Shown here one piece after another: positions 1-17,079 of a DNA stretch of 17,079 nt. How positions within the stretch are numbered: the first letter of the stretch is position 1; the number at the start of each line of letters is the position of its first letter. The stretch is from NCBI GenBank assembly GCA_947581755.1, contig CANPVN010000033.1:1-17079 (forward strand), written 5' to 3'. The translations under genes were made by a program, and so were the position numbers. A model generated the notes under the pieces. It was given only the letters and a program-made list of their open reading frames with translations. It searched no databases and had not been told where the DNA came from. The DNA is from an uncultured Clostridia bacterium (GTDB lineage: Bacteria; Bacillota; Clostridia; Christensenellales; Pumilibacteraceae).

Positions 1-262
1 GACTGAAGGGATTGTTATAATAATCCGACCTTATAAAAAACTAACCGAAAAGTTTATCTTTTCGGTTAAAAAGGAGCAACGGAGCGTAAAAGACTCCTCT
101 TTTGAGTAAAGCGAAAAAGAGAGTCTCAAAGCGACTGTTGCGACGAGGTGACGCTGCACCCACAGTCGCGGTGGCGAGCCGCCACTGCCACAGTTCACGA
201 TTTACTTGATTACTAATTCCAATATTGTCTCCGCGTTCGCGGGATTATGCGAATAATTAATC
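1..262 (+). repeat. Mosaic intergenic repeat element, cut by the window edge. Module P palindrome gggatt..aatcc (3-26), H1 hairpin aaccgaaaag-tttat-cttttcggtt (27-85), H2 (86-146), X (147-243), second P-like palindrome gggattatgcgaataattaatcc (241-262).
   Basis: The same H1+H2 block recurs nearly identically at 9905-10030 (reverse complement) and 16460-16577. The X module recurs 8 more times. Matches were found by reading both strands. Confidence 0.8.
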
Positions 263-275
263 CGAACTTATATGA

Positions 276-309
276 AAATCGCTTCTGCCCAACAAGGCAA
301 AAGCGATTT
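276..309 (-). terminator. Hairpin (14-bp imperfect stem aaatcgcttctgcc/ggcaaaagcgattt, loop caacaa) just downstream of the tRNA-fMet gene. Possible tRNA 3' terminator or processing signal.
   Basis: Inverted repeat with one mismatch. On the minus strand it is followed by a weak U-rich tract (uuuucau). Confidence 0.35.
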
Positions 310-318
310 CTTTATAAA

Positions 319-394
<76 letters not shown>

Positions 395-400
395 TCATTG

Positions 401-1384
401 TTATGGAAGACTATTATAAACCACAAACTCGTGTTTGTCAAGCATATCTGAAGCGAAGAGGTGTTTTTTTTGCGAAATATTTGTCGAAAGAGTTGCTCTC
501 CAACCCGAGAAGGCGGCGGTGGAAATTGCCTCGGCGTCCTCGTCGGAGTCCGAGCCTTCGGGGTCGGCGGACGAAGCGCAGCCTGCGGCGACGAAGATTT
601 TCGAGGTATCGTCGTACTTCATCAACTTATCGGTGATATTCATAGTCCAATCGGCGAGGGGTTTTATGACGGCGGGGCGGTGGGTTTCGTCTCCGTAGAG
701 TTCGACGCGGACGTTCTGCATAAAGGAGAAGTTGAGCATAAAGCCGAAAGCCATCAACAAGACGACGGTATAGCCCACGGCTCGGGCGACTCCCATGAGA
801 CCGCCGAGGGGTCTGTCGATTATTGCGGGGAGTTTGATACTTTTGAGTACGAGTTGCAGCACGAAAGTAACTATTCTCAAAAGGATAAAGAGGAAGATGC
901 CGCTGAAAATTACCAAAATACTGCCCGAAATCAGAATGGAGAAGCCTTGCGCGAGGTTATCGAAAGAGAATGAGAGCACTTGGGGGTCGGCGAGGGGTTC
1001 TATCAACGAGCCTTTGAACAAGGACGCCAAAAAGCCCAACAAGAAACTCTTGTCGCTTATTGTTTTTATAATTGCGTCGGTGGGGTTTTGCGCGCCCGCC
1101 ACTGCGTCGGCGAGTTGCGTACGGCTTATATTTTTGAGTTCTTCGGGCATTGCGCCGTAGATTTTATTATAGAAAGAGAAGCCCTCTCCGCTGTCGAAGA
1201 AGAGTCCCTTTATAAATCCCCAATTACAGATCCAACCCGCAACGACTTTTGCGAGGACTATCGCGAGAACGAACGCGACGAACCAGCCGCAAAAGGAAGC
1301 GAGCGTCTTGAAAAAGCCTCTCAAGACTCCGATTATCGCAAACAAGACGATGAGGATGAGAAATCCCAAATCGAAAAGATTCAT
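401..1384 (-). CDS. CvpA-family (colicin V production-like) integral membrane protein with an acidic, Ser/Asp-rich C-terminal extension.
   Basis: 327-aa ORF. The N-terminus MNLFDLGFLILIVLFAIIGVLRGFFKTLASFCGWFVAFVLA resembles the CvpA N-terminal signature. It has about 4 hydrophobic helices. A strong RBS AAGGAGGA lies 8 nt upstream of the ATG at 1384. Confidence 0.6.
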   Translation of the reverse strand: MNLFDLGFLILIVLFAIIGVLRGFFKTLASFCGWFVAFVLAIVLAKVVAGWICNWGFIKGLFFDSGEGFSFYNKIYGAMPEELKNISRTQLADAVAGAQNPTDAIIKTISDKSFLLGFLASLFKGSLIEPLADPQVLSFSFDNLAQGFSILISGSILVIFSGIFLFILLRIVTFVLQLVLKSIKLPAIIDRPLGGLMGVARAVGYTVVLLMAFGFMLNFSFMQNVRVELYGDETHRPAVIKPLADWTMNITDKLMKYDDTSKIFVAAGCASSADPEGSDSDEDAEAISTAAFSGWRATLSTNISQKKHLFASDMLDKHEFVVYNSLP

Positions 1385-1487
1385 TGAATGAGTCCTCCTT
1401 ACAACGATTTTACACCATAGATTTTATCGCGGAAAGGGTGTTATGTCAACAAAAAAAGGCTTGAAAGGATTTTTGTTGCTCTCCGTT

Positions 1488-4103
1488 CTACTTTTGTTCT
1501 TCCGCCGAGGAGTTATCGGAATTTTTCTTGAAGCGTCGGGTAAGTTTCAGCACGGGCTTGTCGAGAATAACGAGACAAGCGGGCAAGATAAACATTGCGG
1601 TGAGTACGGAAATCACGCTGCCTCTGCACAGCAGAAGTCCGATGGAAGATATGGGCATGATGGACGAAAACAGTCCGATTATAAGCGCGGCGATGATGAG
1701 TATGGAGCCCGAAGTGAAGATAGTGGGCATTGCCTCTTTCAGCGCATAAACGGCGGCGTCTTTGGGCGGCATATCGTTTCTTGCGCGCAAGTAGAAGTCT
1801 GTCACCAAAATTCCGTAGTCTATCGTCGCGCCCATCTGAATACACACGCAGATTATATACGAGATAAAGAACACGGGCGAGCCCAACATTGCCGAGAAGG
1901 ACATCGAGATCCAGATTGCGCCCTGAATGATCGCCACGAGCAGCACGGGCACCGACACCGAAACAAAAGTCAGTCCCACTATCAGAAGTATGGCAAGCAC
2001 GGTAAAGACGTTGATTATCACGTTATCGAGTTGAAAGGATGTGGCTATATCGCGGTTTATGACGCTCTCTCCCGCAAGATAGTTGTCGGGGACGACGGCG
2101 TTGACTTGTCTCTTTATCTCGTCGAGGAGTTCGTAACTTTTTTCGTCCTCTATGAACAGCGAGACGTCGAGCAACATTCTTTTGTATCTGCCGCTGTTGC
2201 CGACGAGCGCGGATCTTGCCTTGGAGAGTGCCGAAAGCAACAGAGAAGAATACTCTTCGGAGTTGTCCTTTATCGACTCGGCAAGCGAGAGCATGGACTG
2301 CGCCGAGTTTATCCCGGAAAGCGCGTTGTCCGCCTTTTCTTTGAGTTCTTGAGACGAGGAGACTATATTTTGTCCCCTCTCGGATTCAAGGAAATCTTTT
2401 AATTGGCGTATTGTGATTTTTCCGTTCTCTCCCGCGGCAAGGACTATCATCGAAGCGGATAAATTATCGAGTCCCCCGAGAGTCGATAATTGCGTTGCCG
2501 TAAGTTGCTTTTCGAAAAAGCCCGCGAGTTCGTTTACCGACACGCCGTTTCGGTCTCCGAACACCGAAATTATATTCGCCGAAGTCTGTGTGTCGAGTCC
2601 CGAAATTTCCGACAATCTCTCCGCCGACAATTTATCGGCGAATCTGTCTGCGATAAAGTTCTCGGAAGCCGAAGCCGCGTCGTACAGCGCGTCGAGATAA
2701 GTCAACTCCTCGGGCAAAAAGGCGATAAGCAATGTTGCCGTTTGAGGCGTTATTTTCTCCGACGCTTGCGCGATGAGTTCGGGAGAAAGTCTCATTGCTC
2801 CCCAACTTGTCACCGAGGTCACGTTTTGAAGCGCGGCAAGGTTGTCCGTCAGCTCTCTTTCGCTTTGAGAGTCGAGTTTCCCGTCGTAGAGAATGACGAC
2901 TTGGGAGGACTCTCCCATTTTTTGGGCTATGAGAGCCTCGTCGTCGGTACGCATCGCGCCGACAAAGGAGTAAGTCGTCGAGATATTCGAGAACACCGCC
3001 GCCGTCACGACGAGACAAGCGAAAATCACGGGAAGGACTTTTCGGCATTTTATCGAGACTTTGGCTATCTTGTCTCCGAAAAGAGGAACTGTCTTGTGCG
3101 AAAGTTTGATAAGCGGCTTTTCGAGGAGCAACACCAACGAGGGCATAACGAGAAAGACGCTGAGCATACTGAAAATAATGCCTTTACTCAAGACGCAACC
3201 TATATCGAAGCCTATTCTGAAGGACATGAACACCAGCGCGAGAAGTCCCGCTATCGTGGTAAGCGCGCTCGAAGCGACGGGAGCCAACGACTTGGCAAGA
3301 GCGTCGGCGACAGCGTCTTTGCCTTTGAGTCCGCTCCCTTCCGCGGCGGCGAAATTATTCAAAAAGATGATGGAATAGTCCATTGCCAGCGCAAGTTGCA
3401 AAATCGCGCCCACTGCGTTGGTTATGTAGCTTATAGAGCCGAACACGAAATTGGTACCCATGTTCATTATTATCGCCATGGCGACAACGACGAAGAAAAT
3501 CAAAGGTTCGAGCCAGGAGCGGGAAGTCAACAGCAAAACCAAAAGCACGATGACTACCGCGATAATCATGATTATGGGCATTTCCTCGGATATGGCAATC
3601 CTCAGATTTTCGCTCGTCACCGAACTTCCGATGAGAGTAAAGCCCTCTCCCGAGGCTTTTTCTCTTATGGCGGCGGTTATCTCGACAGCCCGTTCCGATT
3701 GGTTTCCGCACCCCATATTGATATTTATCAGAGCGTCGTCGCCTTCGTAACGCGTAGTCACGAGGATAACGCCTTCGATTTTCTTTATATCGTCCGCGAG
3801 AGCCTCTGCTTCCTCTTTGCTCTTTCCTTCGCAGAACAGCTTGACGGAGCTTACTTCTTCGAACTCTCCCTGCATTGCGTCGAGAGCTTTTTTCGTCTCG
3901 GTCTTTTGGGAAAGATAGGTCGAAAGGTCGTAATTCACGTTTACATAAGGCATAAGAAAAACCGAGGCTACGGTGAGAGCCACAGCCACCGCGAGACAAA
4001 TAAATCTGCCCTTTACTATGAGTTTTGCCAACTTCTCTTTCACAGAGGAAATTATAATACCAAACGCCGAAAAAGTCAATCGGCGGCGGTGTGTTTGCCG
4101 CAC
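1488..4103 (-). CDS. MMPL/RND-superfamily membrane transporter (two TM bundles separated by large extracytoplasmic domains). The start codon is uncertain.
   Basis: Maximal ORF is 871 aa and begins at GTG 4103. The true start is more likely GTG ~4043 or TTG ~4031 (VKEKLAKLIVKGRFICLAVAVALTVASVFL is a typical MMPL N-terminal TM1). Two clusters of 5-6 hydrophobic helices (around aa 180-330 and 700-860) are each followed or preceded by large soluble domains, which is the MMPL architecture. Confidence 0.75.
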   Translation of the reverse strand: MRQTHRRRLTFSAFGIIISSVKEKLAKLIVKGRFICLAVAVALTVASVFLMPYVNVNYDLSTYLSQKTETKKALDAMQGEFEEVSSVKLFCEGKSKEEAEALADDIKKIEGVILVTTRYEGDDALININMGCGNQSERAVEITAAIREKASGEGFTLIGSSVTSENLRIAISEEMPIIMIIAVVIVLLVLLLTSRSWLEPLIFFVVVAMAIIMNMGTNFVFGSISYITNAVGAILQLALAMDYSIIFLNNFAAAEGSGLKGKDAVADALAKSLAPVASSALTTIAGLLALVFMSFRIGFDIGCVLSKGIIFSMLSVFLVMPSLVLLLEKPLIKLSHKTVPLFGDKIAKVSIKCRKVLPVIFACLVVTAAVFSNISTTYSFVGAMRTDDEALIAQKMGESSQVVILYDGKLDSQSERELTDNLAALQNVTSVTSWGAMRLSPELIAQASEKITPQTATLLIAFLPEELTYLDALYDAASASENFIADRFADKLSAERLSEISGLDTQTSANIISVFGDRNGVSVNELAGFFEKQLTATQLSTLGGLDNLSASMIVLAAGENGKITIRQLKDFLESERGQNIVSSSQELKEKADNALSGINSAQSMLSLAESIKDNSEEYSSLLLSALSKARSALVGNSGRYKRMLLDVSLFIEDEKSYELLDEIKRQVNAVVPDNYLAGESVINRDIATSFQLDNVIINVFTVLAILLIVGLTFVSVSVPVLLVAIIQGAIWISMSFSAMLGSPVFFISYIICVCIQMGATIDYGILVTDFYLRARNDMPPKDAAVYALKEAMPTIFTSGSILIIAALIIGLFSSIMPISSIGLLLCRGSVISVLTAMFILPACLVILDKPVLKLTRRFKKNSDNSSAEEQK

Positions 4104-4123
4104 GGAAACACAAAAATTTAAGT

Positions 4124-4152
4124 AAAAAAGGGCGAAAGCTCCGCCTTCGCCC
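4124..4152 (-). terminator. Rho-independent terminator downstream of the glycoside hydrolase gene.
   Basis: On the minus strand the stem GGGCGAA/TTCGCCC (7 bp) with a 9-nt loop is followed by TTTTTT. It lies between the GH stop (4176) and the MMPL start. Confidence 0.55.
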
Positions 4153-4175
4153 TTCCTCTTATCTATCGCGGTTTT

Positions 4176-6272
4176 TTATTCCATAACTATCTTGTTCTTG
4201 CCCTTCATGAGTTTTATGGTACGATTTACGTCGCCGCTGACGTTGTAGACGATGACCATAGCGTCGAGTTTGGTGTCGTTATCGATGATGAGTACTGTCT
4301 TTTCGCCGTCTTTGTAGTAATCTCCTTTGATTTTTCCGTCGGGAGTCATCGCGGAGAACTTCATATAATCGAGGTCGGCTATCGCGGGAGTTATGACGAC
4401 TTTCTTGCCGCCGTCCTTTACGGTGACTCCGCCGAAGCAAGCGAGCAAAGTATAGATGGGCATAGCCGAGTGGAGACAGCACTGTTCCCCCTCGAGCCAA
4501 AAGTTTTCGGGCATGGAAGGCGAGGCGTTACGCGCAATGGAATAGTATCTGTTCTTCAAACGAATTGCCGCCAATCTGTGCCGTCCCAATTTGCACAACG
4601 CTTCTATGATATAGCACTCGGTATAGATCGAAGCGTTCTGCGCCGAACTCAGGAACGCCGCCAGGACGTCCTTGTTTCCGTCGGGTGTAAGGTCGGTAAG
4701 CACGGCAAAGGCGTTGGCTCTGTCGTCGCAGACTTTTCCCGACGAGAATATCGAGCCGTTGAAGAACTTTCCGACTATGGCGTTTTTGATGAGATTCATG
4801 CTGTTGTCTATGAACGAAGTATCCTCTATGCCGTTTCTCGAAGCAAGTTCTTTGGCATATCTCAGACAGGAGTAGTACAGTACGTTTTCGGTAACTTCTA
4901 CGTCGAAGTTGTCGGTCTCGACATGAGCGTCTATCCTCGAAACGACCAATCCGTTGTTGTTTATCTTCCAATTTGCGAGATATTTGACTACGCAGTCGTA
5001 AATTCTCTTGTCAAGGTCTCCGTAAGAGTCGGTGTACGCCGCAAAGAACCCGAACTCACTGCAACACAGCAGTCCCGAAAAAGGATCCTCGTTGGGTCTG
5101 TAAAGAGCGTCCTGCTTGAGCATGCCCGACTTTTCGGCTTGAATGAGAGTATCGCAAATCTGCTTTCTTACCAAGGAGACTCCGCCCTCACCGTAAGCCA
5201 TCATCAAATCTCTCGCGGCGACGACACAGTCGAAGAAATCGCTCGACGGCGCGGAATAGACCGAGACGAACCTGTCGGAAATGCACGCCGAGAGCGTGGA
5301 CGCGCTCTTTTTGAATATCGCGTTGAGTACGGGGTCGCTGCAATCGAATACCGCTTTCATGTCCTCGCCGAAGCGCAAGGTATGGTATGTCAATTTTTTG
5401 AGTTTTATATCTTTGGGAGTCTCGACGACCAACCTGTCTCCCATAACGGAAAAGTAAGGGAACGCGAGATGATTTTCGTTCATTTTACCGATATATTTTT
5501 GATTTTTCTCGGGGTGTTCGCCGTAGAACAGAATTTCCGTCTTGGCTCTGTCGGAGTGAAAGGAAAAGGCGGGATATACTCGCTTATGCTCGTCGAATTT
5601 GACGGTATAGATGTTTTTATCCACCGTAGAAGTCTTTACGGGTTTAGCCTTCACGGGCTTTTCGGAAAAGGCAAAAGCGGGAATGGGGCGAAGAGAAAGC
5701 GGCAAAACGCTCTCGTCGTAAGCGCCCTGTTCCTCTGCGTCGGAAAAGATATTCGAGGCGTAATGCAAACTCATGAGTCCGTCCAACGAGTTCTCCAACG
5801 TCGCGTCGTACTGCCAGAAGGAATCCGAAAAGGTTGCGGAATCCTTGACGAACTCCACCCAGGACACGGGAGCGCATTCGAAGGTAGCGTCGGAACTCAA
5901 TACGACCTTGTCTGAGCTTACCGCCTCGAAAATGAACTTGGGAGAGGCGTTGAGCGCGCCGCCGTTTTCGACGGGCGTGTGTTCGCAAATAAATACGAAT
6001 ACGTTTTCTCCCTTCGTCACGAACTTGGAAATATCCACTTGATCGTAGTAGTCGGCAACATTGCTCGTCATTCCGCCGTTGCGGACGACGAACTTGCCGT
6101 CTTTTTTCTTGTTGCCGATATTAAAGAAGTACCTTGTAGAGCAAGCTATGCGCGCCGTAAGTTTTTTGGGCTTCTTTTCGAAATTTATTTTTTTTCTGAA
6201 AATTACAAATTCGGGTTTGTCGAGGGCGTTTTTGCGCCATATCCACTTAGCCTCGGAAAAAATATTTGCCAT
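4176..6272 (-). CDS. Large glycoside hydrolase, probably of the six-hairpin (alpha/alpha)6 type and possibly alpha-L-rhamnosidase (GH78)-like.
   Basis: 698-aa ORF with a perfect RBS AAGGAGA 8 nt upstream. The N-terminus ...SEAKWIWRK... resembles the A-x-WIW start of Bac_rhamnosid_N domains. There is no signal peptide. The family assignment comes from memory of motifs and has not been verified. Confidence 0.45.
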   Translation of the reverse strand: MANIFSEAKWIWRKNALDKPEFVIFRKKINFEKKPKKLTARIACSTRYFFNIGNKKKDGKFVVRNGGMTSNVADYYDQVDISKFVTKGENVFVFICEHTPVENGGALNASPKFIFEAVSSDKVVLSSDATFECAPVSWVEFVKDSATFSDSFWQYDATLENSLDGLMSLHYASNIFSDAEEQGAYDESVLPLSLRPIPAFAFSEKPVKAKPVKTSTVDKNIYTVKFDEHKRVYPAFSFHSDRAKTEILFYGEHPEKNQKYIGKMNENHLAFPYFSVMGDRLVVETPKDIKLKKLTYHTLRFGEDMKAVFDCSDPVLNAIFKKSASTLSACISDRFVSVYSAPSSDFFDCVVAARDLMMAYGEGGVSLVRKQICDTLIQAEKSGMLKQDALYRPNEDPFSGLLCCSEFGFFAAYTDSYGDLDKRIYDCVVKYLANWKINNNGLVVSRIDAHVETDNFDVEVTENVLYYSCLRYAKELASRNGIEDTSFIDNSMNLIKNAIVGKFFNGSIFSSGKVCDDRANAFAVLTDLTPDGNKDVLAAFLSSAQNASIYTECYIIEALCKLGRHRLAAIRLKNRYYSIARNASPSMPENFWLEGEQCCLHSAMPIYTLLACFGGVTVKDGGKKVVITPAIADLDYMKFSAMTPDGKIKGDYYKDGEKTVLIIDNDTKLDAMVIVYNVSGDVNRTIKLMKGKNKIVME

Positions 6273-6301
6273 AGAACAGTCTCCTTATCGTATAGTCGGT
6301 T

Positions 6302-7711
6302 TTATTTGTCGTCGGGGCGATCTTCCTCCGCCGTAGGCTCTTTGACCTTGCCGAGGAAAGAAGGGATTTCCAAGCCGCTCATTTTGAACACGTCGTTGAG
6401 AGGGGGTACGGATTTGAGCAACCCCGCTATGAAGTTCGCCGTCGCGGGAGATTTTCCGTCTGCGCCCATGCTGTCCCAAACAGTGACTTTGTCTATCTTT
6501 ATGTTCTTTATAGCCTCTACCTGAAGTTTTACGAGAGCGTCGAGTTTGTCGGTTATAAGCATCTTGACAGCCTCGTCGCTGCCGCCCGCCGCTTCGACGA
6601 GTCTCTTGAAACCGTCGGCTTGCTTGGAAAGTATCTCGTAAGTTCCGCGGGCTTCGGCTTCGGCTTTCGCATAGATGGCGTCGGCTTCACCGCGCGCCTT
6701 TCTTCTCATCTGCTCGGCTTCGGCTTCGGCTTCGGTCTCGAGTCTCCTCTTTTCTATCTCGGCTTTTACGAGGACGTCCGCTTCGAGAGTACTCTTTTCT
6801 CTCTCGGCACGAACGGCTTCGGCTTGTTGCTGAGCCTTATACGCTTCTCTCTTGGCGTTTGCTTCGGCGACCTTTTCTGCGACCGAGGCTCTTCTCTGCG
6901 CTTCCGCCTCTACTTCCCGCAAGGTGGCGTTGGATTGCGCGACGTTGGCTTTAGCCTTGTTTTCGCCGTCCACCGCCGCGGAGTTGGCTTCCGCGACTTT
7001 GATTCTCTGATCCATAACCGCGTTGGCTTCGCCTATGCTACCGTCTCTGTTCTTTTCCGCAACGGAGCGTTTTGCGTCGTTTATCGCCTTCGCCGCCGCC
7101 TCTTTACCCAAAGCCTCTATATAACTCGACTCGTCGGTAATATCGGTAATGTTGACGTTTATGAGTCGTATGCCTATCTTTTTGAGTTCTCCCTCGACGT
7201 TTCTCGAAACGGCTTCGAGGAATTTATCTCTGTCGGAGTTTATCTCCTCAATATCCATCATCGCTATGACAAGACGCAACTGACCGAGAATAATATCGTT
7301 GCACAGATCCTGAATGTCCTTGAGTTTGAGTCCCAACAATCTCTCCGCGGCGTTCTGCATAACTCCGGGTTCGGTGGAAATGCCCACCGTGAAACGCGAC
7401 GGCACGTCCACACGAATGTTCTGGTGAGACAACGCGCCTCGCAAATCGACGTTTATCGATATGGGAGTAAGGTCGAGAAATGCGTACGCCTGAATAATAG
7501 GCCAAATAAATTGCGCTCCGCCGTGAATACACTTGCTGGGGCGATTGGTGCCATCCTTTTCCTTTCCCATGCTTCCGTAAATAACCATTATCTTGTCCGA
7601 GGGGCATTTCCTGTATCTCGACAGAAAAACCGCGACAAGACTTATCAGAACCACGACTATGGCTATGATAAGAGCAACCATTCCGACAACAGTTAAAGCG
7701 CCGAATAACAT
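6302..7711 (-). CDS. floT: Flotillin (SPFH/band-7 domain, FloT/YqiK-like) with a long Ala/Glu-rich coiled-coil (EA-repeat) region.
   Basis: 469-aa ORF. It has an N-terminal TM anchor, an SPFH domain (…KCIHGGAQFIWPIIQ…INVNITDITDESSYIEALG…) and a flotillin-type EAEAEA/AEAR repeat segment. RBS AAGGAGGA lies upstream. It sits immediately downstream of an NfeD gene, as in the B. subtilis yuaF-floT locus. Confidence 0.85.
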   Translation of the reverse strand: MLFGALTVVGMVALIIAIVVVLISLVAVFLSRYRKCPSDKIMVIYGSMGKEKDGTNRPSKCIHGGAQFIWPIIQAYAFLDLTPISINVDLRGALSHQNIRVDVPSRFTVGISTEPGVMQNAAERLLGLKLKDIQDLCNDIILGQLRLVIAMMDIEEINSDRDKFLEAVSRNVEGELKKIGIRLINVNITDITDESSYIEALGKEAAAKAINDAKRSVAEKNRDGSIGEANAVMDQRIKVAEANSAAVDGENKAKANVAQSNATLREVEAEAQRRASVAEKVAEANAKREAYKAQQQAEAVRAEREKSTLEADVLVKAEIEKRRLETEAEAEAEQMRRKARGEADAIYAKAEAEARGTYEILSKQADGFKRLVEAAGGSDEAVKMLITDKLDALVKLQVEAIKNIKIDKVTVWDSMGADGKSPATANFIAGLLKSVPPLNDVFKMSGLEIPSFLGKVKEPTAEEDRPDDK

Positions 7712-7751
7712 ATTAACAAATCCTCCTTAATAGATATTATGTTCGAAAATT

Positions 7752-8366
7752 TTATTTTAACGGCTCCACAACAAGAGTGCTTTCGCCGATCACGTCGGTG
7801 ATTTTGACTTGAGAGCCCGTCTTGATAGGCTCTTCGCAATCGGTGATCGCGTCTCTCTCGATGAGAGTGTCCTGAATAACGACATTGACTTTTCCCATGC
7901 CTTTGCGAGAAGCGGGCACGGTAAGATAAACTTCACCGACTTTTCCCAGAGCGTTTTTGAGAGCGATATTGCCGTTGCTCTGAAGTTTCATAATGCTCTT
8001 CAAAAGGAAAGCGACGCCGACGGCAGCCGCCGCGCCCACCGCCAAACCTATAAGCAAAGCCGCCCACCAAGGCAAAACAAACGCCATAGTGTAAGCCATC
8101 CAACCGCCGACCGCAAGAAAAGCAAGCGCAGACCTCAACGACAAAACTCTCAACCCCGCTGCGGAACTTATGCCCTCGTCGTTGGCAAGATCCACATCGT
8201 CAAGATCTCCTCCGTCATAATCGAAGGAAGTATCGTCTCCGCCCATTCCGATTATCATAAGAATTATCTGCACGATCATGACAAGCGTCGCGGCAGCCGC
8301 TATGATAAACAAAACACGCTGGAACTCGGTGTTGGAATTCCACCAACTCGAAACGGATAAAAACAT
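7752..8366 (-). CDS. NfeD-family membrane protein (N-terminal TM helices plus a C-terminal OB-fold), the partner of flotillin.
   Basis: 204 aa. It has three hydrophobic segments followed by a beta-rich soluble tail (GKVGEVYLTVPASRKGMGKVNVVIQDTLIERDAI…VKITDVIGESTLVVEPL) typical of the NfeD short form. Its position directly upstream of flotillin supports the call. Confidence 0.7.
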   Translation of the reverse strand: MFLSVSSWWNSNTEFQRVLFIIAAAATLVMIVQIILMIIGMGGDDTSFDYDGGDLDDVDLANDEGISSAAGLRVLSLRSALAFLAVGGWMAYTMAFVLPWWAALLIGLAVGAAAAVGVAFLLKSIMKLQSNGNIALKNALGKVGEVYLTVPASRKGMGKVNVVIQDTLIERDAITDCEEPIKTGSQVKITDVIGESTLVVEPLK

Positions 8367-8563
8367 TTCTCTTCACTCCCTGCTTTCAAATTTAGGGTAT
8401 AGATAAGTCTATACATAATTAAGTATAACACAATATAATACGATTTTCCACTGTTTTGAGATAGAATTTGTAAATTTCACAATATTCCCGCCCACCCTTT
8501 CGACGGATTTCCCCCTTCTCCCTCTCTCCCTTCCCCTTACCGTTTTTTCCCCTACCTTATACC

Positions 8564-8740
8564 TTGGCTCCCATTGGCTCAATTTCCCCTCCCGACCTTT
8601 TCTTGGCTCCCCTTGGCTCAATTTCCCCTCCCGACCTTTTCTTGGCTCCCCTTGGCTCAATTTCCCCTCCCTACCTTTTCTTGGCTCCCCTTGGCTCAAT
8701 TTCCCCTCCCTACCTTTTCTTGGCTCCCCTTGGCGGCTTC
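8564..8740. repeat. Tandem array of a 39-bp unit, ttggctccccttggctcaatttcccctccc[g/t]accttttc. Four full copies (starting at 8564, 8603, 8642, 8681) and a fifth degenerate copy follow with no spacers.
   Basis: The exact 39-bp period was counted directly. Copies 1-2 have cccgacc and copies 3-4 have ccctacc. The unit contains ggagccaagg and is derived from family module A (…aaagggagccaagg). Confidence 0.9.
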
Positions 8741-9060
8741 GCCTTTCCTTCCTTCTCTCTTGGCTCCCTTTGGCGGCTTTTGCCGCCAAGGGGAGCCGGC
8801 GCCAATCAATCTAACCTTTTTCTTACCTCGTCAAAAAGTTTAACTTTTTGACGAAAGAGGAGCAGTCGCCTGTAAGAGGCTGCTTTTGACGCTTGTCGGA
8901 AAAAGAGCCTGACAACGGCGTACTGCGACGAGGCTGAGGGGATTAATTATTCGCACAATCCCCCGAACGCGGAAGTCACGCTTGAATTAAAATTCAAGCA
9001 ACTCGCGATTTTGGGTGCAGCGTCACGCTGCCTGAGGGGATTATAATCAATCCGACTTTT
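8741..9060 (-). repeat. Composite mosaic repeat element in reverse orientation: A (8741-8800), H'-type hairpin block with cgtcaaaaag..ctttttgacg (8806-8930), P palindrome (8933-8965), X (8961-9032), P (9033-9058).
   Basis: Its reverse complement aligns module by module with the plus-strand element at 10321-10598, with the modules in a different order. Confidence 0.8.
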
Positions 9061-9093
9061 TGGGTGAATTGTCAAGTGAAGCGCAACAGTAGT

Positions 9094-9132
9094 AAAAAAA
9101 GGCAAGCGTAAAATTTTCTTTTTACGTTTGCC
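9094..9132 (-). terminator. Rho-independent terminator of the rubrerythrin gene.
   Basis: On the minus strand a 13-bp stem (GGCAAACGTAAAA / TTTTACGCTTGCC, one mismatch) with a 5-6-nt loop is followed by TTTTTTT. It lies 40 nt downstream of the stop codon. Confidence 0.55.
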
Positions 9133-9173
9133 TTATCGATGAAAAAAATCGGTCTTATGTACGCGAATAGGTC

Positions 9174-9725
9174 TTATTTGAAATATCTTTTCAAGAAGCC
9201 CTCAAACGCCTTGCCGTGGCGGGCTTCGTCTCTTGCCATTTCGTGAACGGTGTCATGGATAGCGTCGAGTCCGAGTTCCTTTGCTCGTTTTGCAAGATCC
9301 GTCTTGCCTGCGGTTGCGCCGTTCTCCGCCTTTACTCTCATTTCGAGATTGGTCTTTGTGGAGTCGGTTACGACTTCGCCCAAAAGTTCGGCAAATTTAG
9401 CGGCATGTTCTGCTTCTTCGTAAGCAGCCTTTTCCCAATACATGCCTATTTCGGGATAGCCTTCTCTGAAAGCGACTCTTGCCATAGCAAGATACATACC
9501 TACCTCACAACATTCTCCGTTGAAATTAGCGCGCAATCCCTCGACAACATCCTCGGGAACTTCGGGTTTTCTGCCCACTCCGACAACGTGTTCGGAAGCC
9601 CAAGACATCTGTCCTTCGACAACTTCGACGAACTTCTCGCCCGGAGCCTTGCAAAGAGGGCATTTATCGGGTCTTACATCGGATTCGACGATTTCACCGC
9701 AAACGGTACATCTCCATTTTTTCAT
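9174..9725 (-). CDS. Rubrerythrin-family protein with an N-terminal rubredoxin-like Cys4 domain (CxxC…CxxC) and a C-terminal ferritin-like diiron domain (a reverse rubrerythrin arrangement).
   Basis: 183 aa. It has CTVCGE…CPLCKA at the N-terminus, and E…EEAEH and E…DEARH diiron ligand motifs in the C-terminal half. RBS AGGAGGA lies upstream. Confidence 0.85.
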
Positions 9726-9765
9726 AAATAAAAATCCTCCTGAAAAATAAGATTTATCGGCTATA

Positions 9766-9794
9766 ATGATACCCTAACCCGCAAAAAATGTCAA
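9766..9794 (-). promoter_or_regulatory. Sigma70-like promoter for rubrerythrin: TTGACA -17 nt- TATCAT, read on the minus strand.
   Basis: The -35 element is the reverse complement of tgtcaa at 9789-9794. The -10 element is the reverse complement of atgata at 9766-9771. The spacer is exactly 17 nt, and the site is about 40 nt upstream of the ATG. Confidence 0.45.
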
Positions 9795-9854
9795 GTCTTT
9801 TCTCACCCCAACCCGACATTGTCGTTAAACAATCCCCGCCCTTATATTATATAA

Positions 9855-10062
9855 GGTCTATTTATTATAACAATCCCTTCAGTCGTGCATAAGCACGACA
9901 GCCACCCTTACTGCGTCGCAACAGTCGCTTTGAGACTCTCTTTTCGCTATCGCTAAAAGAGGAGTCTTTTATGCTCCGTTGCTCCTTTTTAACCGAAAAG
10001 ATAAACTTTTCGGTTAGTTTTTTTATAAGGTTGATTTATTATAATAGCCCCTTCGGGAAAAG
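9855..10062 (-). repeat. Mosaic element copy in reverse orientation: P remnant plus S hairpin gtcgtgc-ataa-gcacgac (9862-9900), H2 (9905-9975), H1 (9976-10030), P (10031-10062).
   Basis: Its reverse complement is nearly identical to plus-strand positions 20-146 of this window. Confidence 0.85.
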
Positions 10063-10084
10063 AATTAGCTATTATCTTCAGCGG

Positions 10085-10310
10085 CCCTGCCGCTGGCCGC
10101 CCTTGGCGTAAGCTAAGGGGGGGGCTGTCACCGAAGGTGACCGGGGGGATTTCGATTATGCAAATCCCCACGAACGCGGAAACCACGCTTGAAGTAAAAA
10201 CCGCCAAATCGCGAACTGTGCCCGCGGCGGCTCGCCGCCTCTTTTAGCGATAGCGAAAAGAGAGTCTCAAAGCGACTGTTGCGACGCAGTAAGGGAAGCT
10301 GTTGCCGCTT
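10085..10310 (-). repeat. Mosaic element segment: A-variant ggccgcccttggcg, hairpin gtcacc-gaag-ggtgac, P palindrome, variant X9 (10166-10239, ending in hairpin ggcggc-tc-gccgcc), and a partial inverted H2 (10239-10305).
   Basis: It is colinear with 13785-13930, where the hairpin is instead ggcaccc-tcc-gggtgcc and X ends in gcagcg-tca-cgctgc. Confidence 0.7.
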
Positions 10311-10320
10311 GTCGGCAACT

Positions 10321-10598
10321 GAAGGGATTGTTTATTTTATAATCCCCTCAGTCTCGTCGCAACACGACATTATGAGTCGCTTTTGCCGACAAGCGTCAAA
10401 AGTCTCCTCTTTAGGTCGGTTGCTCCTCTTTCGCCAAAAAGGTAAACTTTTTGACGAGGTAAGAAAAAGGTTAGATTGATTGGCGACAGCTCCCCTTAGC
10501 GGCAAAAGCCGCCAAAGGGAGCCAAGGCAGCGTGACGCTGCACCCAAAGTCACGAGATAGGTGATTGCTAATTCAAAGTTGATTTCCGCGTTCAAAGG
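10321..10598 (+). repeat. Mosaic element: P (10321-10350), H' block (10352-10483, hairpin cgccaaaaag-gtaaa-ctttttgacg), A (10488-10526), X3 (10527-10598).
   Basis: A near-identical P-H'-A block lies at 16216-16413. Confidence 0.85.
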
Positions 10599-10620
10599 TT
10601 GTACTAATATCTAATAAATA

Positions 10621-10955
10621 ATGCTCTTGACATTAAAAGCGTCGTGGAGGTTCGGAACCCCATCGCATCGTCGCAACTGTCGCTTTTGAGACTCTCTTTT
10701 TCGCTTTGCTCAAAAGAGGAGTCTTTTATGCTCCGTTGCTCCTCTTTCGTCAAAAAGGTAAACTTTTTGACGAGGTAAAAAGGTCGGATTGTTATAAACA
10801 ATCCCTTCAGTCTGCTATTAGCAGACAGCTCCCCTTAGCGGCAAAAGCCGCCAAAGGGAGCCAAGGGGTTGTGCGTACAACAGTCTCCGTTCGCGGAAAC
10901 CCTGTCGGAGTTAAAATTCAAGCAAATCGCGACTATGGGTGCAGCGTCACGCTGC
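10621..10955. repeat. Mosaic element cluster: module T (10621-10670; also found reverse-complemented at 16580-16640), a hybrid H2/H' block (10668-10790), P (10784-10810), S hairpin gtctgc-tatta-gcagac (10809-10825), A (10828-10866), and X4 in reverse (10884-10955), which abuts the cadA-like stop codon.
   Basis: The module order here again differs from the other copies. X4 ends 1 nt from the ATPase stop at 10956. Confidence 0.8.
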
Positions 10956-12923
10956 TTATTTATTATTCACATTCATTGAGTTCAAAATTGCAATCACAGC
11001 CACTCCCACGTCGCCGAATACAGCCATCCACATATTGGTTATGCCGAAAGCCGAGAGGATAAGGATAGCGGCTTTGACGACGAGCGAGAAGATAATATTC
11101 TCGTAGACGACGCGCATGGTTTTTTTGGCTATGCGTTTGGCGATGGGGAGCCCGTTGAGGTCGTCTCGCATGAGAACGACGTCGGATGCTTCGATAGCGG
11201 CGTCGCTGCCCACGCCGCCCATTGCGATACCTATATCGGAGCGCATGAGGACGGGAGCGTCGTTGATGCCGTCACCGACGAAGCAGAGAGCTTGGGAGTT
11301 TTGTTTTTCAGCGAGGAGTTTTTCGACCTCGGCGACTTTATCGGCGGGCATGAGAGAGGCTTTATAGCCGCTCAATCCGAGGGTGCGGGCGACGGAAGAT
11401 GCGATTTTCTCGTTATCGCCCGTCAGCATAAAAGTTTTGCAATTCATATTGCGGAGTTCTCGGATAGCCTGTTGAGATTCGGGTTTTATCTCGTCGGAAA
11501 AGAGCATGGAGCCGACGAATATCCCGTTATGCGCCACATAGACCACGGTGCCCGCGCCTTGAGTCTCGACGAAGTCTACATTATAAGCTCTCATCAATTT
11601 TTCGTTGCCGCAGAGAATGAGTTCATCGCCTTTTTTCGCGGCGATACCCTTGCCCGAAATATCGGAAAGGACATACCCATCCTCGACTTTTCCGTTGTAA
11701 GAAGCGACGATAGACCTTGCTATGGGGTGCGAAGAATCGCGTTCCGCGATGGCGGCAAGCCTCAAGATTTCCTCTTTTTTATCGGCGGGAGAGAGTTGCG
11801 AGAGCGCAAAATTTCCCTTTGTCAGCGTGCCCGTCTTGTCGAAAACGAAGATATTCGCCTTGTTGAGTTTTTCGAGATAGTTCGAACCTTTTACGAGTAT
11901 CCCTTGCCGCGAAGCCGCGCCTATTCCGCAAAAGAAGGACAGCGGTATGGAGATGACAAGCGCGCAGGGGCACGAGACCACCAAAAAACTCAACGCTCTG
12001 TACACCCAAGTCATCCAATCTCCCGTCACGAGCCCGGGAATCAAAGCCAACAACAGCGCTATTCCCATAACCGAAGGCGTGTAATATTTGGCGAAAACCG
12101 TTATAAAGTTTTCCGACTTCGCTTTTTTGTCGGAAGCGTTCTCCACAAGCTCGAGAATTTTGGAAACGGTGCTGTCGTAAAACGCCTTTTCCACGCGTAT
12201 CTCGAGTTGAGAGGTGAGATTGACGCACCCGCTTATGACTTCGTCGCCCGTAAAGACTTCCCGAGGAAGCGACTCTCCCGTCAACGCCTTGGTGTCGAGA
12301 CTCGAATTTCCCTTGATTATAACGCCGTCAAGAGGCACTTTTTCTCCGGGGTTTACGAGAATAGTCTCTCCGACAGAGACCTCGCTCGGATCCACCGTCT
12401 CGATTCCGCTTTCGCGCTTAACAACGGCGCAATCGGGACGAAGTTCCATAAGCGCGGAGATGGATCTACGCGAACTGCCCGTCGCGTATCGCTGAAACCA
12501 CTCGCCCGTCTGATAAAACAACAATACCGCGCACGCCTCGTCGAATCCCTCGAGTTCCATTCCGCTCACCCCTCGATATATCGCAAGCCCGAAAGCCCCG
12601 AAAGTGGCTACGCACATAAGAAAATTCTCATCGAAAATCTGCCCGTGCGCAATGTTTATCGCCGCCTTGCGGAATATGTCGTAACCTATGAATACATATA
12701 TCGCAAAATATAAGCAGAAAGGCAAAAGCCAACAATATCTCCCCGAGAATACTCCCCCCAAGTTTATCGCCTTGTCCGTCGCAAACAACGCGACAAACAA
12801 CACAAACGCAGTTATTATGCGAATGAGAGCGTTCCGCTCCCTTCTGCCGAGTCGTCTCCTCATAGCCTCTTGCTTGCCCCCTATCCCCGAATTATCCTGC
12901 AATCGGGCTCTACCTTGCGACAA
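10956..12923 (-). CDS. cadA: Heavy-metal-translocating P1B-type ATPase of the Cd2+/Zn2+/Pb2+ class (CadA/ZntA-like). As annotated here it lacks the N-terminal HMA domain.
   Basis: TM6 carries the CPC motif (VVSCPCALVISIPLS). It also has the phosphorylation site FDKTGTLT, the hinge GDGINDAP, and an actuator domain TGES. The maximal ORF starts at TTG 12923. The first ATG is at 12863 (MRRRLGRRERN…), preceded by AAGAGG, which would give about 635 aa. Confidence 0.85.
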   Translation of the reverse strand: MSQGRARLQDNSGIGGKQEAMRRRLGRRERNALIRIITAFVLFVALFATDKAINLGGVFSGRYCWLLPFCLYFAIYVFIGYDIFRKAAINIAHGQIFDENFLMCVATFGAFGLAIYRGVSGMELEGFDEACAVLLFYQTGEWFQRYATGSSRRSISALMELRPDCAVVKRESGIETVDPSEVSVGETILVNPGEKVPLDGVIIKGNSSLDTKALTGESLPREVFTGDEVISGCVNLTSQLEIRVEKAFYDSTVSKILELVENASDKKAKSENFITVFAKYYTPSVMGIALLLALIPGLVTGDWMTWVYRALSFLVVSCPCALVISIPLSFFCGIGAASRQGILVKGSNYLEKLNKANIFVFDKTGTLTKGNFALSQLSPADKKEEILRLAAIAERDSSHPIARSIVASYNGKVEDGYVLSDISGKGIAAKKGDELILCGNEKLMRAYNVDFVETQGAGTVVYVAHNGIFVGSMLFSDEIKPESQQAIRELRNMNCKTFMLTGDNEKIASSVARTLGLSGYKASLMPADKVAEVEKLLAEKQNSQALCFVGDGINDAPVLMRSDIGIAMGGVGSDAAIEASDVVLMRDDLNGLPIAKRIAKKTMRVVYENIIFSLVVKAAILILSAFGITNMWMAVFGDVGVAVIAILNSMNVNNK

Positions 12924-13102
12924 GTCTTTTCTACCTTTTTCATTATCTCCTCAAAACCGTCGTCATCCGCATCTATCGAAAGCCGCTGAGTCACAAAACT
13001 GACGCTCGCGTCCCTTACTCCCTCTATCTTGAGTATGCTTCGCTCCATCTTCGCCGCACAGTTCGCGCAGTCCAAATCTTCCAATCTGTATACCTTTTTC
13101 AT
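12881..13102 (-). CDS. Heavy-metal-associated (HMA) domain protein with a CadA-type CANC metal-binding motif. It is either a stand-alone metallochaperone or the detached N-terminal domain of the downstream ATPase.
   Basis: 73 aa: MKKVYRLEDLDCANCAAKMERSILKIEGVRDASVSFVTQRLSIDAD… shows a ferredoxin-like HMA fold pattern with CxxC (CANC). Its stop (TAG 12881-12883) lies 18 nt before ATG 12863 of the ATPase. It overlaps the maximal ATPase ORF by 43 nt in a different frame. Confidence 0.7.
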   Translation of the reverse strand: MKKVYRLEDLDCANCAAKMERSILKIEGVRDASVSFVTQRLSIDADDDGFEEIMKKVEKTCRKVEPDCRIIRG

Positions 13103-13172
13103 ATCTCTTTCCCGTCCTCCGTAATTTATTTCTTTTTAAGAATTTGTTTTTTTAACTTGAATAATCGTACTA

Positions 13173-13194
13173 TTGAGCAATCGTTCAATCGTTC
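13173..13194 (-). promoter_or_regulatory. Candidate ArsR-family operator or promoter region upstream of the HMA/ATPase genes (ttgaacgattgaacgattgctcaa on the minus strand).
   Basis: It shares TTGAACG half-sites with the arsR-proximal operator at 13597-13620. On the minus strand TTGAAC -17- ATTATT is promoter-like but weak. Confidence 0.3.
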
Positions 13195-13200
13195 GGCGTT

Positions 13201-13224
13201 AAAAAACAGGGAAGGAAGTCCCTG
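13201..13224 (-). terminator. Intrinsic terminator or attenuator immediately after the ArsR-family gene stop.
   Basis: On the minus strand, 5 nt after the TAA, the stem CAGGGA/TCCCTG with a 6-nt loop is followed by TTTTTT. Confidence 0.45.
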
Positions 13225-13229
13225 TGAAA

Positions 13230-13571
13230 TTATTTATCCTCGTTAACATGGGTGAGTCCGTACTCCATAATTTTGGTGACGTGGTCGTCATCGAGGGAAT
13301 AGCGGACTTCCTTGCCCTCTTTGGTGCCCTTGACGAGTTTTGCGCCGCGCAACACGCGGAGTTGATGAGATACCGCCGAAATAGTCATGTTGAGCGTGTC
13401 GGCAATTTCTCCTACATACATGTTGCGAATTTGCAAACAAGAAAGAATCTTTACGCGCGTGGAGTCGCCGAACATCTTGAACAAATCGGCAAGTTCGTAC
13501 ATCTCATCCTCACTCGGCAACGCAGCCGCCGCTTTGCCCGCTTTCTTTATATCCTCGACGCCTTCGCCCAT
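13230..13571 (-). CDS. ArsR/SmtB-family metal-responsive transcriptional repressor (CadC-like).
   Basis: 113 aa from ATG 13571 (MGEGVEDIKK…), with RBS AAGGAGAGAGG upstream. A winged HTH region (STRVKILSCL…VGEIADTLNMTISAVSHQLRVLRGAKLV…GKEVRYSL) is diagnostic of the ArsR family. The six-frame track extends the ORF to a TTG at 13592. Confidence 0.8.
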   Translation of the reverse strand: MGEGVEDIKKAGKAAAALPSEDEMYELADLFKMFGDSTRVKILSCLQIRNMYVGEIADTLNMTISAVSHQLRVLRGAKLVKGTKEGKEVRYSLDDDHVTKIMEYGLTHVNEDK

Positions 13572-13592
13572 AAGCCCTCTCTCCTTTGACAA

Positions 13593-13653
13593 ATATTTGA
13601 ACGTTCAATCAACTGTTCAATAATATTATATGCTCTCCATTACCCCATGTCAA
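13593..13653 (-). promoter_or_regulatory. Sigma70-like promoter (TTGACA -17- TATAAT) plus a palindromic operator (TTGAACAGTTGATTGAACGTTCAA) for the ArsR-family gene. This is the classic autoregulatory layout.
   Basis: The -35 element is the reverse complement of tgtcaa at 13648-13653. The -10 element is the reverse complement of attata at 13625-13630. The spacer is 17 nt. ttgaacgttcaa (13597-13608) is a perfect 12-bp palindrome lying between the -10 and the RBS. It resembles the TGAACA..TGTTCA operators of SmtB/CadC regulators. Confidence 0.55.
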
Positions 13654-13689
13654 GCAAAAAATCAAAAAAACTCTAACCTTTTATGTGTT

Positions 13690-14098
13690 ATCCCACCCCG
13701 ACCTTATGCCTTGGTCCCCTTTGCTCCCTTTGGTGGCTTCGCCTTTCCTTCCTTCTCTCTTGGCTCCCTTTGGAGCCTTTTTCTTGGCCGCCCTTGGCGA
13801 CAGCTAAGGGGGGCTGGCACCCTCCGGGTGCCTGAGGGGATTTGTTGTTTGAACAATCCCTTGAACGCGGAAACCACGCCTGAATTAAAAGCAACCTCTG
13901 CCGCGACCATGGGTGCAGCGTCACGCTGCCAAAAGCGATATAAAAGGACGCATTGCGACGCGGATAAGGGGAGCTGTCGCCGTTTTACGGCGACTGAGGG
14001 GATTTGTTATTTGAACAATCCCTTGAACGCGGAAACCACGCCTGAATTAAAAGCAACCTCTGCCGCGACTGTGGCAGTGGCGGCTCGCCACTGCCGCC
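13690..14098 (-). repeat. Mosaic element cluster. It holds degenerate duplicated A modules (13716-13800), hairpin ggcaccc-tcc-gggtgcc (13816-13834), and two direct P-X units 155 bp apart (P 13838-13860 with X5 13858-13929; P 13993-14025 with X6 14020-14098). The two X copies end in alternative terminal hairpins.
   Basis: The two units are identical over about 75 bp (gaggggatttgtt…ctctgccgcgac) and then diverge: …catgggtgcagcgtcacgctgcc versus …tgtggcagtggcggctcgccactgccgcc. Confidence 0.85.
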
Positions 14099-14101
14099 AA
14101 C

Positions 14102-14134
14102 AAAAAAAGGACTCCCTTTCGGAGTCCTTTTTTT
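14102..14134. terminator. Bidirectional Rho-independent terminator that ends the minus-strand surface-protein operon.
   Basis: A perfect 7-bp stem GGACTCC/GGAGTCC with loop CTTTC is flanked by AAAAAAA upstream and TTTTTTT downstream. Confidence 0.65.
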
Positions 14135-14143
14135 GTTGGGTTA

Positions 14144-14317
14144 TTTTGACAATTCGACGGAAGATTGCCTTGTCTTGTCCTTTTTCTCGTTCTTTTGGGA
14201 GCGATGAGCAAAGAACAAGCATGCAAGCGCCGCGGCAAGCGCTACCGCATTAACAGCCGCAAGAGCGATCGCCGCGCCCTTCAATGTCGAAAACGCCGCT
14301 GCAATCAAGGTAAACAT
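14144..14317 (-). CDS. Small (58 aa) single-pass membrane protein with an Ala-rich TM helix and a Lys/Arg-rich cytoplasmic tail. It is not in the six-frame track because it is under 60 aa.
   Basis: Hand-translated from ATG 14317: MFTLIAAAFSTLKGAAIALAAVNAVALAAALACLFFAHRSQKNEKKDKTRQSSVELSK*. It starts 30 nt after the upstream gene stop and has a weak RBS AAGGGA. It ends just before terminator 14102-14134. Confidence 0.4.
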
Positions 14318-14346
14318 ATCTTTTCCCTTTTTCTTATCGCAAAAAA

Positions 14347-14856
14347 TTATTCGGCATCAACGGCTGAGGCAGTGAAAGTAAGAGTATCGGTGTAAGACTC
14401 TCCGCCCGTGGAATAGTTAGCGGCAGTATCTTTCATATTTGCTGTTAAAGTTTCAGATCCGGTTGGTGTTCCTGCTTCTACTTCAAGAACCGTATTGTTA
14501 GAATCGTTGTCTAAAGTGGTTCCGCCTTTTTTGAGTTCATAATCAAGTTCTTTGTCTCCGCTTTTTACTTTCCAGCCATTTGCGCTGCTTACGGTGACCT
14601 TTAATTTTTTGCCTTTCTCGATTTTGACTTCACTTGCAGAAACAGTAATCGGATCTTGTCCGCCGATAGTGATCGTTTCGGGAATTGTGACTTTCCAAGC
14701 ATCTTCTGCACTGTAAGTTACTGTCGTTGTGCTTGCGCCTTTTCCGTTATCGACTTTTGTTTCAGCCGAAGCGACGTTGACCGCGCCGAGCGATCCTGCG
14801 AGCGCCAACGAAAGCATAGCCGTAGCGCCCAGAAGTACCAAGTTCTTCTTTTTCAT
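14347..14856 (-). CDS. Secreted beta-rich surface protein with a signal peptide and a WxL-like C-terminal region (GWKV … YTDTLTFTASAVDAE).
   Basis: 169 aa. The N-terminus MKKKNLVLLGATAMLSLALAGSLGAVNVASA is a typical Sec signal. Good RBS AAGAGG. The mature part is Thr/Ser/Val-rich, which fits a beta-sandwich. Two W-K-V motifs and a C-terminal Y-T-x-T-L-T-F-T pattern resemble the WxL domain consensus (Y-x-G-T-L-T-W-T-L). Confidence 0.55.
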   Translation of the reverse strand: MKKKNLVLLGATAMLSLALAGSLGAVNVASAETKVDNGKGASTTTVTYSAEDAWKVTIPETITIGGQDPITVSASEVKIEKGKKLKVTVSSANGWKVKSGDKELDYELKKGGTTLDNDSNNTVLEVEAGTPTGSETLTANMKDTAANYSTGGESYTDTLTFTASAVDAE

Positions 14857-14908
14857 AAAAAATACCTCTTAAAAATTTATTATGACTCGGGATTTTTCCC
14901 GTTGCCAC

Positions 14909-15412
14909 CTATATTACAGTCAGCGCGACGACCGCGGAGACGTTGTTCGTGGGAGAAAGATCGCTCATGCGGTAAGGCTGCACCAAAAGTTGCGCCTTAT
15001 ATTCTCCCGCGGCAAGCCCGTGAGATAACGTCACCTGATAGATATGTTTGCCGGGCGCAACATAGCCCGTCTCGAAAAGGACTTCGGAGCCGCCCTCTCC
15101 GTCGGGGAGCGTCAATGTAAACGTCATATAGTACAGTCCGTTGTTCTCGATTGGGTTATAAAGATCTATTGCGACAGTTTCGAGTTCGGACAGAACAGTC
15201 AGTGTGGAGAATCCCGCCACGGTGACTCCCGGAGTCGAAGTTTGTCCTTGATTGGGTCGCTCGTCCGTTGCGTTCGGATCGAAAACGACGCCGCCCGTTG
15301 TCAGTCTCGGCTCTTCCATTCCCGCCACACAAAACAGCAGAATGACGTCGAACAGCAAAAGAAGGGCAAGCGTTATGGATGAAACTGTAATTAAAACTCG
15401 TTTTTTGTTCAT
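14909..15412 (-). CDS. N-terminally membrane-anchored (or signal-peptide) extracytoplasmic protein of unknown function. It is the first gene of the surface-protein operon.
   Basis: 167 aa. Strong RBS GGAAGGAG. One N-terminal hydrophobic helix is followed by a Pro/Thr/Gly-rich linker and a beta-rich domain. No recognisable catalytic motif was found. Confidence 0.55.
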   Translation of the reverse strand: MNKKRVLITVSSITLALLLLFDVILLFCVAGMEEPRLTTGGVVFDPNATDERPNQGQTSTPGVTVAGFSTLTVLSELETVAIDLYNPIENNGLYYMTFTLTLPDGEGGSEVLFETGYVAPGKHIYQVTLSHGLAAGEYKAQLLVQPYRMSDLSPTNNVSAVVALTVI

Positions 15413-15547
15413 GAGACTCCTTCCTCTTCTTCAAAAATATCGCAAAAATTCATTGCTCCCGAATTTTCGCCGTACAAGAAAGGCTCTTGTTAAGTCCTCT
15501 TTCCTTATGTTCTTCGGAAAAGTACAATATTAGTATACTAAAGTATT

Positions 15548-15575
15548 TTGACTTTGTCAAGCATTTTTTTACAAT
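15548..15575 (+). promoter_or_regulatory. Sigma70-like promoter for the XRE regulator gene: TTGACT -16- TACAAT.
   Basis: ttgact at 15548-15553 and tacaat at 15570-15575, in the divergent intergenic region shared with the minus-strand operon. Confidence 0.4.
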
Positions 15576-15621
15576 AGTAAAATAAAATTTGACAAAAGAG
15601 GGAATAATTTTGGGGACAACC

Positions 15622-15915
15622 ATGTTGAACGAAAATATTCGTGGATTGAGAAAGGTGCGACATTTGAGTCAGGTAGAACTTGCGAAGGGCTTGAATGTCA
15701 GCAAACAGTGCGTTTCGAATTGGGAAAACGACAATATTCTTCCCTCGGTGGAAATGCTTGTGAAGATTGCAAAGTTTTTCGGGGTCTCCACGGACGCCCT
15801 TCTCGGAATAGATAATAAAAAGACCGTCTATGTTGACGGTCTTTCCGACGTACAAATCGATCACATCAAACTTCTGATCGAAGATTTGAAGAGAACGAAC
15901 GAAGCCTCTCTTTGA
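15622..15915 (+). CDS. XRE-family (Cro/CI-type) helix-turn-helix transcriptional regulator.
   Basis: 97 aa from ATG 15622 (MLNENIRGLRKVRHLSQVELAKGLNVSKQCVSNWENDNILPSVEMLVKIAKFFGVSTDALLG…). The motif Q-x-x-LA-x-x-x-x-VS-x-x-x-VSNWE is the canonical XRE HTH. The six-frame track starts it at TTG 15589. Confidence 0.8.
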   Translation: MLNENIRGLRKVRHLSQVELAKGLNVSKQCVSNWENDNILPSVEMLVKIAKFFGVSTDALLGIDNKKTVYVDGLSDVQIDHIKLLIEDLKRTNEASL

Positions 15916-15924
15916 ATATAAAAA

Positions 15925-16215
15925 AATCCCTTCAGTCGTGCATAAGCACGACAGATTCCCTTGCTAAGGGAAGCCACGGGTAGTGCGAATCCCCGACTTT
16001 GTTTTTTTAGCCGCCCGTGGTTCCCGCACCCCTTTGACTCCTTTATAATTGGAAATATAGAAATGAAATTCTATTAAAAGTTTTCGTATTAAAATACCTG
16101 GTTCAATGTTACTTTTCATGCTCTGAAAAGTAACCAAAAGGGCAGTGTGACGCTGCACCCATAGTCGCGAGTTGCTTGATTTTTAACTCAAGCATATTTC
16201 CGCGTTCGCGGGACA
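15925..16215 (+). repeat. Repeat cluster: P remnant plus S hairpin gtcgtgc-ataa-gcacgac (15925-15961, identical to 9870-9898), a family-unrelated hairpin-rich segment (15962-16140), and X7 (16141-16212).
   Basis: Direct sequence identity with the other copies. The central segment has its own hairpins (ccacggg…cccgtgg; ttccctt-gcta-agggaa; gttacttttc-atgctct-gaaaagtaac). Confidence 0.7.
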
Positions 16216-16413
16216 GTGCGAATAACAAATCCCCTCAGTCTCGTCGCAACACGACATTATGAGTCGCTTTTGCCGACAAGCGTCAAAAGTCTCCTCTTTA
16301 GGTCGGTTGCTCCTCTTTCGTCAAAAAGGTAAACTTTTTGACGAGGTAAGAAAAAGGTTAGATTGATTGGTACCAGCTCCCCTTAGTGGCAAAGCCACCA
16401 AAGGGAGCCAAGG
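16216..16413 (+). repeat. Mosaic element: P (16207-16248), H' block (16232-16372), and A (16375-16413) in its variant form ttagtggcaaagccaccaaaggg.
   Basis: Near-identical to 10335-10526 except for a compensatory stem change in module A. Confidence 0.85.
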
Positions 16414-16439
16414 CATAAGGTTTGATTTTGCTCCCGAAG

Positions 16440-16640
16440 GGGCCATTATAATAAATCAACCTTATAAAAAAACTAACCGAAAAGTTTATCTTTTCGGTTA
16501 AGAGGAGCAACGGAGCATAAAAGATTCCTCTTTTGAGCGATAGCGAAAAAGAGAGTCTCAAAGCGACAGTTGCGACGATGCGATGGGGTTCCGAACCTCC
16601 ACGACGCTTTTAATGTCAAGGGCATTAATTATATAAATAA
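16440..16640 (+). repeat. Mosaic element: P (16440-16459), H1 (16460-16515), H2 (16516-16577), and T in reverse (16578-16640).
   Basis: H1+H2 match positions 27-146 of this window. T is the reverse complement of 10621-10670. Confidence 0.85.
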
Positions 16641-16854
16641 AACCTTATGTCTGTCTAGCTTTTGGGGTTCACTTCAGTTTGAGTTGTTTACAGATTGTAA
16701 TCAACTGCGGATTGCGTCGCAACGCCACCGCCCGATTACAGTCAAAAGTTTATTTATTAATAATATAAACGAGCCGAAAAAAAGAAGCAGTTTCGGGAAA
16801 ACAAATCGCCCACGGATATACAACACTCGCAGGCGATTTTTTTTATTAATTATT

Positions 16855-17023
16855 AAGGTTGGATTGTTTATAATCCCCTCAGGCACCCGAAGGGTGCCGG
16901 CTCCCCTTAGCGGCAAAGCCGCCAAAGGGAGCCAAGGAAATACGACTAATTCCTTGAACGCGGAAACCACGCTGTTGTTAAAAAAAACCTCTGCCGCGAC
17001 CATGGGTGCAGCGTCACGCTGCC
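16855..17023. repeat. Mosaic element: P (16857-16880), hairpin gcaccc-gaa-gggtgcc (16881-16897), A (16895-16932), and X8 in reverse (16952-17023).
   Basis: The modules are as elsewhere. X8 equals X5 except for the internal loop (ttgttaaaaaaaacc versus tgaattaaaagcaacc). Confidence 0.85.
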
Positions 17024-17079
17024 TCGACAACGTATTGCGAAGTTTATTCTATATAATAAAGAAACGAAGCGAAGAAACG

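Follow-up and report, generated by a model that had tools for sequence, protein, structure and literature searches.

A perfect 58-bp inverted repeat within a mosaic of hairpin-forming intergenic repeats in an uncultured Clostridia bacterium

Genes and repeat modules of the window

All supported genes between positions 401 and 13592 of the window, by which we mean the whole 17,079-nt stretch of DNA analysed here, lie on the minus strand. They encode, among others, a CvpA-like protein, an MMPL transporter, an SPFH protein, rubrerythrin and a cadmium-type operon (Table 1), whose P-type ATPase has its nearest relatives (72-74% identity) in gut Clostridiales MAGs. The only Rfam match in the window at gathering score is a tRNA-Met outside the repeat region, and relaxing the threshold to E <= 10 within 8400-11000 gave nothing credible.

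Several open reading frames, 108-698 aa long, have no significant match in Pfam or NCBIfam: 13630-14253 (+), 14347-14856, 14909-15412, 15538-15864, 7752-8366 and 4176-6272 (-). The last has only a sub-threshold Pfam match (Bac_rhamnosid6H, E = 0.00026, below the curated cutoff). The frame at 13630-14253 runs across repeat modules and is probably spurious; the remaining ones may be lineage-specific genes.

Comparison of the window with itself revealed 13 repeat blocks that amount to 2925 nt (17% of the window) and lie outside the Pfam-supported genes. The repeats are confined to five long intergenic regions (1-263, 8550-9059, 9847-10955, 13719-14094 and 15919-17039), all of which are assembled as mosaics from a common set of hairpin modules in both orientations. 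The recurrent units include two larger ones, A and B. Unit A (about 160 nt, made of modules H2, H1 and T) is found at 9903-10065 (+), 10663-10812 (+), 156-1 (-) and 16577-16425 (-); further copies, which have diverged, lie at 10340-10526 (+), 16228-16415 (+) and 8945-8759 (-). Of unit B (about 100 nt) the window has nine copies, in both orientations. Smaller modules, namely T, X, a 'G' hairpin and a variable hairpin 'h', join the A and B units in varying order.

A 39-nt tandem repeat (4.4 copies, 98% identity, 8563-8734) lies inside a minus-strand open reading frame at 8409-8789, whose translation consists of GEPRKGREGKLSQ repeats and matches no family. The array probably belongs to the repeat system and is no gene, since its unit includes GGGAGCCAAG, which is part of the module 'G' hairpin.

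The repeat system around the inverted repeat appears to be undescribed. We found no description of such repeats in the literature on REP and RAYT in Clostridia or Ruminococcus. The H2 core pattern had no match in IMG/VR, the GTDB representatives or the JGI metagenomes, an absence that is weak evidence because the organism is barely sampled (its public record is a few low-coverage contigs, and only three short ones of low coverage were found). A degenerate pattern of the P3 hairpin described below likewise had no match in the JGI metagenomes. A six-frame pseudo-protein of 9847-10955, aimed at spurious open reading frames called in other repeat copies, gave no hit at E <= 0.001 among 5.8 billion proteins, and the whole intergenic region had no blastn match among the PLSDB plasmids.

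Table 1. Coordinates of the features discussed in the text, as positions in the window
Feature	Position	Strand	Description
tRNA-Met	319-394		
Rubrerythrin	9174-9725	-	
Rubrerythrin promoter-like site	9794->9766	-	TTGACA-17-TATCAT, 11/12; outside the inverted repeat
T module	9847-9882	+	AT-rich; ends in AATCCCTTCAG
Variable hairpin h	9882-9899	+	GTCGTGC-ATAA-GCACGAC within the constant context AATCCCTTCA-[h]-AGC
Left arm	9905-9962	+	9-nt junction CCCTTACTG and H2 core (9914-9962); 5' part of a complete A element
A-element fold	9918-10017	+	P1 9918-9922/9978-9982; P2 ~9932-9944/9955-9968; P3 9989-10017, then T7
First part of the core	9963-10092	+	H1 (9963-10020), second T module (10021-10054), short GC hairpins
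X module	10094-10135	+	10094-10199 matches 13785-13890
B module	10136-10238	+	Ends in variant terminal hairpin GCGGCG-GCT-CGCCGC (10224-10238)
Right arm	10238-10295	-	Solo truncated reverse H2 copy, without H1 partner
Right-arm outer extension	10296-10332	-	Linker, variant hairpin h' (10301-10319), half T module (10319-10332)
Third A copy (H2-H1-T)	10663-10812	+	Makes the H2 order +,-,+ with the two arms
Terminator-like site after ATPase	10804->10786	-	
GGGTGCAGCGTCACGCTGC hairpin at ATPase	10937-10955	+	Ends a partial B copy; abuts the ATPase stop codon (10956-10958)
All GGGTGCAGCGTCACGCTGC hairpin copies	9013-9031, 10527-10545, 10937-10955, 13911-13929, 16142-16160, 17004-17022		
Cadmium-type operon, P-type ATPase	10956-12923	-	
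Cadmium-type operon, HMA	12881-13102	-	
Cadmium-type operon, ArsR	13230-13592	-	

Geometry, content and fold of the inverted repeat

A preliminary description of this DNA had reported a perfect 58-bp inverted repeat at 9904-9961 and 10239-10296, bracketing 277 bp. The repeat itself is exact (58/58 complementary, each arm occurring once), but both intervals are one base off, so that they are not reverse complements when read literally; between the arms as placed in Table 1 we measured 275 bp. A repeat search widens the pairing to 65 nt at 97% (9898-9962 / 10238-10302), and gapped BLAST to 95 nt at about 89% (89.5%; 9869-9962 / 10332-10238). Folded as single-stranded DNA, the segment 9860-10340 reaches -163 kcal/mol, compared with -66 +/- 5 for shuffled sequences (z = -19.6). 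The inverted repeat is genuine and goes far beyond what chance would give.

Both arms are H2 modules, as had been proposed, and the H2 core is found five times in the window. The complete composite H2-H1-T-X-B spans 9905-10240, with the left arm as its 5' part. The first base of the right arm is the last base (10238) of the terminal hairpin of B (10224-10238). H2 alternates in orientation (+,-,+ at 9905, 10295 and 10669), and B also follows the order +,-,+ within 9905-10955.

What had been called the 277-bp core is no special sequence, because it consists of the remainder of the A unit (H1 and T), then X, then a B unit, all of which are repeated elsewhere. The order H2-H1-T occurs three more times besides the composite; 9914-10065 matches 16577-16425 (93.5%) and 156-5 (87.6%); the X-B pair recurs at 13785-13930; and, besides the T module at 9847-9882, copies of T lie at 10021-10054, 10775-10811, 15919-15934 and, in reverse complement, 1-38.

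On the left, the outermost part of the extended repeat is the last 14 nt of the T module (9869-9882), and this T half is identical in the outer flanks of both arms despite the differing h hairpin that each flank holds: the stem of h' (GTTGCCG-ACAAG-CGGCAAC, with the loop reading CTTGT as written at 10301-10319) is wholly different from that of the left h. The context AATCCCTTCA-[h]-AGC carries different stems at 10301-10319, in the right arm, and at 10810-10826, while a hairpin identical to the left h lies at 15935-15952, giving three unrelated stem sequences across these four sites (the left one at 9882-9899). The h hairpin has the look of a stem-loop cassette that is either exchangeable or rapidly evolving.

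We computed a consensus fold with RNAalifold from an alignment of seven copies of A. A first stem, P1, encloses a second, P2, and P3 comes next (Table 1). Compensatory double changes affect 10 of the 29 pairs across the seven copies, for example GCAAC/GTTGC to GCAGT/ACTGC in P1 and AACCG/CGGTT to CGTCA/TGACG in P3. The inner end of the left arm, at 9962, cuts through P2 and splits the two strands of P1. Because P1 and P2 of this fold span the arm boundary, the 58-bp arm is neither a structural unit nor a plausible mobile one. P3 of the left copy (9989-10017) was scored as terminator-like. In three of the seven copies of A (9989-10017, 16473-16501 in reverse complement and about 50-80 in reverse complement), P3 is followed by a run of six or seven T and resembles an intrinsic terminator, and the other four have a compensated stem and no T run. 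A hammerhead-like reading of CUGAGGGGAUU...GAAAC in module B was rejected by eye, and Rfam gave no match for it.

The location given in the preliminary description, between the rubrerythrin promoter and the metal-resistance locus, agrees with a strong promoter-like site of rubrerythrin on one side and the end of the cadmium-type P-type ATPase, at 10956, on the other. A scan restricted to the sigma-70-like consensus returned nine promoter-like sites in 8350-11050 and none within the core (9963-10237). Since it sits between the terminator-like site of the ATPase and the promoter-like site of rubrerythrin, the inverted repeat is unlikely to be included in the transcript of any gene. Its effects are therefore likely to be exerted at the DNA level, by cruciform or hairpin formation, replication pausing, or rare RecA-dependent inversion or deletion.

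The terminal hairpin of module B and known repeat systems

Module B usually ends in a 19-nt hairpin, GGGTGCAGCGTCACGCTGC, of which the window has six copies, all intergenic; five are exact and the sixth has one mismatch. This 19-mer occurs at no fewer than 115 loci among the GTDB representatives (L003-L117), where by our own estimate about 4 would be expected by chance. Most are from gut Clostridia: among the loci listed, 95 belong to Clostridia (of Ruminococcus, Oscillospiraceae, Acutalibacteraceae and Christensenellaceae type) and 12 to Verrucomicrobiota. It is also present in 33 IMG/VR contigs (L122-L154), with fewer than one expected by the same kind of estimate. The stretch conserved between genomes is only about 29 nt long, and the other modules are not widespread. 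Stem variants of the 19-mer keep their pairing through compensatory changes.

The hairpin is placed with precision and polarity. In 18 of 44 cases a convergent gene has its stop codon within 0-15 nt of the GCTGC side, whereas the GGGT side is never closer than 39 nt. It is found at distance 0 from the CCA end of a tRNA-Arg, a tRNA-Gly (twice), a tRNA-Trp and a tmRNA, and in viral contigs it fills spacers of the form stop-hairpin-(4-12 nt)-ATG. As at the ATPase of the window, it directly follows the stop codon of an ATPase homologue on another contig (L121). Copies that neighbour each other are mostly in direct orientation; where a pair is inverted, the GGGT sides always face each other. The wobble-pair counts of the two strands of the 19-mer (11 vs 7) do not decide which of them folds. 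When the open reading frames within 3 kb of the 19-mer were clustered, no recurrent family emerged beyond unrelated housekeeping genes. The 15-mer hairpin sequence was not found in the literature, and no Rfam family matches the 19-mer.

A second allele of the terminal hairpin, G(C/T)GGCG-GCT-CGCC(G/A)C, has three copies in the window, also intergenic. They lie at 10215-10238, 14068-14091 and, in reverse complement, about 175-200; this allele (GGCGGC/CCGGCG-GCT-CGCC...) is also found at four of the loci in other genomes (L098, L103, L112 and L034). It co-occurs with the first allele, in some cases as a tandem that follows a repeated CGCGA(A) box. The co-occurrence of the two, in the window and in other Clostridia genomes, recalls the Y and Z REP types of BIMEs.

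In behaviour, this family comes nearest to REP/BIME clusters, with the pneumococcal BOX elements also close. REP sequences are short GC-rich hairpins with 5' GT[AG]G at the foot and have been described as species-specific (PMC6006769). Like the REP/BIME (REPIN) systems of Enterobacteria and Pseudomonas, the repeats studied here are extragenic, multi-copy short hairpins, arranged with linker motifs into mosaics of alternating orientation; their stems are kept by compensatory change, and the elements often lie just past stop codons. The terminal hairpin of B, with six copies of the 19-mer and three of the variant allele, fits the REP description of a short (21-65 nt), GC-rich, extragenic and multi-copy hairpin; the H2 arm, as part of a larger fold, does not. 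Other traits set the family apart. The GT[AG]G foot is missing, and GGGT stands before the conserved hairpin; at about 160 nt (A) and about 100 nt (B) the modules exceed those of REPs in size; they reside in a Gram-positive anaerobe of the gut; and the terminal hairpin is identical across many genera, unlike the species-specific REPs (PMC6006769). Nor did we find a RAYT: no Y1_Tnp match was seen among the open reading frames of the window, tblastn with three Y1 proteins (approximate query sequences) returned nothing in the window or the 115 loci, which is weak evidence, and Y1_Tnp is absent from the 25 most frequent of the 117 Pfam families in 114 neighbouring open reading frames. As the GT[AG]G foot is absent and no RAYT was found, membership in REP/BIME is not established.

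The resemblance to BOX is of another sort. The BOX elements of Streptococcus pneumoniae, a Gram-positive bacterium, are non-coding, modular intergenic repeats that fold strongly and keep the fixed order A-B(n)-C. Our family shares with boxA-boxB-boxC the modular intergenic organisation, the strong secondary structure and the Gram-positive host, but the sequences are unrelated, and module order and orientation vary here between sites.

The distribution of the terminal hairpin might point to an undescribed REP/BIME-like system of gut Clostridia, in which GCAGCGUGACGCUGC-ACCC would be the universal component, placed at the 3' ends of genes, tRNAs and tmRNA, the lineage-specific modules, H2 among them, would be cargo spreading and rearranging around it, and the inverted repeat would be a by-product. 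On that reading the hairpin would be common to Clostridia of the Oscillospirales type, to Verrucomicrobiota and to contigs that are classified as viral. We hold this broader scheme as tentative and rather doubtful in its entirety. More speculatively, a single-strand enzyme of the HUH type could recognise the hairpin, or the hairpin could serve as a signal for RNA processing; a hairpin with ACC behind it resembles a minimal substrate of RNase P or of the CCA enzyme.

Origin of the inverted repeat

On comparison of the H2 copies, the arms are each other's closest relatives. Their H2 cores are identical (49/49), whereas all other pairs of copies are 88-94% identical; they share two private single-base deletions, of one T and one C that are present in the other three H2 copies; and only the two arms carry the 9-nt junction CCCTTACTG upstream of H2. 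Given these shared private indels, the shared junction and the lower identity of the other copies, the arms derive from each other, in line with the earlier proposal of a recent event or gene conversion.

We therefore consider it probable that the inverted repeat is no element in itself and arose as a by-product of lineage-specific, modular, hairpin-forming intergenic repeats. We class it as a local rearrangement within a system of the general kind of interspersed mosaic intergenic repeats, ordinary for a region so dense in repeats. The family may spread as folded single strands, in the manner of REP/BIME. The right arm is a truncated reverse copy of the segment [T-half / h / H2], placed directly against the terminal hairpin of B. 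Two mechanisms could have produced the perfect arms. The first would be a recent local inverted duplication, for example by template switching at the many hairpins during replication. The second would be gene conversion over about 58-65 bp between two neighbouring copies in opposite orientation. The completely different h between two conserved pieces of the 95-nt repeat speaks against simple duplication, so that a simple recent duplication would be insufficient unless h was replaced afterwards. We infer duplication or conversion as the mechanism from these patterns; no enzyme able to move or convert the modules was identified in the window.

The arms might instead have been kept by selection, as one long hairpin with an RNA or DNA function (an insulator, a terminator or an RNase III site) that separates the cadmium operon from rubrerythrin. 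The fold is indeed very stable, substitutions in the family preserve structure, and some modules are terminator-like. Yet the compensatory changes back the local stems P1 to P3 and not the pairing of arm with arm, which is unique to this place; the positions of the terminator-like and promoter-like sites argue against transcription; and the two shared private indels are no better explained by selection than by common descent. We deem such a function unlikely.

Lower still stands the proposal, made in the preliminary description, of a non-autonomous, MITE-like mobile element about 390 bp long that has the arms as its terminal inverted repeats; these would be recognised by a transposase encoded elsewhere. 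The arm-core-arm layout, its intergenic position and its length of a few hundred bp do recall the Correia/NEMIS elements of Neisseria and the RUP of pneumococcus: long and perfect terminal repeats (58/58), a size typical of MITEs and an arm sequence with several copies in the window are what one would expect of such an element. But no target-site duplication accompanies the arm ends. We sought direct repeats at the 9905/10295 and 9898/10302 boundaries and found none, the sole one being TTTAT at 9866/10335, inside an AT-rich repeat module. The arm-core-arm composite has no second copy in the 17-kb window, none of the other H2 copies stands in such a pair, and the modules that make up the core each recur independently. 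The arms are fragments of a larger folded element whose conserved P1 and P2 are cut by their ends. H2 had no match in the three collections searched, and no IS, transposase or recombinase domain was seen among the window's open reading frames scanned. A transposon origin is not supported by these data, and we regard it as very unlikely.

We give just as little credit to an inverton, flipped through the 58-bp arms by a site-specific recombinase or by RecA and altering the expression of rubrerythrin or read-through from the cadmium operon. In known invertons, inverted repeats flank about 300 bp upstream of a gene, and the geometry seen here, in a gut bacterium, resembles that of invertons and of promoters of the fimS type; flipping would moreover put the terminator-like hairpin 9989-10017 and its T7 on the gene strand. 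However, the scan found no promoter-like site in the core, the strong one of rubrerythrin lies outside the repeat, and no recombinase domain was found in the 17 kb. The arms are copies of a dispersed repeat and no dedicated site, and perfect arms of 58 bp are longer than is usual for site-specific invertases.

Public contigs bear on the assembly itself. Independent short-read contigs (from ERZ27059539, ERZ27249206 and SRR27728189, at 3-4x coverage) match both flanks at 100% and then stop at the repeats. The contigs of the same organism (L001, L002, L118 and L119) all end at repeats and none spans the inverted repeat: L001 corresponds to 8858-9897 of the window and ends one base before the extended inverted repeat, and L118 ends about 29-30 nt past the ATPase stop codon, inside a 19-mer element. 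The contig with the 74% ATPase homologue from the same sample (L121) also ends about 30 nt past the stop codon, inside the 19-mer hairpin. The repeats thus explain breaks in the short-read assemblies of the organism. We also sought an empty site through the closest ATPase homologues (72-74% identity), whose loci are not syntenic; in one of them (L120) a radical-SAM gene lies 62 nt after the ATPase.

An assembly artefact, either a misjoin induced by repeats or a local fold-back, is the least probable explanation of all, for although no independent contig spans the repeat and the public contigs end at its edge, independent assemblies confirm both flanks at 100%, the core holds ordinary family modules in their usual order (X-B as at 13785-13930, H2-H1-T as at three more places), and fold-back artefacts usually are much longer palindromes that lack a structured spacer.

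Overall, the inverted repeat itself matters little, except that it marks a fragile place, prone to recombination, that separates a cadmium-resistance operon from an oxidative-stress gene. Of wider significance is the presence of dense mosaic repeats, at 17% of the window, in a Gram-positive gut anaerobe, as such systems have been described mainly in Proteobacteria. One hairpin of the repeat system is conserved well beyond the species level, precisely at the 3' ends of genes and tRNAs, and deserves a separate follow-up. If this hairpin is a site of enzyme recognition or RNA processing, it would open a way into the biology of 3' ends and the dynamics of repeats in the Oscillospirales, which are poorly studied.

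Follow-up and report, generated by a model that had tools for sequence, protein, structure and literature searches.

The window, by which we mean the whole 17,079-nt stretch of DNA analysed, is a piece of bacterial chromosome with ordinary gene content. It encodes a Colicin_V (CvpA-type) protein, an MMPL transporter, an SPFH protein, a rubrerythrin, an ArsR-HMA-P-type ATPase operon, an XRE-type HTH protein and a tRNA-Met, with nearly all genes on the minus strand. Repeats are confined to the intergenic regions at 1–263, 8520–9053, 9860–10955, 13718–14097 and 15925–17024, where they extend over all the DNA that separates one gene's promoter from the terminator or stop codon of its neighbour. 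The closest relatives of the ATPase share 71–74% identity and derive from Clostridia MAGs, one of them Candidatus Limihabitans stercoravium. None of the window repeats occurs across the 22 kb of the nearest long relative, GCA_964447305.1 (ATPase 72% identical), and the related contigs found through rubrerythrin and ATPase matches are 1–4 kb long, each terminating within a repeat.

Perfect hairpins, defined by a stem of at least 6 pairs and a loop of 3–6 nt, were counted against dinucleotide shuffles. The 4.09 kb of intergenic DNA contain 40 such hairpins compared with 5.0 ± 2.0 in shuffles, an approximately eight-fold excess, and the 9.0 kb of coding DNA contain 9 compared with 9.3, that is, the shuffle level. 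Single units fold with z-scores of −2.5 to −6.8, equally with RNA and DNA parameters and equally on either strand. The recurrent modules are listed in Table 1 and include, in total, six X copies, three X variants and eight further S-slot hairpins. The S, X and H hairpins measure 15–27 nt and are exclusively intergenic, in agreement with REP-like palindromes in size and extragenic location. An earlier sequence-only reading of this DNA had described five sets of hairpins and proposed compensatory changes in at least four different stems. All five sets exist, at coordinates displaced by 1–9 nt and with several details amended; the count of stems did not hold, since one slot had been counted twice and one supposed variant proved to be an unchanged stem.

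The modules occur in variable order and in both orientations, with one recombinant copy, an arrangement of the BIME mosaic type. The composite (reverse P-N-X)-(K-G-H type 2)-A is present at 8759–9036 and 16137–16413, and (K-G-H type 2)-A-(reverse P-N-X) at 10340–10640. Adjacent units abut without unique spacers and run either with or against the minus-strand genes. Unit borders in the window display no consistent terminal inverted repeats or target-site duplications, which separates them from MITEs. Neither empty sites nor polymorphism between strains came to light.

Table 1. Repeat modules of the window, with positions, strand and distinguishing features.
Feature	Position	Strand	Description
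S-P-N-X unit	13812–13932	+	Four successive hairpins: S, P, CGCGG...CCGCG stem, X
S-P-N-X related copies	8925–9036, 10132–10244, 10860–10959, 13985–14101, 16916–17027		
S-P-N-X reversed copies	10522–10640, 16137–16250, 144–275		
S-slot hairpin	9882–9899	+	GTCGTGC-ATAA-GCACGAC, 3' of the P 3' arm AATCCCTTCAG
S-slot hairpin	15935–15952	+	Stem as at 9882; ~20 nt past the stop of the XRE-type HTH gene
S-slot hairpin	10810–10826	+	GTCTGC-TATTA-GCAGAC
S-slot hairpin	16882–16898	+	GGCACCC-GAA-GGGTGCC
S-slot hairpin	13816–13832	−	GGCACCC stem as at 16882, opposite orientation
S-slot hairpin	13976–13994	−	GTCGCCG-TAAAA-CGGCGAC; absent from the sequence-only reading
S-slot hairpin	10127–10141	−	GTCACC-TTC-GGTGAC
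S-slot hairpin	10301–10319	−	GTTGCCG-ACAAG-CGGCAAC; absent from the sequence-only reading
X with tag	9013–9031	−	GCAGCGTGACGCTGC-ACCC on the minus strand; in the S slot after the P hairpin
X	10937–10955	−	Flush with the TAA stop (10956–10958) of the P-type ATPase gene
X with ACCC tag	10527–10545	+	
X with tag	13911–13929	−	
X with tag	17004–17022	−	
X copy	16142–16160	+	GCAGTG-TGA-CGCTGC-ACCC; one T.G (C.A on the other strand)
X9 variant	10224–10238		GCGGCG-GCT-CGCCGC; one compensated pair relative to X
X6 variant	14073–14095		GGCAGTGGCG-GCT-CGCCACTGCC; two compensated pairs relative to X, stem 4 pairs longer
X6-type variant	171–185		GTGGCG-AGC-CGCCAC; adjoins a truncated X
K-G-H type 2	10340–10476	+	Stem GCAACaCGAC/GTCGGTTGC, arms ~45 nt apart, enclosing an inner hairpin; then H'
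K-G-H type 2, second copy	16227–16363		97% identical to 10340–10476
K-G-H type 2b	8800–8942	−	GCAGTaCGCC/GGCGACTGC; architecture as in the 10340 copy
K-G-H type 1 with H1	9898–10023	+	Minus-strand copies at 35–156 and 16466–16590
K-G-H recombinant	10660–10781	+	Type-1 body with H'
H1 hairpin	9990–10016	+	11 pairs then a T-run, terminator-like; minus-strand copies at 42–68 and 16474–16500
H' hairpin	10747–10773	+	Four compensated pairs relative to H1
H' further copies	16318–16344, 10431–10457, 8828–8854		One C.A in 10431–10457; 8828–8854 on the minus strand
Module A	10489–10522	+	GCTCCCCTTAGCGGC-AAAA-GCCGCCAAAGGGAGC; focal copy of the sequence-only reading; 15 pairs including two conserved C.A/A.C mismatches; DNA fold −12.8 kcal/mol, z = −5.4
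Module A	10828–10861	+	Identical to 10489–10522
Module A	16376–16408	+	Inner stem GTGGC/GCCAC, sole compensated C:G to T:A change; AAA loop
Module A	16900–16932	+	GCGGC/GCCGC; AAA loop (not AAAA)
Module A, fifth copy	8763–8796	−	Reverse orientation; A.C mismatch replaced by G-C

The S slot is organized as AATCCCYTCAG, a perfect hairpin and then CAGCYCCCCTTA. Seven distinct stems fill it in 9 occurrences (GTCGTGC, GTCTGC, GGCACCC, GTCGCCG, GTTGCCG, GTCACC and GGCAGCG, the last being X). Watson-Crick pairing was recorded in 41 of the 42 outer cells, compared with 26.4 ± 3.1 when the 3' arms were permuted, a level reached in 2 of 10000 permutations. The variants constitute a graded series in which neighbours differ by 1–3 pairs; among the pairs counted, all stems are perfect, with zero G.U and zero one-sided changes, and the loops vary freely. 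Two of the hairpin sets reported earlier converge on this slot. GTCGTGC and GTCTGC are indeed different stems in one position, although the copy at 15935–15952 had been placed 9 nt away. The ‘hairpin preceding P’ does have changed stems, as claimed, but corresponds to the S slot on the opposite strand rather than to a separate slot. Within that set, the sequence given as gtcacc-gaag-ggtgac at 10127–10142 is actually GTCACC-GAA-GGTGAC at 10127–10141, and the stems at 13816 and 16881, presented as variants, are one palindrome in opposite orientations, with no difference between them.

Covariation extends to the K-G-H unit, ~120 nt in length, which is present in eight copies and three subfamilies sharing a three-stem architecture. 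Nine pairs are changed on both sides, in 20 cells and with 95.9% pairing, a result reached in 0–1 of 500 shuffles; slid controls yielded 0–3 pairs. Four of the nine represent the H1/H' difference and three fall in the stem whose arms are ~45 nt apart, where the type 2b copy differs from the 10340 copy by three compensated pairs against an otherwise ~85% identical background. This long-arm stem is the strongest evidence of a folding constraint beyond local palindromes. The unit also contains G.U at three positions (18 cells compared with 1 C.A), all on the strand bearing H1 and its T-run, and the copy at 16466–16590 is preceded by a TAGACA-18-TATAAT match. H1 and H' had been read as occupying an equivalent slot with different stems; the aligned slot and its four compensated pairs confirm this, but the two hairpins form two discrete subfamilies rather than a continuum of drift.

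Module A, the focal element of the sequence-only reading, behaves differently. Across its five copies, 12 of the 15 pairs are invariant, one shows a double change and two are conserved mismatches left uncorrected in 4–5 copies. The C:G to T:A switch described earlier is real, but it was matched or reached in 108 of 500 shuffles and is not significant alone; with one double change in five copies, its covariation is therefore an anecdote. When metagenomes were scanned with CCAANGGGAGCCAAG, an arm of module A, zero module A copies were returned, against 120 matches from soil and marine samples that are attributable to chance because the pattern specifies only 14 bases.

In the window, X, X9 and X6 align with homologous flanks and display C:G to U:A in two copies and A:U to G:C in three, giving two covarying pairs in five cells together with one transition mismatch. 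The ACCC tag is unpaired in the predicted folds and is followed by RWTYYCGCG. The proposed replacement of X by X6 and X9 is borne out in its compensated differences, but not as continuous drift, since these are discrete subfamilies. Moreover, the X6/X9 core GGCGGCTCGCC occurs in hairpins of other genomes, which indicates that the variants are old and did not arise by local drift. In another organism of the same sample, whose ATPase is 74% identical, X likewise directly follows the stop codon of the ATPase gene, with the loop AGA.

X was then traced beyond the window with the exact 19-mer GGGTGCAGCGTCACGCTGC, using one genome per species; figures refer to the matches listed, and the ACCC tag is fixed by the search pattern, so that its identity across those loci is built in. 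More than 115 genome loci were found among the matches listed, of which, by record title, ~95 belong to Clostridia (MAGs or isolates), ~12 to Verrucomicrobiota and 2 to Nitrospinaceae. The Clostridia include Ruminococcus, with R. flavefaciens isolates, Oscillospiraceae, Acutalibacteraceae, Christensenellaceae and Ruminiclostridium. The 19-mer is also present in 33 IMG/VR viral contigs, and one other MAG carries X in at least 9 separate contigs. Among the matches listed, the tag-side sequences are unrelated repeat families, all reading hairpin-ACCC-RWTYYCGCG, and none of the other window modules appears in the X loci of other genomes. Non-exact X copies in those loci comprise 9 compensated doubles (G1:C15 to C:G, G4:C12 to A:T and A3:T13 to G:C) compared with ~5 uncompensated singles, and two copies located through the element body, and thus unbiased for X, read CCAGCG/CGCTGG. 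Tandem partial duplications of a single X arm were also observed in other genomes, and the body of F1, an X-ended repeat family of another MAG, exhibits almost no covariation. No gene is recurrently linked to X: ORF clusters from the 115 loci are housekeeping families, among them what we take, by eye, to be FeoB-like and alanine-symporter-like proteins. No relevant publication emerged when the X sequence was searched for in the literature.

X is placed precisely at gene ends. In a survey of 161 X sites among the matches listed, considering ORFs of at least 80 codons, the stop codon is flush with the first base of X or borrows it at 17 sites (7 TAA, 7 TAG and 3 TGA), and at a further 19 the TGA of the X loop terminates a long ORF. 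Other stop-to-X offsets, from 1 to 39 nt, account for 1–4 sites each, and the tag side yields 4 sites over the whole −2 to 12 nt range, so that placement is both polar and exact. X also abuts the CCA end of the tRNA-Arg, tRNA-Gly, tRNA-Trp and tmRNA genes, ahead of their terminators, and copies of X that separate a tRNA from its terminator are certainly transcribed. Immediately upstream of X, a purine occupies position −1 in 113 of 127 cases and C occupies −2 in 62 of 127 (among the matches listed). Orientation relative to tandem genes is unbiased, at 15 versus 13 in genomes and 6 versus 4 in viral contigs, and an RNA function of X deduced from such orientation was accordingly rejected.

Among described systems, the modules are most like REP/BIME clusters and the Firmicutes repeats bcr1 and BOX. 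The likeness to REP/BIME lies in short palindromes, rich in G+C and bearing an unpaired tetranucleotide at one foot of the stem, which are confined to extragenic DNA, occur singly, in tandem or inverted, join with other motifs into mosaics and keep their stems through compensated changes. REPs contiguous with stop codons are a known trait (PMC3733652), and X is often contiguous with, or supplies, a stop codon. However, the X tag is ACCC/GGGT instead of the GTAG or CGTC of REPs, and X is additionally flush with tRNA and tmRNA 3' ends. The hosts here are Clostridia, whereas two REP surveys, one of them PMC3733652, mention neither Clostridia nor Firmicutes; and the X 19-mer recurs in several phyla and in phages, while a REP is usually restricted to one species or genus. 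Group 1 RAYTs have been reported in Clostridia (PMC5581495). The window contains no Y1/RAYT or other transposase, and phmmer with approximate IS608 TnpA and E. coli RAYT query sequences detected no IS200/RAYT-like ORFs near X in ~1 Mb of loci, although a single-copy gene would rarely fall within DNA sampled in this way.

The bcr1 repeats of the Bacillus cereus group fold in a cruciform-like manner, with compensatory base changes preserving the structure, and the BOX elements of Streptococcus pneumoniae (boxA-boxB-boxC) are modular and intergenic, with variable numbers of sub-elements and predicted stable stem-loops (PMC3184786). K-G-H resembles bcr1, an interspersed Firmicutes repeat of ~100–155 nt, in size and multi-stem shape, but bcr1 has 5-bp terminal direct repeats and shown transcription, neither of which was seen here, and there is no sequence similarity. 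With BOX the modules share an assembly from stem-loop sub-elements in Firmicute intergenic regions; the BOX order is fixed as A-Bn-C, whereas order and orientation are free here, again with no sequence similarity. IS200/IS605 elements possess subterminal hairpins, some 10–20 nt inside the element end, that are recognized on single-stranded DNA by the Y1 HUH transposase. Hairpin ends, strand polarity and insertion that involves no terminal inverted repeats recall that family, but the X hairpin stands at the very end of the element, no conserved 4–5 nt target lies upstream of X, and TnpA/TnpB were not found near it. We also discarded integron attC sites, CRISPR repeats, dif/parS-type sites, DGR hairpins and LexA boxes, as the motifs that define them are absent.

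We consider the chances about even that the modules are lineage-specific mosaic intergenic repeats of REP/BIME-like character, whose folding is constrained chiefly as DNA. The hairpins P, S/X, A and H and the three-stem K-G-H unit are joined in varied orders and orientations and take up the intergenic DNA bounded by promoters, terminators and stop codons. Under this model we infer mobility: copies would multiply or be exchanged as DNA, and only those with pairing arms would persist. For S, X and H, the constraint would most likely act on DNA, through a single-stranded hairpin or cruciform bound by a putative trans-acting protein, and arm-to-arm templated correction may help to keep short palindromes perfect. 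X (GCAGCGTGACGCTGC plus the unpaired ACCC) would then be a conserved recognition end, common to unrelated families in many Clostridia and beyond. A DNA-level constraint is favoured for the short hairpins because they are strictly Watson-Crick and strand-symmetric and their loops are free.

These results bear directly on the wider conclusions of the sequence-only reading. Its statement that the repeats are not neutral junk holds, in that independently drifting arms are excluded: the S slot, K-G-H and X, the last both in the window and in unrelated genomes, retain pairing far beyond chance despite sequence change. Selection on pairing is accordingly upheld for these three, but not for the focal module A. 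Of the two functions it proposed, an ssDNA hairpin of the REP/RAYT kind fits best, and a functional RNA is less favoured for the short hairpins. It had also named variants that are simply different ancestral subfamilies as evidence against its view; most pair-preserving differences do separate discrete subfamilies, as with H1/H' and X/X6/X9, but the S slot forms a graded series.

Functional structured RNAs, either multicopy small RNAs or cis-acting 3'-UTR terminators or exonuclease barriers, seem to us an unlikely explanation, though one with several observations behind it. K-G-H could be an RNA, since K-G-H and module A together offer conserved G.U or mismatch positions, a bulge, long-range pairs and the terminator-like H1; the K-G-H architecture is common to three subfamilies, three of its nine covarying pairs are long-range, its G.U cells favour the strand of H1 and the T-run, and one copy follows the promoter-like TAGACA-18-TATAAT match. 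Yet the G.U-favoured strand of K-G-H is opposite to that of A and P-N-X within one composite, which makes a single structured transcript unlikely, and an attempt to assign one transcript strand from G.U versus C.A counts was rejected because the modules disagree. X, for its part, stands hairpin-first after stop codons and tRNA/tmRNA CCA ends and is transcribed ahead of tRNA terminators, but it is unbiased between tandem genes, units face both ways relative to the minus-strand genes, and the body of another X-ended family hardly covaries. The counted S-slot hairpins, with free loops, lack any G.U. Resemblance to Rho-independent terminators is confined to a subset: H1, P followed by GACCTTTTT and some X or X9 combine a hairpin and T-run with a position at gene ends (for example, the minus-strand P copy at 10786–10804, X9 and the plus-strand reading of X at 10941–10955), whereas S, A, H' and most X have no T-run. 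Terminator-like sites number 21 compared with 12.4 ± 3.8 in shuffles, a modest excess. In Rfam 15, no repeat matched at E up to 1; only the tRNA-Met passes, and two other matches score far below gathering thresholds.

Rather improbable, in our estimation, is an origin without any selection on folding, in which arm-templated copying (quasi-palindrome template switching or intrastrand gene conversion) and module swapping by recombination would generate the observed variation. Such copying would readily yield S, X and H hairpins that are perfect, strictly Watson-Crick and strand-symmetric with loops of 3–5 nt. The discreteness of H1/H' and X/X6/X9, which lack intermediates, the recombinant at 10660–10781, the existence of GGCGGCTCGCC hairpins elsewhere and the tandem partial X-arm duplications of other genomes are equally in keeping with it. 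It leaves unexplained, however, the eight-fold hairpin excess, the exact X with its unpaired tag across phyla and the retention of X beside an ATPase gene only 74% identical in protein. Nor does it easily account for three compensated pairs in arms ~45 nt apart, or for two module A mismatches that stayed uncorrected in 4–5 copies. Chance and ascertainment, with hairpins picked by eye and coincidental compensation, would suit module A alone (108 of 500 shuffles), the claimed difference that is one stem and the two claims that are one slot, but are refuted by the S-slot and K-G-H permutation and slide controls and the hairpin density relative to shuffles, and contradicted by the controls for X and its unbiased copies in other genomes, leaving this explanation extremely improbable.

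Alongside the REP/BIME-like reading of the window, we raise, speculatively and with low confidence, the idea that X (GCAGCGTGACGCTGC-ACCC) may mark an undescribed and very widespread hairpin-specific system. It would draw on one 19-mer capping unrelated repeat families in Clostridia, Verrucomicrobiota, Nitrospinaceae and phages, and on hairpin-first landing exactly at stop codons and tRNA/tmRNA CCA ends. The spread of X, its gene-end placement and its conservation beside diverged genes would together imply a conserved trans-acting factor, for which a domesticated single-strand transposase with gene-end targeting could be a candidate. Alternatively, X could take part in RNA 3'-end processing or mimicry, by analogy of its stem plus ACC with an acceptor stem plus NCCA. 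If such a system exists, the S-slot hairpins of the window would be locally diversified relatives of X.

Interspersed hairpin repeats with compensatory changes have been described before, and in this narrow sense the claim is an ordinary one; the most interesting by-product is the cross-phylum X with its exact placement at gene ends. Should a dedicated protein maintain these hairpins, REP/RAYT-type systems would extend to hosts absent from those two REP surveys and would gain a further tag and an unusually broad range of hosts. The exact position of X at stop codons and tRNA/tmRNA ends provides a testable handle on how REP-like repeats choose gene ends or come to be selected there. In addition, such repeats fragment short-read assemblies of gut Clostridia, as illustrated by the related contigs recovered, all of which end in one, and these breaks obscure intergenic regulation in a large uncultured group.

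The unchanged 19-mer of X, a short perfect hairpin followed by the unpaired tag ACCC (GGGTGCAGCGTCACGCTGC), is present in more than 115 loci (L003-L117 and L241-L273; window 10937-10955 and other X copies). Among the matches listed, about 95 of the loci carrying the exact 19-mer belong to Clostridia and others to Verrucomicrobiota and Nitrospinaceae; it also occurs on 33 viral contigs and caps the end of unrelated repeat families. X directly abuts the CCA ends of tRNA and tmRNA genes, as well as stop codons, hairpin-first in every case. Within a set of 161 sites, the stop codon lies flush with X at 17, and at 19 further sites a TGA inside the X loop ends a long ORF. In a second organism from the same sample (L240), the gene of a related ATPase, 74% identical in protein, likewise runs straight into TAA and X, here with the loop AGA, the tag ACCC and then AATATCGCGAG.

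In other genomes (L004, L016, L030, L083, L093 and L046 taken together), tandem arrays of 28-39 nt units contain X, and half-units GCAGCGTGACG are repeated ahead of the full element. Hairpins sharing the core GGCGGCTCGCC of the compensated variants X6 and X9 adjoin X in other Clostridia too (L034, L039, L103, L112); they are a second widespread hairpin type rather than a local variant.

Coordinates of the repeat-associated features
Feature	Sequence	Positions
X flush with CCA end or stop codon	L038	936-1031
	L063	7537-7631
	L110	255-349
	L092	1156-1250
	L100	4314-4691
	window	10937-10958
ATPase gene end, TAA and X	L240	4307-4336
X6/X9-core hairpins	window	171-185; 10224-10238; 14073-14095
39-nt tandem repeat	window	8563-8757
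C/T-rich stretch	window	13719-13781
Repeat block	window	13718-14097
19-pair hairpin	window	14097-14139
Long ORFs crossing repeat blocks	window	13630-14253 (+); 16701-17030 (-)
73-nt module	window	10614-10686; 16560-16632
TAGACA-18-TATAAT match	window	16657-16628 (-)
K-G-H recombinant	window	10660-10781

The 39-nt unit CTTGGCTCCCCTTGGCTCAATTTCCCCTCCCGACCTTTT stands in five tandem copies, its first 15 nt equal to one arm of the module A hairpin, and the C/T-rich stretch is related to it. The end of the repeat block is marked by a 19-pair hairpin that has an A-run on one side and a T-run on the other and so resembles a bidirectional terminator. Neither long ORF crossing the repeat blocks has a Pfam match, and both are most likely not genes.

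The two copies of the 73-nt module, inverted to each other and 97% identical, contain TTGACA. Just upstream of the second copy lies the TAGACA-18-TATAAT match, with hairpin H1 and its T-run ~150 nt downstream; together these motifs would delimit a putative small RNA.

All short-read contigs of the window organism or its relative (L001, L002, L239, L240) terminate within an X, A or S module, and the repeats therefore break metagenome assemblies. One copy of K-G-H, a three-stem unit of ~120 nt, joins a type 1 body to the type 2 hairpin H', so the modules recombine independently of one another.

Follow-up and report, generated by a model that had tools for sequence, protein, structure and literature searches.

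A putative REP-like interspersed repeat with a 20-nt hairpin head in an uncultured Clostridia bacterium

We propose that element X, which occurs nine times in the window (the whole 17,079-nt stretch of DNA from an uncultured Clostridia bacterium that was analysed), is a non-autonomous interspersed repeat of the REP/BIME type that combines a near-invariant, shared 20-nt head with a lineage-specific body, a reading in which we place moderate confidence. X is best read as a lineage-specific member of the superfamily of REP-like hairpin-headed repeats that carries a new tag. The element is extragenic, lies in both orientations and is joined with other hairpin modules in mosaics and tandems, its head is much more strongly constrained than its body, and it is neither an intrinsic terminator nor an RNA of a known family. 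The unexpected features are the occurrence of the head across phyla and its exact register with the ends of genes.

Copies of X in the window and architecture of the element

The genes of the window are ordinary ones that code for a CvpA-like protein, an MMPL transporter, a glycosidase-like protein, an SPFH protein, rubrerythrin, an ArsR-family regulator followed by a cadA-like P-type ATPase, two secreted proteins, an XRE regulator and a tRNA-Met, and there is no transposase among the genes of this 17-kb region. The nearest named homologues of the ATPase, with about 72% identity, come from a "Clostridiales bacterium" and from "Candidatus Limihabitans stercoravium". With 0.8-1.2 kb, the intergenic regions are very long, and repeated hairpin modules account for nearly all of their sequence. 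A terminator module (TTAACCGAAAAG...CTTTTCGGTTAG followed by T7) occurs three times in the window. Promoter-like sites of perfect consensus (TTGACA-17-TATAAT) are present at 13625-13653 and 413-441. Public short-read contigs match the window exactly and stop inside these repeats.

The initial annotation had placed nine copies of X in the window, and all nine exist at these places and in these orientations, six being recognized by a canonical 20-mer (GCAGCGTGACGCTGC-ACCCA) and three by a compensated variant hairpin (Table 1). The 20-mer GCAGCGTGACGCTGCACCCA, exact or with one mismatch, occurs six times, as compared with 0.00 occurrences expected from 200 shuffles, and the 3' box TTTCCGCGTTC occurs eight times in the window with 0.99 expected. 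From the first base of the head to the end of the 3' box, all nine copies measure 66-68 nt. The variant-headed copies (171-238 on the plus strand, 10172-10238 and 14025-14091 on the minus strand) have a different, fully paired head (GTGGCGAGCCGCCAC or GCGGCGAGCCGCCGC). The copy that had been delimited as 147-243 is present, but it turned out to be composite, with a truncated head part (147-170) in front of a complete unit (171-238). Similarly, the copy at the cadA-like gene does adjoin the ATPase as had been described, but it is the fifth of the list (10884-10955) and not the fourth ("X4"), and it follows the TAA without any gap rather than after 1 nt.

Table 1. Copies of X and neighbouring features in the window; the 20-mer is GCAGCGTGACGCTGCACCCA, exact or with one mismatch
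Feature	Position	Strand	20-mer site	Description
Terminator-like module	41-69			composite X copy 147-238 lies between this module and the tRNA-Met gene
X copy, composite	147-238	+		two parts, 147-170 and 171-238
First part of composite copy	147-170	+		truncated canonical head, ACCCA, CAGTCGCG
Complete unit of composite copy	171-238	+		variant head GTGGCGAGCCGCCAC (171-185), tag TGCCA, 3' box TCTCCGCGTTC (228-238)
tRNA-Met gene	319-394	-		
Genuine terminator	4124-4158			
X copy	8965-9031	-	9012-9031 (-)	canonical head; best-preserved central hairpin (GCTTGAATTTTAATTCAAGC)
X copy	10172-10238	-		variant head GCGGCGAGCCGCCGC, tag GGGCA
X copy	10527-10593	+	10527-10546 (+)	canonical head; directly 3' of P palindrome 10485-10527
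X copy adjoining cadA	10889-10955	-	10936-10955 (-)	head hairpin 10941-10955 (GCAGCG-TGA-CGCTGC), tag ACCCA 10936-10940; body TAGTCGCG, degenerate middle, 3' box TTTCCGCGAAC 10889-10899
cadA-like P-type ATPase gene	10956-12923	-		Pfam E1-E2_ATPase and Hydrolase; homologues named cadmium-translocating P-type ATPase
X copy	13863-13929	-	13910-13929 (-)	canonical head; 162-nt tandem pair with copy 14025-14091
X copy	14025-14091	-		swapped head GTGGCGAGCCGCCAC/TGCCA; begins 5 nt after bidirectional terminator 14097-14139
Bidirectional terminator	14097-14139			19-bp hairpin with T-runs
X copy	16142-16207	+	16142-16161 (+)	head with one G.U wobble (GCAGTG...CGCTGC)
X copy	16956-17022	-	17003-17022 (-)	canonical head; P palindrome 16895-16937 lies 15-18 nt past the 3' box

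The copies differ in their relation to the genes around them. Copy 171-238 lies antisense within the tRNA-Met trailer, copy 10527-10593 is oriented opposite to its flanking genes, and altogether three of the nine copies run counter to the genes that flank them. Copies 8965-9031, 13863-13929 and 14025-14091 are situated just beyond terminators, the first of them 142 nt downstream of the rubrerythrin gene and past the hairpin+T7 terminator that this gene has of its own, and only the copy that adjoins cadA clearly lies within an mRNA. The view that X is always adjacent to a P palindrome holds for three copies, which have one within 20 nt (heads at 10527, 10955 and 17022), but for two copies the distance is about 160 nt, and the remaining four have other neighbours. 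Five copies have a 100-nt unit in common (family D1) that adds a GGGGATT...AATCCCC hairpin on the 3' side, and the natural repeat is often longer than X as it was first delimited. Within this 100-nt unit, the bodies of copies 13863-13929 and 14025-14091 are 89% identical although their heads differ, and the heads are therefore exchangeable modules.

The head consists of a 6-bp stem with a 3-nt loop and is followed by an unpaired tag of the type A-Y-C-C-R, which is ACCCA in the window. In this genome, GTCGCG, a decaying central hairpin and GGTTTCCGCGTTC make up the body, resulting in a total of 67 nt together with the head. Over the first 20 nt, the six canonical copies are 98% identical, as opposed to 62% over the remaining ~50 nt. 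When pairs were counted on an alignment of the nine X copies and one partial relative, 100% of the cells of the head helix were paired, with two compensatory positions and one G.U pair, whereas the outer CGCG/CGCG helix was paired in 86% of the cells and is invariant, without covariation, and the central helix was paired in only 56%. The initial annotation had described a freely varying, always self-complementary middle, and this description does not hold: the middles can be aligned and descend from one sequence (GCTTGAATTTTAATTCAAGC), and a clear hairpin is kept only in copies 8965-9031 and 16142-16207. With this low degree of central pairing in alignable middles, it is thus a single ancestral hairpin that decays in most copies. 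Structural conservation is confined to the 15-nt head, which is the sole well-supported structure in X.

The head in other genomes and its register with gene ends

An exact scan with the 20-mer through a collection with one genome per species found it in more than 115 genome stretches among the matches listed. Arithmetically, about one chance match is expected in 596 Gb. The carriers among these matches, which include distant gut and soil bacteria, belong to the Oscillospirales (Ruminococcus, Ruminiclostridium, Oscillospiraceae MAGs), the Christensenellales, the Verrucomicrobiota including Akkermansia, and the Nitrospinaceae, and cultured carriers are Intestinimonas butyriciproducens An565, Ruminococcus sp. 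YE282, Ruminococcaceae bacterium AM07-15 and Bacterium D16-76. The 20-mer is also present in 21 viral contigs of IMG/VR, and a BLAST comparison of X with genomes of cultured phages gave only noise at E~8. As the loci were retrieved with the exact 20-mer, the identity of the head across phyla is partly by design. A literature search with the 20-mer and its sub-strings returned no relevant paper, just unrelated PCR primers. The X-specific 3' box TTTCCGCGTTCNNGGG, which as a pattern is too short for the metagenome collection used, matched 120 stretches in a metagenome scan, none of which had the head upstream or contained the 20-mer, and these matches are therefore attributed to chance.

The head alone is shared with other genomes; the other modules of the window were searched for and are absent there. 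In each genome or lineage, the head forms the 5' boundary of a different repeat of 50-205 nt, and the similarity between copies begins at the first base of the head and continues downstream. Upstream similarity is mostly found where there is a tRNA or an orthologous region, and a few within-genome families share a further 30-110 nt upstream; several of the loci come from one and the same genome. The repeats can be dense, as in locus L100 with 16 heads in 8 kb between housekeeping genes, or arranged head-to-tail, as in locus L083 with an array of five units of ~102 nt. One family of Ruminococcus MAGs has a second stem with compensatory changes, and in two families of other lineages (B and C) the head is followed by a stem that forms a canonical T-tract terminator.

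The stem of the head is maintained through compensatory changes: besides the canonical GCAGCG/CGCTGC and the wobble form GCAGTG/CGCTGC, there are heads with GCAACG/CGTTGC, CCAGCG/CGCTGG, GCAAAC/GTTTGC, GCGGCG/CGCCGC, GTGGCG/CGCCAC and GTCCCG/CGGGAC, and such variants can coexist within a single genome, for example in L100 and in the window. An invariant "CCA" in the tag was considered and dismissed as being partly an artefact of the search pattern, since 57 unseeded hairpins give A-Y-C-C-R with A or G as last base (ACCCG in 14, ATCCA in 8 and ACCCA in 7 cases). At -1, immediately before the head, there is a purine in 124 of 135 cases (92%), and the tag tends to be followed by A-T-Y-C-G-C-G, where the next stem starts.

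As judged from rough ORF calls, 109 of 144 heads are intergenic, and the neighbouring genes are diverse housekeeping genes. There is no overall orientation bias, with the upstream gene on the same strand in 50 and on the opposite strand in 46 cases, and 23 heads lie antisense between two co-directional genes. The register with stop codons is nevertheless sharp. When 255 heads in ~1 Mb were compared with crudely called ORFs of 100 codons or more, the stop codon was at gap 0 from the head in 12 cases and at -1, overlapping the first G, in 4 cases, as compared with 0-4 cases at each of the other offsets from -10 to +60 except for a peak at -9, and the antisense control gave no case from -10 to +5. 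The -9 peak, which comprises 14 ORFs that end at the TGA of the loop, was discounted, because chance open frames that cross the head in that frame end there. Eight of the 16 stop-abutting heads are in viral contigs, where the bare 20-mer fills junctions of the form stop|head|3-9 nt|ATG.

A corresponding register exists at the ends of stable RNAs. Among the 28 tRNA and tmRNA genes of the fetched loci, nine are followed by a head at a gap of 0-1 after the CCA, in all nine cases in sense orientation, and after tRNA-Thr the head is kept in two species with differing terminators (L089 and L108). The abutment of heads to stop codons and tRNA ends exceeds chance by far. In the window, the TAA of cadA (10956-10958) is followed by the head of X at zero gap, and this junction, AAATAA|GCAGCGTGACGCTGCACCCATAGTCGCGA, recurs as AAATAA|GCAGCGAGACGCTGCACCCAATATCGCGAG in locus L140, the ATPase of which is 74% identical in protein, whereas a 72%-identical relative has an ordinary terminator in place of the head. 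Retention of the head at 74% protein identity suggests that either the position is under selection or insertions have repeatedly been targeted to it.

Comparison with known repeats and a possible mechanism

REPs of the superfamilies with GTAG and CGTC tags have stems of 6-13 bp, loops of 2-3 nt and an unpaired terminal tag, they form subfamilies with complementary stem changes and G.T pairs, and they occur as singletons, in tandems and in clusters mixed with other DNA (PMC3733652, Di Nocera et al. 2013). They are found near the 3' ends of ORFs, where GTAG REPs often supply the stop codon, and for CGTC REPs no dedicated transposase has been identified (PMC3733652). The heads described here agree with this in stem and loop size, in the unpaired tag at one end, in complementary stem subfamilies and in G.T pairs. 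They are likewise multi-copy and extragenic, present as singletons, tandems and clusters, and close to ORF 3' ends including overlaps with stop codons, and, as with the CGTC REPs, no transposase came up in the ~1 Mb around heads that was searched. The suggestion of the initial annotation that X may act like a REP thus is in good agreement with the hairpin and unpaired tag, the multiple extragenic copies in both orientations, the mosaics and tandems, the compensatory stem subfamilies and the abutment to stop codons.

There are nevertheless clear differences. Instead of GTAG or CGTC, the tag of the head is A-Y-C-C-R, located 3' of the stem and TGG-like on the other strand. The hosts of REPs are mainly Proteobacteria, in contrast to the Clostridia, Verrucomicrobiota, Nitrospinaceae and phages that carry the head, and unlike REPs the head is followed by long bodies that differ from lineage to lineage. 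A REP system is usually confined to one lineage, whereas this head is found in identical form in several phyla, which in part results from exact 20-mer searching. An abutment to the CCA ends of tRNA or tmRNA is not described for REPs in the literature that was compared. New in comparison with REPs are the tag, the hosts and the attachment to long lineage-specific bodies, and nearly all other traits match published REPs. In BIMEs, REPs are regularly spaced, alternate in orientation and are separated by defined linkers, whereas the tandems of X are arranged head-to-tail (13863-14091; L083) and its mosaics include unrelated palindromes.

Like in REPIN-RAYT and IS200/IS605 systems, the conserved part of X is a hairpin with an adjacent short single-stranded motif. 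In those systems, the motif is recognized and non-coding units rely on a factor that acts in trans, and the same is assumed for X. Differing from these systems, X has no inverted REP doublets, its hairpin starts with the very first base of the unit rather than being subterminal, and there is no fixed target tetranucleotide, just the purine at -1. In a REPtron, a RAYT gene is flanked by the repeats. Searches by tblastn with IS608 TnpA and an E. coli RAYT, for which approximate query sequences were used, gave no hits in ~1 Mb around heads and in the window, which is a weak test as such genes are single-copy. A Pfam census of 143 ORFs that adjoin heads (first half scanned) revealed no enriched family, and there was no transposase among the leading families. 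We infer the mobility of X, as no empty site or insertion polymorphism was recovered; at a "filled against empty" paralogous junction in locus L121, a target-site duplication is only suggestive.

Other known elements fit less well. A MITE was rejected, as X has no terminal inverted repeats, its ends being GCAGCG... and ...CCGCGTTC, and there is no target-site duplication that would be consistent in the flanks across cases, with only the purine at -1 recurring. In integron attC sites, the conserved ends (R''/L'' with L'/R') pair around a variable centre with extrahelical bases, but the conserved 5' block of X folds on itself without pairing to the 3' block, and attC was therefore rejected as well. 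The MIRU intercistronic repeats of mycobacteria are tandem units of 46-101 bp that contain small ORFs; like MIRUs, the head in viral contigs fills the gap between a stop codon and the next start codon, but it is a 20-nt hairpin that has no coding role except for the in-frame TGA in its loop. A sigma-54 promoter on the reverse strand was evaluated by eye and rejected, as the GG-to-GC spacing is unsuitable.

How might such an element spread, and what could it do in an mRNA? By analogy to REP/RAYT and IS200/IS605, the head would be recognized by an enzyme that acts in trans on folded single strands, most likely an HUH-type transposase or nuclease by which the units are copied or maintained, and phages could transfer units from one phylum to another. 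From this analogy, we infer that a single-strand-specific enzyme would be responsible for both the spread and the maintenance of X. Where a copy is co-transcribed, as at cadA, the GC-rich head would form a stable 3' hairpin that abuts the stop codon. REPs of E. coli mark structured mRNAs that are targeted by RNase R and PNPase (PMC12320835). In analogy to these REPs, the hairpin may block 3'-5' exonucleases without terminating transcription, and the transcribed head at cadA would most likely act as such an exonuclease barrier. In addition, the hairpin may affect translation termination, an idea that goes back to work with E. coli. The zero-gap register with CCA ends and stop codons is sharper than would be expected if X were purely selfish DNA.

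Alternative readings and significance

What other readings have to be weighed against a REP-like repeat? The sharp register would also be explained by RNA punctuation, and this is the alternative that survives best, albeit as an unlikely one. The transcribed head would mimic the acceptor end of a tRNA, i.e. a short helix followed by ACC, and a universal enzyme that processes tRNA ends, with RNase P as the obvious candidate, would cut at its 5' foot. Such a cut would give the RNA on the 5' side, be it a tRNA, tmRNA or mRNA, a precise 3' end, and the RNA that follows would have its 5' end protected by the hairpin; dispersal of the element would be secondary. It is well established that tRNAs act as punctuation of polycistronic transcripts, and minihelix substrates of RNase P, which are cleaved at the 5' foot, combine a helix like that of the acceptor with N-CCA behind it and usually have U at -1. 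The head resembles them in having a helix followed by ACC exactly where the upstream RNA must end, and it differs from them by its 6-bp stem with a 3-nt loop, by the purine at -1 and by the many antisense copies.

Several observations agree with punctuation. Nine of the 28 tRNA and tmRNA genes carry the head at gap 0-1, always in sense, and judging from tRNA maturation pathways a stable hairpin directly after the CCA should otherwise block 3' trimming. Because the hairpin should have this effect unless its foot is cut, the zero-gap abutment to CCA is hard to square with harmless junk. In addition, long ORFs have their stop codon directly at the head for 16 of the 255 heads, without any antisense counterpart, the junctions between viral stop codons and start codons are filled by the bare 20-mer, the head persists after tRNA-Thr despite differing terminators and after cadA at 74% identity, and the identity of the head across phyla and phages fits a recognition by universal machinery.

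Against this stand about half of the heads, which are antisense to the nearest upstream gene, including the 23 that are antisense between co-directional genes, and also those copies of the window that lie beyond terminators (8965-9031, 13863-14091) or antisense (171-238). Bacterial RNase P prefers U at -1, in contrast to the purine found in 124 of 135 cases, the stem has 6 bp rather than 7 bp plus a stacked T-arm, and the last base of the tag is A or G in unseeded copies. Moreover, tandem arrays and mosaics are left unexplained. That the head is a portable minimal mimic of the tRNA acceptor, which sets the 3' ends of tRNAs, tmRNA and stop-terminated mRNAs in Clostridia, Verrucomicrobiota and phages and spreads as the leading edge of small repeats, is hence a tentative idea with rather low probability.

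The other alternatives are less likely than punctuation. It is improbable that X, alone or together with neighbouring palindromes, stops RNA polymerase after cadA and other genes without a U-tract. A stable GC-rich hairpin does lie directly behind the cadA stop codon, termination without U-tracts has been proposed for hairpin clusters that lie no more than 80 nt from stop codons (PMC8355165), and families B and C have a canonical T-tract terminator as the stem behind the head. As the initial annotation had correctly noted, however, X has no U-tract, and when the copies of the window are read in their own orientation, neither the head nor the 3' box is followed by a T-run. Three of the nine copies are oriented against the genes beside them, copy 171-238 is antisense in a tRNA trailer, and copies 8965-9031 and 13863-14091 are downstream of strong canonical, genuine terminators, where a second terminator has nothing to stop. 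Inside phage operons, in which termination would be harmful, heads separate the stop codon of one gene from the ATG of the next. The possibility of an intrinsic terminator, which the initial annotation had raised, is not supported.

Still less probable is an independent, multi-copy gene for a small structured RNA, which had also been suggested. The constant length of 66-68 nt with three conserved blocks would suit such a gene, some copies fold better than shuffled sequence (z = -2.1 to -3.5), and the related Ruminococcus MAG family has its compensated second stem, but for 4 of the 9 copies the folding is no better than after shuffling (z > -1.1), only 56% of the cells of the central helix are paired, and the CGCG helix shows no covariation. 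A search with the Rfam covariance models gave no match to X, neither in the window at E<=1 nor in 12 related loci at E<=5, and the only overlap was a chance hit on the opposite strand (14052-14097) with 21.8 bits as compared with a gathering score of 44. No conserved promoter or terminator accompanies X, the copies lie in both orientations relative to genes, and only the 15-nt head is structurally conserved, all of which argues against an RNA gene. The least probable reading is a double-stranded DNA site (operator, nucleoid protein site or insulator) for a dimeric protein that recognizes the 7-1-7 palindrome GCAGCGT-G-ACGCTGC, as the perfect palindrome of the head, whose sequence is strictly the same in five of the six canonical copies, is countered by mutually compensated stem variants within one genome (L100, window), in which bases change and pairing is kept, by G.T variants that would be A.C on the other strand, by a conserved tag on one side only, and by the location of heads mainly at gene 3' ends and not at promoters.

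If X indeed is a REP-like repeat, its head would define a third tag class of REP-type tagged palindromes, with a putative trans-acting partner. This class would span gut and rumen Clostridia, Verrucomicrobiota, Nitrospinaceae and their phages, in which such repeats are little described, with a 20-nt head that would be identical across phyla, in part owing to the exact 20-mer search. On the practical side, the repeat mosaics break short-read assemblies of the carrier genomes and expand the regions between genes to 0.8-1.2 kb. The precise placement of the head at stop codons and at the CCA ends of tRNA and tmRNA provides a testable link between a dispersed repeat and the formation of RNA 3' ends.

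Modular make-up of the repeat mosaic

The ~190-nt composite block, which occurs three times in the window, carries a copy of X (the ~67-nt REP-like intergenic repeat) at one end in two of its copies and at the other end in the third. Because the junctions between block and X are located within GGGATT...AATCC hairpins, their positions suggest that hairpin modules have recombined with each other. Among the dispersed modules of this mosaic is also the terminator-like one, which consists of TTAACCGAAAAGATAAACTTTTCGGTTAG and a subsequent T6-7 run. The repeat repertoire of the genome seems to include terminators. Moreover, two perfect TTGACA-17-TATAAT sites have the appearance of real expression signals within the mosaic.

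The window also contains about six 39-bp units (CTTGGCTCCCCTTGGCTCAATTTCCCCTCCCGACCTTTT) in tandem, pyrimidine-rich on the + strand and closely followed downstream by a P palindrome, another repeated hairpin module; a related segment occurs a second time.

Coordinates of repeats, signals and shared gene ends
Feature	Location	Strand	Remark
Composite block, ~190 nt	window 8759-8974; 10340-10526; 16198-16393	-; +; +	85-97% identity
Terminator-like module	window 41-69; 9989-10017; 16473-16501	-; +; -	intrinsic terminator form
Promoter-like site	window 13625-13653	-	upstream of arsR/cadC-like regulator-ATPase operon
Promoter-like site	window 413-441	-	upstream of tRNA-Met
39-bp-unit array	window 8524-8757
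Segment related to 39-bp-unit array	window 13719-13781
Five ~102-nt units, head-to-tail	L083 5006-5430	-	isolate Ruminococcaceae bacterium AM07-15
Head-led repeat, ~160-190 nt	L004 6076-6200; L027 1705-1870, 4137-4300		Nitrospinaceae genomes
Shared ~30-nt gene end	L121 11857-11886; 12625-12666		adjacent phage genes

Head-led repeats in other bacteria

The head, i.e. the 20-nt 5' part of X, also leads a ~105-nt family in Ruminococcus/Clostridiales MAGs (loci L010, L021, L035, L049, L060, L106, L107 and L022), with the layout head-ACCCA-A-[ATCNCGCC...GGCGN'GGT] and conserved TTTGGAA and CAACGGCG motifs. Three pairs show compensatory changes, Rfam gave no match for the family, and it could represent a separate structured element. 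In the Ruminococcaceae isolate, each unit of the array, which is flanked by convergent genes, begins with a head variant that is identical or different between units. In case of the Nitrospinaceae, the head-led repeat ends with GTTGC(C/A)TCCAA(T/C)CGCCAG(A/G)TTGG(A/G/-)GAAAGA, and this end resembles a CRISPR repeat in appearance.

The head in viral contigs

In the viral contig L121, two adjacent phage genes share the same end (...CCTCAACGACAACGAACCTTATTAA), after which one continues with the head, ATAATTTT and ATG, whereas the other continues with TT and ATG. The paralogous gene ends thereby form a pair of "filled against empty" junctions, which suggests that the head represents an insertion of about 26 nt. 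In L121 and two further viral loci, L124 and L134, most genes have no Shine-Dalgarno sequence and their leaders are A/T-rich, which points to hosts that do not depend on SD-led initiation and that are possibly Verrucomicrobiota-like.
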